From an uncultured Alphaproteobacteria bacterium (GTDB taxonomy: Bacteria > Pseudomonadota > Alphaproteobacteria > Rhizobiales > Aestuariivirgaceae): a DNA stretch of 64,000 nt. This document shows positions 1 to 64,000 of this stretch, one piece after another. The stretch lies in the NCBI GenBank assembly GCA_963787895.1, contig CAWBEX010000008.1, positions 540,390-604,389 on the forward strand. Direction: 5' to 3'. A program made the translations under genes and the position numbers. Under the pieces are notes generated by a model. That model was not told where the DNA came from. It saw nothing but the letters and a program-made list of their open reading frames with translations, and ran no database searches. The first letter of the stretch is position 1. Each line of letters opens with the position of its first letter.

Positions 1-810
1 CGGCTTCAGACCCGTACCTGGTGCTCTCCAGTTCGGCGATGCGCTGCAACCGCATCACCGTAGACGAAGTGCGGAATGATGCCGAAGCCCTGCTTGTTGG
101 ACATCCAGATGATCGGCACCAGGTAGGCGATGATCAGCACGATGTACTGGGCCACCTGGGTCCAGGTCACGCCGCGCATGCCGCCCAGCATCGAGCAGAG
201 CAGGATGCCGAGCAGGCCGAACCAGACGCCAACCTCGAACGGAATGCCGAGCGCCCGCGACAGCGATGGTGCCGGTCGCGTTGATCTGCGCCGTCACGTA
301 GGTGAACGAGGCCACCACCAGAACGATCACAGCGCAAGAAGCGGGCAGGTTGCCGCCATAGCGCGTGCCGATGAAGTCCGGCACCGTGTAGCAGCCGAAC
401 TTGCGCAGGTACGGCGCCATCAGCGAGTTGACCAGCACGTAGCCGCCGGTCCAGCCGACGACGAAGCCGAGATACGGATAACCGCCGAAGTAGATGCCGC
501 CGGCCAGCGCCACGAACGATGCACCGGACATCCAGTCGGCCGCCGTCGCCATGCCGTTGTAGAGGGCCGGCACCTCGCGGCCCGCCACGTAGTAGGCATC
601 GACCTGCGTGGTGCGCGACAGCCAGCCGATGAGCGCATAAATCGCGATGGTGAACATCAGGAAGCCGATGCCGATGGCCCTGGCGCCCATGCCCATCGAC
701 TCGAGGATTGCCATGAATGCGAAGAACAGCAGGAAACCACCAGTGTACATCGCGTAGATCTTGCCAAGATTATCGATAAAATTGGCAGATTTCTTTGTTT
801 CAGTAACCAT
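1..810 (-). pseudogene. Sodium:solute symporter (ActP-like/VC_2705-type), 5' part only, runs off the window; two apparent +1 frameshifts (near 262 and near 45)
   Basis: SSS motifs YYVAGR..PALYNGMATAADWMSGASF and LRKFGCYTVPDFIGTRY are in ORF 55..810. The frame continues in ORF 6..191 (MLGGMRGVTWTQVAQY). Removing one base near 262 restores ..TIASRALGIPFEVGVW.., and one near 45 restores ..VARIAELE... May be sequence error rather than true decay. Confidence 0.8.
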
Positions 811-824
811 TTACTTGCCCCTTG

Positions 825-1085
825 TTATTCGCCAACGCCGAATTCGTCGTCGATCGCGTCCTGGCGCCAGTTCTGCGCCCAGATCAGCACGACGAAGGCG
901 ATGAGCGAGCCCTGGACGCACATGTAGTAGCCCAGCGGGAAGCCGAGGAACGACATGGAATTCAAGCTAGAAGCCATGTACGGCAGAATGATCCCGAAGA
1001 GCACCCACAATGCCAGCACCACATAGGTGAGGTTGCGGGTTTTTTCCCAATGTCGTTGTCTGGATTGTGAAGATGCTTCAGACAT
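825..1085 (-). CDS. DUF4212-type small membrane subunit of the solute:sodium symporter
   Basis: C-terminal 86 aa of ORF 825..2426 (MSEASSQSRQRHWEKTRNLT..FLGFPLGYYMCVQGSLIAFVVLI). Strong GAGGAGGAG RBS before the ATG at 1085, directly upstream of the SSS gene. Confidence 0.85.
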   Translation of the reverse strand: MSEASSQSRQRHWEKTRNLTYVVLALWVLFGIILPYMASSLNSMSFLGFPLGYYMCVQGSLIAFVVLIWAQNWRQDAIDDEFGVGE

Positions 1086-1302
1086 GTTTATCTCCTCCTC
1101 AGAACGTGCAAAGATTGGCACGCACTCCTTTAACTTGCCCTTTTTTGGAGCGTCTGCGCAATTTAAACTTAAGAATGACCCCCATTCAGCCGCTGCTGAG
1201 GTTGGCGATACCCGATGGCAGGGCTCACAAAAAGCCACGGTTTGGGCGGGAAGGGCCAGTTTGCTGGGTGATTTGATCAATAAGGCGATATCCACAGGAA
1301 AC

Positions 1303-1929
1303 ATGGTGGTGTCCGCGCTGTCGTTCCGGCGCCGCGGCGGGCCAATCGATTCGCTGGCCAAGCTTGAGCAGTTCGCTGCATCGCGGGCGGCGTTCGTGAC
1401 GCAGAAGAAGCTGTACGGGTATCTGAAGACCAGAATGGGAACTTCGTGGCCAAAGGTGTTTGGAGACGCGCAGTTCAAGAAGTCGATCAACATAGCGGCA
1501 GCACAGATATTCGCTGCGAGCCTGTCCGACATTACCATCCATACCGTTGCGGTCGCGTTTTCGGGATCCGCCGTCCCCGACGCTTCCAGGAGTGCCCTTG
1601 CCCGGCAGATATACAACCATGGCCTTGCCGAGAACGAGGCCGTTACATCGGCCCACGGCCTCGACCATGAAGCGGCCCGTGCTGAGTTTGCCCGGCGGCT
1701 GGAAGGAACTGACTGGAATCTAGGTGCGATGTTGCCGGGCAACTTCAACCGAAGCCCCGCAGCACTTCTCAAGTGGGCGCCGATTGCCGACGGGCTCAAG
1801 CAATATGACGGAGAAATCGTCGAGAACTCGATGAAGTTTGCCTGGATCGAGTTGCGCGAGGATTTTGCCCGCCGGGTTGACGGACCTGCATTGGTCCGGG
1901 AATTGTCTGGTGAGGCTGCCGCCGCTTGA
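1303..1929 (+). CDS. Conserved hypothetical protein (208 aa)
   Basis: ATG at 1303 preceded by ACAGGAAAC, within ORF 1027..1929. Coding-like sequence (AAFVTQKKLYGYLKTRMGT..WAPIADGLKQYDGEIVENS), co-oriented with the next gene. Confidence 0.7.
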   Translation: MVVSALSFRRRGGPIDSLAKLEQFAASRAAFVTQKKLYGYLKTRMGTSWPKVFGDAQFKKSINIAAAQIFAASLSDITIHTVAVAFSGSAVPDASRSALARQIYNHGLAENEAVTSAHGLDHEAARAEFARRLEGTDWNLGAMLPGNFNRSPAALLKWAPIADGLKQYDGEIVENSMKFAWIELREDFARRVDGPALVRELSGEAAAA

Positions 1930-2009
1930 TTTTTCGCAAGGCGCCGTGGCCCGGTTGGCGCTAGAAACGTTGCCCAGCAGTTCCGTGCTTCAGGAGGGCG
2001 CCGGCCAAA

Positions 2010-4142
2010 ATGTCTTTCACCGTGCAAAGGACCGGGCTGTCGGGTCTGCCATTGGCCATGGTGCCGGTCGTCGTGATGGATACAGAGACCACGGGCCTCA
2101 GGGTTTCCGAGGACAGGGTCATCGAGATTGGCGCGATCCGCGTCACCGATGGCGAAGCCCGGCGCGAGGAGGACTTCTCGCGGCTGATCAATCCGCAGGT
2201 GCCGATCGCGACAGCGTCCACCGCCATCCATGCCATCACTGATGCCGATGTCGCCGATGCCGAGCCGTTCAGACCAGTGATGGAGGCCTTCTCCCGATGG
2301 TGCGGCAACAAGGTTGTGCTGGGCTACTCGACTGGTTTCGACTTGGGTATCCTGAAGGCCGAGCATGACCGCCACGGCATGAAATGGAATGCGCCGCGCA
2401 GTCTCGACGTGCGCCATCTTGTGCAACTGCTGGCGCCGGAATTACCCGACCAGTCGCTCGACATGGCGGCCGGCTGGCTGGGCGTCAAGTTCGGTGAACG
2501 CCACCGGGCATTGGCAGATGCCGAACTGACCTTGCATGTGTTCCAGCGGCTGATCCCCAGGCTGAAGCAGAAGGGTATCGTGACCCTGTCGCAAGCCGAG
2601 AGGGCCTGCCTGTCACTCGGCTCGCGGCTGACGACGGAAACCCAGGCGGGCTGGCACGACGTGGTGCGGACTGACCGCACCAGGCCGGCAGCGGTCAGCG
2701 AGTACATGCGCATCGACAGCTATCCCTACCGCCACCGGGTGTACGACGTGATGCATACCTCGCCGTTGTTGATGGACCCTGATGCTCAGGTCAAGATGGC
2801 CCTTGCCGAGATGATGGAGAAGCAGATCAGTTCGGTATTCGTCAACCCGCTTGAGGCCGGCGGACCACACGGTATCCTGACCGAGAGGGACGTGCTGCGC
2901 GGCATCAATGCAAGCGGCGCTGCGGTCCTGTCGAAGCCGGTCCGCTCACTGACCAGGTTTCCGCTGGTGGCGATCAACCAGGACGAGTTCGTCTACCGCG
3001 CCGTGACAACCATGGCTGTAGGCGGGTTCCGCCATCTCGGCGTTGTCGATGATGCCGGCAATCTGACCGGTGCGCTGAGTGCGCGCGACCTGCTGAAACA
3101 GCGGGCGGGTGGCGCGGTGCTGCTGGACAACAGCATAGATCAGGCGCGCACCCCAGCCGAGCTTGGCAAGGTGTGGGCGGGGCTCACGACCGTGGTGCGA
3201 GGGCTGGTTACGGAAGAGGTCGACTCGCGCGATATTGCATCGGTGGTATCTCGTGAACTGAGGGCTTTGACCGCGCGGGCATGCGCGCTCGCCGAGGAGC
3301 AGATGAAGGCCGCGGGCAAAGGCAAACCGCCGCAACGCTACGCGATGTTCGTGATCGGCTCCGGCGGGCGCGGCGAAAGCTTGCTGGCGATGGACCAGGA
3401 CAATGCCATCATCTATGAGCAGGGAGACGAAGATGACCCTGTAGATGCATGGTTCGCGCAACTTGGCCAGATCGTGGCCGATACGCTCAACGATGCCGGT
3501 GTGGCCTATTGCAAGGGCAACATCATGGCGTCGCATCCGGCGTGGCGAAAGGATGCGGCTCGGTGGCGGGCTACCGTATCGGAGTGGCTCACCAAGTCCC
3601 GGCCCGATGACATTCTGGATTCCGACATCTTCTTCGACGCGGTCGGTGTGCATGGCCACCAGCCGCTGGTGGACGGGCTGGTTCAGGACGCCATTGCTGC
3701 TGCGAGCGAGGCGAAAGACTTCCTGCGCGCCATGGGTTTGCGGGCCGGACATTTTGAGTCACCAGTGGGATGGTTGGGACGCTTCAAGCTCGACGATGGG
3801 CGGATCGACCTCAAAAAGTGCGGACTGCTGCCGCTGTTCTCGTGCGCACGGGTGCTGGCGCTGCGCCACGGCCTGACTGTCCGGTCGACGCCGAGGCGGC
3901 TGGCTGTGGCACGTGAAATGAACGTCGAAGGCGCACACGTCATCGAAGACCTGCTAGAAGCGCACCGGGTAATTATGGATGCGATCCTGCGTCAGCAATT
4001 GCGGGATATCGAGGCCGGGCTGAAGCTAGGCAACAAGGTGGATCCGATGCAGCTGGACAGCTTGCATCTCCAGCAATTGCGCTGGGCAGTCGATCAGGTG
4101 CCAAGGATACGCGATCTGCTGGGACTGCCAACCTTCGGCTGA
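2010..4142 (+). CDS. DEDDh 3'-5' exonuclease - CBS pair - DUF294 (GlnD/GlnE-like) nucleotidyltransferase fusion
   Basis: ExoI VMDTETTG, ExoII GFDLGIL, ExoIII HRALADA; CBS motifs GILTERDVLR and GALSARDLL; nucleotidyltransferase motif GSGGRGESLLAMDQDNA; C-terminal IDLKKCGLLPL typical of DUF294_C. Confidence 0.85.
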   Translation: MSFTVQRTGLSGLPLAMVPVVVMDTETTGLRVSEDRVIEIGAIRVTDGEARREEDFSRLINPQVPIATASTAIHAITDADVADAEPFRPVMEAFSRWCGNKVVLGYSTGFDLGILKAEHDRHGMKWNAPRSLDVRHLVQLLAPELPDQSLDMAAGWLGVKFGERHRALADAELTLHVFQRLIPRLKQKGIVTLSQAERACLSLGSRLTTETQAGWHDVVRTDRTRPAAVSEYMRIDSYPYRHRVYDVMHTSPLLMDPDAQVKMALAEMMEKQISSVFVNPLEAGGPHGILTERDVLRGINASGAAVLSKPVRSLTRFPLVAINQDEFVYRAVTTMAVGGFRHLGVVDDAGNLTGALSARDLLKQRAGGAVLLDNSIDQARTPAELGKVWAGLTTVVRGLVTEEVDSRDIASVVSRELRALTARACALAEEQMKAAGKGKPPQRYAMFVIGSGGRGESLLAMDQDNAIIYEQGDEDDPVDAWFAQLGQIVADTLNDAGVAYCKGNIMASHPAWRKDAARWRATVSEWLTKSRPDDILDSDIFFDAVGVHGHQPLVDGLVQDAIAAASEAKDFLRAMGLRAGHFESPVGWLGRFKLDDGRIDLKKCGLLPLFSCARVLALRHGLTVRSTPRRLAVAREMNVEGAHVIEDLLEAHRVIMDAILRQQLRDIEAGLKLGNKVDPMQLDSLHLQQLRWAVDQVPRIRDLLGLPTFG

Positions 4143-4530
4143 CAGTTCTCGTCTCCCTGCCCTGGATCCAGAGAACACGATTGTCCACAATGTCACGTGG
4201 TGCGGAGCTGGCACTTCTACTTGCGGGCATTGGAGTATTTGTAGCGGTCAGTCACGTTTGGCCTCGTGGCCATCGGTTGCATAGTATCGCCCCTCTCTAA
4301 GCCACCGGCGTTGCCCTACTGCAGAAATGTGCTGACACTCGGTTCCGTAAACCACCAAGCCAAACTTGCGATAGGCCTCAGTCCATAGATCTTTGTCTTC
4401 GCGCCTTTGGCAAAGCCGCATGTGACTCTCATATGGTTTATATTCGCCTTAGAGATCAGGCATATTCTGTCTGGAGCCGAATATGCTCTTCACAAGCTGG
4501 CAAGTTTCCTTCTTGCACATGACAAATCGC

Positions 4531-4920
4531 AATCTGCTGATGGGCCAAACCAAATTCTCTTCTGAACACGAAAGCCGGCACATTATCCAACGGCACCCGC
4601 AAGGCGGCATTGCCGCGTCACGCTGTGACCTGGTGCTTCACGAATACATGCGCAAGTAGCACAATCGCAGGCAAGTAACGGGTAACGCGCCATCAACTTC
4701 CTCCCTCAACTCAATGATGCACTGGCTGTTCAACCGGCTGGAAAGCTTGGCTTCTAATTATGTTGCTGAGCACCGGGCCAAGTGACGCAAGCCCTACCGG
4801 CATCAGCATCATGTGGTCAGCGAAAGCCATAAGATGTTTTGACCCAACACGGTCATGTGCCGCACTGCGCCGATCAGCACAAAGGGCGGATTCCTGACCT
4901 TCACCGCTCTGCAGCGAAAT
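4531..4920 (+). repeat. Degenerate copies of the island palindrome family (cluster 1)
   Basis: 4531-4556 aatctgc-tgatgggccaaa-ccaaatt (weak). 4860-4868 ccgcactgc is identical to 11901-11909. 4881-4915 aaagggcggatt-cctgacctt-caccgctctgcagc aligns with 9997-10031 tttgggcgggaa-gcggacatt-cgctgcactgcagc. Confidence 0.5.
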
Positions 4921-5093
4921 GTAAAAGGCTTCTGCCTGCCTGATGTACGGACCAATGATCCAGACATGCTGCGACATAAAATACCGCCAACACTGATCTG
5001 CATTAGTGCCCGCACTGAAATATCGTTGCATGGTGTTTCATGCATTGTCTTAGCGCCAGTCGGCGTAGAGATGCACGAAACAGGAGACGACAA

Positions 5094-5348
5094 ATGAAAC
5101 GCCTATTCATACCAGCACTGGCAGTCCTAATGACAGTTGCAGCAAGCAGCGTGTTTGCAGCTTCAGTTACCGACAAGATCAAGAGCATGAATACCGCGAC
5201 CTATACGGTGACGTTGGAAAATGATGAAATGTACATTTTTCCATCTGATTATGACCTGTCTGCGCTGAAGGCCGGTGAAGAGGTTGAAATCACCTTTGAA
5301 GCCACCGACGGAAAGAACCAGGCGACGGCTGTCAAATCATCGATGTAG
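5094..5348 (+). CDS. DUF1344-like small secreted protein
   Basis: ATG at 5094 after CAGGAG RBS; signal peptide ending VFA; TVTLENDEMYIFPSDYDLSALKAGEEVEITF pattern resembles DUF1344. Confidence 0.75.
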   Translation: MKRLFIPALAVLMTVAASSVFAASVTDKIKSMNTATYTVTLENDEMYIFPSDYDLSALKAGEEVEITFEATDGKNQATAVKSSM

Positions 5349-5355
5349 GCAAAAC

Positions 5356-5393
5356 AATTGCCTGGTTGCCCAACACAGGTTGACCAGGCAATT
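5356..5393 (+). terminator. Stem-loop after the DUF1344 gene
   Basis: aattgcctggt (5356-5366) / accaggcaatt (5383-5393), a perfect 11-bp inverted repeat 7 nt after the stop. Confidence 0.6.
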
Positions 5394-5505
5394 ACCATGT
5401 CTCGAAAACAAGTCGGTTACCGATCACAGGAAAGCCCTGTGACCTCAAGGCCCGTTTTTGAGTTCAACAAATGGTAGTCATAAAATTTTATAAAGAGACA
5501 TAGAA

Positions 5506-5757
5506 ATGTATGCGCTTTCTGAACCAAGTTCAAATGCCTGTCGCCAGACTCCGGGGGATGCATTGAACTTTGTTCTTGTACCAATTGCCCTGCTGGTAGC
5601 CTGCGCCGTTATCAGCACTTCGATACTGATCAACGCCGAGATTCCGGTTGTACCCAATCTAAACGTGACGACTATACCGAAGACCGACATGAACTGGCCA
5701 CTAAAGGGCCTGATGACTTCGGATGCTTGTGGCTATCGCCAGTGTGACAGCATTTGA
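5506..5757 (+). CDS. Hypothetical membrane-anchored small protein
   Basis: 83-aa ORF with one hydrophobic segment (FVLVPIALLVACAVISTSILI) and an AG-rich upstream region; no family recognised. Confidence 0.4.
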   Translation: MYALSEPSSNACRQTPGDALNFVLVPIALLVACAVISTSILINAEIPVVPNLNVTTIPKTDMNWPLKGLMTSDACGYRQCDSI

Positions 5758-5967
5758 ATGAATGGGCCCGACAGAAAACAAGCAGTTTTAAGAGCAATAC
5801 CTGCCAGGTTACCATGTGAGGCGGTCACATTTGTTCGCAACCTGGGATTTGTTTTCGCCATTCTTGATAACAATGAACAGCCGGGTCATCTCGATAAGGC
5901 AGCCACTCCCTCGGACCGGCCTTCCTGAAGATAGATTGTCAATAAGACGTTAAAAGACGCAAACTTC

Positions 5968-6237
5968 GTGCCACTTGATTTCCCAAACCCGAGTCGCAGT
6001 TACGATGAATCCCGGCGCAGCATCCGATTCTCAGGATACGACGGGGCGTTTGAGATTCCATTCAGTATCGATGTCGATGCGCTTCCCATGCAGCATGACA
6101 ATTGCCAGCATTCTGGAGAAGACGACTATCTTTCGGCTTTTGATTACTCTCGTAAGTCAATTCAGGATGTAGCGTGCGAGGCGTATTCTCATGGCCACAA
6201 GGAGATCTATTTACTGAAGGCAAGCGATTTCATATAG
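5968..6237 (+). CDS. DUF1488 family protein
   Basis: FPNPSRSYDESRRSIRFSGYDGAFEIPFSIDVDAL matches the DUF1488 pattern; GTG start. Confidence 0.8.
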   Translation: MPLDFPNPSRSYDESRRSIRFSGYDGAFEIPFSIDVDALPMQHDNCQHSGEDDYLSAFDYSRKSIQDVACEAYSHGHKEIYLLKASDFI

Positions 6238-6315
6238 CGAAGGCAAGCAGTGAATGCCGACAAAACTAGTCTCGGGACGCTCGGTGCTTATTGCATTTCG
6301 GAGAAAGCCAAGAGG

Positions 6316-6636
6316 CTATGCGCCGAGGGTCCTGGATCTTCTGCGCCATTCTCTTTTCTCCTCAGGTAGCTGTCCCCTGACATCCACATGCACCGCTTCT
6401 GCCAATTGATCTACTGTCTTGCTCGAAATCCGGATTTCCAGAAGCCGACCGTCATCTGTTCGCGGTTGTAGATCAGCGAGATCAAATATTGCACCTAGTA
6501 TGCTGGCGGACGAGCGGATTTCACCGTTGCAGGTTACTCCGGCATGTTGCGTGAGGTATCCATCAAAATCATAGTAGGCCCCTGGCAATATCCTTGCCAT
6601 GTTGTACAAGCGTACCCTCACCAGATATTCCACCAA
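6316..6636 (-). CDS. Hypothetical protein
   Basis: 106-aa ORF filling the gap between neighbouring genes, co-oriented with the two genes upstream; start uncertain, no family recognised. Confidence 0.4.
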   Translation of the reverse strand: MVEYLVRVRLYNMARILPGAYYDFDGYLTQHAGVTCNGEIRSSASILGAIFDLADLQPRTDDGRLLEIRISSKTVDQLAEAVHVDVRGQLPEEKREWRRRSRTLGA

Positions 6637-6645
6637 GGTATTCCG

Positions 6646-6942
6646 TCATTTCACACTATTCCTTCCAGCTTTGCCTGATGCACTCCGCTCAGCGTCTGCT
6701 CTGATTGCTGCGCCCAGTTCGTCACTGTCCACCGGAAACACCTGGGTCTTGCCTGTGCCGGCCGACAGTGCAGGGACGTGAAGCATGGTTGACGAGCGCC
6801 GATATGCCACAAAAGACAGCCCGGGGATTTCATCGTCCACAACTACAAGTCGATAGGTACCAGCTGGCTGTGGTCCATCCATCGGTGACAGATTGAACTG
6901 GTGCTGGAAAGTGACAGTGCTTTCGTTGGTACGCGAAGTCAT
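6646..6942 (-). CDS. Conserved alphaproteobacterial hypothetical protein
   Basis: MTSRTNESTVTFQHQFNLSPMDGPQPAGTYRLVVVDDEIPGLSFVAYRR pattern, which I recognise from small proteins found near Crp/Fnr genes; ATG at 6942. Confidence 0.7.
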   Translation of the reverse strand: MTSRTNESTVTFQHQFNLSPMDGPQPAGTYRLVVVDDEIPGLSFVAYRRSSTMLHVPALSAGTGKTQVFPVDSDELGAAIRADAERSASGKAGRNSVK

Positions 6943-7016
6943 GCCTTCTGTCTCACTGCCTCTTGCTTCCACCCCCCGACAGACACCATGCCTGTGGAAA
7001 GTGTAGGCTGCTTCAA

Positions 7017-7253
7017 CTAGTTGCGGCGCACGGAATTTCCGCCATTCACTATCCCGTTGATCAATACTGATACTACCTTATGCAAATCTGCTTTTTCGCT
7101 CCCGGCAGGTATGTTTTCGTGGGCAGCAGCGGCGTCTTTCAGAACACCAAGAATCTCGTGCTCTGGAAGAATCTTTCGGTCGTTCAATGCCAACAGAAGA
7201 GACTCCAGAATTGACAGCGCAATGATACCTGAAAAATCTCTTGGCTCTGACAT
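7017..7253 (-). CDS. Conserved small hypothetical protein, divergent from the Crp/Fnr regulator
   Basis: ALSILESLLLALNDRKILPEHEILGVLKDAAAAHEN..LINGIVNGGNSVRR, a pattern I recognise as a recurrent Crp/Fnr neighbour. Confidence 0.7.
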   Translation of the reverse strand: MSEPRDFSGIIALSILESLLLALNDRKILPEHEILGVLKDAAAAHENIPAGSEKADLHKVVSVLINGIVNGGNSVRRN

Positions 7254-7322
7254 ATGCGGTAGCCCCGGCTTTCATATTCGGTCTGTTGTTAAAGACTAAC
7301 GAGGTTTCATAGTTTCACATTC

Positions 7323-7336
7323 TTGATTGATATGAA
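7323..7336. promoter_or_regulatory. FNR/FixK-box-like site
   Basis: TTGAT-TGAT-ATGAA, one mismatch to TTGAT-N4-ATCAA, in the divergent intergenic region. Confidence 0.4.
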
Positions 7337-7375
7337 CTGATCCAAAGCAGTTTCCCTGCCGTTTTTCTGATAAGG

Positions 7376-8158
7376 TTGTGTTTCGCTGGAATGGTTATTC
7401 GGCCCACCTTAACCGCAGAGGTTCCATTAATTGTGAGACAAGACAGCCCCCTTGCCCGAAAGCTGGGAACCTACGTGGTATTGTCCGAGGAAGAATTGCT
7501 TGTGCTCAGCAAACTTCATCAGCGGCGGCGAACACTCAAGGCCGGGCAGACTCTATTTCACCAGGGTGACCTAACACAATCCGCCTACATCCTGGCGAGT
7601 GGCTGGGCGTGTTCATACAAACTCATGCGTGATGGAACACGTCAGATTGTAGATTTTCAAATACCGGGGGATTTTTTGGGTTTGCGCAGCATTCTGTTCC
7701 GCACGGCAGACCATAATATCGATGCGGTCACGCCAATCGAGGTTTCCGAAGTTTCGATGCATGAAATGATCGACTCGTTTACCAGAACGCCGCGACTGGC
7801 TACTGCTATTCTTTGGGCTGCTTCGCGAGATGAAGCGATGGTGGTGGAGCACCTGGTCAATCTGGGATGCCGGGACGCTTTCGAGCGGACAGCACACTTC
7901 TTGCTGGAACTCGGATCAAGGATGATCCTTGCGGGGCTTGGTACAACGAAAGGCTATCCCTGCCCGCTGTCCCAATATCTCCTCGCTGACGTCCTGGGGC
8001 TGAGTGCGGTCCATGTCAACCGGGTGCTGCGCCAACTGCGGGAAGACCGTCTGCTGACATTTCAGAAAGGCAATGTGACATTCGAGGATCTTGACCGACT
8101 GGTGGACTTGGCCGAATTTGATAAATCCTACCTCGATGATGGTCCGCTGCTCAGATAA
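7376..8158 (+). CDS. Crp/Fnr family transcriptional regulator (start may be GTG at 7433)
   Basis: cNMP-binding fold (GWACSYKLMRDGTRQIVDFQIPGDFLG) and C-terminal HTH (LSQYLLADVLGLSAVHVNRVLRQLR). No N-terminal FNR cysteine cluster, so FixK-like. Confidence 0.9.
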   Translation: MCFAGMVIRPTLTAEVPLIVRQDSPLARKLGTYVVLSEEELLVLSKLHQRRRTLKAGQTLFHQGDLTQSAYILASGWACSYKLMRDGTRQIVDFQIPGDFLGLRSILFRTADHNIDAVTPIEVSEVSMHEMIDSFTRTPRLATAILWAASRDEAMVVEHLVNLGCRDAFERTAHFLLELGSRMILAGLGTTKGYPCPLSQYLLADVLGLSAVHVNRVLRQLREDRLLTFQKGNVTFEDLDRLVDLAEFDKSYLDDGPLLR

Positions 8159-8296
8159 ATGGCAGAGCAAGCGTTAGCCTGGTCAGATTGTTTGCGTGGA
8201 GCAAGATGGATCTCTAGAAGCCATAAAGTTGCTCTAACACTCTGGAAACGAACAGGTTAGTGATTTTTTGGTTAAATCAACCATTCTGATCTAGTG

Positions 8297-8323
8297 CCAC
8301 CCCGGCAAGAATTGCCGGAGTGG
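8297..8323. terminator. Stem-loop between convergent Crp/Fnr and small-protein genes
   Basis: ccaccccggcaa / ttgccggagtgg inverted repeat with one mismatch and a 3-nt loop. Confidence 0.55.
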
Positions 8324-8345
8324 AGTCTGCTTTCGTGCCGCCGGA

Positions 8346-8540
8346 TCAGTTCAGCGCAAGCTTTGCCGCGTCCAGTTCCTTGATGCATTCAGCTTCATTC
8401 TTTGCTGTGTGGGCCTTCTCGGCAGCCTGGTAATGCTTCAAGGATGCGTCCTTCTTTGGACCGGTAGGCGCCTTGTCCCATGCGGACTTGACGGTCTTCA
8501 TCTTCTCGGATGCAGCGGACATATTGGTTGATTCAGACAT
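8346..8540 (-). CDS. Small conserved hypothetical protein (64 aa)
   Basis: KMKTVKSAWDKAPTGPKKDASLKHYQAAEKAH; AAGGAA RBS upstream; pattern recognised from small alphaproteobacterial proteins. Confidence 0.7.
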   Translation of the reverse strand: MSESTNMSAASEKMKTVKSAWDKAPTGPKKDASLKHYQAAEKAHTAKNEAECIKELDAAKLALN

Positions 8541-8806
8541 GTCGGTATTCCTTTGTTAGCGCCTGTGTAGAAGTACGCCCAAAGTCTGCACTAGCAGCGC
8601 GAGGGGTGAAACGCTGTGTGGTCTGGGTTCGACTGATTTCAGAGGTCGCTGTGTGTGGGGCCGATAATTCGGCGCCAATCGTGGGACCGTAGCCAACTAT
8701 CGAGACGGGCATACTGATGCAAATCAGTTTCCTCGATCATTGTTTCCTAAATCTTACATCATGGCTGTTGATGGCACATTTTAGACTCTTCCGATGAGCT
8801 GCAGAT

Positions 8807-9073
8807 AGGGTTTGCTTTCGGGGTCGGAGCGGACATTCTCTTGAGCCATGCTGAATGAGAGCATTTGGGCCGGAAGTGACAGTGGTCACCTTGGGCGGAA
8901 AGCGGTCGAATTCGCAGCGATTGCACAGCGGTTATGTCAATTTGTGAATAGCGGACTTTCATCCGACGGAGATTTTTTCCGTAATGCTCCGTCGCCGCAT
9001 GACCGCTCCGAGCCCAATGGTGGACGTCCGCAAGCGATACCAAAATGCAGCATTGTGCCAATAACAGGTCATT
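8807..9073 (+). repeat. Cluster of about six degenerate palindromic units (cluster 2)
   Basis: 8807-8837 agggtttgc-tttcggggtcgga-gcggacatt; 8854-8883 aatgagagc-atttgggccggaa-gtgacagt; 8884-8907 ggtcacc-ttgggcggaaa-gcggtc; 8935-8958 tgtcaa-tttgtgaata-gcggactt; 8999-9027 atgaccgc-tccgagcccaatg-gtggacgt; 9044-9073 aatgcagc-attgtgccaata-acaggtcatt. Confidence 0.65.
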
Positions 9074-9145
9074 TTTCTACTAGTTCGGTTTGACTCTGCG
9101 TAGTCAGACCGCTTATGAGGAAAAGGATGATAGCGAGGCATTGCT

Positions 9146-9802
9146 GTGCATTTGTTGAAATCATTACCTGTAGTTTCAGCTTCACTTGTTGCAGCATGCA
9201 TTTCTTTTGATCTTGCGTTGGCTGGAGAAAGCAACCCGCTTGGCAACTCGCCCATTGCAGATACCCCCGGAAGCATAAGCATTCTAGGAGGCGTGACTGT
9301 CGGTAACAACACTTTGGGTAGTGTGCTTTTTCCGATAGACTTAAGTGAAAAAGGACTGGGCGAAGGCGGCTTTGTAGGCGCGGCCATGTCGCGTCAACTG
9401 GTTCGGTTCCAGAGACACTTTTGGCTTGAGGCAGAATTGGGTGGAGGCTTCCGCTTCGAGCCCGCCGTAGATTACTATAATCCGGAAGCTTGGGGAGCAA
9501 TCTATCTCAAATATGATGGTTTTCCCTGGAATGATGTAATTCGAACTACAGTCGGTGTATCTACGGGGCTTCATTGGATCGCAGAGCTGACACCAGGTGA
9601 TACAAACTATGGCCAATACGCCATTCCTGGGAATGCTGTACTGCAACATTATTTTTCCCCAGAAATTGCGTTTTCTTTTCCGGAACGCCCCCAGGACGAG
9701 TTGTTTATTCGCATCCATCATCGCTCGACTGGGTACGGACTATTTTGGAATACTGAGGCTGGGTCAAATGTCGTGGCAATTGGACTGCGGTTCAGAAGAT
9801 AG
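9146..9802 (+). CDS. Outer-membrane beta-barrel protein, PagL/acyloxyacyl-hydrolase-like
   Basis: Signal peptide (..FDLALA), alternating amphipathic strands, C-terminal LFIRIHHRSTGYGLF..GSNVVAIGLRF with an H-x-S motif and a near-terminal Phe; AT-rich codons. Confidence 0.65.
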   Translation: MHLLKSLPVVSASLVAACISFDLALAGESNPLGNSPIADTPGSISILGGVTVGNNTLGSVLFPIDLSEKGLGEGGFVGAAMSRQLVRFQRHFWLEAELGGGFRFEPAVDYYNPEAWGAIYLKYDGFPWNDVIRTTVGVSTGLHWIAELTPGDTNYGQYAIPGNAVLQHYFSPEIAFSFPERPQDELFIRIHHRSTGYGLFWNTEAGSNVVAIGLRFRR

Positions 9803-9811
9803 CAACACCCC

Positions 9812-10062
9812 ACGTCTGCCGCAGGTCCATTAGCTGACATCTGTGCAAAGAAATACAACGGCAGCTTCGTCCGCGTTGCGGTCGTCCACAATGCCTTGCA
9901 CTTCGCTCCTGCAGCGAATGTCCGGAATGATTGGCGCACCGCCGCGTCGGGAGTGACGGCCTAAGGTCGGCTTTGGGCCGTTAGCGCCTCTGTCAATTTG
10001 GGCGGGAAGCGGACATTCGCTGCACTGCAGCTGAGTCAGCTGCCTTGAGCGCGAAGCGAACT
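9812..10062 (+). repeat. Cluster of five to six degenerate palindromic units (cluster 3)
   Basis: 9812-9840 acgtctgc-cgcaggtccatta-gctgacat (9 nt after the OMP stop); 9857-9885 aacggcagc-ttcgtccgcgtt-gcggtcgt; 9963-9991 aaggtcggc-tttgggccgtta-gcgcctct; 9991-10017 tgtcaa-tttgggcgggaa-gcggacatt; ~10038-10062 agctgc-cttgagcgcgaa-gcgaact. Also a perfect 14-bp inverted pair, tgcagcgaatgtcc (9910-9923) / ggacattcgctgca (10011-10024). Confidence 0.75.
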
Positions 10063-10133
10063 TTTGCGGTAGCGGGATCGCTCTTGTGGAAACCGATTTC
10101 GTCAAAGCGGCAATCAGAACCGTCACAAATAAT

Positions 10134-11718
10134 TCACCTTCGACGACGTGCTTTCCGCAATTTTGCATCCCGCGTTCGTCTTTGTTCGCGATTCAGCACT
10201 CCATGGCGCGGAGTATTTTTACGCTCAAAAACAATCTGGGGTACAGATGGATACTCGTCATCGTCCTTCGGGCGAAATTTCATTGGTCCTTGCAGAACAC
10301 CCAACTCCTTGCAGTTATCTTTGATCTGTCCGCGTTGCTCTTCTGTCCATTCGCACTGTTCAGCATATACCAAGTCCTCTGAAACACCTCGACCTTGCTC
10401 CGGTGGTTCCCGAGAAATCCCAACCACCCGTTTAAGGTGGGGGTATTTTTCTAAAATACCCTGAGCATAGATTGTGGCACGTTCGGCGCGTTTTCTACGG
10501 TAGTGTTCATATCCTCCCTTCTCCTCCATCCAATCCTGATACTTGAACGTCATGACGAAGAAGGCTGTTTCATTGTCTTTGGCCTCCGGTGGAGCCATCA
10601 TCATTCGAAAGAATGCATCTTCAGTGATACCTTTTTTCAGGGCACCCATAACTGCCTCGCCATGGCTCCTCCTCCTGAAGCGCATTTCCAAGGCCATATA
10701 ACGGACACCACGCTCGTTCTTCCTTAACTCGAACCCGTGATCATCAAGCGTGATCGAAGTACCATCGAGCATATGGTTCGTGAAAAGAGTTATGAACTCG
10801 TCCCACACGTAGGAGATTTTGTCGGCATCTTTCTTTGCGACGTATTGCGGATCGCTAACCCAATTTTGGTAGTGGTCCCTGTTGATTGTTATCGGTGGAG
10901 AAGTCTTCATCAATGGTGAAATCATGGTCTCCATCCTCATTGATTCTGATTGCGTAGTAGGCGAGAAGATTTTCCTCTCCGTGAGCGAGATGCAGGCGTC
11001 CGGATCGAACAAATTCTTCCTTTTTTTGCAGGTAATCCGTGAAGTCCCGGATCGTGTCCAATTCGTTCATCACAATATCAAGAGACACTTCATCCAACAC
11101 ATGGAAGAACGAGCCGCTGGGGTTCACGTCACCAATTGCGAACGGGATGGCTTCACTTGAGTCTTTCGGCCAGTTCATATTTCCTTTCAGGCTTGGGCGG
11201 ATCATCAAACTACCAGAGTGGCCCTTTAGGTATCTTTTGCACTGTTCAGATGCACCGCGAGCTACAATCACATGATGAACCGTCCGTCTGCCTGGTTCAG
11301 GGAGATCGACGGGAAATGGAGTATTGCAGGTTCGATCTAGGTAAATGCGGTCCGAATGTTCTTCTATCCACCTCTCCGCGCCCTTCGCCTGTTTAGATGC
11401 GGCCATAACAGCGCGCTTTACCCAACGCCCCCAGGCGACCTCTAAATCCACTGATGGCCACTCGATACTCTTCTCTGAAAATACGATGATGTGGTCACCG
11501 CAGACTACGAGCAAATCACACAACTCTTTGCCATCGCCTCGACCATTGCCTCCAGTTTTTTGATCGCGATATGGGCTCGGATAGGACCATAGGTTTAAGA
11601 AGGATTTCTCGGCGAGACTTGCCAAATATCTCTCGCTTTCGGTTACCCCCACCCCTTTGATAATCGGCGGACGTAGCTGTTCAGGATGATGATCTATTCC
11701 AGTTGGTTTTTTTATCAA
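10134..11718 (-). pseudogene. NERD-like PD-(D/E)xK nuclease-domain protein (~530 aa if intact), split by one frameshift near 10900
   Basis: ORF 10855..11718 carries GKELCDLLVVCGDHIIVFSEKS (D..E-x-K nuclease-like motif). The frame switches to ORF 10134..11012 at GAC-TTC-TCC-ACC-GAT / TCT-CCA-CCG-ATA, joining ..DHDFTIDED to PPITINRDHYQNWVSDPQY... C-terminus is basic (NREQRRTRDAKLRKARRRR). Confidence 0.65.
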
Positions 11719-11778
11719 AACGGCGGAACCATGTAGTTGTCACGCCTGCCTAGCGTGGCGCAGAGATGTCCAAATATC

Positions 11779-11957
11779 AATGACAAACGCGGGCATACTT
11801 GAACGGCAGAATGTCCTTCTACTTATGATTTTGCGACAACAGAATCCTCTGGGGACTTGATCATCTACCTGCGCCTTGAGCCAACGACCGCTTTGATGAA
11901 CCGCACTGCAGCATTGCAGGACTGAGCAAAAGTCCGCTAAGGGCCGTTTCTGGACTG
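11779..11957 (+). repeat. Degenerate palindromic units (cluster 4), the last abutting the recombinase-operon leader
   Basis: 11883-11912 aacgaccgc-tttgatgaa-ccgcactgcagc (gcactgcagc is identical to 10022-10031); 11929-11956 aaagtccgc-taagggccgttt-ctggact; weaker copies at ~11779 and ~11802. Confidence 0.65.
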
Positions 11958-11996
11958 GACTTCCTCTCCACACAGAGCAAAGCTAAGTTCAAATTC

Positions 11997-12108
11997 GGCA
12001 CCTTGGCCCACCCGTGAACAAGGTGCCATACCCGAGATCTCCCTCGCTTGCCCGCACGGCTTGCGAGGTTCGGTCAGTGACAGCAATGAGTGTTGTCGCA
12101 CTGAACCT
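11997..12108 (+). ncRNA. Candidate structured 5' leader RNA (three hairpins) of the DUF3489 operon
   Basis: H1 ggcaccttg (11997-12005) / caaggtgcc (12019-12027); H2 cctcgc (12042-47) / gcgagg (12063-68) with inner gcc/ggc; H3 aggttc (12066-71) / gaacct (12103-08) enclosing agtg/cact and acagca/tgttgt. RBS GAGGAG follows at 12112-12117. Confidence 0.45.
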
Positions 12109-12123
12109 TCAGAGGAGATCATC

Positions 12124-12366
12124 ATGACAAAATCACCAACCAAGCAGACCACCAAAGCAAACCAGATCATCAGAATGCTGAGCCGAGCCAATGGCGCATC
12201 GCTGGATGAGTTGATGAAGGCAACGGACTGGCAGAAGCACAGCGTCAGGGGTTTTCTGTCAGGGACGATCAGAAAGAAACTCGGCCATGAACTGTCTGTT
12301 AAGCCAGACAAGAACGGTGTTCGCCGGTATCGCATCGAAGCAGCCAGTGCGGAGGCTGCGGAATGA
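12124..12366 (+). CDS. DUF3489 family small HTH-like protein
   Basis: ATG at 12124 after GAGGAG; TKANQIIRMLSRANGASLDELMKATDWQKHSVRGFLSG..GVRRYRI matches the DUF3489 pattern; ATGA overlap with the next gene. Confidence 0.85.
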   Translation: MTKSPTKQTTKANQIIRMLSRANGASLDELMKATDWQKHSVRGFLSGTIRKKLGHELSVKPDKNGVRRYRIEAASAEAAE

Positions 12367-12797
12367 GCGTGATGTATGGTTCGCAGCCATCAGGCGATGC
12401 GGTTGAAAGCGTTAGTCAACTTTCTCGCGATGCCCTGGTACAGCACTGGCAGACATACTATGGCTGTTTGCCACCCAAAGGGGTAAAGCGGCAATTGCTC
12501 GAACGGGCATATCTTCATCACTGGCAAGAGCGCAGATACGGAAAGCTCAAACCTGCCATCCGCAAGCAGCTTATCAGCATAGTTCAAACGGGGTCTGACG
12601 AGTCTTCAAAGCCAGTTTCAAAGTCATCATTGTCTGCTGGCAATCGACTGGTCAGAGACTGGCAGGGCAAGACCTACATCGTCGATGTGCTGGAAGATGG
12701 GTATCAGTGGCAGGATAGACCCTACAAATCCCTGTCCGCCATCGCCACCGAGATCACCGGCACCCGATGGTCAGGGCCAAGGTTCTTTGGCCTATGA
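12363..12797 (+). CDS. DUF2924 family protein
   Basis: LVQHWQTYYG..QERRYGKL and GNRLVRDWQGKTYIVDVLEDGYQWQDRPYKSLSAIATEITGTRWSGPRFFGL are hallmark DUF2924 segments; ATGA overlaps at both ends. Confidence 0.9.
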   Translation: MSVMYGSQPSGDAVESVSQLSRDALVQHWQTYYGCLPPKGVKRQLLERAYLHHWQERRYGKLKPAIRKQLISIVQTGSDESSKPVSKSSLSAGNRLVRDWQGKTYIVDVLEDGYQWQDRPYKSLSAIATEITGTRWSGPRFFGL

Positions 12798-14497
12798 GTG
12801 ACAAGACCAGATATCGCTGCGCCATCTATACCCGCAAATCAACTGATGAGGGTCTGGATCAGGATTTTAACTCGCTGGATGCGCAAAGAGAGGCTTGCGC
12901 TGCATATATCACCTCTCAAGGTAGCCTGGGCTGGAAACCGCTGCCGCAGCACTATGATGATGGAGGCATATCGGGCGGACATATGGACCGTCCTGCTTTG
13001 CTGGAACTTCTGCGGGACATCAAGGCAGGCAACATCGATACTGTGGTCGTTTACAAGATTGATAGATTGACCCGCTCTCTGGCTGACTTCTCAAAGATGG
13101 TGGAGATCTTTGACCGGCATGAAGTGTCATTTGTCTCCGTCACCCAGCAGTTCAATACAACCACGTCCATGGGACGACTGACGCTCAATGTGCTTTTGTC
13201 GTTCGCGCAGTTTGAGCGTGAGGTTACGGCCGAGCGTATTCGGGACAAAATTGCAGCCTCGCGCAAGAAGGGCATGTGGATGGGTGGCCGAATACCGTTG
13301 GGGTACAATGTGGTCAACAAGCACCTCATCGTTAACGAGGCGGAAGCCAGAATCGTCCGGCAGCTGTTTGCAATGTACCTGGAGATCAAAAGCGTCCCGA
13401 AGCTCAAGAAGGAGTGTGACAGACTTGGACTGAAGACCAAGGTGCAGCATCAACAGGATGGCGGGACCGTTGGCGGTAAACCATTCTCACGCGGTCATCT
13501 CTACACACTGCTGACCAAGCCACTTTACATCGGACAGGTCGTGCATTGCGGAAAGATCTATCCAGGCCTGCAAGATCCAGTCATCGACCCGGATATCTTC
13601 CAACAGGTCCAGACCTTGATTGCTGCCAACGCTCCTGATCGCAAGCAGCAAGCAAATCAGGCGTCACCGCATCTGTTGACCGGATTGTTGTTCGACCAGA
13701 CTGGCGATGCCTTGTCGCCGACCCATGCAACCAAGAAAGGCAGACGCTATCGCTACTACACATCGCACAGACTTAAGTCGGCGGGACCTTCCAGGTCAGG
13801 TGGCTGGCGACTCGCAGCTGATCAGATTGAGAACGCGGTTCTCATCGTGATCCGCGACCATCTGAGCGATCAAGGCAAGCTGGCAAACATGTTTTCCAAC
13901 AAAGAATCATCAGCCGATCAGATGCTGCAACTGGCTGAAGGAGCAAAGCGGCTTGCCAGTGAGTTGAGCACACAAACCCAGGTTGAACTGAAAACCATTG
14001 TCGCCACGCTGATTCAACGCATCGAACTGAATACAGAGAACATTACCATCCAGATCAAACTATGCGGACTGCTTGAACTCATCGATTCTGAGACAGGAAA
14101 CGCCAGACAGAACTTGTCACAAGATGCAACGAAAGCGATCAAAGCGCCACTTCAGTTGAAGAAACGTGGCGTCGAAACTAAACTCATCGTCGGCGACAGG
14201 CTTCAAGCAGCTTCTGAACCAAACCAAGCTCTGATCATGCTGATCGCACAAGCTCACTACTGGCTCGATAAATTGACCAATGGTTCAGTGCGCTCAATCG
14301 TCGATCTTGCGAGAGAAGAACGAGTCGACAAGAACAAGATCAGTCGTGCCCTGCGCTTTGCTTTCCTCGCCCCCGATATAACCCAAGCGATAGTCGAAGG
14401 CCATCAGCCTATCGAGTTGACAGCTGAAAGGATGCGTCGTCATCCAGACCTACCTATGGGCTGGCAGGAGCAACGAAACCTACTCGGCTTCGCCTGA
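12794..14497 (+). CDS. Large serine recombinase (resolvase + recombinase domain + C-terminal HTH-like extension)
   Basis: Catalytic CAIYTRKST, VVVYKIDRLTRS, GRLTLNVLLSFAQFEREVTAERIRDKIAASRKKGMWMGG; ATG at 12794 overlapping the DUF2924 stop. Confidence 0.95.
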   Translation: MSDKTRYRCAIYTRKSTDEGLDQDFNSLDAQREACAAYITSQGSLGWKPLPQHYDDGGISGGHMDRPALLELLRDIKAGNIDTVVVYKIDRLTRSLADFSKMVEIFDRHEVSFVSVTQQFNTTTSMGRLTLNVLLSFAQFEREVTAERIRDKIAASRKKGMWMGGRIPLGYNVVNKHLIVNEAEARIVRQLFAMYLEIKSVPKLKKECDRLGLKTKVQHQQDGGTVGGKPFSRGHLYTLLTKPLYIGQVVHCGKIYPGLQDPVIDPDIFQQVQTLIAANAPDRKQQANQASPHLLTGLLFDQTGDALSPTHATKKGRRYRYYTSHRLKSAGPSRSGGWRLAADQIENAVLIVIRDHLSDQGKLANMFSNKESSADQMLQLAEGAKRLASELSTQTQVELKTIVATLIQRIELNTENITIQIKLCGLLELIDSETGNARQNLSQDATKAIKAPLQLKKRGVETKLIVGDRLQAASEPNQALIMLIAQAHYWLDKLTNGSVRSIVDLAREERVDKNKISRALRFAFLAPDITQAIVEGHQPIELTAERMRRHPDLPMGWQEQRNLLGFA

Positions 14498-14661
14498 GCA
14501 AGCCACTCTATAAACAGCATCTTCCAGCCAAACGTGTGTTGAGCAAAATCAGCCAACAGAGACGAACCGGCAAATGGGCGCCAGATCCTCGAGAAATGGG
14601 CGTCTCCCACACCCAAGTTCCAGGGCCACAGTTCGTTAACCAACGGATATGTCTAAACAAA

Positions 14662-14695
14662 AAGGACGTTGAAGCAATCTCGCCTCAACGTCCTT
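14662..14695 (-). terminator. Rho-independent terminator of tRNA-Ala
   Basis: aaggacgttga / tcaacgtcctt perfect 11-bp stem, followed on the minus strand by TTTGTTT, 7 nt downstream of the tRNA CCA. Confidence 0.7.
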
Positions 14696-14702
14696 GACTG
14701 TC

Positions 14703-14778
<76 letters not shown>

Positions 14779-14881
14779 GATCCCTTTAGCGGCCGGCATG
14801 GGTTCCGACAGCAAATCCACCGCGTGATAGCTGCAACTGCCAGATCTTGTCAATCTGATAGCGTCGCACCAAACAGCTTGC

Positions 14882-15313
14882 CTATAGTTCTTCGTCTCCC
14901 GGTGCACCGGCGTTGCCGATCAGGTCTTCGACGCCGCTGCCGCCTTCTTCATCCTCGTCATCCAGGAAGACATCGGCATCATCAGCGTCATCATCGTCAT
15001 CCTCGGTTTCGCCCAGGTCAACGTCCTTGATGGCTGCGGCCTCATCGTCGGCATCATCCACATCGTCGTCTTCCAGATCTTCAAGACTGACAACTGCGCT
15101 ATCTTTTTCCAGTTCGCCTTCGTCTTCCTTCACCTCGGCAGGCTTGGCAGGCTTCGGTTTGGAAGACGGCCCGTCCGCCTTGGACGGCAGCAAGGGCTCT
15201 GCGGTGAACTGCTCATGGCACTTCGGGCAAGAGATTGGAGTATTGTTCAGATCATAAAAGCGCGCTGCACAGCTTGGGCAGGTGCGCTTGGTTCCAAGTT
15301 CGTCGCTGACCAC
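14882..15313 (-). CDS. TIGR02300 / FYDLN-acid family protein
   Basis: ELGTKRTCPSCAARFYDLN..CPKC zinc-ribbon followed by an Asp/Glu-rich tail. Confidence 0.92.
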   Translation of the reverse strand: MVSDELGTKRTCPSCAARFYDLNNTPISCPKCHEQFTAEPLLPSKADGPSSKPKPAKPAEVKEDEGELEKDSAVVSLEDLEDDDVDDADDEAAAIKDVDLGETEDDDDDADDADVFLDDEDEEGGSGVEDLIGNAGAPGDEEL

Positions 15314-15426
15314 GGGTACAACGTCCTTTTATTGCGTATGGATACAGGATTGTTTTGTCAGATGTTGGGCATCCCATGCCATGAGTGCCAGCTTGTGTCA
15401 AAACCGAATTTGTAGCGAAGTGATGA

Positions 15427-17498
<2,072 letters not shown>

Positions 17499-17742
17499 AC
17501 TGCCTCATCGGTGGTCTTGCCCCTAAATTTGTTCCTGGATGCTGACCATAGTATCTGCCTTTTGACATCTGGAACGGTCAAGGCATCGTGTTTGGCATTC
17601 CTTAGAACATCAACCAGTGTTTGGTGCCCGTGCTGCCCAACCCATTCACGCCATTTCCGGTCGTGATATAAGCGCAAACGGGACGTCCTGCGGTGATTTC
17701 CGTGGGCCAGGCATATTTGTTATTGAGAAAAAGGCTGAACCT

Positions 17743-19461
17743 ATGGCTGCAAGCAGCTCACTAAACCCGACCCGCGATGATTTCGCGGCTATGCTCGACG
17801 CGAGCTTCAACGAAGAAACCAATGCAGAAGGCACGGTTGTCAAAGGCAGAATTGTTGCCATTGAAAACGATCTCGCCATCATAGACGTAGGTTTGAAAAC
17901 CGAAGGCCGCGTCCCTCTGCGCGAATTCCGCACTCCTGGCCAGGATAACGATCTTGTTGTTGGCGATGAGGTTGAAGTCTTTCTTGACCGCATCGAAAAT
18001 GCCATGGGCGAAGCAGTCCTGTCACGTGACAAGGCTCGCCGGGAAGAGGCCTGGGTGCGGCTTGAAAAGTCGTTTGAAGACAATGAGCGCGTCGATGGCG
18101 TGATCTTTGGCCGCGTCAAGGGTGGATTTACCGTCGATCTGGGCGGCGCTGTTGCGTTCCTTCCTGGCTCGCAGGTCGACATCCGTCCGGTACGTGACGT
18201 GACTCCGTTGATGAACATGACTCAGCCGTTCCAGGTTCTGAAAATGGACAAGCGCCGGGGCAACATTGTTGTTTCGCGCCGTGCGATCATGGAAGAAACC
18301 CGCGCAGAACAGCGTTCGGAACTGGTGCAGAACCTTGCTGAAGGTCAGAAGGTTGAAGGCGTCGTCAAGAATATCACCGACTACGGTGCGTTCGTCGACC
18401 TGGGCGGTATTGATGGCCTGCTGCACGTCACGGACATCTCGTGGAAGCGCGTCAATCATCCCACCGATGTTCTCTCGGTCGGCCAGACGGTCAACGTGCA
18501 GATCGTCAAGATCAACCCGGATACCCAACGCATCAGCCTTGGCATGAAGCAGCTGGAAAGCGATCCGTGGGACGGTGTGGAGGCCAAGTATCCAGTCGGC
18601 ATGCGGGTCAAGGGGCGTGTAACCAACATCACCGATTACGGTGCGTTCGTGGAACTGGAAGAAGGCATCGAGGGCCTGGTTCACGTTTCCGAAATGAGCT
18701 GGACCAAGAAGAACATCCATCCAGGCAAGATTGTTTCCACTTCCGAGGAAATCGAAGTGGAAGTGCTGGAAGTCGACCCGGCCAAGCGCCGCGTTTCCCT
18801 GGGTCTCAAGCAGACCACTGAAAACCCGTGGGCCTCGTTTGCGGATCGCTATCCGCAAGGCACCAATGTTGAAGGTGAAATCAAGAACATCACAGAGTTT
18901 GGCCTGTTCATCGGTCTCGACGGTGATGTTGACGGCATGGTTCACCTGTCCGATCTGGACTGGAACCGCTCCGGTGAAGAAGCCATTCAGGAATACAACA
19001 AGGGTGATGTGGTCAAGGCCATCGTGCTTGATGTTGACCAGGAGAAGGAACGCATTTCGCTCGGCATCAAGCAACTTGATGGCGATCCGATGCAGAGTGC
19101 ATCTGCTGGCGGCCTTCGCAAGGGTGCAACTGTGACCTGTGAGATCACTGAAGTGCAGGAAAACGGCATAGAGGTGAAGCTTGCAGACACCGACATGACG
19201 GCATTTATCCGTCGCTCGGACTTAGCCCGCGACAGGTCGGAACAGCGCCCTGAGCGGTTTGCGGTCGGCGAAAAGGTAGACGTTCGTATTACCCAGTTTG
19301 ACAAGGCAGCCCGCAAGGTTGGTCTGTCAATCAAGGCATTGGAAATCGCCGAAGAGAAGGCGGCCGTCGAACAGTACGGTTCGTCCAATTCAGGTGCTTC
19401 ACTGGGTGATATTCTCGGTGCAGCCCTGAACAAGGCGAGTGATGCTGAAACGAAGGACTGA
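17743..19461 (+). CDS. rpsA: 30S ribosomal protein S1
   Basis: Repeated S1 domains (VKNITDYGAFVDLGG, RISLGMKQL); ATG at 17743 (MAASSSLNPTRDDFAAML). Confidence 0.98.
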   Translation: MAASSSLNPTRDDFAAMLDASFNEETNAEGTVVKGRIVAIENDLAIIDVGLKTEGRVPLREFRTPGQDNDLVVGDEVEVFLDRIENAMGEAVLSRDKARREEAWVRLEKSFEDNERVDGVIFGRVKGGFTVDLGGAVAFLPGSQVDIRPVRDVTPLMNMTQPFQVLKMDKRRGNIVVSRRAIMEETRAEQRSELVQNLAEGQKVEGVVKNITDYGAFVDLGGIDGLLHVTDISWKRVNHPTDVLSVGQTVNVQIVKINPDTQRISLGMKQLESDPWDGVEAKYPVGMRVKGRVTNITDYGAFVELEEGIEGLVHVSEMSWTKKNIHPGKIVSTSEEIEVEVLEVDPAKRRVSLGLKQTTENPWASFADRYPQGTNVEGEIKNITEFGLFIGLDGDVDGMVHLSDLDWNRSGEEAIQEYNKGDVVKAIVLDVDQEKERISLGIKQLDGDPMQSASAGGLRKGATVTCEITEVQENGIEVKLADTDMTAFIRRSDLARDRSEQRPERFAVGEKVDVRITQFDKAARKVGLSIKALEIAEEKAAVEQYGSSNSGASLGDILGAALNKASDAETKD

Positions 19462-19489
19462 TCATCAGGCCGATGTGGCATGTTGAAAT

Positions 19490-19526
19490 GGCCGGTCAGC
19501 GGTAAGATTGCTGGCCGGTCTTTTTT
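19490..19526 (+). terminator. Rho-independent terminator after rpsA
   Basis: GC-rich stem ggccggtcagc / gctggccggtc followed by a T-run at 19521-19526. Confidence 0.65.
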
Positions 19527-19565
19527 GTTGCAGGGTCTTTCCAACTCAACCGGAGCTTGAAGCGC

Positions 19566-20525
19566 ATGTCACTTGAAGCGGATACGATGCTGGTCAAACA
19601 CAAACTTCGCAAGCGCGTGGCCTTGTGGCGGGCGTTGGCGGTCGCTCTTGCTGTGCTGACAGTCATCGCCGTTGCGTATGGCGCCTCCGGGCCAGGGTTT
19701 GACCTTGGCAAGAAGGTCGACCATGTGGCGCGCATCAAGGTGTCTGGCCTGATTACCGGCGATGACGCGACAATTGAAATGTTGCGCGAGATCGAGAAGT
19801 CAAAGCAGGTCAAGGCGCTGCTGGTCCAGATTGACAGCCCTGGTGGCACCACCGCCGGGTCGGAAGCGATTTATGAACGCATTCGTGCAATCGCCAAGGA
19901 CCGCCCTGTCGTGGCCGTAATGGAAACCGTGGCAGCATCGGGTGGTTACATCACCGCCATTGCTGCCGACCATATTGTGGCCCGCGGCAACACCATCACC
20001 GGCTCGGTTGGTGTAATCTTTCAGTGGGCCCAGATTGGTGAACTCCTCGGCAAGATTGGCGTGACCATGCGCGAGCGCAAGTCAGGCGACCTGAAGGCTG
20101 AGCCGAACATGTTTCAGGAGCCGTCCGAACAGGTCCTGGCCGTGACCGATGAAATGATCCGTGACAGCTTTGTCTGGTTCACTGATCTTGTCAGGCAGAG
20201 ACGCAACCTGACGTCATCCCAGATGACCTTGATTTCTGACGGGCGGGTTTTTACCGGCAGGCAGGCGCTCAAGAGCCAGCTGATTGATGAAATTGGCGGT
20301 GAAGATGAGGCGCGTGGATGGTTGAAACGCGATCACCAGATTGCAGATGAGTTAAAGCTGGTAGATTGGGCGCCAGTAAAGAGCTCTTCAACAACCGGCT
20401 TCGGTTTGCATTCAATGAGCGCGATACTAGGCTGGTTTGGTATTCCGGTGCCGACAGCGCCTCTGCTACCCGACTCTGCGAGGCTTGACGGACTGTTGGT
20501 GCTTTGGCACCCTGAAATCAACTAG
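19566..20525 (+). CDS. sppA: Signal peptide peptidase SppA (S49)
   Basis: N-terminal [44 protein letters not shown]. Confidence 0.93.
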
Positions 20526-20578
20526 GCAGGATTGCTTGCCCGCATTTACAACCCAACAAGGGTAAAAGGTGTTTTCCA

Positions 20579-20869
20579 ATGATCAAATCAGAGCTAATTC
20601 AACAGATAGCAGTTATGCATCCGCATTTGTTCCAACGCGATGTCGAGCGCATAGTCAATACGATCCTTGAAGAGATCTCCGGTGCACTGGCAGCTGGCAA
20701 CAGGGTGGAATTGCGCGGGTTTGGCGCATTCTCCGTCAAGCAGCGTGAAGCGCGGCAGGGACGCAATCCGCGTACCGGCAAGGCCGTCAAGGTTGACGCC
20801 AAGCAGGTTCCATTCTTCAAGACAGGCAAGGAATTGCGCTTGCGGCTTAATGACGGCAAGGATTACTAA
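20579..20869 (+). CDS. ihfB: Integration host factor beta subunit
   Basis: [43 protein letters not shown]. Confidence 0.96.
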
Positions 20870-21202
20870 GTGGCTTTCAAGCGTGTCTTTTCATGGATTG
20901 TTGGCGCGCCGGTAGCGATACTGCTGATATGTTTCGCGGTTGCAAACCGGCACTGGACCAGCGTGTCACTTGATCCAATCAACACCGCAAACCCGTGGCT
21001 GGCTGTATCCATGCCCACCTTTCTCATTTTCTTTGCCGGAATTTTCATTGGCATGATTGTTGGCGGCAGCGTGGTCTGGATGCGTCAGGGCAAGTGGCGC
21101 AAACAGGCGCGCATGGCGCATACGCCAACTGAAACCACTGCCAACGCTGCATCGAAAGGCGAAGGTTCTCCATTGGTCCCGGCATTGCGCCAGCCAAACT
21201 GA
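20870..21202 (+). CDS. LapA/DUF1049 family membrane protein
   Basis: Two TM segments with FAVANRHWTSVSLDP; typical position after ihfB. Confidence 0.8.
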   Translation: MAFKRVFSWIVGAPVAILLICFAVANRHWTSVSLDPINTANPWLAVSMPTFLIFFAGIFIGMIVGGSVVWMRQGKWRKQARMAHTPTETTANAASKGEGSPLVPALRQPN

Positions 21203-21263
21203 TTGGCTAGACAAGGGCCCCTTGTGCCTCAAATTGTGCGCCGTATTCAGACAAGAGACTTCG

Positions 21264-21962
21264 ATGTACACCAACCCAATATGCGTAGCACTTGATACGC
21301 CGGACCCGGCACGCGCGGCCTTGCTTTGCGGCAAGCTCAAGGCGAGTGTGGGATTGGTGAAGGTTGGTATGGAGCTTTTCTACAGGACCGGTGAAGCCGG
21401 ATACCGAGAGGTGGCGGACGCGGGCGTTCCAGTGTTCCTTGACCTGAAACTTCACGACATTCCTAACACTGTTGCGCAAGGCCTGACATCATTGCTGCAG
21501 ATGGCTCCTGCGCCAGCGATAGTAAACGTTCACGCTTCAGGTGGCCCTGCAATGCTGGAGGCAGCTGCCAGGGCAGTTGACGGCAAGGCGAAACTCATCG
21601 CGGTGACAGTGTTGACCAGTCTGTCCACTCACGACATTCACTGTGCCGGCTTTGACCCTGCCGCAGATACTGCGGCTACGGCCGTCAGGCTGGCGAAATT
21701 GTCCAGGCAATGCGGTCTCGATGGGGTTGTCTGCTCACCCCATGATATTGTGGCCATTAAACAGGCATGCGGGGCTGATTTTCTTGCCGTGGTTCCTGGG
21801 GTGCGTCCGGCAGGTACTGATGTGCAAGACCAGAAGCGTGTGGCAACGCCAGCAAGCGCAGTTGCTGACGGCGCCGATGTTCTGGTGATCGGCCGGCCCA
21901 TAACCCAGGCTGATGATCCTGCTGTAGCTGCAGCAGACATCGCCCGAAGCCTAGGGGTGTGA
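21264..21962 (+). CDS. pyrF: Orotidine-5'-phosphate decarboxylase
   Basis: ICVALD, VFLDLKLHDIPNTV, VVPGVRP, LVIGRPIT; ATG at 21264. Confidence 0.96.
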   Translation: MYTNPICVALDTPDPARAALLCGKLKASVGLVKVGMELFYRTGEAGYREVADAGVPVFLDLKLHDIPNTVAQGLTSLLQMAPAPAIVNVHASGGPAMLEAAARAVDGKAKLIAVTVLTSLSTHDIHCAGFDPAADTAATAVRLAKLSRQCGLDGVVCSPHDIVAIKQACGADFLAVVPGVRPAGTDVQDQKRVATPASAVADGADVLVIGRPITQADDPAVAAADIARSLGV

Positions 21963-21966
21963 GGTG

Positions 21967-22620
21967 ATGTCGACAACAGAAATCAAGATTTGCGGCCTGT
22001 CTGCCCCCGAACAGATGCATGCGGCAGTGGAGGCGGGAGCAGACTATGTCGGACTGATGTTTTATGAGCCCAGCCCGCGTAACGTCTCCGTGCCTGTTGC
22101 ACAAGAGTTGGCAGCCATTGCGCGGAACCGGTCAAAGATTGTTGCTGTTTTGGTCGATGCTGATGACAGCCTGATCGATGCCATCAATGTCAGTGTCAAG
22201 CCCGACTTTTTTCAGGCCCACGGCTCGGAAACTCCAGCGCGTCTGGCAGAGATTACGGCGCGCACTGCGGTGCCTGTAATCAAGGTGATCAAGGTCAGGG
22301 ACGCTTCAGACATTGAAACAGCTGCAGACTATGCTGATGTTGCTGACTTCATTCTCTTTGACGCCAGGGCGCCAGATGCGCTGGCAGATGCCTTGCCAGG
22401 CGGCAATGGTGTTGCTTTTGACTGGTCGCTGCTGGCAGGCGATGCAGGCCAACCCCGGTTCATGCTGTCAGGCGGATTGAATGCAGACAATGTGGCCAAG
22501 GCCATTGCCGTGACTGGGGCGCCCATGGTGGATGTATCCTCAGGTGTCGAGAGTGCACCGGGCAACAAGGATGCAACAGCTATCGTGAATTTCATTGAGG
22601 CGGTGCGCCAGCACGGCTAG
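21967..22620 (+). CDS. trpF: Phosphoribosylanthranilate isomerase
   Basis: IKICGL, FQAHGSE, GGNGVAFDW, LSGGLNADNV, VDVSSGVE. Confidence 0.96.
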   Translation: MSTTEIKICGLSAPEQMHAAVEAGADYVGLMFYEPSPRNVSVPVAQELAAIARNRSKIVAVLVDADDSLIDAINVSVKPDFFQAHGSETPARLAEITARTAVPVIKVIKVRDASDIETAADYADVADFILFDARAPDALADALPGGNGVAFDWSLLAGDAGQPRFMLSGGLNADNVAKAIAVTGAPMVDVSSGVESAPGNKDATAIVNFIEAVRQHG

Positions 22621-22663
22621 AACAGTTTGAGTATCCGGTTTTTGTTGTTGGAAAGTAGTAGCA

Positions 22664-23881
22664 ATGAGTTCATCCGCACCTAACTCGTTTCGCACAGGGC
22701 CTGACGAAAGCGGCCTGTTCGGAATTTTCGGCGGGCGTTTTGTCGCGGAAACGCTGATGCCGAATATCCTGGAGCTTGAAGAGGCCTATTCAACGGCAAG
22801 AAGCGATCCTGCCTACCAGGCAGAACTGGACGATTTTCTCGAGCACTATGTAGGCAGGCCATCACCCCTGTATTACGCTGAACGGCTCACAGAGCACCTT
22901 GGCGGCGCAAAAATCTACTTCAAGCGTGACGAACTCAATCATACCGGTGCCCACAAGATCAACAACGTGATGGGGCAGATTCTGCTCGCGCGCCGTATGG
23001 GCAAGAGCCGCATCATTGCTGAAACAGGTGCCGGACAGCACGGCGTGGCAACTGCAACTGCATGCGCCCGTTTCGGGCTTGAATGCATAGTCTACATGGG
23101 CGCTACCGACGTGGCACGCCAGGCACCAAACGTGTTTCGCATGAAACTGCTTGGGGCTGAGGTCGTGCCCGTCACGTCAGGGCGCTCAACCTTGAAGGAC
23201 GCGATGAACGAGGCCCTGCGAGACTGGGTTACCAATGTTGGAAACACCTTCTACTGCATAGGCACGGTTGCCGGCCCGCACCCATACCCTGCCATGGTGC
23301 GTGATTTCCAGTCGGTCATCGGCAAGGAAACCAAGCAGCAGATGATGCAGCGAGAAGGCCGGTTGCCCGACTCGCTGATTGCCGCCATCGGCGGTGGTTC
23401 GAACGCCATGGGCTTGTTCCATCCGTTTCTTGATGATGCCTCGGTGGAGATAATCGGCGTTGAAGCTGCTGGCAAAGGGGTGGATACCGATGAGCATGCT
23501 GCCTCCATTACTGGCGGCCGCCCCGGTGTGTTGCACGGCAATCGCACGTATCTGCTGATGGACGATGACGGGCAGATAACCGAGGCACACTCTATTTCGG
23601 CAGGCCTGGATTATCCCGGCATCGGGCCGGAGCATTCCTGGCTGAATGACATTGGCAGGGTAAAGTATATTTCAGCCACCGATGATGAGGCACTCAACGC
23701 GTTCAAGCTGTGCTGCCAGCTGGAGGGCATCATACCTGCATTGGAGCCATCTCATGCTCTGGCCAAGGTTGTGGACATCGCGCCTACCAAACCGAAAGAT
23801 CACCTGATGGTCATGAACATGTGCGGGCGTGGCGACAAGGACATCTTCACTGTGGCCGAACATCTGGGGGTAAAGCTGTGA
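22664..23881 (+). CDS. trpB: Tryptophan synthase beta chain
   Basis: [40 protein letters not shown]. Confidence 0.98.
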
Positions 23882-24723
23882 GTGCTGGAACCCGTATTGA
23901 GGCCCGTTTTGCTGCTTTGAAGGCGCAAGGCCGCGCCGCACTCGTTACGTTTGTGACCGCCGGAGATCCTGACTATGACACCTCGCTGTCGCTGGTCAAG
24001 GCGTTGCCCGGTGCGGGTGCTGATGTGATCGAGCTTGGCATGCCCTTTACTGACCCGATGGCCGATGGCCCTGCAATTCAGGCATCATCGCTGCGTGCGC
24101 TCCGCGCCGGACAGAACATGATCAAGACGTTGAAGCTGGTCTCTCAGTTCCGCGAGAGCGACAACGAGACCCCGATCGTGCTGATGGGATATTACAACCC
24201 GATTTATATATACGGCGTGGACAGGTTTATCGCCGATGCAAAGGCTGCCGGTGTTGATGGCTTGATTGTTGTCGACCTGCCACCTGAAGAAGATCACGAA
24301 CTTTGCATTCCGGCACTGCAGCAAGGCCTCAACTTCATTCGCCTGGCCACCCCGACAACTGACGACAAGCGGTTACCCAAGGTTCTCACCAACACGTCAG
24401 GCTTTGTGTATTACGTGTCAGTCACCGGGATTACTGGCTCCCAGGCGCCAGACGCATCGCGGGTCAAGGATGCTGTGGCCCGTATCAAAAGCCATACGGA
24501 CCTTCCGGTTGCTGTCGGGTTTGGTGTCCGCACAGCTCAGCAGGCGGCAGATATCGCCAGGGGCGCTGATGGTGTGGTCGTAGGATCGGCACTTGTGAAC
24601 ACCATAAAGCAGAGTCTCGACCCCGCCGGCAAGGCGACAGCCGGTACCGTTGATGGCGTCTTGCAGCTCGTGTCCGAGCTGGCGCAGGGTGTCCGGCAGG
24701 GTGGAATGGGTAGCGGCAGATGA
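23878..24723 (+). CDS. trpA: Tryptophan synthase alpha chain
   Basis: GTG start overlapping the trpB stop; [35 protein letters not shown]. Confidence 0.97.
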
Positions 24724-25649
24724 ACTGGATCAAGAACTTTGTCAGGCCAAAGATTTCCGGAATTCTCGGGACCAAGCGGGATGTGCCTGAGAATATGTGG
24801 ATCAAGTGCCCTGAGTCAGGCGAGATGGTGTTTCATCGCGATCTGGAAGCCAATCAGTTCGTTATCCCGCGATCTGGCTATCATATGCGCATGGCGCCTG
24901 ATGCGCGCTTGAAGCACACTTTTGATGGAGGCAAGTGGACCACGATCGAATTGCCGGATGTGGCTCTTGATCCGCTGAAATTTCGCGATGAACGCAAGTA
25001 TACCGACCGGCTGAAGGAAGCTCGCGCAAAGACTGACCGCAAGGATGCAATCGTTGCCGGGCGTGGCACCATTGACGGCCTTGAGATGGTTGCGGTTGTG
25101 CAGGACTTTGCCTTCATGGGCGGTTCGCTCGGAATGGCCGCAGGCGAGGGCATTATCACTGCGATGTTCGAGGCAGCAGACAACAAGTTGCCTCTCATTC
25201 TTTACGCGTCTTCCGGCGGGGCGCGAATGCAGGAAGGCATTCTTTCGCTGATGCAACTGCCGCGTACGACAGTAGGCGTGCAGCGTTTGCGTGAGGCAGG
25301 CTGCCCCTACATCGTGGTTCTGACACACCCCACTACCGGTGGCGTGACCGCATCCTATGCGATGCTGGGTGATATCCACATTGCTGAGCCAGGCGCGCTG
25401 ATCGGTTTTGCCGGCCCGCGCGTCATCGAGCAGACGATCCGGGAAAAGCTGCCCGATGGATTCCAGCGGTCTGAGTATCTGCGTGATCACGGCATGGTCG
25501 ATATGGTGGTGCACAGGCACCAGCTGCGCGAAACCTTGTCAAACGTGCTGCATATCCTGGGCAAGAAACCTGCACCACAGCGTTCGATTGCAACACAGAC
25601 CCCCGTCCCAGACAGGACTGGACCTGCCACAGAATCAGCCGAGGCCTGA
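24720..25649 (+). CDS. accD: Acetyl-CoA carboxylase carboxyltransferase beta
   Basis: [53 protein letters not shown]. Confidence 0.97.
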
Positions 25650-25654
25650 AGCCC

Positions 25655-27004
25655 ATGGCCGTCAGTGATGCAATCTTGATGCGGCTTCTAGAGCTGCATC
25701 CCAAGATAATTGACTTGTCCCTGGATCGCATGTGGCGAATTCTGGAGGCGATCGGCAATCCGCACCTTGCATTGCCTCCTGTGGTCCACATTGCAGGTAC
25801 AAACGGCAAGGGGTCCACGCTGGCGTACATGCGATCTATCATGGAGGCTGCGGGCCTCTCGGTGCATGCCTATACCTCACCGCACCTTGTCAAGTTTCAC
25901 GAACGCATCAGGATCGGCAGCCCAGGCGGCGGCGAGCTGATACCGGAGCCAATGCTGGTTGATTTGCTGGAGGAATGCGAAACGGCCAACAAGGGCGAAC
26001 CGATTACGTTCTTCGAAATCACCACGGCAGCTGCAATGCTGGCCTTTGCGCGCAACAAGGCGGACTATGTGTTGCTGGAAGTCGGGCTTGGCGGCAGGCT
26101 TGACGCAACCAATGTAGTCAGTAATCCGGCACTTTGCGTCATCACTCCGGTGGACATGGATCATGAACAGTATCTTGGTGACACGATTGCCAAGATTGCT
26201 GCTGAAAAAGCCGGCATTCTCAAGCCTGGTTGCCCGGCGTGCATCGGAGTGCAGCATGATGAGGCTGCCGCCACTATCGAATCTGCCGGCAGCAGACTTG
26301 GCACGCCAATGAAATTCGCAGACCGTGACTTTCAATGCTTCGAGCAATATGGCCGGCTGGTGTATCAGGAAGAAGATGAACTGCTCGACCTGGACCTGCC
26401 AGGTCTGCCGGGCCGCTTTCAGATCGACAATGCCGGTTTGGCGCTCGCCGGCATTCGGAGCTTGGCGGACGATCGAATTATTCCGGATCACATGTCTGCT
26501 GGCCTAGCAACGGTCAGGTGGGCGGCACGATTGGAGCGGTTAGGCCAGGGGTACCTGCACACACTTGTGCCCGATGGCACCGAGATATGGCTCGATGGCG
26601 GTCACAATCCATCTGCTGGCCAGGCTCTGGCAGGCGCACTCGCCGACCTTGATGATCGCTCGCCTCGTCCATTGGTCATGGTGTCGGGCATGCTGAACAC
26701 CAAACGCGCCGAAGGTTATCTGAAGCCCTTTGCCGGTTTGGTCCACAAGCTACTGACCATTGATATTCCGGGTGAGGCAAACACAATCCCGGCTGCCGAA
26801 CTTGCCCGAACAGCCAATGCTTGCGGCCTTGATGCGCGCCCATATGCCAGCCTTGAACAGGCATTGAGGGCGGCGGGAGAGATTGCCAGAAGTGACGGTC
26901 CGGCCCGAATTCTGATTGGCGGCTCACTTTACCTGGCTGGCAATGTGCTGGCGTTGCACCTCGGTGAAAAGCCAAGTCAGGTGTCTGGCACGGCGCGGCG
27001 CTAG
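25655..27004 (+). CDS. folC: Folylpolyglutamate synthase/dihydrofolate synthase
   Basis: HIAGTNGKGST, YTSPHL, EVGLGGRLDATN, DGGHNP, GSLYLAG. Confidence 0.96.
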   Translation: MAVSDAILMRLLELHPKIIDLSLDRMWRILEAIGNPHLALPPVVHIAGTNGKGSTLAYMRSIMEAAGLSVHAYTSPHLVKFHERIRIGSPGGGELIPEPMLVDLLEECETANKGEPITFFEITTAAAMLAFARNKADYVLLEVGLGGRLDATNVVSNPALCVITPVDMDHEQYLGDTIAKIAAEKAGILKPGCPACIGVQHDEAAATIESAGSRLGTPMKFADRDFQCFEQYGRLVYQEEDELLDLDLPGLPGRFQIDNAGLALAGIRSLADDRIIPDHMSAGLATVRWAARLERLGQGYLHTLVPDGTEIWLDGGHNPSAGQALAGALADLDDRSPRPLVMVSGMLNTKRAEGYLKPFAGLVHKLLTIDIPGEANTIPAAELARTANACGLDARPYASLEQALRAAGEIARSDGPARILIGGSLYLAGNVLALHLGEKPSQVSGTARR

Positions 27005-27014
27005 AAACAAAAAG

Positions 27015-27042
27015 AGGGCAGCACCGTTTTCGGCACTGCCCT
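27015..27042. terminator. Bidirectional terminator between folC and trxA
   Basis: agggcag / ctgccct stem with inner ccg/cgg; A-run on the left side; between convergent genes. Confidence 0.6.
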
Positions 27043-27063
27043 TGTCAATAACAGCGATGTGCC

Positions 27064-27384
27064 TCAGATCGACGACTTGATCCAGTCGGCGATCTTGCCT
27101 TTCGGGTTCGCGCCAACCTGGGTAGCAGCCACCTCACCGCCTTTGAAAACCATCAATGTCGGAATCCCGCGTACACCATATTTTGATGGAACAGACGGGT
27201 TCTCGTCGATGTTGATCTTTACGATCTTCACATTGCCGCCGAGCTCGTCAGACAGTTCCTCGAGCGACGGGCCGATCATCTTGCACGGACCGCACCATTC
27301 TGCCCAGAAATCTACGACGACGGGAGTGTCAGACTTGATCACATCGGTTTCAAATGATGCATCGGTAACAGGACTTGTAGCCAT
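27064..27384 (-). CDS. trxA: Thioredoxin
   Basis: [13 protein letters not shown] active site. Confidence 0.98.
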
Positions 27385-27473
27385 ATTGAAAAACCTTTCC
27401 TTTGCGGAGTATGAATCACCTGTACAGATAAGTAGGTATTGCCTGTCACGTGGTCAAGCACATCGCAGACGCA

Positions 27474-30400
27474 TTACACGGTTGTTATACCGGAGGTTTG
27501 CCAAGCCTGGTCGAGCAGGAGCTTGGGTATTGGCATGAGCTGCGGAGCATCGGTCCACAAAAGCGCGCACTCGATTGTTTTTTGCGGGTAAATTTGCTCA
27601 AGCGCCTTGCTATAGGCGGCCAGCTGGCGGAGGTAAATTTCGGGCACCTGGTCAACGCTGTCAGGCGGCGGCCGATTGGTCTTGAAATCAACCACCAGCA
27701 CGTGGTCCTCATCTACCAGCAAACGGTCAATCTGGCCTGACATGCCGACGGTGCTGCCATCCGGGCCCTGTATTTCTGCGGCGATGGAAACTTCAGGGCG
27801 TCCTGCGCCGCTGAACACTCTGGCAAAACGCAGGTCCGTGAAAAGGGCGGTCAGTTCATCGATCGTTGCATCAATTTCTTTGTCATTGGCACCATTGGAT
27901 TTCAGGTAGCGCCGGGCCGCAGCCTCACGTTCTTCCGGTGCAAGCTCCGGCAGCGTTTGCAGCAGCCGGTGCACCAGGATTCCACGACGAAACCGTTTGT
28001 CATTGCGCGGCACAAGAGGAGACAGCGCCACTTCGCTGCTCCAGCCGTCATCGGCGTCACCCTCTGACCCAAGCCTTGATGGTGCGAGCCATTTCTGCGG
28101 CCGGTCAACAGGTGGCGCTTGTACCCTGCCCCATGCAGCAGGCGGCTCGCACGGCCTGGCAGGTGCATCTTCACCGGACTCCTGCTTGACTTCAGGCACC
28201 TGTTCAGTCCCGCCACGCCAAATGCGTTGACCTCGCGCATTGATTTGTTCGCCAAGCAGCGGGGTTTCCCCGATCAGTGCGGCCAGCATCATCGCGTACC
28301 AGCAATTGTCATCCTTCGGGTCGCCATCCTTCGAAGTCTTGTTGACAAAGCCACAGACATATAACCGGTGACGGGCGCGGGTCATGGCTACGTAAAGCAG
28401 CCGGTTGTACTCGCGCAGCGCCTGGTTCTTCGCCCCGGCCTTCAGTTCCTCTGTGAGCGCCGTCTGGAATTCCGTCTTGAGCGTCCACACGGGCACAACC
28501 TCATCAGCCATCAGCACCTTGTCGGTTTTCTTTCCGTCCGGTACCGAGCAAGTGTCCGGCAAGAACACAATTGGTGCCTCAAGGCCCTTGGCACCATGGA
28601 CGGTCATGACGCGCACCTCGCCGCCTGCCTGGTCCATGTCGCGCTTGATCTCGGCTTGCGTCTCCTCAAGCCAGGCGAGAAAGCCTGCAAGTGATGGCGT
28701 GTGTTCGGCTTCGTAGTCGATGGCAAGCTGAGTAAAGGCATCTATTGGATCTGCAGCCTCCAGACCCAGCGCACCGAGCATGGCTTGCCTGCCACGCCCG
28801 CGCGCCAGCACGGTTGAGAAGAATTCATAAACCCCGGTGCGCTCTGCCAGTGAGCGCCATCGCAGCAGCCTGTCTCGAGCCGCAAGAAATGGCCTGCCGT
28901 TCTCCACTGCGGCATTCAGTTGTTGCCAGAGGCTGGCTGTTCCGCGATCATGACAAAGCTCAAACAACTCCTCATCAGTAAAGCGGCTGACCCCGTCATC
29001 TTGCGTTACAAGCGGGCTTTTGAGCAGACAGGCAAGGCTCAGATCATCCCGCGGCAGGATGGACGCCTGCGCCAGTGCCATGAGGTCCTGCACCGCTACG
29101 TGATCGAGTAGCTTCAGCCTGTCAGCCCCTGCAACCGCAACGCCTTTTTCCTTCAGCTTGCGAACGATTGCGGCCATGAGGTACGAGCGTTGACGCACAA
29201 GGATCAGTATGTCCGATGCCTTGATTGGCGTGTCATGTGTCAACATTCCCCGAGGCGAATCCTTGAGCCAGCTTCGAATGGTCTCGGCTATGCGCTCTGC
29301 CATGCGCATGTGGGGCGGCTCATCACTTAGCGGCCTTTTTGGTGTGAAGTGATCAACCTCGCCGTCCTTGTTGCCTACCTCAAGGTCCCAGATCTCGACC
29401 AGCCCCTCGCCATACCTGCCTATATCTCGGTGCTGAACTTTCGGTTGCAGACCCGATACAACACCAGCTTTCGCTTTCTCATGTTTGAACACCCGGTCCA
29501 CCGCTTCGAGGATCAACCTGCTGGAGCGGAAAGAATGAGAAAGTTCCACCTTCTCAAACTGCGAGCCTGCATCGCGGATACGGGCCTCGTACCATTGTTG
29601 CATCGCATCGAACTGTTCCGGCTGAGCGCCCTGGAATGAATAGATCGACTGTTTGCGGTCACCTACGGCAAACACCGTCCGAACGGTATCGGGCCGTGCA
29701 CCGTCGCCGGCAAAGAACTCCTCTGTCAGTGCATTTATGATGTTCCATTGCTCGGGGCTTGTGTCTTGCGCCTCGTCCAGCAGAATGTGGTCGATGCCAC
29801 CATCCAGCTTATACAACACCCAGGCCGCATCCGGCTTTTCTGACAATAAATCAACGGTTTGGTGCACAAGATCTTCAAAGTCATAGGCCGCATGTGCCAC
29901 TTTCAAACGCTTGAAGGTCTTTATGGTTTCCTGGCCAAAGTGCACAAGCGCAACAGTGGCTTCCTTGATGGTAAGGGCGTTTATCTTGTCCAGCGTTACG
30001 CTTACAAGTCCTTTGAGCTCAAGCAGTGTTTCCAGGCATTCGGGATGGTCATTCGAGAAGCTGCCAGCTACCAGTTTACTGTCAGCCTTCAAACTGCCGC
30101 TTGCATTCGTCACAATTTTGCGGGCGAGTACCCAAACCTCTTTTGGGTCTGATGCGGCCAGCAATTGTTCTATCAGGCTGGCTTGCTCTGGGTTGACTTT
30201 ACCCGTGCTTGTGGCCATCAAACTTGCAACTTCTTGCAGGGTATTGCTGTTCACGGCACCGGGAAGGGCGTCGATAATAGTGGTTTCAGTATCACCCGGG
30301 GCCACCCCGAACACCTGCTCGAGATCCGCTTCAAGGCGGGACAGTTCATTGCTGCCGCCATACCGCTGGAGAATCTTGCGGCCATGCTTGTTGAGGGTTT

Positions 30401-30986
30401 TCAGAAGATCCGGCAGCGAATGTTCGTTGGTAAACCGCATCAGTATGCTGACCGAGCGGCCGATATTTCCTTCACCCCGCACCAGCACCTCGGCGCGCGC
30501 GGCGTTCATCAGGTCGCGGCTGTCTTGCTCGCTCAATACCTTGAACCCAGGCACAACGCCTGCCTCGATTGGAAAGCGCTGCAACAAGCGCTCGCAAAAG
30601 GCATGAATGGTTTGCACCTTGAGGCCACCCGGTGTCTCAAGCGCCATGGTGAACAGGCGGCGCGCTTCTTCTACGCGAACGTCAGCGGCCTCGAATTGGC
30701 CGGTGTCCAAAAGGATGCGCTCTTTCAGGGCGGTGTCGTCAAGTGCAATCCAGCCAGAAAGCTTGTCGAACAGGCGGCTGGACATTTCTGCAGCTGCGGC
30801 CCGTGTATAGGTGAGACATAGAATCCGCTCGGGTTTCACGCCATTGAGCAGAAGCCGGATTACGCGTGAAACCAGAACGTGCGTCTTGCCAGCGCCGGCA
30901 TTGGCAGGCACGAAGGCTGATTGTTCCGGGCGGGATGCCATCTCCTGAGGCCCGGCTGCCTCCATGTTCAATGCAGGTTTGTTCAT
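27474..30986 (-). CDS. addA: Double-strand break repair helicase/nuclease AddA
   Basis: ANAGAGKT, CLTYT, TIHAFC, LLDEAQDT, VGDRKQSIYSFQG, MTVHGAKGLE, RLLYVAMTRA, C-terminal IDRL..VDFKT nuclease. Confidence 0.96.
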   Translation of the reverse strand: MNKPALNMEAAGPQEMASRPEQSAFVPANAGAGKTHVLVSRVIRLLLNGVKPERILCLTYTRAAAAEMSSRLFDKLSGWIALDDTALKERILLDTGQFEAADVRVEEARRLFTMALETPGGLKVQTIHAFCERLLQRFPIEAGVVPGFKVLSEQDSRDLMNAARAEVLVRGEGNIGRSVSILMRFTNEHSLPDLLKTLNKHGRKILQRYGGSNELSRLEADLEQVFGVAPGDTETTIIDALPGAVNSNTLQEVASLMATSTGKVNPEQASLIEQLLAASDPKEVWVLARKIVTNASGSLKADSKLVAGSFSNDHPECLETLLELKGLVSVTLDKINALTIKEATVALVHFGQETIKTFKRLKVAHAAYDFEDLVHQTVDLLSEKPDAAWVLYKLDGGIDHILLDEAQDTSPEQWNIINALTEEFFAGDGARPDTVRTVFAVGDRKQSIYSFQGAQPEQFDAMQQWYEARIRDAGSQFEKVELSHSFRSSRLILEAVDRVFKHEKAKAGVVSGLQPKVQHRDIGRYGEGLVEIWDLEVGNKDGEVDHFTPKRPLSDEPPHMRMAERIAETIRSWLKDSPRGMLTHDTPIKASDILILVRQRSYLMAAIVRKLKEKGVAVAGADRLKLLDHVAVQDLMALAQASILPRDDLSLACLLKSPLVTQDDGVSRFTDEELFELCHDRGTASLWQQLNAAVENGRPFLAARDRLLRWRSLAERTGVYEFFSTVLARGRGRQAMLGALGLEAADPIDAFTQLAIDYEAEHTPSLAGFLAWLEETQAEIKRDMDQAGGEVRVMTVHGAKGLEAPIVFLPDTCSVPDGKKTDKVLMADEVVPVWTLKTEFQTALTEELKAGAKNQALREYNRLLYVAMTRARHRLYVCGFVNKTSKDGDPKDDNCWYAMMLAALIGETPLLGEQINARGQRIWRGGTEQVPEVKQESGEDAPARPCEPPAAWGRVQAPPVDRPQKWLAPSRLGSEGDADDGWSSEVALSPLVPRNDKRFRRGILVHRLLQTLPELAPEEREAAARRYLKSNGANDKEIDATIDELTALFTDLRFARVFSGAGRPEVSIAAEIQGPDGSTVGMSGQIDRLLVDEDHVLVVDFKTNRPPPDSVDQVPEIYLRQLAAYSKALEQIYPQKTIECALLWTDAPQLMPIPKLLLDQAWQTSGITTV

Positions 30987-33900
30987 TCGCCGCCGCCTTC
31001 ATCGGTACCGGCCTCGGTACCAAGACCCCATTCGCGCCAGCGTGACAGATGGTCATAGTCTTCCTTGCGGTTCCATGCCTTTTCCCCGGATCTTGCCGGG
31101 AATCCTTGTTCAGGCTGGAGATACCCAGTGATGATATTGCGAACACCTTCAGCTGTAGCCTCAATTTCTTCGGCCAGGATGTAGCCAGGGTCCGTCGGAC
31201 TTGCATTAATCTCACCGGCTGGTTCACCACCTGAAAGACGGATGTACATCAACTGTTCTGCCTCGCCTGCTGGGATACCTTCAAAGGCCCCCTTTTTCGC
31301 AAGCCAGCCTTCCACGAACAATTGTGGTTTGTACCCCGCGTTCTGCGCAATCATATCCTTGCTTTTGAACAGCCTTGTCATTTTGGCCTCGCCCGTCTTG
31401 TAATCGATGATGCGCAGGCCCCCCGATCTCAGGACATCGATGCGGTCGGCGCGGGCGGTGATTGTGATGTCCCTTTCGGCCCACGTGACCGCATAGGTGG
31501 CAGTTCTTTCGGTGTGCTGGCTTATGACGTTCTGGCGCAACTCTGCTTCCGCCTCGCAGAACCAGTCGATCATGCGTGCAGCCTGCGGCAGCCACAGCGC
31601 ACGCAAGGCTTCATCCGGCGCATAGTCGGCAATGATGTCATCGGCAATTGCCAGCATCAGGTCTCGCGCGTCAGCAGGCATGGGTCCGGGATGGCTGCTG
31701 CTGAACACCTCCACCACCTTGTGCACGAACTGGCCCCGCTCTGCCGCGCCGGGTTCGGTGTTGAGTGTTTCAAGCGGTTTCAGCTTGAGGACGGCTTCAG
31801 CAAACACTGCATAGGGGTCCTCTATAAGCTTGCCGATGCGGGTGACCGAGTAGTGGGCCGGGCGCGCATCTGGAGGCGGCACAGGAACCGGCTGCAGGGC
31901 TGGTGCAGGCTTGAGTCCTGCTGGCATGTCTTCGTGCCAGTCCAGCCCCATTGCCCATCCCGCCCAATTCATGCCTTCACGTGGCTTCAGAGCGTCCTTC
32001 AGCCCTGCCGCTTCCAGCACGGCCCGCAACCGTAATAACCAGCGCGATGGTACAGTGGGAGTGCCACCTGATTTGCGGGCCCAAGTCAGGTAAACCTGTT
32101 CGGCGCTCAAGCCTTGCACGAAGTCATGCGCGGCCAGGCCCAGCCGGCGTTCAGGCATCGGCAGCCTGGCAAGCGCGTACTGCGGCCGCGACAGCCATGC
32201 ACCCGGGTCCATGTCGCCGGGCCATATTCCTTCGTTCAACCCTCCGAGGATGACAACTTCGCTTTGTACCAGCCGCGCTTCCAGCAGACCGAGTATCTTC
32301 AACTTCGGATGCAACGGATAGCGTCTGCGCACTGGCACCGACGCCAGTACACTGGACATGAAATCGCGATAGTCACGAAATGACATCTTTGGTGCAGACG
32401 CGGCATGGTCCAGCACTTCGCGCAAGGTCTCCGACAGGCTGGTGCCCGCTTCACCGGCCCACAATTGTTGTGGGCTGGTGGAGTTGCCAGCGCTTATTGC
32501 TTCGGCAGCTGCTATGTGTGCGGTAAGCAGCTGTTCCAGCGGCGCGGGCGTGCCGTTCTGGGCCAATTCTGAAAGCGGCTTCAGTCGCTGTTCGATTTCC
32601 GCAGCAAACGCTTCCATTTGCAGCCAGTCATCGTCCGTCAATGCTCTAACTGTTGCGTGGACGTAGTCTTCGCTGGCCCGAACCTTTGCAAGCCGGACGC
32701 GCTCTTTCAGACCGTTCAACTTGTGCGCGCCATGCATTTGGCGCAGCAGTGCAATCTCCAGTTTCCGGGCCAATGGCAGGGTCTTCTGATCCAACAGAAG
32801 TTCATTACTTGTGAGGATGTGGCCAAGCAGGGCGACAATATGGTGCGGCCGGGCATCCGGGGCACAAACATCACTAACCAGCCGGAAGAAGATTCCTGGT
32901 GCAAGCCCTGACAGGGGTTCACCGGCGCTATCATCCACATGGATGTTCCAGCGCAACAGTTCTGATGATACGCGCCTGGCCAGCTGCCTGTCCGGTGTGA
33001 TCAGCGAGCATGGCCGGTTCTCGTCAAGCGTTTTGCGCATGACCATGGCGATCATGCTTGCCTGTTCACGCGTCTCCGGACAAACCAGTTCCGTAATGCC
33101 TTGGGTTGCCTTCTGGAAGGTTTCGTGCAGGCCTGCCAGTTCACGCCATTTGCCCGTTGTCTCACTTGGGCGCATCGCCTCAAGCGCCAGGCGTGACCTG
33201 GCGGCTGCACTTTCCGAAACTGTCACTCCCGGCAGCAGAGCCACATCCTCACGTTCTGCCTGCATCGCTGCCAGCAGTTCCTTCATGCCGAACTGAGGGT
33301 GCTGCTCGCTAATCTTGTTCCAGCTTTCGTCGTCGAGCGCTTGATCGAGCCCTGGCAGCACCACAGCCCCCAAGGGCAGGTGCGCAATGGTTGCCAGAAG
33401 TCTGGATGTTGCGGGGATGGAGCCTGTGGAACCCGCAGCTATGATCGGAGCTGTGGGTGGGTTTTTCCGGAGCCTGTCTGCCTCCAGCGAAAGCAGTGCT
33501 GAGCGTCTGGCTTGCGGCCCCATGATCCCGGCACTTTCAAGCGCTGCCGGATATTCCCTGACGATGATTGACAGGAAATCAAGTGCTTCCGAGCGGTGCC
33601 TGGGCATGTCGTCATCGCTCGCAAGTCTCTCGGGTAATTCTGCAAGAGTGATTTCACCGGTCTCGAGACTATCGATCAACTGCAGCAGAGAACGCGCCAT
33701 CTGCAGCGCATGAAATGTACTGTCAATGAGTGACTGTGCAGCGAGGCCAGCGGGCTCCTTTCTGGCCCAGTCCTGGACAATTTTCGACATCAGAAATTGC
33801 CGCTGCAGGTCGGAAGCGGCTGGTTTCAGGGCAAGCTCAGCCGTACCTGACGGCCCCCAGCTTCCGGTGATGTTGATCTCGTCCTCATCGGTATCACCGA

Positions 33901-34141
33901 GGGCACGTATATTTGGCAATAGGCGTGCAGTGCTGCCATCTGCAGCCAGGAAAGCCTCTCGGCATGCGCGCACCGCGCGCCTAGTGGGCAGCAGTATCGT
34001 CCAGTTAGTCAGGGATTCAGCCTGCGCAGAGGTAGTCAACTCGTTGAACATCCGGCCTTCCAGAACTGCCTTTACCAGTGCGTTCAGAAATGGAGTGCCA
34101 GCCGGTACCGTGAACAGGCCTGGGCGGCGGCTGGCGCTCAT
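30983..34141 (-). CDS. addB: Double-strand break repair protein AddB
   Basis: ILLPTRRA, AAGSTGSIPAT, GLLEARL, SVTRI..DPY, RADRID..IIDYKTG; upstream of addA with overlap. Confidence 0.95.
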   Translation of the reverse strand: MSASRRPGLFTVPAGTPFLNALVKAVLEGRMFNELTTSAQAESLTNWTILLPTRRAVRACREAFLAADGSTARLLPNIRALGDTDEDEINITGSWGPSGTAELALKPAASDLQRQFLMSKIVQDWARKEPAGLAAQSLIDSTFHALQMARSLLQLIDSLETGEITLAELPERLASDDDMPRHRSEALDFLSIIVREYPAALESAGIMGPQARRSALLSLEADRLRKNPPTAPIIAAGSTGSIPATSRLLATIAHLPLGAVVLPGLDQALDDESWNKISEQHPQFGMKELLAAMQAEREDVALLPGVTVSESAAARSRLALEAMRPSETTGKWRELAGLHETFQKATQGITELVCPETREQASMIAMVMRKTLDENRPCSLITPDRQLARRVSSELLRWNIHVDDSAGEPLSGLAPGIFFRLVSDVCAPDARPHHIVALLGHILTSNELLLDQKTLPLARKLEIALLRQMHGAHKLNGLKERVRLAKVRASEDYVHATVRALTDDDWLQMEAFAAEIEQRLKPLSELAQNGTPAPLEQLLTAHIAAAEAISAGNSTSPQQLWAGEAGTSLSETLREVLDHAASAPKMSFRDYRDFMSSVLASVPVRRRYPLHPKLKILGLLEARLVQSEVVILGGLNEGIWPGDMDPGAWLSRPQYALARLPMPERRLGLAAHDFVQGLSAEQVYLTWARKSGGTPTVPSRWLLRLRAVLEAAGLKDALKPREGMNWAGWAMGLDWHEDMPAGLKPAPALQPVPVPPPDARPAHYSVTRIGKLIEDPYAVFAEAVLKLKPLETLNTEPGAAERGQFVHKVVEVFSSSHPGPMPADARDLMLAIADDIIADYAPDEALRALWLPQAARMIDWFCEAEAELRQNVISQHTERTATYAVTWAERDITITARADRIDVLRSGGLRIIDYKTGEAKMTRLFKSKDMIAQNAGYKPQLFVEGWLAKKGAFEGIPAGEAEQLMYIRLSGGEPAGEINASPTDPGYILAEEIEATAEGVRNIITGYLQPEQGFPARSGEKAWNRKEDYDHLSRWREWGLGTEAGTDEGGGE

Positions 34142-34854
34142 CCTCTTGCCAGTTCAGCCAGCTTGGCTTCTGCATCACGAATTGCTTCCGGTGTGCCGAC
34201 ATGCAGCCACCAATAATCGTGCAGCAGGCCGTACAGGCGGCCAGTCTTGATCGCATTGTTCCACAGGAGGTTCATGGAAAACGGCTTGGCCTCGTATCCG
34301 TCAAACAGACGTGGATGTACCATGTAGGCACCGGCATAGATCGCCTGGGCTGTCTCAGTACTTCGTCTTGTCAATTGTCCGCATGGGCCAATGTCAAAGT
34401 CGCCGGGACCATCAAAACCCGTTGAACAGGTCTTGTCAGCAAGCAGCAACAGGCAGTCCATACGCTCACCGTTCCACGCACAAGCCATTCGCTCCAATGC
34501 CGGCTTCGGCCCGTCAACCCAGAACGAATCCGAATTCAAAACGAAGAATGGATCATGCCCCAGCAATGGCAGGGCCTTGGCCACGCCTCCGCCTGTGTCG
34601 AGCAATTCATGGGTTTCGTCCTGCACGAGGAGTTCCAGGTCGGTCCGTGTTTGCGCCCAGGCTTCAATCTGGTCAGGCAGGTAATGTTTGTTCACGACCA
34701 TGGATTGCACACCCGCGAGCGCCAGTGCGTCGGCACCACGATCAATCAGCGTTCGCCCTGCTACCTCTATCAGTGGCTTAGGGCGGGCAAGCGTTAACGG
34801 CCTCATTCGCGTTCCCAGGCCAGCCGCCAGCATCATTGCCGAATGCACTTTCAT
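34138..34854 (-). CDS. murU: N-acetylmuramate-alpha-1-phosphate uridylyltransferase-like nucleotidyltransferase
   Basis: AMMLAAGLGTRMRPLT..PKPL, LLDTGGG, NSD, WLHVGTP; adjacent to the amgK-like gene. Confidence 0.8.
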   Translation of the reverse strand: MKVHSAMMLAAGLGTRMRPLTLARPKPLIEVAGRTLIDRGADALALAGVQSMVVNKHYLPDQIEAWAQTRTDLELLVQDETHELLDTGGGVAKALPLLGHDPFFVLNSDSFWVDGPKPALERMACAWNGERMDCLLLLADKTCSTGFDGPGDFDIGPCGQLTRRSTETAQAIYAGAYMVHPRLFDGYEAKPFSMNLLWNNAIKTGRLYGLLHDYWWLHVGTPEAIRDAEAKLAELARG

Positions 34855-36419
34855 TGCCCTGCCTCCTTGCGTTTGGAATATGGCAGATGCTCATTGAACC
34901 AGCCGCGCAGGCTGGCAAGTGCCTGATGGCTCAGGTTCTGTTCCAGCACCGCACTAGTGCGCGGCAGGAACTTCAAATATCCAGGCTTGTCATCACGGAC
35001 ACACAGCCGGGCAAATATGCCCAGTATCTTGGTGGCCCGTTGCGCGCCAAGTATGGCATAGGCGGCACTAAAAGCCGCCTTGTCAAACCCGGGCTCCTCC
35101 ATTTCGCGTGCAGCTGCATAGAAGTCGAAATAGTCTTGTGCAACTTCAGCCGGAATTGTGACACGCACATCCTGCAACAGTGAAGCAAGATCGTATGCGG
35201 GGTGGCCAAGGACGCAGTCCTGCGTATCAATCAACCCAATCCTCCGGTCCCCCTCCCGTTGCGGAAGCCAGAACAGGTTGTCGACGTGAAAGTCACGCAA
35301 CACCCAGACATCACGGTTGGCTGCAATAGGTTCCAGCGTCCTGCGCCAGGCGTTCAGAAAGTCCTGCCGGATGGCTTCATCCGGCTTGCCGCCGGCAAGC
35401 AGCGGCCAGTACCAGTCGAGACATAGCTCAACCTCTATCAGCAGGGCTTCCATATCGTAGGGTTTGAGATCATAGGTCTCGCCTGATTTGAGTTTGACAT
35501 GCTTGGGCCATTGCTGAACCGGCATGCCTGAAAGCATCGTGACAGCAGCAGTCAACGCATCTGCAAATGCCTCTTGGTCGCCTAGAAGTGATTTGAAGCT
35601 GCCCGTTCCGAAATCCTCGATTACGGCCAGACCAGCGTCAACATCTATGGCGTGTATTATGGGCGCTGATAGCCCCAGGTTTTGCAGACCTGTGTTTATG
35701 GCTTCAACCGCGCGAATGTCCTCGGCAAGGTTTGCAATGCGACTGTATGGCAGGCCGTTGCGGACCGCAGGTCCGTCCGGGCGTGACGGCATGTCCATGA
35801 GCAGGCCGTTCAATCCGCCGGGTCCATTGCTCAGCCTTTCATAACGCCTGCTTGATGCATCACCCGGCATCCGGTGTCTTTGCGCCTTGCTCCAGCCCGC
35901 CTTTGCCAGCAGCGAGTTGATGTCGGCGATGCGTTGCAAGCGTTCCTGCCAGCTTCCATCCAGATCTTGCAGGACTGCCTCGCGGCCACTGCCTGCTTCT
36001 GACAAATGGACCCGCACCCCCCCTGAAGGCAGCAGGTTTGCGGCATTCTCGGGCCATTCCACCAATACGACTGCCGTCTCAAGTGCGTCATTCAGGCCCA
36101 GTTCGAGAACTTCCTCGGCATCCTCAATGCGATACAGATCTGCATGCAGCACATTGGGTGTCACATCGGAATATTCCTGTACAAGTGTGAATGTCGGACT
36201 GGGAACCTCAAGCGCCGGGTCGTCCGCCAGCGTACGGATCAGCGCGCGCGCCAATGTAGTCTTGCCGGCACCCAGATCGCCTTCCAGCAGGATCAGATCA
36301 CCCACCCTGACGAACATCGCCAGGCTTTCAGCAAGCTTCTCGGTTGCGCCAGCATCGACCAGCGCCAGGCAATGGGTTTCCTTCACTTCGGGTGGACTAC
36401 CTTCCGCCATCTTGGTCAA
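34851..36419 (-). CDS. tsaE: TsaE (t6A ATPase) - AmgK-like phosphotransferase fusion
   Basis: N-terminus LEGDLGAGKTT, VPSPTFTLVQ, HADLYR, VEWPE; C-terminus GDASSRRYER, LRDFHVDNL, IDTQD. Confidence 0.88.
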   Translation of the reverse strand: MTKMAEGSPPEVKETHCLALVDAGATEKLAESLAMFVRVGDLILLEGDLGAGKTTLARALIRTLADDPALEVPSPTFTLVQEYSDVTPNVLHADLYRIEDAEEVLELGLNDALETAVVLVEWPENAANLLPSGGVRVHLSEAGSGREAVLQDLDGSWQERLQRIADINSLLAKAGWSKAQRHRMPGDASSRRYERLSNGPGGLNGLLMDMPSRPDGPAVRNGLPYSRIANLAEDIRAVEAINTGLQNLGLSAPIIHAIDVDAGLAVIEDFGTGSFKSLLGDQEAFADALTAAVTMLSGMPVQQWPKHVKLKSGETYDLKPYDMEALLIEVELCLDWYWPLLAGGKPDEAIRQDFLNAWRRTLEPIAANRDVWVLRDFHVDNLFWLPQREGDRRIGLIDTQDCVLGHPAYDLASLLQDVRVTIPAEVAQDYFDFYAAAREMEEPGFDKAAFSAAYAILGAQRATKILGIFARLCVRDDKPGYLKFLPRTSAVLEQNLSHQALASLRGWFNEHLPYSKRKEAGQ

Positions 36420-38926
36420 CTCCCGGCAGCCTGCCTTTGTGCGTCCCTCGGAGCAACCTCAGCACTGCTGATTACGGTAGTCTTTCTCTCAGCCGGGCCA
36501 CGGCTTGGAAGGCGGCAAATCACGGTGGTGCCTTCGCCAAGTTTTGACATCAGCCTTACAGCTCCGCCGTGAAGTTCCACAAAGCTCTTTACCAGCGCCA
36601 GTCCCAGTCCGGGGCCTCGATGCCCGCCAGCTGCAGGTCTGGAATTGAACCTCTCAAATGCGGTTTTCTGAAAATCAGGGTCCATTCCGCGCCCATTGTC
36701 TGCCACCCACAGCAATACATCGTCCTTGTCGCGGCGTGCGCCCATACGGACCGTTGCCCCGGACGTGGAGAACCCGATTGCATTCGACAGCAGGTGCCCC
36801 AGTGTCTGATGTAGCCGCCTGCTATCCGCAATTATTGTTCCGGAATCTTCGGTGATCTCAATGCTCAGCGTCAGGTCGCGTTCCTCTATCCGGTTTTCGA
36901 ATGAACTGGCCACATTCGACATGAGATCTTCAACCCTGATTTCCTCGACACGAAGCTCCATGGCACCCGCGTCGATTGTGGTCAGATCGAGTATGGCGTC
37001 GATGACTGTGAGCAGATCATTGGATGACGCCTGGATATCCTTGATGTATTCCGCTTGCTTGGGTGCAAGATCGCCGGCGATGCCTGTTGCCAGCATGGAA
37101 GAGAACCCGAGAATCGAGTTCAGCGGAGTGCGCAATTCATACGACACATTCGACATGAAGCCGGTCTTGAGGCGATCCGCCGCTTCAAGTGCATCGTTGC
37201 GTTCGCGCAGTGCACGCTCAATACCGGAACTGGCGGTCACATCGACATAGGTGATCAGCGTGTTGCCGTCCGGCAGCGGCACGACGTTGTAGTCCAGCAC
37301 CATGCCATCGGGTCGCACCAGTCTGTCGGCCAGGGGTCGACGGCTTTGCGACAACGAAGTGACAGCAAGCTTCACCTCGTCCCACATGTCCTGGTCAGGC
37401 AGAAGCTTCTTGCAAAGCCCGAAGACCTCCACCACGTGTGGCCGTGATTCGAGGAAGGTTTCGTCAAGTTGCCAGAACCGGCTGAACGTGGGATTGAACA
37501 GACGCAAGCACCCGTCGGTACCAAACAGCGCAAGCCCCTCGTGTATGTTGTCGATCGTCTCGCGCTGCACCCCGATCAACTCATTGTAGCGGCTCTCCAG
37601 CTGTATTTTTTCCGACACGTCTTCATAAAGTACCGAGACTTCTCCTGAACGCGGTTGCTCGGAAACAACCCTCAGCGACCGGCCATCAGGCAGGTGCCAA
37701 AGCTCTTCCGGCGTGTCCATGCGCCCGTAAGAAGCCAACTGCTCTGTTTTCCAGGTGCGATAGTTTGCCTGTTCTGGAAGCTTTCGCTCTTCCCGTAGGC
37801 GGTCGAGAATTTCGCCGTGGCTGGGGCAGCTATCGAGCCACTTCGGGTCCATGTCCCACAACTCGGCGAAAGCGGAGTTGTAAAAGGTTAGCTTCTGATC
37901 AGAACTGAACGTTGCAATTGCTGCAGTAATCTTGTTGAGCGTGCTGGCGTGTGACCGGGTTTGCCGCTCCAGCTCCTTGCGGGTGTTTTCAAGCGCTGTC
38001 ATGTCGAGTGCGAAGCTGGCAACATGCTTGCCAAATTTCACCTGGATCAATTCGAGCATCCGCTTTGAGCCGCCAACCACGGCTGTGCCTGAAAACACCT
38101 GGCGGCTGCTGTCCCCAGGCCGATTAACCTGCGTCATGGCATCGGTATCCACAATGGATATATTGCGCGCAAGGACTTCGTCTATGTCGGGCTGTTCAAC
38201 TGCACTCAGGTAGCTGTCGTTAACCCATAGCAGGTCGCCATTGCTGTCTCGCAGGAAGATAGGAAATGGCGCCTTGTCCAGTATCGCGCTCAAACGTTCA
38301 ACCTGTTGACCCAGCCTGCGTGCATCCAGCAGCAATTCCTTTGTATCGCGCCGCTCACCTGACAACGGCCTGATGCGCATGGTCGCCACGCCGCCGGCAG
38401 CGCGGCCGTCGGCCTCAATCAGTTCACCGCCAGTTGTCTTCAGTGCAATGTTGAAGGGAGATCCGGTTGAACGCAGTGTGTCGATGCAAGCCTGTACTGT
38501 CCTGATCGATTCTTCATCGAGCCATTTCGAAAAGTCTTTGGTCTCATCTGGCTTAACATCCAAGTTGATCGTGCCATGAAGACTTCCGGCCACCGCATCC
38601 GGTACGTCATTGGCCGTACGCCAGATGAACAGCAGGCTTGGTTCAGCATTGATGATGGCTTGGGCCTCGCTCAGGTCTCCTTCAAGCAGCCCAATGCGCT
38701 CTTCTGCAGAGCTTTTGCCGTTGCTCATGCGCCGCACCGCGATCAGGGCCCAGATAATGACTATCGCTGAAAGTAGTAACGTGGCTGCTGCATAGGAGCT
38801 GTCGCCAGCCAGCCCGAGCGGAGCTTCCGCATGCGCCGTGCTGGCGGCAGCGCAAAAAACAATCGCAGCTGCTGGCGCGCTGCCACAGGTTAGCAATCTG
38901 CCGGAGGATGTAAGCATGCCTCGCAA
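36416..38926 (-). CDS. divL: PAS-domain DivL-like pseudo-histidine kinase
   Basis: Multiple PAS-like regions and an HATPase domain. The H-box reads NVSYELRTPL with Tyr at the phospho-His position, the DivL signature. Confidence 0.75.
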   Translation of the reverse strand: MRGMLTSSGRLLTCGSAPAAAIVFCAAASTAHAEAPLGLAGDSSYAAATLLLSAIVIIWALIAVRRMSNGKSSAEERIGLLEGDLSEAQAIINAEPSLLFIWRTANDVPDAVAGSLHGTINLDVKPDETKDFSKWLDEESIRTVQACIDTLRSTGSPFNIALKTTGGELIEADGRAAGGVATMRIRPLSGERRDTKELLLDARRLGQQVERLSAILDKAPFPIFLRDSNGDLLWVNDSYLSAVEQPDIDEVLARNISIVDTDAMTQVNRPGDSSRQVFSGTAVVGGSKRMLELIQVKFGKHVASFALDMTALENTRKELERQTRSHASTLNKITAAIATFSSDQKLTFYNSAFAELWDMDPKWLDSCPSHGEILDRLREERKLPEQANYRTWKTEQLASYGRMDTPEELWHLPDGRSLRVVSEQPRSGEVSVLYEDVSEKIQLESRYNELIGVQRETIDNIHEGLALFGTDGCLRLFNPTFSRFWQLDETFLESRPHVVEVFGLCKKLLPDQDMWDEVKLAVTSLSQSRRPLADRLVRPDGMVLDYNVVPLPDGNTLITYVDVTASSGIERALRERNDALEAADRLKTGFMSNVSYELRTPLNSILGFSSMLATGIAGDLAPKQAEYIKDIQASSNDLLTVIDAILDLTTIDAGAMELRVEEIRVEDLMSNVASSFENRIEERDLTLSIEITEDSGTIIADSRRLHQTLGHLLSNAIGFSTSGATVRMGARRDKDDVLLWVADNGRGMDPDFQKTAFERFNSRPAAGGHRGPGLGLALVKSFVELHGGAVRLMSKLGEGTTVICRLPSRGPAERKTTVISSAEVAPRDAQRQAAGS

Positions 38927-39143
38927 AAGTATTCTGGCCCCTGAAAAGCGAGTTTCCGTCCCAACGCGCTACTCAACAAACCCTGGTTTAGCCCGTTCAA
39001 ACCCCGGCAGCGAAGCAAATCGCGAATCACCGGAAACAAAGCCCATCTTGTTATAGCTTCTCTGCACCAAAAAGCACACCGCCCGGCAGCAGTCCTTATC
39101 AGCCAGGCGGTAAAAATACCATGATTTGATGCGGCTTGCCCGT

Positions 39144-40544
39144 CTAGTAGCGATAGGTGTCGGGTTTGAACGGGCCTTCCGGCTTGACGCCGATATAGTC
39201 CGCCTGCTCCTTGGAAAGCTTGGTCAGCTTTGCCCCTACCTTTGCCAAATGCAGCATGGCCACTTTCTCATCCAGGTGTTTTGGCAGCACGTAGACCGAG
39301 TTCTTGTATTCTTCACCCTTGGTCCACAGCTCTATCTGGGCCAGTGTCTGGTTGGCGAACGAAGCAGACATCACAAATGATGGATGGCCTGTCGCATTGC
39401 CGAGGTTCACCAGCCTGCCTTCCGACAACAGGATCATGCGATTGCCACCTGGAAACTCGATCATGTCGACTTGTGGCTTGATGTTGGTCCACTTGAAGTT
39501 TTTCAGCCCTGCCACCTGAATCTCATTGTCGAAGTGTCCGATATTGCAGACGATCGCCATGTCCTTGACCCGACGCATCTGCTCGACAGTAAGAATGTCC
39601 TTGTTGCCTGTTGCCGTCACGACGACATCGGCACGTTCAATGTCCTCATCCAGTGTAACAACCTCAAAGCCATCCATCGCAGCCTGCAGCGCACAGATCG
39701 GGTCTACCTCGGTCACCATGACGCGCGCACCGGCACCTGCAAGCGATTGTGCTGATCCCTTACCCACATCACCGTAGCCTGCAACAATGGCAACCTTGCC
39801 GGCGAGCATGACATCGGTGCCGCGCCTGATGGCATCGACCAGCGATTCCCGGCAACCATACTTGTTGTCGAACTTCGACTTGGTAACGCTGTCGTTGACG
39901 TTGATGGCTGGAAACGGAAGTTCGCCCTTTTTTTCGAGTTCATAAAGGCGGTGCACGCCGGTGGTCGTTTCTTCTGACACACCCTTGATTGCTGCCCGCG
40001 CCCTGGTGAAGAACCCTGGATCACGCTCCATGCGCCTTTTGATGGTCGCAAAGAAGATTTCCTCTTCCTCGTTTCCGGGGTTTGCCAGCACGGAAATATC
40101 TTTTTCGGCCTTGGCCCCGACCAGGATGTACATGGTGGCATCGCCGCCATCATCCAGAATCATGTTGGCAGTTTCACCATTTGGCCAGTCAAAGATCTTG
40201 TCGGCGAAGTCCCAGTATTCCTGCAGGGTTTCGCCCTTGTGGGCAAACACCGGAATGCCCGCGGCGGCTATGGCTGCAGCGGCGTGATCCTGCGTGGAAA
40301 AAATGTTGCACGACGCCCAGCGCACTTCCGCGCCAAGCGCGACAAGGGTTTCAATCAGAACTGCTGTCTGGATAGTCATGTGCAGCGAGCCGGCGATACG
40401 CGCACCTTTGAGTGGTTGAGCATTGTCATACTCTTGGCGCACAGCCATCAGGCCGGGCATTTCTACCTCGGCAATGTCGATTTCCTTGCGGCCAAAATCG
40501 GCCAGCGAAATGTCAGCTACGGCATAGTCACTAAATGCGGTCAT
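39144..40544 (-). CDS. ahcY: Adenosylhomocysteinase
   Basis: [69 protein letters not shown]. Confidence 0.98.
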
Positions 40545-40637
40545 GAGCTCGCGGGTCCTTGCAGGTATGGAATTGTTTCGGCGGTCTATAACAGGCTGCA
40601 AGGCCACCTGCAACAATCACATAAACAATTCTTTATA

Positions 40638-40931
40638 TTACTTGTTTGAACTGTCTTCGTCGCGGTCTTCGCCAAATCGGTCTTCCAGCAGGGTCTCGAT
40701 GGCCTGCATTGCAGCTTCCGCATCTGGTCCCTCGGCTGATATCGCTAGTTCAGCACCTGTGCTTGCAGCCAGCATCATCAGCCCCAGAATGGAGCTGCCT
40801 GGCACACTCTGGCCATCGTACGAAACGTTGACATTGGCATCGAACTGCTCGACGCATTTGACGAACTTTGCTGATGCCCTCGCATGAAGGCCGCGCCGAT
40901 TGGTAATTGTAAGTTGCCTGATCAGGGTCAT
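40638..40931 (-). CDS. ptsH: HPr/NPr phosphocarrier protein
   Basis: NRRGLHARASAKFV (His15 motif) and SILGLMMLAA (Ser46 motif). Confidence 0.93.
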   Translation of the reverse strand: MTLIRQLTITNRRGLHARASAKFVKCVEQFDANVNVSYDGQSVPGSSILGLMMLAASTGAELAISAEGPDAEAAMQAIETLLEDRFGEDRDEDSSNK

Positions 40932-41326
40932 CTGCCAAGAAGGCTGCTTGCGAGGTTTATGTATTTGCGCCCTGCTTTTTGAGCTTCCTGCGCTGCTTCA
41001 TGCAATGGCAATGTTGTGCGTACGCTGGCCAGCTTGATCAGGGCAGGCAGGTTCATGCCGGCAAGCACTTCAACTTCACCGTCATCCATCGCCGAGATTG
41101 CCAGGTTGGACGGCGTGCCGCCGAACATGTCAGTCAGCACTATCACTCCGCTGCCGCTTTCCACCTTGTGGATTGCTTTCAGGATGTCATTGCGGCGCTC
41201 ATCACCATTGTCGTCGGGGCCGATGCCGATGACCTCCACGTCTTGTTGCGGCCCAACCACATGTTCCATGGCCCTGGCGAATTCTTCGGCCAGCTTGCCA
41301 TGCGAAACCAGAACCAAACCAATCAT
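40928..41326 (-). CDS. manX: PTS EIIA (mannose-type) regulatory component
   Basis: MIGLVLVSHG, LTDMFGGTPSN, AGMNLPAL; ATG at 41326. Confidence 0.9.
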   Translation of the reverse strand: MIGLVLVSHGKLAEEFARAMEHVVGPQQDVEVIGIGPDDNGDERRNDILKAIHKVESGSGVIVLTDMFGGTPSNLAISAMDDGEVEVLAGMNLPALIKLASVRTTLPLHEAAQEAQKAGRKYINLASSLLGR

Positions 41327-41430
41327 GAAGCAGACGCTCGCTTGTTGTTGAGTGAGCCAGCATGGCAGCTGGTGAAGTCGCAGTAGATTAACGTTTCGCG
41401 GGCTGTCTGCAAGCCCAGACACCTAGTGTT

Positions 41431-41955
41431 TCACAGTCGAATTTCGACGTCCCCGCACTGAACCTGGACGAGCAAACGGACCACCGCCGGCGCAAACGGG
41501 CTGGCAAAGTCACAATGGTACAAGGGCAAGTCAACGCCACAAATGCAGATTTGTGAAGATGGTGGTAGACGCTCGGCGCCAGGTCCCGGAGAGTGCTGGA
41601 CCACAAACTCGGCAAATGCAGTTTCGTGTTCCTTCCCCGGAAGCTTGAAGATCCCCGTTCCCCTGACCTCAAGCAGCCCGGCAATCATTGCAGGGGCCGA
41701 CACGAGAAGCCTGTTGTCTTCGGCACAAGCAATGGACTGATCATCGGCGACAAGCCGTGCCGTCAGCAGGCCGCTGCCGCCGGCACCATATCCCGGCTCG
41801 TCAACAAGGCGCAGTGCCAGCGAGGACTTCCCGCTGCCGGGTGGTCCAAGCAATAGAACGCCGCAGCGCATGTTGCTGCAAACCAATTCCACACAAGTTG
41901 CGTGGATGTTCTGTACTTTCGGTGCGGGAACCGCAGCATGCGGGCCAGGCGGCAT
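41431..41955 (-). CDS. hprK: Short HPr kinase/phosphorylase (alphaproteobacterial type)
   Basis: IHATCV, GVLLLGPPGSGKSSLAL, LVADDQ, LLEVRGTGI; lacks the N-terminal domain. Confidence 0.88.
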   Translation of the reverse strand: MPPGPHAAVPAPKVQNIHATCVELVCSNMRCGVLLLGPPGSGKSSLALRLVDEPGYGAGGSGLLTARLVADDQSIACAEDNRLLVSAPAMIAGLLEVRGTGIFKLPGKEHETAFAEFVVQHSPGPGAERLPPSSQICICGVDLPLYHCDFASPFAPAVVRLLVQVQCGDVEIRL

Positions 41956-41958
41956 GGC

Positions 41959-43782
41959 TCAGGCTCTGCTGCGTTTGGAGAATTGGGCAGATGCTCCCCT
42001 CACAGGTAACCGCACCGTGAAACAGGCGCCGATCCGGGGTGGTTCATTTTCACTGCCGTCGGCCTTGCCGTATCTGTTGCTGGCCCTGATGGTTCCGTGA
42101 TGAGCCTCGACGATCTGTCGTGAGATCGACAGGCCCAGCCCGGAATTCTTGCCGAAGGAGTTCTCCGGCCTGTCCGTGTAGAAACGCTCGAATACTCGCT
42201 CAAGATTTGCCGGGGGTATACCCGGCCCGTTATCTTCGATGGTGAACTCAACAGCAGACATCCTGCGCCGCAACGTAACCGCCACAACATCATCTGCTTG
42301 CGAGAAGGACACGGCATTGGCGATGAGGTTGCGAGTGACCTGACCCAACCGGTTATCATGACCGCGCACCACAAATGCACCTTTGGCTGGTATGCCTGCT
42401 GGCGAGGGCTCTATCTTCAGGACCACTTTCGGATGGCGCTCCTGTCTTGTTTCGTTAGCCAGATTGACAAAGGTCTCAAGCAATTTCTGCAAGTCCACTG
42501 GCCCCGCATCACTGCGGGCAAGTTCAGCATCGAGCCGCGATGCGTCAGAAATATCCGAAATCAGCCGGTCAAGCCGCTTGACGTCGTCTTTGACGATTGC
42601 GACCAGACGGTCGCGTTGTTCCGGTGTTCTGGCATAGCCGATCGTTTCAACCGCCGAACGCAGCGACGTCAGCGGGTTTTTCAGCTCATGGGCCACATCT
42701 GCTGCGAATGCCTCAATGGCTTCAATACGATTGTAAAGCGAGCTTGTCATTTCCCGAAGTGAAGCCGACAGGTGGCCGATTTCGTCTCGCCTGTTGGAAA
42801 AATCCGGGATCTCGACACGTTTGGCGCCGCCTGCACTTACAGCCGCGGCCGCCCCAGAGAGCCGCCGGATAGGTTCGGCAATGTGTCCAGCCATAAGCAG
42901 CGACAACATCACCGTCACCAGTGCGGTGAACAGGAAAATGAACAAGATGATGCGCATGTCTTCGCGCAATACAGAGTCAATCTCGCCACCGGGAGTGGTC
43001 AGCACAAGCGCACCCTGGATGGCCCGGAACCGCTGTACGGGCACGGCCACGGCAACGATGATTTCCTTGTCCTTGTTTACTCGGACAACGGAAACCGAAG
43101 CCCCGTTCAAAGCTGCTCGGATTTCCTCGAATTCAGCCCCGTTGTTCACGGTGTACTCAATCTGCTCGCGATAGCCGATGGCGAAGAACTGTTCGTTGAA
43201 CCAGTCCCAAAGCTTGTCGATCACACCCTCTTCAGCTTTCCCATCGCGAGGTGGAAGGTTGATGCGCAGCACCTCGCCCCTGCCGTAGAAATAACGGCTA
43301 TCAACAATCATTGCTCCGTCGCGATCAAACAGATGGGCACGCAGATCGGTGTTCGAAACCAGCCGGCGAAGTACAGGGCCTGCCCGGTCCGGGTTGATGA
43401 GGAAGTCGGTTCGCACCGGCTGACCCGCACCGGCGGCAGCGGGATTAAGCTGCTGTTCGATCAGTTTCTCCGGGTCAATGATCAATTGATCGGTTTCTAC
43501 GGAGACGGAGGAGCCGATAGCCGCTGCCATGATTTGCGCCTGGGTCATCAAGCTCTGTACCCGGCTGTCAATCAGGCTTTTGCGGCTCTGATTGAAAAAC
43601 ATGATGCCCAGCACAAGAATAATAAGCCCGATCAGATTGATGATCAGAATCCGGCTGGTCAGGTGTGCCGGCGCAAATCGGTGCCACCAGGCTGCTGCAG
43701 GGGTGAAGTCGGCCTCTTCTGCGCCCGCATCGCCGGATTTCACGGCCGCGGGTGTGTTCCTAATGTCCGTGTGGACAGTCAT
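41959..43782 (-). CDS. chvG: Sensor histidine kinase ChvG/ExoS
   Basis: LTSRILIINL, HAMP (RRDEIGHLS), ADVAHELKNPLTS, FERFYTDRP..FGKNSGLGLSIS. Confidence 0.95.
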   Translation of the reverse strand: MTVHTDIRNTPAAVKSGDAGAEEADFTPAAAWWHRFAPAHLTSRILIINLIGLIILVLGIMFFNQSRKSLIDSRVQSLMTQAQIMAAAIGSSVSVETDQLIIDPEKLIEQQLNPAAAGAGQPVRTDFLINPDRAGPVLRRLVSNTDLRAHLFDRDGAMIVDSRYFYGRGEVLRINLPPRDGKAEEGVIDKLWDWFNEQFFAIGYREQIEYTVNNGAEFEEIRAALNGASVSVVRVNKDKEIIVAVAVPVQRFRAIQGALVLTTPGGEIDSVLREDMRIILFIFLFTALVTVMLSLLMAGHIAEPIRRLSGAAAAVSAGGAKRVEIPDFSNRRDEIGHLSASLREMTSSLYNRIEAIEAFAADVAHELKNPLTSLRSAVETIGYARTPEQRDRLVAIVKDDVKRLDRLISDISDASRLDAELARSDAGPVDLQKLLETFVNLANETRQERHPKVVLKIEPSPAGIPAKGAFVVRGHDNRLGQVTRNLIANAVSFSQADDVVAVTLRRRMSAVEFTIEDNGPGIPPANLERVFERFYTDRPENSFGKNSGLGLSISRQIVEAHHGTIRASNRYGKADGSENEPPRIGACFTVRLPVRGASAQFSKRSRA

Positions 43783-43869
43783 TTCGCCGTCCCTGTTGTC
43801 GCCATCAACGGCCGAGCCTGTCTTGCTCGCAGGCTAAAGGCCATATCTGCAAGCATAGCACAATTGTGA

Positions 43870-44568
43870 TCACATTTCGCGAAAGCGGTACCCGACCCCA
43901 TAAAGTGTCTCGATGGCATCGAAGTCGTCATCAACAACCTTGAATTTCTTGCGCAAACGCTTGATGTGACTGTCGATGGTTCGGTCATCCACGTAAACCT
44001 GGTCGTCATAGGCCGCGTCCATGAGGGAATCACGACTCTTTACAATGCCGGGGCGTTGCGCCAGCGCCTGAAGGATAAGAAACTCGGTCACGGTCAGTGT
44101 CACAGACTTGCCGTCCCATGTGCTGGAATGCCTGTCGGGATCCATAACCAGTCTGCCGCGTTCGATGATCTTGCTGGCCTCGCCTGGCACTTCGGTGCCC
44201 TCGCGGTTCTGTGCACGTCTGAGCACAGCCTTGACACGTTCAACCAGCAGGCGCTGGGAGAAAGGTTTCCGGATAAAGTCGTCCGCGCCCATTTTCAGGC
44301 CGAACAGCTCATCGATCTCTTCGTCCTTCGAAGTCAGGAAGATCACCGGCAAGTCAGATTTCTGGCGCAGCCGGCGCAGCAGTTCCATTCCGTCCATGCG
44401 TGGCATCTTGATGTCAAAGATGGCCATATCTGGCGGTGTGTCCTCAAGGCCCTGAAGCGCAGCAACGCCATCGGTATAGGTATTGGTGCTGTAGCCTTCG
44501 GCTTCCAGTGCCATGGACACGGAAGTCAGGATATGCCGGTCGTCATCAACGAGCGCAATTGTTGGCAT
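43870..44568 (-). CDS. chvI: Response regulator ChvI
   Basis: [50 protein letters not shown]. Confidence 0.96.
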
Positions 44569-44959
44569 GCGTTTTCCCAATGTATTGTCTCCGTCCTGAC
44601 GTCGAGCCGTAATCCCGGAACTGGCGCAAATTGTGGCAAAGCTTTTTCCGGTTTACCCGAAGGCAATCCAAAGGCTGAATATGGGGCTTCACACGCTGCT
44701 TAACAAGATGCCAGCCACAACTTGCCATCTGCAGTTGTTCAACATGTTGATGATATAGGACATTTGGTTACTTGAAGTTTGAGGCTGGATTGTACTATCA
44801 AAACATCTATGGGGTCCAGCGCAGGGCGAAACGCCGCGATACTGCTGCCCGTTCATCAGTCAAAAGCGAGAAAAATTGTGTTGATGCTACAGATTGGCTA
44901 GTCGGGTGGCGCAAACCCACAGCCAGCGCAGTAATCGATACCCAGACAGGAGCAGCGCC

Positions 44960-46573
44960 TTGCAGCACAACGGCCACTTCAATCCAGACTTCCCTATTGA
45001 GACCACCGGCATAAAATCACCCGGCGAAGTCCACTATAATTTGAACGCTGCGCAACTCTACGAGATGTCGGTGAAACTCGGTGAGGGCATGGTTTCCGAT
45101 TCCGGTGCACTTGCAGTAGTGACGGGCAAGCACACTGGCCGGTCTGCCCAGGACAAGTTCATCGTACGTGACGCGAACACTGAAGCAAACATCTGGTGGG
45201 ACAACAACAAGGGTTTGTCACCGGAGCATTTCGCTACACTGAAGGCTGATTTTCTCGACCACGCAAATAACAGGCGCCTGTTCGTGCAGGACCTGTTTGG
45301 TGGCGCGGATCCGGAACACCGCATCAAGGTGCGCGTAGTAACCCAATTTGCCTGGCACGCCCTGTTTATCCGCTACCTGTTGCGCCGTCCGTCGCGCGAG
45401 GAGGTGATGAGCTTTGCGCCTGAACTGACCATCATCAACCAACCCAGCTTCAAGGCTGATCCGGCCAGGCACGGCTCACGGACCGAAACCATCATTGCCG
45501 TCAATCTGACTGAAAAACTCGTACTCATCGGTGACAGCGAATATGCCGGTGAAACCAAAAAGTCGGTGTTCGGGACACTCAACTACTTCCTGCCGGATAA
45601 GGGGATCATGCCGATGCACTGCTCGGCCAATGCTGGAAATGATGGCACATCAGCGCTGTTCTTCGGTCTGTCCGGCACTGGCAAGACCACCTTGTCATCG
45701 GATGCGTCACGTACTCTGGTTGGCGATGATGAGCATGGCTGGTCGCCCAACGGCATTTTCAACTTTGAAGGCGGTTGCTACGCCAAGACGATCAACCTTT
45801 CTGCCGAAGCGGAGCCGGAAATCTATTCTACGACTCAGCGCTGGGGCTCGATCCTGGAAAACGTCAAGGTTGACCCTGACACCCGCACGCCGGACTTCGA
45901 TGATATTTCATTGACTGAAAACGGCCGCGTTGCCTACCCGATGCACTATATCCCCAACGCATCTGACACAGGCATGGCGCCGCATCCCAAGAATGTCATC
46001 ATGCTGACTGCCGATGCGTCCGGTGTCATGCCGCCAATCGCGCGGTTGAACCCGCATCAGGCTATGTACCATTTCCTGTCCGGTTACACCGCCAAGGTGG
46101 CTGGAACCGAAAAGGGCGTGAAGGGGACAGTCGCGACATTCTCGACCTGTTTTGGTGCGCCGTTCATGCCGCGCCATCCGAGTGTGTATGGCAACTTGCT
46201 CAAACAGCTTATTGCCGAACACGGGGCAACATGCTGGCTGGTTAACACGGGTTGGACTGGTGGTCCTTATGGTGAAGGCCACCGTATGCCGATCAAGGCA
46301 ACCCGTGCCTTGTTGGCGGCCGCTCTGGACGGCAGCCTCAACAATGTGCCCATGCGAATTGATCCGAATTTCGGATTTGAGGTTCCCAAGAGTGTCAATG
46401 GAGTGGATGGCGCCATCCTGAACCCGCGCACAACCTGGGCCGATCCTCAAGCCTATGACGCCAAGGCGGGTGAACTTGTCGACATGTTTGTCAGCAACTT
46501 CGAGAAGTTTGCAACTCACGTGGACAGTGAAGTTATAGCTGCTGCGCCGGCGGTGCGCGACGCGGCCGAGTGA
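44960..46573 (+). CDS. pckA: Phosphoenolpyruvate carboxykinase (ATP)
   Basis: [52 protein letters not shown]; probable TTG start at 44960 after ACAGGAG. Confidence 0.97.
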
Positions 46574-46597
46574 ACCAAATCAAGAACTTTTAATTGC

Positions 46598-46636
46598 GCG
46601 CCAGTTACACAGGTTCGTGACTGGCGCAAATTTTTT
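46598..46636 (+). terminator. Terminator after pckA
   Basis: gcgccagt (46598-605) / actggcgc (46620-27) stem followed by a T-run. Confidence 0.6.
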
Positions 46637-47180
46637 GTGCTTCCGGCTTGGTAATTGGTTGTTCAAACAACAAGCACCAGTGCTTGCCCTTTACATCTGC
46701 CGGCGCGCCGCCTTCTCGAAAGTACCTGCAACTTGCACAAGCACCGAAAGTGGGTAGCGCCTTTGGCTTCAGCATCTTGTTGACCAGTTTTTCTGTTGCC
46801 AATGAAAACCGTTGACGCAGTTTGGGCTTCATGCCTTCGAGTAAGGAAGCCAGGTCCGCCCAAGGATCCTGCTCGAGCTTTTCAGTACCTTGCGGGGTTA
46901 ATGACAGGACTACCGATCGGGCCTCTCCGGGGCGCGGTGCCTTGCTGATCAAGCCTTTGCGTTCCAGCGCAATCAGCGTTTGCGATATTGTTCCCTTGGT
47001 GGCGGCTAGATAGCGGGTCAGCGCTGCAGGGGAATTCGAGAACCGGTTGCAACGGCTGAGGTAACGCAACGCCTCCCACTGTGCCGGGTTCAGATCAGAG
47101 CTGTGTTCCCCTGATCGCACCAGGCGAGCCAGTCGCTCCAACTGGATGATCGTGTCCTGCACTGGGCTGTCAGAAGTCAT
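46605..47180 (-). CDS. MarR-family regulator with Cys-rich C-terminal extension
   Basis: LNPAQWEALRYL..SPAALTRYLAATKGTISQTLIALERKGLI wHTH; tail CASC..HWC..KIC; ATG at 47180. Confidence 0.85.
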   Translation of the reverse strand: MTSDSPVQDTIIQLERLARLVRSGEHSSDLNPAQWEALRYLSRCNRFSNSPAALTRYLAATKGTISQTLIALERKGLISKAPRPGEARSVVLSLTPQGTEKLEQDPWADLASLLEGMKPKLRQRFSLATEKLVNKMLKPKALPTFGACASCRYFREGGAPADVKGKHWCLLFEQPITKPEAQKICASHEPV

Positions 47181-47256
47181 CGTATATGCACCTGGGTTTC
47201 GCTTGGCGAACACTAGGGAACTCGACCGTCACAATCAAATTTCATCCTCAAACAAG

Positions 47257-50181
47257 TCAGTGTGCTTCATCCCAATTGTCTGCGGCGCGCGCGTCTACCT
47301 GCACCGGCACCGAGAACGCAACTGCGGGCAGCGGTGCTTTCTCCATCACTTCGCACGCCAGCTTGATGGTGGATATTGCTTGTGCTTCAGGCACTTCGAA
47401 GATGAGCTCATCGTGCACCTGAAGCAGCATTTTCGCGCTCAATCCTGCGTCTGCAATGGCGGCCGGCATGCGTATCATGGCGCGGCGGATGATGTCGGCA
47501 GCAGAGCCCTGAATAGGTGCATTGATTGCCGCGCGCTCCTGAAATGCGCGCTCCGAGGGGTTCGGTGACTTGATGCGCGGAAAGTGCATCCTGCGGCCAA
47601 ACACAGTCTCGACATAGCCATTGGCCCGGCAGAATGCCTTGGTTGATTCCATATATTCCTTGATGCCGGGAAAGCGCTCGAAATAGGTCTTGATGTACTG
47701 CCCTGCCTCTTCCCGCGAGATGGCCAGCTGGTTGGCGAGACCGAAAGCTGAAATCCCGTAAATGATGCCAAAGTTGATGGCCTTGGCCCGTCGGCGCACA
47801 GCCGGGTCCATACCTTCGATCGGTGTGTCAAACATCTCTGATGCTGTCATGGCGTGAATGTCGAGCCCATCTGCAAACGCTTTCTTCAACTGGGGAATGT
47901 CTGCAATTTGAGCCAGCACGCGCAGCTCGATCTGGCTGTAGTCTGCCGACACCAGCTTGTGACCGGGCGCTGCCACAAAGGCTGTGCGTATCTGTCTGCC
48001 TTCGGGTGTTCGCACCGGAATGTTCTGCAGGTTTGGCTCGGTTGACGACAGACGCCCGGTAGACGTGGCCGCCAACGAATACGAGGTATGCACGCGCTTT
48101 GTCTCGGGGTTGATATGGCCCGTCAGCGCATCGGTGTAGGTCGAGCGCAATTTGGTCAGTTGCCGCCATTCAAGCAGCTTGCCGGCCAACTCGACACCTT
48201 CTGCGGCCAGATCCTCCAGAACCTGCACATCAGTGCTCCATGCGCCGGTTGCAGTTTTCTTGCCGCCTGTCAGCCCCATCTTGCCGAACAGGACCTCGCC
48301 AAGTTGTTTGGGTGAACCCAGATTGAACGGTTCACCTGCCAATTTGTGCACTTGTGCTTCCAGCACCTCTGCTCCCTTGGCAAACTCTCCCGATAGCCGG
48401 GCCAGCACGGCGCGGTCCACAAGAATGCCTTCACGCTCCATTGCCGCCAACACTGGCACAAGCGGGCGTTCCAGCGTCTCATAAACCGTGGCGCGATGTT
48501 CCGTTGCCAGCCGTGGCTTCAGCACATGCCACAGCCTCAGGGTGATGTCGGCGTCCTCGGCGGCGTATTTCGTTGCCTCATCCAGCGGTACCAGGTCAAA
48601 AGTCACCTGGCTTTTGCCCGTACCTGCCACGTCCTTGAACTTGATTGGCACAAATCCAAGATGCTTTTCAGCCAGCTCGTCCATGCCATGACCATTGATG
48701 CCGGAATCCAGCGCATAGGACAGCAACATTGTGTCATCGATCGGCGCGACGGTTACTCCAAGGCGATGAAAAACAGTCAGGTCGTATTTCAGGTTCTGGC
48801 CAATTTTCAGAACACCGGGATGCTCAAGAACCGGTTTCAGGGCCGTCAGCACATCGCTTTCATTGAGCTGTTCAAGATCATTGCCACCAAAGTCCAGCCC
48901 TTCTGAGGCACGGTGTCCGGTCGGTATGTAACAGGCCTTGCCAGGTTCCACGCAAAGTGAAATGCCGGCCAATTTGGCCTGCATGTTGTCCAGCGATGTT
49001 GTTTCCGTGTCTACCGACACATGTCCGGCTTCGCGGATCATTTCTATCCATGCATTGAGCCGGGCCATGCTGGTGACACGTTCATAAGTTGCGTGATCAA
49101 GCGGTATGGCGCGCATAGCCTCTGCTGCGTTCGACGTTGGCGGCAGTCGGTTTTCAACAGGGTCGGGGGTGGCTGCCTTTACAGGATCAGCGGGCGCTCC
49201 CAGTTCATCCACCATATGTCCTTCCGGTGGCCATCCGGTGAACGTAACCTCAATCGGCTCTATGTCGGCGGCGTTGGCCTCAAGTTCGCCGGAGACGCGG
49301 CGGATCAGGGTGTTGAATTCCAGTGCTTTCAAGAAGCCGATCAAGGTCTTTGCCTCTGGTTCGACTACGCCGAAATCCTCCAGCGGGTGATCCACTGCGA
49401 CATCTGTTTTCAAGATGACCAACTGCTTTGACATGCGGGCTTGATCAGCAAACTCAATCAACTTTTCGCGCCGTTTGGGTTGCTTTATTTCATCTGCGCG
49501 CAACAGCAATGTTTCAAGATCACCGTACTCTTCGATCAACTGCGCGCCGGTCTTTACTCCGATGCCCGGAACGCCGGGTATGTTGTCAACGCTGTCACCT
49601 GCCAGAGCCTGAACTTCGACGACCTTTTCAGGTGGCACCCCGAACTTTTCAATGACCTCGTCGCGGCCGATGGCCTTGTCTTTCATGGTGTCGAGCAGCT
49701 TTACCTGGTCTGTTACCAGTTGCATCAGGTCCTTGTCGGACGAGACGATGCGCACCGTCGCTCCGGCAGCTTCTGCCTGTGTTGCATAGGTTGCGATCAG
49801 ATCATCGGCTTCATAGTTTTCCTGCTCGATACAGGCCACGTTGAAAGCGTGCGTCGCCTGCCGGATCAGACCGAACTGCGGCACCAGATCTTCGGGCGCG
49901 GGTGGTCGGTGCGCCTTGTAATCCGGATAGATTTCGTTGCGGAACGATTTTGAAGACTTGTCGAAAATCACTGCGATATGCGTAGGCTTGTCGTCGGCGG
50001 ACATCTGCTTCAACAACTTGTGCAGCATGTTGCAGAAGCCCTGCACGGCCCCCACCGGGAGCCCGTCAGATTTTCGCGTGAGGGGTGGCAGCGCATGATA
50101 TGCGCGAAAGATGTAGCCGGAGCCATCTATCAGATAGAGGTGGTCTCCGGCCTTTATCGGTCTTGTCTGGGCTGTGCTCAT
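47257..50181 (-). CDS. polA: DNA polymerase I
   Basis: LIDGSGYIFRA, EADDLIAT, GDSVDNIPG, DTETT, LSSTEPNLQNIP, ADYSQIELR, AKAINFGIIYG, LQVHDEL. Confidence 0.98.
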   Translation of the reverse strand: MSTAQTRPIKAGDHLYLIDGSGYIFRAYHALPPLTRKSDGLPVGAVQGFCNMLHKLLKQMSADDKPTHIAVIFDKSSKSFRNEIYPDYKAHRPPAPEDLVPQFGLIRQATHAFNVACIEQENYEADDLIATYATQAEAAGATVRIVSSDKDLMQLVTDQVKLLDTMKDKAIGRDEVIEKFGVPPEKVVEVQALAGDSVDNIPGVPGIGVKTGAQLIEEYGDLETLLLRADEIKQPKRREKLIEFADQARMSKQLVILKTDVAVDHPLEDFGVVEPEAKTLIGFLKALEFNTLIRRVSGELEANAADIEPIEVTFTGWPPEGHMVDELGAPADPVKAATPDPVENRLPPTSNAAEAMRAIPLDHATYERVTSMARLNAWIEMIREAGHVSVDTETTSLDNMQAKLAGISLCVEPGKACYIPTGHRASEGLDFGGNDLEQLNESDVLTALKPVLEHPGVLKIGQNLKYDLTVFHRLGVTVAPIDDTMLLSYALDSGINGHGMDELAEKHLGFVPIKFKDVAGTGKSQVTFDLVPLDEATKYAAEDADITLRLWHVLKPRLATEHRATVYETLERPLVPVLAAMEREGILVDRAVLARLSGEFAKGAEVLEAQVHKLAGEPFNLGSPKQLGEVLFGKMGLTGGKKTATGAWSTDVQVLEDLAAEGVELAGKLLEWRQLTKLRSTYTDALTGHINPETKRVHTSYSLAATSTGRLSSTEPNLQNIPVRTPEGRQIRTAFVAAPGHKLVSADYSQIELRVLAQIADIPQLKKAFADGLDIHAMTASEMFDTPIEGMDPAVRRRAKAINFGIIYGISAFGLANQLAISREEAGQYIKTYFERFPGIKEYMESTKAFCRANGYVETVFGRRMHFPRIKSPNPSERAFQERAAINAPIQGSAADIIRRAMIRMPAAIADAGLSAKMLLQVHDELIFEVPEAQAISTIKLACEVMEKAPLPAVAFSVPVQVDARAADNWDEAH

Positions 50182-50243
50182 GAGGTGGGACTATGCCACC
50201 AGCATCAGCCGTTTGCTACATGCGCGGGAAGCTTTACACAGTC

Positions 50244-51290
50244 TTAGGCCGATGCTCCTGACAGACTTCCTGTCGCGTTTGCCGGCTTTCGCTGAACGAG
50301 ACGTGCAAAAGCCGGGCGTTCAAACAAAAACCGGGCAGGTGTCCGCATGGCAATCCAGTGCAGGACAAGCGGGCCGACGACACCAGCCGTAGTGACAATG
50401 AGAGAGATGGTGCCGGCGTCTGCGATGATGCCCGTCTTGATCAGGAAGATGCGTGTTGCGGCCATGAACAGGAAGAACGCCAGGTACACCGGCAATGTGT
50501 TTTCACCACAATAACGCACCAGATTGAACCAGCTTACACGGCTCATCAGTTGCGCCACCGTGATAACTGCAGCGCAACCCGCCATGCCCAGCATGATTGA
50601 CAGGCCCGGCAGGAAGGCTGTGCCAGCCTCCACCATCCAGTGATTGATAACCGCCCATGACGCTAGTGCGGCAAGCAGAGTTGAAGCCTCTAGTGATGCC
50701 ACCCTTGCAGCATATGCCATGATGTACGGAGCCATCACATAGCCCGAATAGAAGTAGACGAAGCGATGTGCGCTTTCATCAACAGCTACCCATCCAGTGT
50801 TGACATGGGCCATTTCCAGCGCTGCTGCGACCGGCCAAACGATCCAGATTGGCACGTTTTTCAAGAGCTTTGCAGCGACAAAGAAGATGATGAGGACATA
50901 AATGAACCAAAGCGTGCCAAGCGGTTCGACCAGCGCAGTGAGCCAGTATTCTGGCAGGCCCGCCAGCCCGTTCGGCCCTTGCCAGCCTTTGAAAGCTGCC
51001 TGGATTGTCATCCACAGCACATAGAAGTATCCAAAATGCAGAACCTTGGTGTCAGCGTAAGAGCGCCAGGACCGGTCAATACGAGAGGCGAGAAAAAGCC
51101 CGGAAATCAGAAAAAAATCCGGCATCCGGAAAGGTCTGGCCCATGAAATGAATCCATCCACCCAGCTGCTTTGACCCATTGCCTCCTGAACGCCATAGGT
51201 AGAGTGCATCATCACAACAAGAACGATGCAGATACCCTTGGCATAGTCGACCCAGTCAATGCGAGACTGATCCAGCGATGTGGCCGTCAT
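50244..51290 (-). CDS. Acyltransferase family 3 membrane protein
   Basis: RIDWVDYAKGICIVLVVMMH, FRMPDFFLISGLF, LWFIYVL, multiple TMs. Confidence 0.88.
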   Translation of the reverse strand: MTATSLDQSRIDWVDYAKGICIVLVVMMHSTYGVQEAMGQSSWVDGFISWARPFRMPDFFLISGLFLASRIDRSWRSYADTKVLHFGYFYVLWMTIQAAFKGWQGPNGLAGLPEYWLTALVEPLGTLWFIYVLIIFFVAAKLLKNVPIWIVWPVAAALEMAHVNTGWVAVDESAHRFVYFYSGYVMAPYIMAYAARVASLEASTLLAALASWAVINHWMVEAGTAFLPGLSIMLGMAGCAAVITVAQLMSRVSWFNLVRYCGENTLPVYLAFFLFMAATRIFLIKTGIIADAGTISLIVTTAGVVGPLVLHWIAMRTPARFLFERPAFARLVQRKPANATGSLSGASA

Positions 51291-51548
51291 GGTTAACAAA
51301 CCCTTTCAACGATGTCTCAGGATGGATTATCCCGGTTTCAATTGATCAGTACTGAGCATTTCTGATGCCAACCTGGGCTAAGTGCTGCATTTGCACGCTC
51401 ACGAGTGTGTGAAACTTCACCAGCAGGTGCCGCGCCTTCGGGCCGTGAAGTGGTGCTATTCAATTTGCCGTTCTGGCCACCGGATTGGTCTTGCCAGCAC
51501 CCGGGGCAATAGTGAGATAATGAGACTTCACCAATTGGGAGCAGTGCT

Positions 51549-52937
51549 ATGAACCATCAGGCCAGCAAGAATGATTTCAGCGAGGTTATTGAAGCCGACC
51601 GTGCAAATGTCTGGCATCACCTGACCCAGCACAAGAAGTTCGAAACGGTTGACCCGCTTATCATCATTGAGGGCAAGGGCATGCGTGTTTGGAACACCGC
51701 AGGCCGCGAGCATCTTGATGCCGTATCGGGTGGTGTGTGGACAGTCAACGTTGGTTATGGCCGCGAAAGCATCGCTGATGCAGTGCGTGATCAATTGGTA
51801 CAGCTCAACTATTTTGCCAATTCGGCGGGCTCAATTCCCGGCGCCTTGTTTGCCGAAAAGCTGATTGCAAAGATGCCCGGCATGAGCCGCGTCTATTATT
51901 CGAACTCAGGCTCCGAGGCCAACGAAAAGGCCTACAAGATTGTGCGCCAGATTTCGCACAACAAACACGGCGGCAAGAAAAGCAAGATCCTGTACCGCGA
52001 CCGCGACTATCATGGCACCACCATCACTGCGTTGTCTTCGTGTGGCCAGAACCAGCGCCGGGACCAATACGGTCCGTTCACGCCAGGCTTTGTTGAAGTA
52101 CCGCACTGCCTTGAGTACCGCTCGCAGTGGGGTGAGGTGGATGACTACGGCATTCGCGCGGCCAACGCCATCGAGGAAGTTATCCTGCGCGAAGGGCCCG
52201 ACACTGTTGGCGGCCTCATTCTTGAGCCGGTCACAGCAGGCGGCGGTGTCATCGTGCCACCGAAGGGCTATTGGGATCGCGTTCAGGAAATTTGCAAGAA
52301 GCACGACATTCTGCTGATCATCGACGAAGTTGTATGCGGTATGGGCCGTACCGGTACCTGGTTCGGCTATCAGCACTACGGCATCCAGCCTGACATTGTC
52401 ACCATGGCCAAAGGCGTTGCCTCCGGCTATGCAGCCATCTCGTGCACCGTCACCACCGAAGCCGTATTCAATGAGTTCAAGGCAGACCCGTCTGATCCGA
52501 TGAGCTACTTCCGCGACATTTCCACCTTTGGCGGTTGTGCGGCGGGCCCGGCGGCAGCGCTGGAGAACATGCGCATCCTGGAAGACGAGAAGTTGCTCGA
52601 AAACACCACGAAAATGGGCGAATACCTGCTTGGTGAATTCGACAAGCTGCAGGCCAAGCACAACATGGTTGGCCAGGTTCGCGGCAAGGGCCTGTTCTGC
52701 GGTATGGAGCTTGTTCAGGATCGTGACACTCGCGAGCCGATGCCTGAAACAGTTGTGCAGGCAATCGTGGCTGACTGTTTCGCCACTGACGCGGTGATTA
52801 TCGGTGCTACAAACCGCTCACTTGGCGGGTTGAACAACACGCTGTGCTTCTCCCCAGCGCTTATCTGCACCAAGTCAGATCTTGATGAAGTTGTGGCTGC
52901 CGTTGACCGGGCAATGACCAAGGTTGAAGCTGTCTAG
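51549..52937 (+). CDS. tpa: Class III aminotransferase, taurine--pyruvate aminotransferase-like
   Basis: ADRANVWHHLTQHK, LDAVSGGVWTVNVGYGR, SGSEANEKA, DEVVCGMGRTG, TMAKGVASGY; closely resembles roseobacter Tpa as I recall it. Confidence 0.8.
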   Translation: MNHQASKNDFSEVIEADRANVWHHLTQHKKFETVDPLIIIEGKGMRVWNTAGREHLDAVSGGVWTVNVGYGRESIADAVRDQLVQLNYFANSAGSIPGALFAEKLIAKMPGMSRVYYSNSGSEANEKAYKIVRQISHNKHGGKKSKILYRDRDYHGTTITALSSCGQNQRRDQYGPFTPGFVEVPHCLEYRSQWGEVDDYGIRAANAIEEVILREGPDTVGGLILEPVTAGGGVIVPPKGYWDRVQEICKKHDILLIIDEVVCGMGRTGTWFGYQHYGIQPDIVTMAKGVASGYAAISCTVTTEAVFNEFKADPSDPMSYFRDISTFGGCAAGPAAALENMRILEDEKLLENTTKMGEYLLGEFDKLQAKHNMVGQVRGKGLFCGMELVQDRDTREPMPETVVQAIVADCFATDAVIIGATNRSLGGLNNTLCFSPALICTKSDLDEVVAAVDRAMTKVEAV

Positions 52938-53053
52938 ATATCTGCACAAGGTTCTGCAAAAATCATTGTGGCCACCTGTGCGTGCACGGGTGGCCTTTTT
53001 TGAAGTGCGCGCTTGATCTTCAATCACTTATGTGTAATTTCGCGGCCTGCGCT

Positions 53054-53143
53054 GGTGAGGTGGCCGAGTGGTTGAAGGCGCACGCCTGGAACGCGTGTGT
53101 GCGGGAAACCGTACCGAGGGTTCGAATCCCTCTCTCACCGCCA
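53054..53143 (+). tRNA. tRNA-Ser (anticodon GGA)
   Basis: GGTGAGGTGGCCGAGTGGTTGAAGGCGCACGCCTGGAACGCGTG..long variable arm..GGGTTCGAATCCCTCTCTCACCGCCA, 90 nt. Confidence 0.97.
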
Positions 53144-53380
53144 TTCTTCCAAATTCTGTCTTGTCCAAAAGCGCTGCCATGCGCGTGTTTGCATTAACCC
53201 ACAGACTTGCAGGCCTGCGAGCGTCCGAGGCGCACTATGGCGCCCGGTCAACCGCTTGAAGCGGCGGAGGCGATATGTATGCAACGCGCCCATCAATGCC
53301 CTGTCGGCCAATTCGAGCAGAATGTTTGTATGTGTGAGTCACATGCACCGGCATAATTCCAGCAACACTGAAACCAGTCG

Positions 53381-54886
53381 TCACCTGCCGGTTCTGTCCG
53401 ACAGCGTGCGCTGTACCGCATCAGCCCATCCGCCAAGTTTTTTGGCCCGGACGGTTTTGCTCATATTTGGTGTGAAGCGGGTGTCCAGTGCCCAGGTCCT
53501 GGCAAACTGTTGCATGTCTGGCCAGATGCCTGCCTGAGACGCCGCCAGCCATGCCGCACCCAGCACAGTGGTTTCCAGCGATGTCGGGCGGTCAACATAA
53601 GCGTTGAGAATGTCGGCCAGGCGCTGCATCGTCCAGTCTGAAGCAACCATGCCCCCATCAACACGTAACACGGTTTTGCGAACGGATGAGCCGGACCAGT
53701 CTCGCTTCATGGCCGCCAGGAGATCGTGGGTCTGGTAACACACCGATTCAAGCGCAGCGCGTGCCAACTCGTTACGGCTGGTGGCCCTGCTCAGACCGTA
53801 CAAGGCACCGCGGGCATTGGCATCCCACCAGGGAGCGCCAAGCCCGGTGAAGGCTGGTACCATGTAAACGTCCTGATCCGCATCGGCCTTTGCGGCCATA
53901 TCCCCGCTGTCTGCTGCATCTTTCAGTATCGACAGACCATCTCTCAACCACTGCACCGTTGCACCCGCCATAAAGATCGAACCTTCAAGGGCATAGGTGG
54001 TTTTACCGTCAATTCGATAGGCAATCGTTGTCAGCAACCGGTTCTTTGAACGAACCATGTCCTTGCCCGTATTTAGCAGTGCGAAGCACCCGGTCCCGTA
54101 GGTGGATTTCATCATGCCCGGTTCGAAACAGGCGTTGCCAATTACGGCAGCCTGCTGGTCGCCGGCAACGCCAAGCACTGGGATGGCCGCACCCAATACC
54201 GCCGCATCAGTGACGCCGAACTTCGCCCGGCAATCAAGCACCTCAGGCAGCATGGCGGCCGGGACATTCAGCAGGTCGAGAAGCTGCTTGTCCCATTTGC
54301 TGGTCTTTATGTTGAACATCAGCGTGCGTGACGCATTGGTTGCGTCGGTGACGTGGCTGCGCCCGCTGGTCAGCCGCCAGATCAGAAAGCTGTCAATGGT
54401 GCCAAAGGCAAGCTTGCCCGCTTCCGCTTTTTTGCGCAGCTGCTTCGAACGGTTAAGTATCCATGCCACTTTGGTGCCGGAGAAGTAGGGGTCAAGCAAC
54501 AGCCCTGTCTTTGCGGTAACGGCGTTCTCATGCCCTTCCCGTTTCAGCTTCGCGCAAAAATCGGCCGTGCGGCGGTCTTGCCAGACAATCGCATTGTACA
54601 CAGGCTTGCCGCTTTCACGGTCCCAGACAACAGTAGTCTCGCGCTGGTTCGTGATACCAATTGCAGCAATGTCGCTGGCGTTGATGCCCGCCTTGCCGAT
54701 CGCCTGCCGGCAGGTTTCGACAACGCTTTGCCAGATGTCCTCGGGGTCGTGTTCAACCCAGCCTGATTTGGGGAAGTGTTGTTTGAATTCCTTCTGACTG
54801 ACCGCGACCACATTCTGCCGGTCATCATAGACAAGCGCCCTGGAAGAGGTGGTTCCCTGATCGATCGCAAGTATGTATTTGACCAT
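53381..54886 (-). CDS. glpK: Glycerol kinase
   Basis: [51 protein letters not shown]. Confidence 0.97.
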
Positions 54887-54889
54887 TTT

Positions 54890-56455
54890 CTAGCCTGCCG
54901 TGCCCAGCTTCATGGATTGTGATTTTTTCTGTATCGCTTGATGCATGAAATCCTGCAATGCGGCGTGATCCTTCTTGGCAAAACCAATTCCCAGCTTGGT
55001 ACGCCTGAACAGCACATCTTCAGCTGTGCGGGCCCATTCATGGCTCATCAGGTATCGCACCTCGGCTTCGAACAAATCCTTGCCGAAGCACTTGCCAAGG
55101 TCGGCAGCGCTGTCGACATTCGCAAGTACCATCTTTGCCCTGGTGCCGTACAGTCTGGCAAGCCTGCGCAACAATTGCTCATCAATGCCGTGATGACGGG
55201 TAGTCAACTCGCCAACAAGTTCGTCAAACCCGGTTGTTGGAAAATCGCCGCCTGGCAGGGTGGAACCGGCTGTCCACGCCAGGCCACGTTTACCCAATGC
55301 GGCTTCAATCCGTTCAAGGATAGCTTCAGACAGCACACGGTAGGTAGTGATCTTGCCGCCGAATACATTGATCAGTCGCGCACTTCCGTCGGTTTCGCTG
55401 TCCTCACCGATAACGTAGTCCCTTGTTGCTTCTTGTGCCTTTGTGGCTCCGTCATTGTACAGCGGCCGCACACCGGAATAGGACCAGGCAATATCATTGC
55501 TGGTTACCGGGCACGCGAAATATGTGCTGGCCATTTCGCAAAGGTATTCCTCTTCATCATGGGTGATGGTCGGTTTGCCCATCTCTGTTCCATGATCCAC
55601 ATCGGTGGTGCCGATCAACGTGAAGTCCCTTTCATAAGGGATTGCGAAGATGATGCGACCATCCGAGTTCTGGAAAATATAGGATTTGTCGTGCTCGTAC
55701 TTCCTGTGGATGACGATGTGGCTGCCCCTGACCAGACGTACATTGTGTGAGTCATTGCGACCGAAGACCGTTTTCAACACCTCGTCAATCCACGGTCCGG
55801 CGCAGTTGATCACCAGTCTGGCTGTCACCATGCACTGGATGCCTGTCGCGCCGTCTTCAAGTGTAACTTGCCAGTTGTCTCCTGCCCGGCGGGCCTGAAC
55901 AGCCCTTGTCCGCGGTAGTATGCTGGCGCCCCGGTCTGCAGCATCGCGAGCATTTAGAACTACCAGCCGCGAATCCTCGACCCAGCAATCTGAATATTCG
56001 AACGCGCGGTGATACTCTCGCTTCAGGGGTTTGCCTGTGGGGTCATCGTGCAGCGCCAGCGTTTTGGTGGCAGGCAGCAGCTTTCTGCCACCAAGATGGT
56101 CGTAAAGGAACAGACCCAGCCGCAACAGCCAAGCTGGCCTCAACCCCTTGTGGTGCGGCAGTACAAACCGCATTGGCCAGATAATGTGTGGCGCCATCTG
56201 CCACAACACCTCGCGTTCCATCAGCGCCTTGCGCACCAGGCCGAATTCGTAGTGTTCCAGATATCGCAAACCGCCGTGAACCAGTTTTGTCGACGCTGAG
56301 GAGGTGCCGCTACCAATGTCGCCGGCCTCGCACAGACAAACAGAAAACCCACGTCCTGCAGCGTCCCTTGCGATGCCGCAACCATTGATCCCACCGCCTA
56401 TTACGAGTACATCGTATTCGCTCGCGTTGGCGTTGACTGTGGGGTGCTTGTTCAT
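54890..56455 (-). CDS. glpD: Glycerol-3-phosphate dehydrogenase (FAD)
   Basis: VIGGGINGCG, GTSSASTKLVHGGLRYLE, GGKITTYR. Confidence 0.96.
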   Translation of the reverse strand: MNKHPTVNANASEYDVLVIGGGINGCGIARDAAGRGFSVCLCEAGDIGSGTSSASTKLVHGGLRYLEHYEFGLVRKALMEREVLWQMAPHIIWPMRFVLPHHKGLRPAWLLRLGLFLYDHLGGRKLLPATKTLALHDDPTGKPLKREYHRAFEYSDCWVEDSRLVVLNARDAADRGASILPRTRAVQARRAGDNWQVTLEDGATGIQCMVTARLVINCAGPWIDEVLKTVFGRNDSHNVRLVRGSHIVIHRKYEHDKSYIFQNSDGRIIFAIPYERDFTLIGTTDVDHGTEMGKPTITHDEEEYLCEMASTYFACPVTSNDIAWSYSGVRPLYNDGATKAQEATRDYVIGEDSETDGSARLINVFGGKITTYRVLSEAILERIEAALGKRGLAWTAGSTLPGGDFPTTGFDELVGELTTRHHGIDEQLLRRLARLYGTRAKMVLANVDSAADLGKCFGKDLFEAEVRYLMSHEWARTAEDVLFRRTKLGIGFAKKDHAALQDFMHQAIQKKSQSMKLGTAG

Positions 56456-57246
56456 GCAGCACCTGCGCGCTGGAGGGGTTGCTCTGCTGCGACCACCAGT
56501 TTCACCTGCATGGCCTTGCAGGATTGGACGAGCCGCTTTGGAGGCGTCTCGTCGGTAACAAACACATCAATATCCGCCAGTGTCGCGATTTGCACCGGAG
56601 CCCGGCGCTCGAACTTGGTTGCATCAGCTGCCAGTATCTTTTTCCGGGCCTGACCCAGGATGGCCTGCGATACGCGTACTTCGCGATAGTCAAAGTCGAG
56701 CAGTGAACCGTCTTCATCGATCGCCGATGCACCGATCACGGCAAAGTCCACCTTGAATTGGCGGATCAGATCTATCGCTGCCGCGCCGACGATGCCGCCA
56801 TCGCTCTTGCGCACCATGCCACCTGAGACCACAACCTCGACCCCCGGCGCGTCCGCCAGAATGTAGGCAACGTTCAGATTGTTGGTGATGACCATCAGGC
56901 CCTGGTGCCGCCGCAAGGCGTGAGCAACCTGTTCTGTCGTGGTGCCAATGTTCAGGATGAGCGAGGAATTATCGGGGATCTGGTCGGCAATCACGCTGGC
57001 AATTCGCAGCTTGCCCGCGGCTGCTATTTCCCTTCGCGCCTGATAGGCAACGTTCACAGTGTTGGACGGAAAGACTGCTCCGCCATGCACCCGGTGAAGC
57101 TTTTCCAGTTCGCATAAATCGTTGAGATCCTTACGAATAGTCTGCGGAGTCACCTCGAACTGCAATGCCAAGCCTTCAACGTCCACGCGCCCGTCGCGTC
57201 GCGCAATCTCGAGAATGTCCATCTGTCGCGGTGGCAGGGGTAGCAC
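56452..57246 (-). CDS. glpR: DeoR-family glycerol regulon repressor
   Basis: FEVTPQTIRKDL, RVHGGA, NIGTTTE, ITNNLN; co-transcribed with glpD-glpK. Confidence 0.9.
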   Translation of the reverse strand: MLPLPPRQMDILEIARRDGRVDVEGLALQFEVTPQTIRKDLNDLCELEKLHRVHGGAVFPSNTVNVAYQARREIAAAGKLRIASVIADQIPDNSSLILNIGTTTEQVAHALRRHQGLMVITNNLNVAYILADAPGVEVVVSGGMVRKSDGGIVGAAAIDLIRQFKVDFAVIGASAIDEDGSLLDFDYREVRVSQAILGQARKKILAADATKFERRAPVQIATLADIDVFVTDETPPKRLVQSCKAMQVKLVVAAEQPLQRAGAA

Positions 57247-57397
57247 GGTTTGCCCTCTCTCTTGTTTTCAGAATAATTGCGTTTTCTTTCGAATAAATCA
57301 ATCGGTTCGCTATTGACTTTCGTTTTTATTCGTTATGTCCTTGCGTGGTGCCGCACCGCCGTCAAAGAGTGCGTATCAAGTTGTTGGAGGAGAGATT

Positions 57398-59134
57398 ATG
57401 AAAAAGCTGCTTCTGGCGTCGGTAGCGATGTTTGCGCTTGGTGCATCATCCATGCCGTCGTGGGCCGACATGGCCGCCGCAGAAAAATGGATCGATAGCG
57501 AGTTTCAGCCATCGGTGCTTTCCAAGGATGAGCAAAAGCAGGAGATGGACTGGTTCATCAAGGCCGCAGAGCCTTTCAAGGGCATGGAAATCAACGTGCT
57601 CTCGGAAACCATTCCAACCCATGAGTATGAATCCAAAACGCTGACCAAGGCGTTCGAGGAAATCACCGGCATCAAGGTCAATCACCAGCTGCTCGGTGAG
57701 GGTGAGGTCGTGCAGGCTGTGCAGACACAGATGCAGACCAACCGCAATCTTTATGACGCCTACATCAACGACTCTGACTTGATCGGTACGCACTCTCGCC
57801 TGCAGCAGGCAGTTAACCTGTCTGACTGGATGGCCGGAGATGGCAAGGACGTCACCAACCCAATGCTTGACGTTGATGATTTCATCGGCAAATCGTTTAC
57901 AACCGGCCCTGATGGCAAGCTGTACCAGCTGCCCGACCAGCAGTTCGCAAACCTGTACTGGTTCCGCAAGGACTGGTTCGACAAGCCGGAACTGAAGGAA
58001 CAGTTCAAGGCCAAGTATGGCTATGAGCTTGGCGTACCGGTCAACTGGTCAGCCTATGAAGACATTGCCCAGTTCTTCTCCGAAGACGTCAAGGAGATCG
58101 ACGGTGTGCGAATTTATGGTCATATGGACTATGGCAAGCGTGCCCCTGACCTTGGCTGGCGCATGACCGACGCCTGGTTGTCGATGGCCGGGTCTACTTC
58201 TCCAGGTTTGCCGAACGGGCGCCCGATCGATGAATGGGGCATCCGCATGGAAGCCGGTTCGTGCAATCCGTCCGGCGCATCCGTTTCTCGCGGTGGCGGC
58301 ACCAACGCTCCTGCATCTGTCTATGCAATCGCGAAATGGGACGAATGGCTGAGGAAGTACGCCCCTCCCGGTGCGGCTGACTACGACTTCTATCAGTCAC
58401 TGCCAGCATTGGCGCAAGGCAATGTGGCCCAGCAGATATTCTGGTACACCGCCTTCACAGCCTCGATGGTTGCGCCCAAGTCTGCCGGAAACAACACGGT
58501 TGATGACGAAGGAACGCCGCAATGGCGCATGGCACCATCGCCGCATGGACCTTACTGGAAAGACGGCATGAAACTGGGTTATCAGGACGCAGGTTCCTGG
58601 ACCATTTTGAAGTCCACACCGGCAGACCGTGCCAAGGCTGCCTGGCTTTATGCCCAGTTTGTGGTGTCCAAAACCGTTGACGTGAAGAAGTCCGATGTGG
58701 GTCTGACCTTCATCCGTGACAGTACCGTGCGTCATCAGCACTTCACCGACCGGGCACCGAAACTTGGTGGCCTGATCGAGTTTTACCGCTCTCCGGATCG
58801 GGTAAACTGGACACCTACCGGCGTCAACGTTCCGGATTATCCCAAGCTTGCACAATTGTGGTGGCAGCAGATTGGCGATGTGAACTCGGGAGCCTTCACC
58901 CCACAGCAGGCCATGGATCGCCTGGCGGGTGAAATGGACACCATCATGGGTCGCATGCAGGCTGCTGACGAACAAGCCAAGGTATATGGCGGATGTGGTC
59001 CGCGCCTGAACGAGGCCAAGGATCCGTCCGAATGGCTCGGCAAGGAAAACGGTCCGGCAGCCAAGCTCGAAAACGAGAAGGAACCTGGCCAGACCGTCGC
59101 TTACGAGGAAATCGTCAAGCGCTGGCAGCAGTAA
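57398..59134 (+). CDS. glpV: Glycerol ABC transporter substrate-binding protein (GlpV-like)
   Basis: Signal peptide; SETIPTHEYES, QLPDQQFANLYWFRKDW, GYQDAGSWT; in the glp cluster; ATG at 57398 after GGAGGAG. Confidence 0.8.
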   Translation: MKKLLLASVAMFALGASSMPSWADMAAAEKWIDSEFQPSVLSKDEQKQEMDWFIKAAEPFKGMEINVLSETIPTHEYESKTLTKAFEEITGIKVNHQLLGEGEVVQAVQTQMQTNRNLYDAYINDSDLIGTHSRLQQAVNLSDWMAGDGKDVTNPMLDVDDFIGKSFTTGPDGKLYQLPDQQFANLYWFRKDWFDKPELKEQFKAKYGYELGVPVNWSAYEDIAQFFSEDVKEIDGVRIYGHMDYGKRAPDLGWRMTDAWLSMAGSTSPGLPNGRPIDEWGIRMEAGSCNPSGASVSRGGGTNAPASVYAIAKWDEWLRKYAPPGAADYDFYQSLPALAQGNVAQQIFWYTAFTASMVAPKSAGNNTVDDEGTPQWRMAPSPHGPYWKDGMKLGYQDAGSWTILKSTPADRAKAAWLYAQFVVSKTVDVKKSDVGLTFIRDSTVRHQHFTDRAPKLGGLIEFYRSPDRVNWTPTGVNVPDYPKLAQLWWQQIGDVNSGAFTPQQAMDRLAGEMDTIMGRMQAADEQAKVYGGCGPRLNEAKDPSEWLGKENGPAAKLENEKEPGQTVAYEEIVKRWQQ

Positions 59135-59185
59135 GAAACCTGACGGGTGCGCAACTCCTCCCGCGCACCTGCACGCCACACACGC

Positions 59186-59212
59186 GAAGCCCGGCAAGAC
59201 TTGCCGGGCTTC
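59186..59212 (+). other. Intercistronic stem-loop after the substrate-binding protein gene
   Basis: gaagcccggcaa / ttgccgggcttc perfect 12-bp stem with a 3-nt loop; typical mRNA stabiliser/attenuator position in ABC operons. Confidence 0.6.
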
Positions 59213-59270
59213 ATTTCACGGCGCACACTGCCGCTTCGATGATGGTCACCGAAAACCAGGACGGCCAGGC

Positions 59271-60350
59271 ATGGCACTTGAACTGAAAAACGTAAGCAAG
59301 ACAGTTGGTACCGAGGTGCACATTCACCCTGCAAACCTCAGTTTTGCACCGGGCAGTTTCAACATATTGCTGGGCACCACGCTTGCCGGGAAGACCACGC
59401 TGATGCAAATCATGGCCGGTCTGGAAAGTCCGACCAGCGGCGAGGTGTGGTTTGACGGGCGCAATGTCACCGGAGTGCAGGTGCAGAAGCGCAATGTCTC
59501 AATGGTCTACCAGCAGTTCATCAACTACCCGAACCTGTCGGTGTTTGACAATATTGCCTCGCCGCTGCGGGTGGCGCGCCTTAGTCGTGACGAGATCAGC
59601 CGTCGCGTCGGCGAGATGGCAGAGCTGATGAAGATAACCGAAATGCTCAAGCGGCGTCCGTCGGAGCTTTCTGGTGGTCAGCAGCAACGCTGCGCAATGG
59701 CGCGCGCTCTGGTGAAGGACAGCGATCTGATCCTGCTCGACGAACCATTGGCAAATCTCGACTTCAAGCTGCGCGAGGAAATGCGCGATGAATTGCCGAG
59801 ACTATTCGCCGAGCGCAACTGCGTTGTGGTGTACGCCACAACCGAACCGACAGAGGCGCTATTGCTGGGCGGTCATACAGCAGCGATGCACCAGGGCCGC
59901 ATTGTGGATTTCGGAGCCACGGGTGACATCTACCGCCACCCTGCATCCCTTACTTCTGCACAGGTATTTTCCGAGCCACCCATCAACACTGCACAGGTTG
60001 CCGTCAAGGCGGGCAAGGTGCAGATGAACAGCCAGGTCTCCTGGATGGCCCCGGTTGGTCTGGCTGACGGCAGCTACAAGATCGGAATTCGCCCGCATCA
60101 TGTTTCACCACTGCGGCGTGCAAAGTCCGACGTCGTGATAGATGGCACCATAAAAGTGGCAGAACTTTCCGGCTCTGAGAGCATCATCCACTTTGATGCT
60201 TATGGTGACGGTTGGGTGTCTCTGTCGCATGGTGTGCATCCCTTTGCCAGCGGTGCAGCGGCAACACTTTATGCCGACATGACGCAGTGTTTCTATTTTG
60301 ACACTGGCGGCCAGCTTGCCAGTTCCATGCACTCCCGGAAGGTGGCGTGA
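59271..60350 (+). CDS. glpS: Glycerol ABC transporter ATP-binding protein (GlpS-like)
   Basis: LLGTTLAGKTT, LSGGQQQR, LLDEPLANLD. Confidence 0.8.
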   Translation: MALELKNVSKTVGTEVHIHPANLSFAPGSFNILLGTTLAGKTTLMQIMAGLESPTSGEVWFDGRNVTGVQVQKRNVSMVYQQFINYPNLSVFDNIASPLRVARLSRDEISRRVGEMAELMKITEMLKRRPSELSGGQQQRCAMARALVKDSDLILLDEPLANLDFKLREEMRDELPRLFAERNCVVVYATTEPTEALLLGGHTAAMHQGRIVDFGATGDIYRHPASLTSAQVFSEPPINTAQVAVKAGKVQMNSQVSWMAPVGLADGSYKIGIRPHHVSPLRRAKSDVVIDGTIKVAELSGSESIIHFDAYGDGWVSLSHGVHPFASGAAATLYADMTQCFYFDTGGQLASSMHSRKVA

Positions 60351-60351
60351 C

Positions 60352-61428
60352 ATGGCAAAGATCACCCTCGATGACCTAAGGCACTCATACCAGTCCAATC
60401 CGCTCAGTGATGCAGATTGGGCGTTAAAGCGCCTCGACCTGGAGTGGGATGATGGCGGTGCCTATGCGCTGCTTGGGCCATCTGGTTGCGGCAAGACAAC
60501 TCTACTCAACATCATCTCGGGCCTGCTTACCCCGTCGCACGGCAAGGTGTTGTTCGACGGTAAAGATGTGACCGGCTTGCCGACGGAGCAGCGCCAGATT
60601 GCCCAGGTTTTCCAGTTCCCGGTCGTCTATGACACCATGACCGTCTATGACAATCTTGCCTTCCCGCTGCGAAACCGCGGCGTTGACGAGGCAACAGTCG
60701 ACAAGCGTGTTCGCGAGGTGGCAGAGATGAACGATCTGACCGCCACGCTCAACAATCGCGCCCGCGGGTTGACGGCAGACGGCAAGCAGAAGATTTCACT
60801 TGGCCGCGGACTTGTGCGTACGGAAGTCAATGCAATCCTCTTCGATGAACCCCTTACCGTGATTGACCCACATCTCAAATTCCAGCTGCGATCGAAGCTG
60901 AAGGAACTGCATCAGCGTGTCGCCATGACCATGATCTACGTGACCCATGACCAGACCGAGGCTCTCACCTTTGCCGACAAGGTGGTGGTGATGAACGTGG
61001 GTGAGGTGGTGCAGATCGGCACCCCGGAAGAATTGTTCGAGGAGCCGCATCACACTTTTGTAGGTCATTTCATTGGCTCACCTGGCATGAACGTGCTGCC
61101 GTGTGAAATCGCCTCCGAAGGAGCTGTTGTAGCCGGCAACAAGATTGCGACTGCCAACAAGGCGCCCGGAGCTGTTGGTGCAACAGAGATTGGCGTGCGC
61201 CCGGAGTATGTGTCATTTGCGAGCAGCGGCTTGGCGGCACGGGTGGCCAAGGTGTCGGACGCAGGGCGATTTTCCGTTGTAGAAGCTGAGTGCGAAGCGG
61301 GTAGGGTCAAGTTGCTGGTGGAGGAAGGCGGCAGGATACCGTCAGAAAGAGCCCACCTTTCCTTCGACCCTAAAGCCACTCGCATTTATGTGGATGGCTG
61401 GCTCGCCGGGCGGGAGGGCCGTTCATGA
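60352..61428 (+). CDS. Glycerol ABC transporter ATP-binding protein (GlpT-like ATPase)
   Basis: GPSGCGKTT, LTADGKQKISLGRG, FDEPLT, YVTHDQ; ATG at 60352. Confidence 0.9.
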   Translation: MAKITLDDLRHSYQSNPLSDADWALKRLDLEWDDGGAYALLGPSGCGKTTLLNIISGLLTPSHGKVLFDGKDVTGLPTEQRQIAQVFQFPVVYDTMTVYDNLAFPLRNRGVDEATVDKRVREVAEMNDLTATLNNRARGLTADGKQKISLGRGLVRTEVNAILFDEPLTVIDPHLKFQLRSKLKELHQRVAMTMIYVTHDQTEALTFADKVVVMNVGEVVQIGTPEELFEEPHHTFVGHFIGSPGMNVLPCEIASEGAVVAGNKIATANKAPGAVGATEIGVRPEYVSFASSGLAARVAKVSDAGRFSVVEAECEAGRVKLLVEEGGRIPSERAHLSFDPKATRIYVDGWLAGREGRS

Positions 61429-62291
61429 GTACCAAGACCGTCAACCAAAAGGCGTGGTTCTTCGTACTGCCGGTACTGGTGCTTGTAGCATTCAACGCCA
61501 TTGTGCCGCTGATGACGGTGGTCAACTATTCAGTGCAGGAGACGTTTGGAGACAATGTCTTCTTCTGGGCGGGCCTGCGCTGGTTCGAAGAGATACTGCG
61601 GTCCCCGCGCTTTCATGATGCTCTCTCGCGTCAGCTCATTTTCACGTTCACCATTCTCGCCATCGAAATTCCACTTGGGGTGATTATCGCCCTTGCAATG
61701 CCGCGCAAGGGTCCGTGGGTCTCGGTTTGCCTGGTGTTGATGGCGATGCCATTGCTGATCCCGTGGAACGTTGTTGGCGCCATGTGGAACATATTCGGCT
61801 TGCCGGAACTGGGCTTGCTGGGCAAGACGCTCAATTCGCTGGGGTTCGACTACAACTATACGCGCCAACCGGGAGACGCCTGGTTCACACTCATCCTGAT
61901 GGATGTCTGGCACTGGACGTCGCTGGTGGTTCTGCTGGCATATGCCGGGCTGGTTTCAATCCCCGACGCCTACTATCAGGCGGCCCGCATCGACGGGGCC
62001 AGCTCGTGGGCGATTTTCCGCTTTATCCAGTTGCCCAAGATGAAGCGGGTGCTCACCATAGCCGTGCTGTTACGCTTCATGGACTCGTTCAACATCTATA
62101 CCGAACCTTCGGTCCTGACCGGGGGCGGGCCCGGCAACTCGACGACACTCTTGTCCATTGATCTGGTAAAGATTGCGCTTGGCCAGTTCGATCTTGGTCC
62201 GGCCGCAGCCATGTCCCTGATCTACTTCCTGGTCATCCTGCTGATGAGCTGGATCTTTTACACCGTCATGACGCGCGGGGAGGAAAGCTGA
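61425..62291 (+). CDS. Glycerol ABC transporter permease (GlpP-like)
   Basis: CUT1 permease with EAA-like loop YYQAARIDGAS. Confidence 0.9.
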   Translation: MSTKTVNQKAWFFVLPVLVLVAFNAIVPLMTVVNYSVQETFGDNVFFWAGLRWFEEILRSPRFHDALSRQLIFTFTILAIEIPLGVIIALAMPRKGPWVSVCLVLMAMPLLIPWNVVGAMWNIFGLPELGLLGKTLNSLGFDYNYTRQPGDAWFTLILMDVWHWTSLVVLLAYAGLVSIPDAYYQAARIDGASSWAIFRFIQLPKMKRVLTIAVLLRFMDSFNIYTEPSVLTGGGPGNSTTLLSIDLVKIALGQFDLGPAAAMSLIYFLVILLMSWIFYTVMTRGEES

Positions 62292-63091
62292 TGCGCAAGG
62301 CTTCATGGTTGATCCCGACAGTCTACATCATATTTCTGATGCTGCCGATCTACTGGCTGGTATCGATGTCATTCAAGACGACGAATGAGATACTTGGGTC
62401 CTTCACGCTGTTCCCGCAGAGCCCGACGCTGGAAAACTACGTCACGATTTTCACTGACCCGACCTGGTACATGGGCTATGTCAATTCACTGATCTATGTC
62501 AGCCTGAACACGGTGCTCTCGGTCGCGGTTGCTCTTCCAGCTGCATATGCGTTCTCGCGCTATCGCTTCCTTGGTGACAAGCATCTGTTCTTCTGGCTGC
62601 TCACGAACCGCATGGCCCCGGCAGCAGTGTTTGCGCTGCCATTTTTCCAGTTGTACTCGGCTATAGGTATTTTTGACACCCACCTGGCCGTGGCATTGGC
62701 CCATACGCTCTTCAATGTTCCGCTTGCGGTGTGGATTCTGGAAGGCTTCATGTCTGGTGTGCCCAAGCAGCTTGACGAGACAGCCTATGTTGATGGCTAC
62801 TCGTTCCCGTCCTTTTTCGTGAAGATATTCATTCCCACGATCGCCGCCGGCATCGGCGTCGCCGCGTTCTTCTGCTTCATGTTTTCCTGGGTTGAGCTGT
62901 TGCTCGCAAAAACCCTCACCGCTGTTGAGGCCAAGCCAATCGCAGCTACGATGACCAAGACCGCTTCGTCGTCAGGCTATGAACTGGGTTTGCTCGCCGC
63001 AGCCGGTACGCTGACAATCATCCCTGGCGCAATCGTCATCTGGTTCGTGCGCAACTATATCGCCAAGGGCTTTGCCCTGGGCCGGGTATAG
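62291..63091 (+). CDS. Glycerol ABC transporter permease (GlpQ-like)
   Basis: CUT1 permease with LDETAYVDGYS loop. Confidence 0.9.
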   Translation: MRKASWLIPTVYIIFLMLPIYWLVSMSFKTTNEILGSFTLFPQSPTLENYVTIFTDPTWYMGYVNSLIYVSLNTVLSVAVALPAAYAFSRYRFLGDKHLFFWLLTNRMAPAAVFALPFFQLYSAIGIFDTHLAVALAHTLFNVPLAVWILEGFMSGVPKQLDETAYVDGYSFPSFFVKIFIPTIAAGIGVAAFFCFMFSWVELLLAKTLTAVEAKPIAATMTKTASSSGYELGLLAAAGTLTIIPGAIVIWFVRNYIAKGFALGRV

Positions 63092-63105
63092 GGAGGTCAT
63101 CAAAC

Positions 63106-63429
63106 ATGGAAGACCTCGTTGCATTTTCAGCTAATTGGTGGATCCAGCCGCTTGGTACCTGGATGGCATGGACACGGGCCACGGCGGCCTTTTTCATCTT
63201 CATTGTGAGCTGCATAGCAGCGATGGGGGTCTGGGAATACTGCCGGCCAGGCGGCGCGCCGCGCCACGGCGTATTCGCCATCGACACAACCCGCGGCGAC
63301 CGGCTGTTCATTTCGTTGCTGGGTTCGGCGTTCATTTTCATTGCCTGGCTTTACCTTTTCGGATCGCCACTGTGGTGGCCTTTGCTGATTGCGCTTGTGT
63401 GGGCGGGGTTCGTGTTCCGAAAAGTCTGA
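63106..63429 (+). CDS. DUF2160 small membrane protein (GlpU-like)
   Basis: WMAWTRATAAFF..TTRGDRLFISLLGSAFI, the pattern of the small gene in rhizobial glycerol ABC operons. Confidence 0.85.
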   Translation: MEDLVAFSANWWIQPLGTWMAWTRATAAFFIFIVSCIAAMGVWEYCRPGGAPRHGVFAIDTTRGDRLFISLLGSAFIFIAWLYLFGSPLWWPLLIALVWAGFVFRKV

Positions 63430-63504
63430 TCAACTTGAAAGTTTGCGCAAGCATGCCAGGATAGTAACAATCGCAATTGATCAATTACGGATTGGAGACA
63501 CGCG

Positions 63505-64000
63505 ATGTTTGGTTTTTTCCGAAAGCAGCTGGAATTGCCGACGGCTGAGGAAGCTTTGCCCGGGCGCGCTCAAGCAATACCGACTGCCAGAAACCACTTC
63601 GTAAATGGCAACCCCCTGAAAGGCCCATACCCGCTGGGCTATGAGACGGCTTGTCTGGCCTTTGGTTGCTACTGGGGCTGCGAGCGCGTGTTTTGGAACC
63701 TGCCGGGTGTGTGGGTGACAGCGGTTGGCAATATCGCAGGCACCACGCCAAATCCCACCTACAAGGAAGTCTGTAGCGGAAAGACCGGCCATGCCGAAGC
63801 GGTCATGTTGGTGTTTGACCCGAAGGTCATTTCATATGAGCAGGTGCTGAAACACTTCTGGGAAGCACACGACCCTACCCAAGGCATGCGTCAGGGCAAT
63901 GATGTCGGCACCCAGTATCGCTCCGGCATCTACTGGAAGTCCGATTCCCAAAGGGATGTCGCCCTGACCTCCAAGGCCGCCTATCAGGCTGCGCTGGATC
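63505..64000 (+). CDS. msrA: Peptide-methionine (S)-S-oxide reductase, truncated by the window end
   Basis: Read by hand from ATG 63505: MFGFFRKQLELP..FGCYWGCER..NPTYKEVCSGKTGHAEAV..HDPTQGMRQGNDVGTQYRSGIY; not in the ORF track because it has no stop in the window. Confidence 0.95.
   Translation, partial: MFGFFRKQLELPTAEEALPGRAQAIPTARNHFVNGNPLKGPYPLGYETACLAFGCYWGCERVFWNLPGVWVTAVGNIAGTTPNPTYKEVCSGKTGHAEAVMLVFDPKVISYEQVLKHFWEAHDPTQGMRQGNDVGTQYRSGIYWKSDSQRDVALTSKAAYQAALD

Follow-up and report, generated by a model that had tools for sequence, protein, structure and literature searches.

Near its start, the stretch of DNA analyzed here (the window, 64,000 nucleotides) encodes a fusion protein in which a DEDDh 3'-5' exonuclease, a CBS pair and a DUF294 nucleotidyltransferase are carried on one chain. 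It unites on a single chain what a very widespread gene pair encodes separately as a DUF294 nucleotidyltransferase and a DEDDh exonuclease. The two enzymes are almost certainly functionally coupled, and gene order very probably ties them to symporters of the sodium/monocarboxylate type. We propose that they form a switch in which an NMP-writing transferase, a CBS gate and a DEDDh eraser would control the symporter; to this chain of steps as a whole we assign a probability of roughly 0.4. The relevant features of the window are:

1..810, minus strand: VC_2705-type sodium/solute symporter large subunit, N-terminal ~270 codons; runs off the window start
825..1085, minus strand: symporter small subunit DUF4212, intact at 86 aa (PF13937, E 1.5e-22; TIGR03647, E 6.1e-22)
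1086..1260, no strand: divergent intergenic (promoter) region between the genes for DUF4212 and the 1303 protein, from gene order
1261..1929, plus strand: '1303 protein', all-helical, about 222 aa; conserved gene, probable start TTG 1261
2010..4142, plus strand: fusion protein, whole gene, 710 aa; start codon fixed at 2010 because the homologues all open with MSF...
2070..2543, plus strand: DEDDh (DnaQ/RNase_T-type) 3'-5' exonuclease domain, aa 21-178 (PF00929, E 1.4e-30)
2595..2738, plus strand: linker, aa 196-243, from pLDDT and invariant columns
2739..3104, plus strand: CBS pair (Bateman module), aa 244-365 (PF00571, two stretches, E 3.5e-15)
3183..3605, plus strand: DUF294 nucleotidyltransferase catalytic domain, aa 392-532 (PF03445, E 6.2e-37)
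3717..4121, plus strand: DUF294_C helical 'substrate-binding' domain, aa 570-704 (PF10335, E 1.2e-29)

Domains and distribution of the fusion protein

The original prediction had placed DEDDh motifs, a CBS pair and an intact nucleotidyltransferase motif in one polypeptide, and both our Pfam analysis and an alignment of 18 full-length homologues agree with it. The exonuclease domain scored 107.5 bits (cut-off 24), the two CBS stretches 56.5 bits, and the transferase half 127 bits with PF03445 followed by 103 bits with PF10335, the order found in DUF294/COG2905. The DEDDh pentad (D24, E26, D111, H165, D170) is invariant in the alignment, and the protein possesses the D-x-E of Exo I, the D of Exo II and the H-x4-D of Exo III that are characteristic of DEDDh exonucleases. 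Likewise, neither the pol-beta motif (G450-S451...D462-Q463-D464) nor its third acidic residue (D539/D543) varies, even when the split forms are compared, and the same is true of the DUF294 stretch G-S-G-G-R-G-E-S...D-Q-D-N. As read from these sequences, the two enzyme halves keep all of their catalytic residues.

Pfam detected no cNMP-binding domain (PF00027) in the fusion protein, whose N-terminus is the exonuclease instead; the split form L091 does carry such a domain at its N-terminus, the canonical COG2905 layout. Residues 206-241 of the linker are predicted to be disordered (pLDDT under 50), and yet E210, G214 and W215 are conserved there. Directly before the CBS pair lies an R-x-D-S-x-P-Y-R-H motif that marks the exonuclease-first clade and, in our sequence comparison, was absent from the cNMP-CBS-DUF294 clade.

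The fusion is encoded in at least 539 species genomes, mostly of Alphaproteobacteria, and we retrieved 80 genome loci from these at least 539 confirmed matches. Among the matches listed, 120 homologues of 695-740 aa have an identical domain set, and the full-length homologues, which stem from independent assemblies, are 53-90% identical. To survey the phylum, we sampled 301 Pseudomonadota genomes, about 95 of which contain a strong DUF294/DEDDh match (count from the genome table), and examined 59 DUF294 loci. A search of the neighborhoods of DUF294 genes for fused or adjacent DEDDh genes, as the original prediction had recommended, gave a positive answer at 53 of these 59 loci (5 fused, 46 within 1 kb, 2 within 5 kb). 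It is because of the fusion and of this recurrent proximity that we regard the exonuclease and the transferase as functionally coupled. The fused form serves as a Rosetta stone that places both enzymes in the same pathway, and biochemical work on it would need only a single polypeptide. In other lineages, sensor domains (cNMP, CBS, PAS, Cache) occur on both partners, and other forms of DUF294 adjoin other membrane proteins, namely ActP-like SSS or DUF3360; at three Cache-PAS-DUF294 loci, where DUF3360 is the neighbor, a metallophosphoesterase partner was not found. The DUF294/DEDDh pair ranks among the more widespread uncharacterized signaling modules in Proteobacteria.

The symporter genes and the 1303 protein

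The fusion gene is divergent from DUF4212 and SSS, as had been noted before; both of these are read from the minus strand, with the SSS start at 810, and DUF4212 is located immediately upstream of the large subunit with 14 nt between the genes. DUF4212 scored 77.7 bits with TIGR03647 (cut-off 26) and is present in 58 of the 80 fused-type loci; a search for a conserved tyrosine in it, a possible acceptor, found none. The long minus-strand ORF at 825-2426 is mostly spurious, its real part being the last 86 codons that constitute the DUF4212 gene.

The large subunit matches TIGR03648 with 196.9 bits for aa 49-183, and its frame is broken near 258, 47 and 2. Followed through the genome sequence, the SSS gene lies in six pieces in three frames rather than in one intact frame, with a summed score of 355 bits (cut-off 320.75), and seven or more insertion-type frame errors are present in this operon. 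Since every break is an insertion (1-2 nt relative to three relatives) and the pieces retain 75-94% identity to relatives, an assembly error is likelier than gene decay, and we judged a pseudogene to be the less likely explanation. Downstream of SSS, a cluster of alternative-frame ORFs (about 157 aa, Arg-rich) proved spurious on GC3; the real gene there encodes a hydrophobic protein of ~120 aa. The transporter unit of this alphaproteobacterial clade comprises four genes, those for the 1303 protein, DUF4212, SSS and the ~120-aa membrane protein.

The association with SSS symporters that had been predicted for the fusion is upheld by gene order: the 1303 protein, DUF4212 and SSS occur together at 44 of the 53 fused loci with full flanks, and DUF4212 with SSS at 27 of the 59 sampled DUF294 loci. 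The symporter is missing from the vicinity of about 17% of the fused loci and of about half of all DUF294 loci. Published genetics point in the same direction. [quoted passage not shown] More broadly, both co-regulation and genetic links connect the DUF294/DEDDh pair to the uptake of acetate, pyruvate, propionate, lactate and D-alanine. The literature that we searched on this family consists of genetics and regulon data, with no biochemical datum for any member.

The gene that we call '1303 protein' after the original prediction is a real and conserved plus-strand gene, with relatives in 443 representative clusters at E<=1e-3 and with Q48, D90 and D183 invariant in alignment A2. It probably starts at TTG 1261; the ATG at 1303 would yield 208 aa instead. 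The AF2 model is confident (pLDDT 92.6), and the protein has no Pfam family, no Foldseek match at E<=0.001 (best VIA Z 6.2) and only 'hypothetical protein' clusters in the ESM Atlas. In a relaxed HMM search, it showed no similarity to the uncharacterized N-terminal halves that large exonuclease proteins (470-740 aa) possess in other clades. It is a previously unnamed family that is newly described here. Its gene adjoins DUF4212 wherever examined, the divergent order of the two is kept in 51 of the 57 loci with both genes, and in the 301-genome sample it occurred only in genomes with the fused enzyme; neither it nor the ~120-aa membrane protein was found with the split gammaproteobacterial forms. 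Strictly co-occurring, confidently modeled and unlike any known fold, the 1303 protein presents itself as an obvious first candidate for a partner or target. The intergenic region at 1086..1260 contains no consensus sigma-70 site, and a promoter/terminator scan found nothing above shuffles; all that the scan picked up was a weak hairpin with a T-run where the 1303 gene ends.

A possible nucleotidylation switch and its alternatives

For structural comparison we used the whole 710-residue model as the query of an all-against-all aligner and considered the best 50 matches. The DEDDh domain, an RNase H-like fold, matches Pol III epsilon (1j53) with Z 21.6 and an rmsd of 1.4 Å over 163 residues and PolC with Z 23.1; DnaQ, PolC, DinG and RNase T are its closest relatives. 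The CBS pair resembles AMP- or SAM-bound CBS pairs (VIA Z 17-18). Among these best 50 matches, that of aa ~365-708 to the GlnE N-domain (1v4a) ranks first for this part of the chain, with Z 24.9 for 340 aligned residues; DrrA (6yx5) follows with Z 23.6 for 298 residues and the GlnE C-domain (3k7d) with Z 23.1. DUF294 and DUF294_C jointly share an alignment of about 300-340 residues with GlnE and DrrA. GlnE and DrrA AMPylate or de-AMPylate proteins, acting on protein tyrosines. True GlnE and GlnD proteins, in turn, score 35-52 bits on PF03445 (cut-off 21) and also match PF10335, and these cross-matches together with the top structural matches bear out the transferase fold in common with GlnD/GlnE that the original prediction had put forward. 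Pfam gave no match for aa 381-710 to GlnE (PF03710), GlnD_UR_UTase (PF08335) or NTP_transf even at E<=10. In the Foldseek listing for the whole model, all matches were to exonucleases or CBS domains, the transferase matches being those of the all-against-all aligner, and a PDB sequence search returned no solved DUF294 relative. A shared fold is not proof of a shared substrate class.

Because the transferase half of the model is structurally closest to GlnE and DrrA, we favor a protein-nucleotidylation switch, which this predicted likeness supports. In it, the C-terminal GlnE/GlnD/DrrA-like module would transfer an NMP from an NTP onto a protein hydroxyl, and the CBS pair would gate this transfer by an adenine-nucleotide-type ligand. 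The N-terminal DEDDh domain would then hydrolyze the resulting phosphodiester, either by removing the NMP or by shortening a chain of NMPs, in analogy to MNT/HEPN oligo-AMPylation. Between them, writer and eraser would constitute a reversible switch by which the neighboring symporter's activity is set, possibly through the 1303 protein. The chances are about even that the acceptor of the NMP is a protein. That the DEDDh domain is the eraser of the mark is a tentative suggestion, with the odds somewhat against it, and any one named target of nucleotidylation has a low probability at best. Unlikely, too, is the most specific version, in which the DEDDh domain acts as a protein de-nucleotidylase or oligo-NMP trimmer, shares its chain with a GlnE/DrrA-like writer and with a CBS pair as energy sensor, and controls the symporter via the 1303 protein as adaptor or acceptor. 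We counted against the proposed switch the kinship of the DEDDh domain to nucleic-acid exonucleases, the lack of a GlnE/GlnD_UR_UTase match in Pfam, the symporter-less loci and a DUF4212 without a conserved tyrosine.

To our knowledge, all characterized DEDDh enzymes cut nucleic acids or short oligonucleotides. If true, the most specific version would provide the first known case of a DEDDh enzyme whose substrate is a protein-nucleotide bond, and a new post-translational control of nutrient uptake in roughly a third of Pseudomonadota. A transferase that marks a protein and an exonuclease that erases the mark would also establish a new class of eraser for protein AMPylation/UMPylation and an extra control layer over organic-acid transport. 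Regulation by protein nucleotidylation has previously been suggested for split homologues (PMC5715377; bioRxiv 10.64898/2026.09.07.749794). The idea of DEDDh as eraser was not found in the literature searched.

Rather improbable in our analysis is a writer/eraser system for RNA 3'-ends, in which the transferase would tail mRNA, sRNA or tRNA without a template, the DEDDh domain would trim the tail, and expression of the symporter operon would be controlled, not the transporter protein. A pol-beta-type transferase and a DEDDh enzyme have a precedent as a pair in tRNA end turnover, that of the CCA-adding enzyme and RNase T. The DEDDh domain of the fusion is indeed nearest to genuine nucleic-acid exonucleases, and mRNA degradation has been suggested speculatively for pp_0353 (Henriquez et al.). 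However, the top structural neighbors of the transferase module among the matches listed are protein AMPylators, and neither CCA-adding enzymes nor poly(A) polymerases are among the best 50 matches of the whole model; Pfam finds no RNA-binding domain in the fusion protein, and Rfam found no match and no structured RNA in positions 1-5000 of the window.

We consider it quite unlikely that the pair manages a second messenger, with the transferase making a linear or cyclic (oligo)nucleotide, the DEDDh domain degrading it, sensors tuning the two against each other, and either the symporter or the 1303 protein serving as receptor. Orn and NrnC, for example, degrade pGpG. Fusion of both enzymes to cNMP, CBS, PAS and Cache sensors is reminiscent of GGDEF/EAL architecture, and the fold matches include DEDDh enzymes that act on dinucleotides (REXO2 with pGG, Z 14.3; the Cap18 exonuclease, Z 17.3), but the transferase is nearer to GlnE/DrrA than to any cyclase or oligonucleotide synthase among the matches listed, and the cluster is without a known receptor domain.

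Aminoglycoside nucleotidyltransferases use drugs as acceptors, and in the same way the transported organic acid or another metabolite might be adenylylated and the adduct hydrolyzed by the DEDDh domain. We hold this possibility to be highly improbable. In its favor, the kanamycin nucleotidyltransferase has an equal layout of transferase and helical domain (HEPN survey, PMC3710099) and the neighborhood is tied to monocarboxylate uptake; against it, chemistry of this kind is not known from the GlnE/DrrA clade, the arrangement of domains is one that typifies signaling proteins, and no small-molecule nucleotidyltransferase is among the top structural matches listed. An assembly artifact or a chance juxtaposition, suggested by the insertion-type frame errors of this assembly, has a negligible probability: the fusion occurs with the same architecture in the listed homologues and the other species genomes, which rules out an artifact, and a chance link to the transporter is contradicted by a gene order shared by 44 of 53 loci.

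Comparison with known systems

GlnE is the glutamine synthetase adenylyltransferase/adenylyl-removase and GlnD the PII uridylyltransferase/uridylyl-removase. The fusion protein resembles them in the fold of its transferase and helical domains (Z 23-25), in the PF03445/PF10335 cross-matches, in the G-x-G-R-x-E...D-x-D motif pattern and in a bifunctional logic of adding and removing under ligand-sensing domains, removal by the fusion protein being putative. It differs from them in the removal domain, which is a second transferase-like domain in GlnE and an HD domain in GlnD; the fusion protein has neither, and its DEDDh domain holds the partner role. Its sensor is a CBS pair, whereas GlnE/GlnD rely on ACT or PII input, and unlike GlnE/GlnD it is devoid of GlnE and GlnD_UR_UTase matches in Pfam. 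The transferase module is also matched by the AMPylation domain of DrrA/SidM from Legionella, a tyrosine-AMPylating writer with the separate eraser SidD; DrrA, however, is secreted as an effector and targets Rab1 of the host, and SidD is PP2C-like, whereas the fusion is a cytoplasmic signaling enzyme of the housekeeping type.

MNT/HEPN (MntA-HepT) and the pairing of the CCA-adding enzyme with RNase T both rely on a pol-beta-type transferase to make a nucleotidyl mark or chain. The likeness to the fusion protein is that a 3'-5' exonuclease could shorten such a nucleotidyl chain, with the DEDDh domain keeping its ordinary chemistry. The fusion protein lacks the HEPN toxin of the former and the tRNA-binding body/tail domains of the CCA-adding enzyme, and neither family is among the top structural matches listed for its model (best 50).

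Close counterparts, too, are the split COG2905-type pairs, as in pp_0354/pp_0353 of P. putida KT2440, PA3233/PA3232 of P. aeruginosa, Pflu5625 of P. fluorescens and the Sama_1525 and Psest_0349 neighborhoods. Like the fusion, they combine a DUF294 plus DUF294_C transferase bearing a CBS pair with a DEDDh partner, and they adjoin ActP/DUF485 or DUF4212/SSS symporters. [quoted passage not shown] Unlike these pairs, the fusion is one chain with the exonuclease first, without a cNMP-binding domain and with R-x-D-S-x-P-Y-R-H before its CBS pair, and its cluster, in contrast to those of the split gammaproteobacterial forms, holds the 1303 protein and the ~120-aa membrane protein.

The fused protein and its immediate locus

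The locus lies on contig C8 of the source genome (G000) and comprises the following features (window coordinates unless prefixed; L012 is a locus of another genome).

G000 C8:538916-539277, minus strand, upstream of the window, and L012:6343-6705, minus strand: conserved, very hydrophobic protein of ~120 aa
810 down to the window edge, minus strand: start of the VC_2705-family (TIGR03648) sodium/solute symporter (SSS, large subunit), 14 nt downstream of DUF4212
825-1085, minus strand: DUF4212/TIGR03647 small subunit, 86 aa
1261-1929, plus strand, between DUF4212 and the fusion gene: "1303 protein", likely start TTG 1261, 222 aa
2010-4142, plus strand: fusion gene, 710 aa, four Pfam regions that clear their cut-offs by a wide margin
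aa 21-178 of the fusion: RNase_T domain (Pfam)
from aa 244 of the fusion: two CBS repeats (Pfam)
aa 392-532 of the fusion: DUF294 (Pfam)
aa 570-704 of the fusion: DUF294_C (Pfam)

The original prediction was that this locus may encode a GlnD-like writer/eraser, with DUF294 adding an NMP to the transporter or its small subunit and the DEDDh domain removing it. A single polypeptide with full DEDDh motifs, a CBS pair and an intact nucleotidyltransferase motif is indeed encoded, and the fusion is real. More than 2,900 relatives were recovered in a search among 5.8 billion proteins; among the matches listed, all 120 homologues, from Anderseniella (90% identity), Pelagibius, Kiloniellaceae, Rhodospirillales and others, were 695-740 aa long with an identical domain set. 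When one genome per species was scanned, at least 539 fusion-encoding loci were confirmed. The N-terminal domain groups with the DnaQ/PolC/DinG-type DEDD exonucleases (NCBIfam). In an alignment of 18 homologues, the DEDDh pentad (D24, E26, D111, H165, D170) and the pol-beta transferase signature (G450-S451...D462-Q463-D464 with D539/D543) were invariant, and both enzyme halves are therefore expected from their residues to be catalytically active. The AlphaFold2 model of the fusion reached a pLDDT of 82.4 and a pTM of 0.72. Its linker (aa 206-241), although predicted to be disordered, includes invariant residues and has a conserved R-x-D-S-x-P-Y-R-H motif at its end. The GC content falls from ~0.63 to ~0.50 directly past the fusion stop codon (window 4150-4600).

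The 1303 protein, named in the original prediction, likewise proved to be the product of a real, conserved plus-strand gene. It probably starts at TTG 1261, since homologues possess about 14 extra N-terminal residues. Its family comprises 443 representative clusters, and its confident model (pLDDT 92.6, pTM 0.87) is all-helical; no Pfam family and no structural relatives were found (Foldseek E of 0.8 or higher; best VIA Z 6.2). Tyr54, which belongs to the motif Q-x-x-L-[YF]-G-Y-[LV]-K-x-R-x-G, is near-invariant, but in the model it is situated within a long helix. A weak terminator-like hairpin with a T-run (window 1908-1934) overlaps the 1303 stop codon 80 nt upstream of the fusion gene; in relatives a median of 37 nt separates the two genes. 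The minus-strand open reading frame at 825-2426 is spurious as a gene except for its last 86 codons, which are DUF4212.

Neighbourhoods of fused and split DUF294 genes

Eighty fused loci were fetched, 53 of them with at least 4.5 kb on either side; cultivable hosts of the fused type include Pelagibius (L029), Aestuariispira insulae CECT 8488 (L068) and Pacificispira spongiicola KN72 (L046). The proposed tie of the fusion to SSS loci was borne out: the 1303 protein, DUF4212 and SSS were all present in 44 of these 53, and 44 of 53 also encoded the ~120-aa hydrophobic protein 3' of SSS. This protein, for which no Pfam family was found, is likely an additional subunit of this transporter subfamily, or an accessory to it. 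At six loci (L044, L063, L065, L067, L073 and L079) the 1303 gene is divergent to DUF4212 though the fusion gene has another place in the cluster; in one genome (G072) the fusion is on another contig, and the 1303 gene nonetheless is divergent to DUF4212. The remaining fused loci have unrelated neighbours, such as GatCAB or an SDR. One of them has, divergent to the fusion gene, a hybrid sensor kinase of 1167 aa (L088:6370-9873, minus strand; PAS_7, HisKA, HATPase and receiver), which resembles the CrbS/MxtR kinases controlling split homologues, in which transferase and exonuclease are separate genes.

A PF03445 search of 301 evenly drawn Pseudomonadota genomes gave, by our count, strong matches in about 95. 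Sixty loci were fetched and their open reading frames scored with HMMs built from our own alignments; the gene was present in 59. Five of these were fusions; a separate DEDDh gene lay no more than 1 kb away at 46, often abutting, and no more than 5 kb away at two, while six had none. An exonuclease is thus fused to DUF294 or encoded within 5 kb of it at 53 of 59 loci. DUF4212 with SSS occurred at 27 loci and another SSS alone at six; two of these other genes were checked and match the general Pfam SSF family. In the same sample the 1303 protein was confined to four genomes, all encoding the fused enzyme (four of the six that do), a pattern without a statistic, as related genomes are not independent.

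The fused proteins form an "exonuclease-first" clade, marked by a Y-R-H-R motif, that also occurs in split form (L140). The DUF294 architectures included cNMP-CBS-DUF294 (616 aa), CBS-DUF294 (~500 aa) and Cache-PAS-DUF294, and exonuclease partners with PAS domains reach at least 700 aa in other lineages. At L099:11425-13545, L135:13594-15741 and L092:4375-5865 the partner exonuclease has 470-740 aa and an N-terminal half with PAS or no family match, so the putative eraser of these clades also carries a sensor of its own. Three Cache-PAS-DUF294 genes (853-864 aa, without CBS; L148:7907-10468, L149:9000-11561, L150:8991-11585) are all divergent to a DUF3360 membrane protein, and no exonuclease was found near these three loci. 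DUF3360 is a second, distinct membrane-protein partner of this transferase family.

Frame breaks in the symporter gene of the source genome

In the source genome the SSS gene is split into six pieces over three frames and the membrane gene behind it into three. A DNA alignment against three Anderseniella relatives revealed that every break is a 1-2 nt insertion, about ten in total (G000 C8:538916-541199) and none in a homopolymer; the coding sequence shows no deletions. Breaks are far sparser, at 2-3 per ~25 kb, in other compared genes of the assembly. Single-base insertions also break two unrelated genes on another contig (G000 C3:60868-62473 and C3:67618-68587), which suggests that insertion-type errors are general in this assembly. 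Since all breaks are insertions, other genes are affected likewise, and the symporter pieces retain 75-94% protein identity to relatives, consensus error, probably in a local stretch of poor consensus, is likelier than pseudogenisation. Reading frames are intact in the fusion, in the 1303 gene and in DUF4212.

Candidate function and kinship with GlnE and GlnD

DUF4212 is needed by its symporter (lactate, D-alanine) and is cofit with nearby COG2905/RNase T genes, for which a role in expression was guessed (10.1101/072470). The CrbS/R (MxtR/ErdR) regulon includes Pflu5625, PA3232-35 and pp_0354/pp_0353. Growth on pyruvate is impaired in mutants lacking either pp_0353 or actP-I (PMC9927547), and a 2026 preprint reports moderate propionate and pyruvate defects and again suggests protein modification (bioRxiv 10.64898/2026.09.07.749794). 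We found no measured biochemical activity for family members in the literature.

On genomic grounds, the fusion and the 53/59 adjacency show that transferase and exonuclease act on the same thing, in a shared pathway; recurring gene order, together with published genetic data, links this presumed target with monocarboxylate-type transport. The DEDDh domain could in principle cleave a Tyr-O-P-5'-nucleoside bond, which is chemically akin to a terminal phosphodiester; alternatively, it might trim an oligo-NMP chain. From the enzyme coupling, the transport tie, the closest folds and this possible chemistry, the reading that we rank first is a writer/eraser switch in which ligand-gated nucleotidylation acts on a protein; the whole chain has a probability of about 0.4. 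Tailing and trimming of RNA 3' ends comes next, as a possible if rather unlikely reading, and a nucleotide second-messenger pair is improbable. Nucleotidylation of a small molecule is very improbable. No conserved tyrosine was found in DUF4212.

For the transferase of the proposed writer/eraser switch, the GlnD-like character originally predicted held in part. Weak PF03445 matches (35-52 bits; cut-off 21) in 900-1000-aa frames of other genomes were genuine GlnE/GlnD, but in the reverse direction no match of the nucleotidyltransferase half to GlnE or GlnD models was found. Because of this asymmetry, the DUF294 family is, as judged from profile matches, a sister of GlnE/GlnD and not a member; fold and cross-matches support the predicted GlnD-like character, the GlnE/GlnD models do not. 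No sequence match of the DUF294 half to solved structures was found, and in a Foldseek search with the whole fusion model exonuclease and CBS matches swamped the list. With an all-against-all aligner, the top structures for aa ~365-708 were 1v4a (N-domain of E. coli GlnE; Z 24.9 over 340 aligned residues), 6yx5 (DrrA of Legionella, with Rab8a; Z 23.6) and 3k7d (C-domain of GlnE; Z 23.1). With GlnE and DrrA as the closest folds, a protein acceptor is favoured; the substrates of all three of these domains are protein tyrosines.
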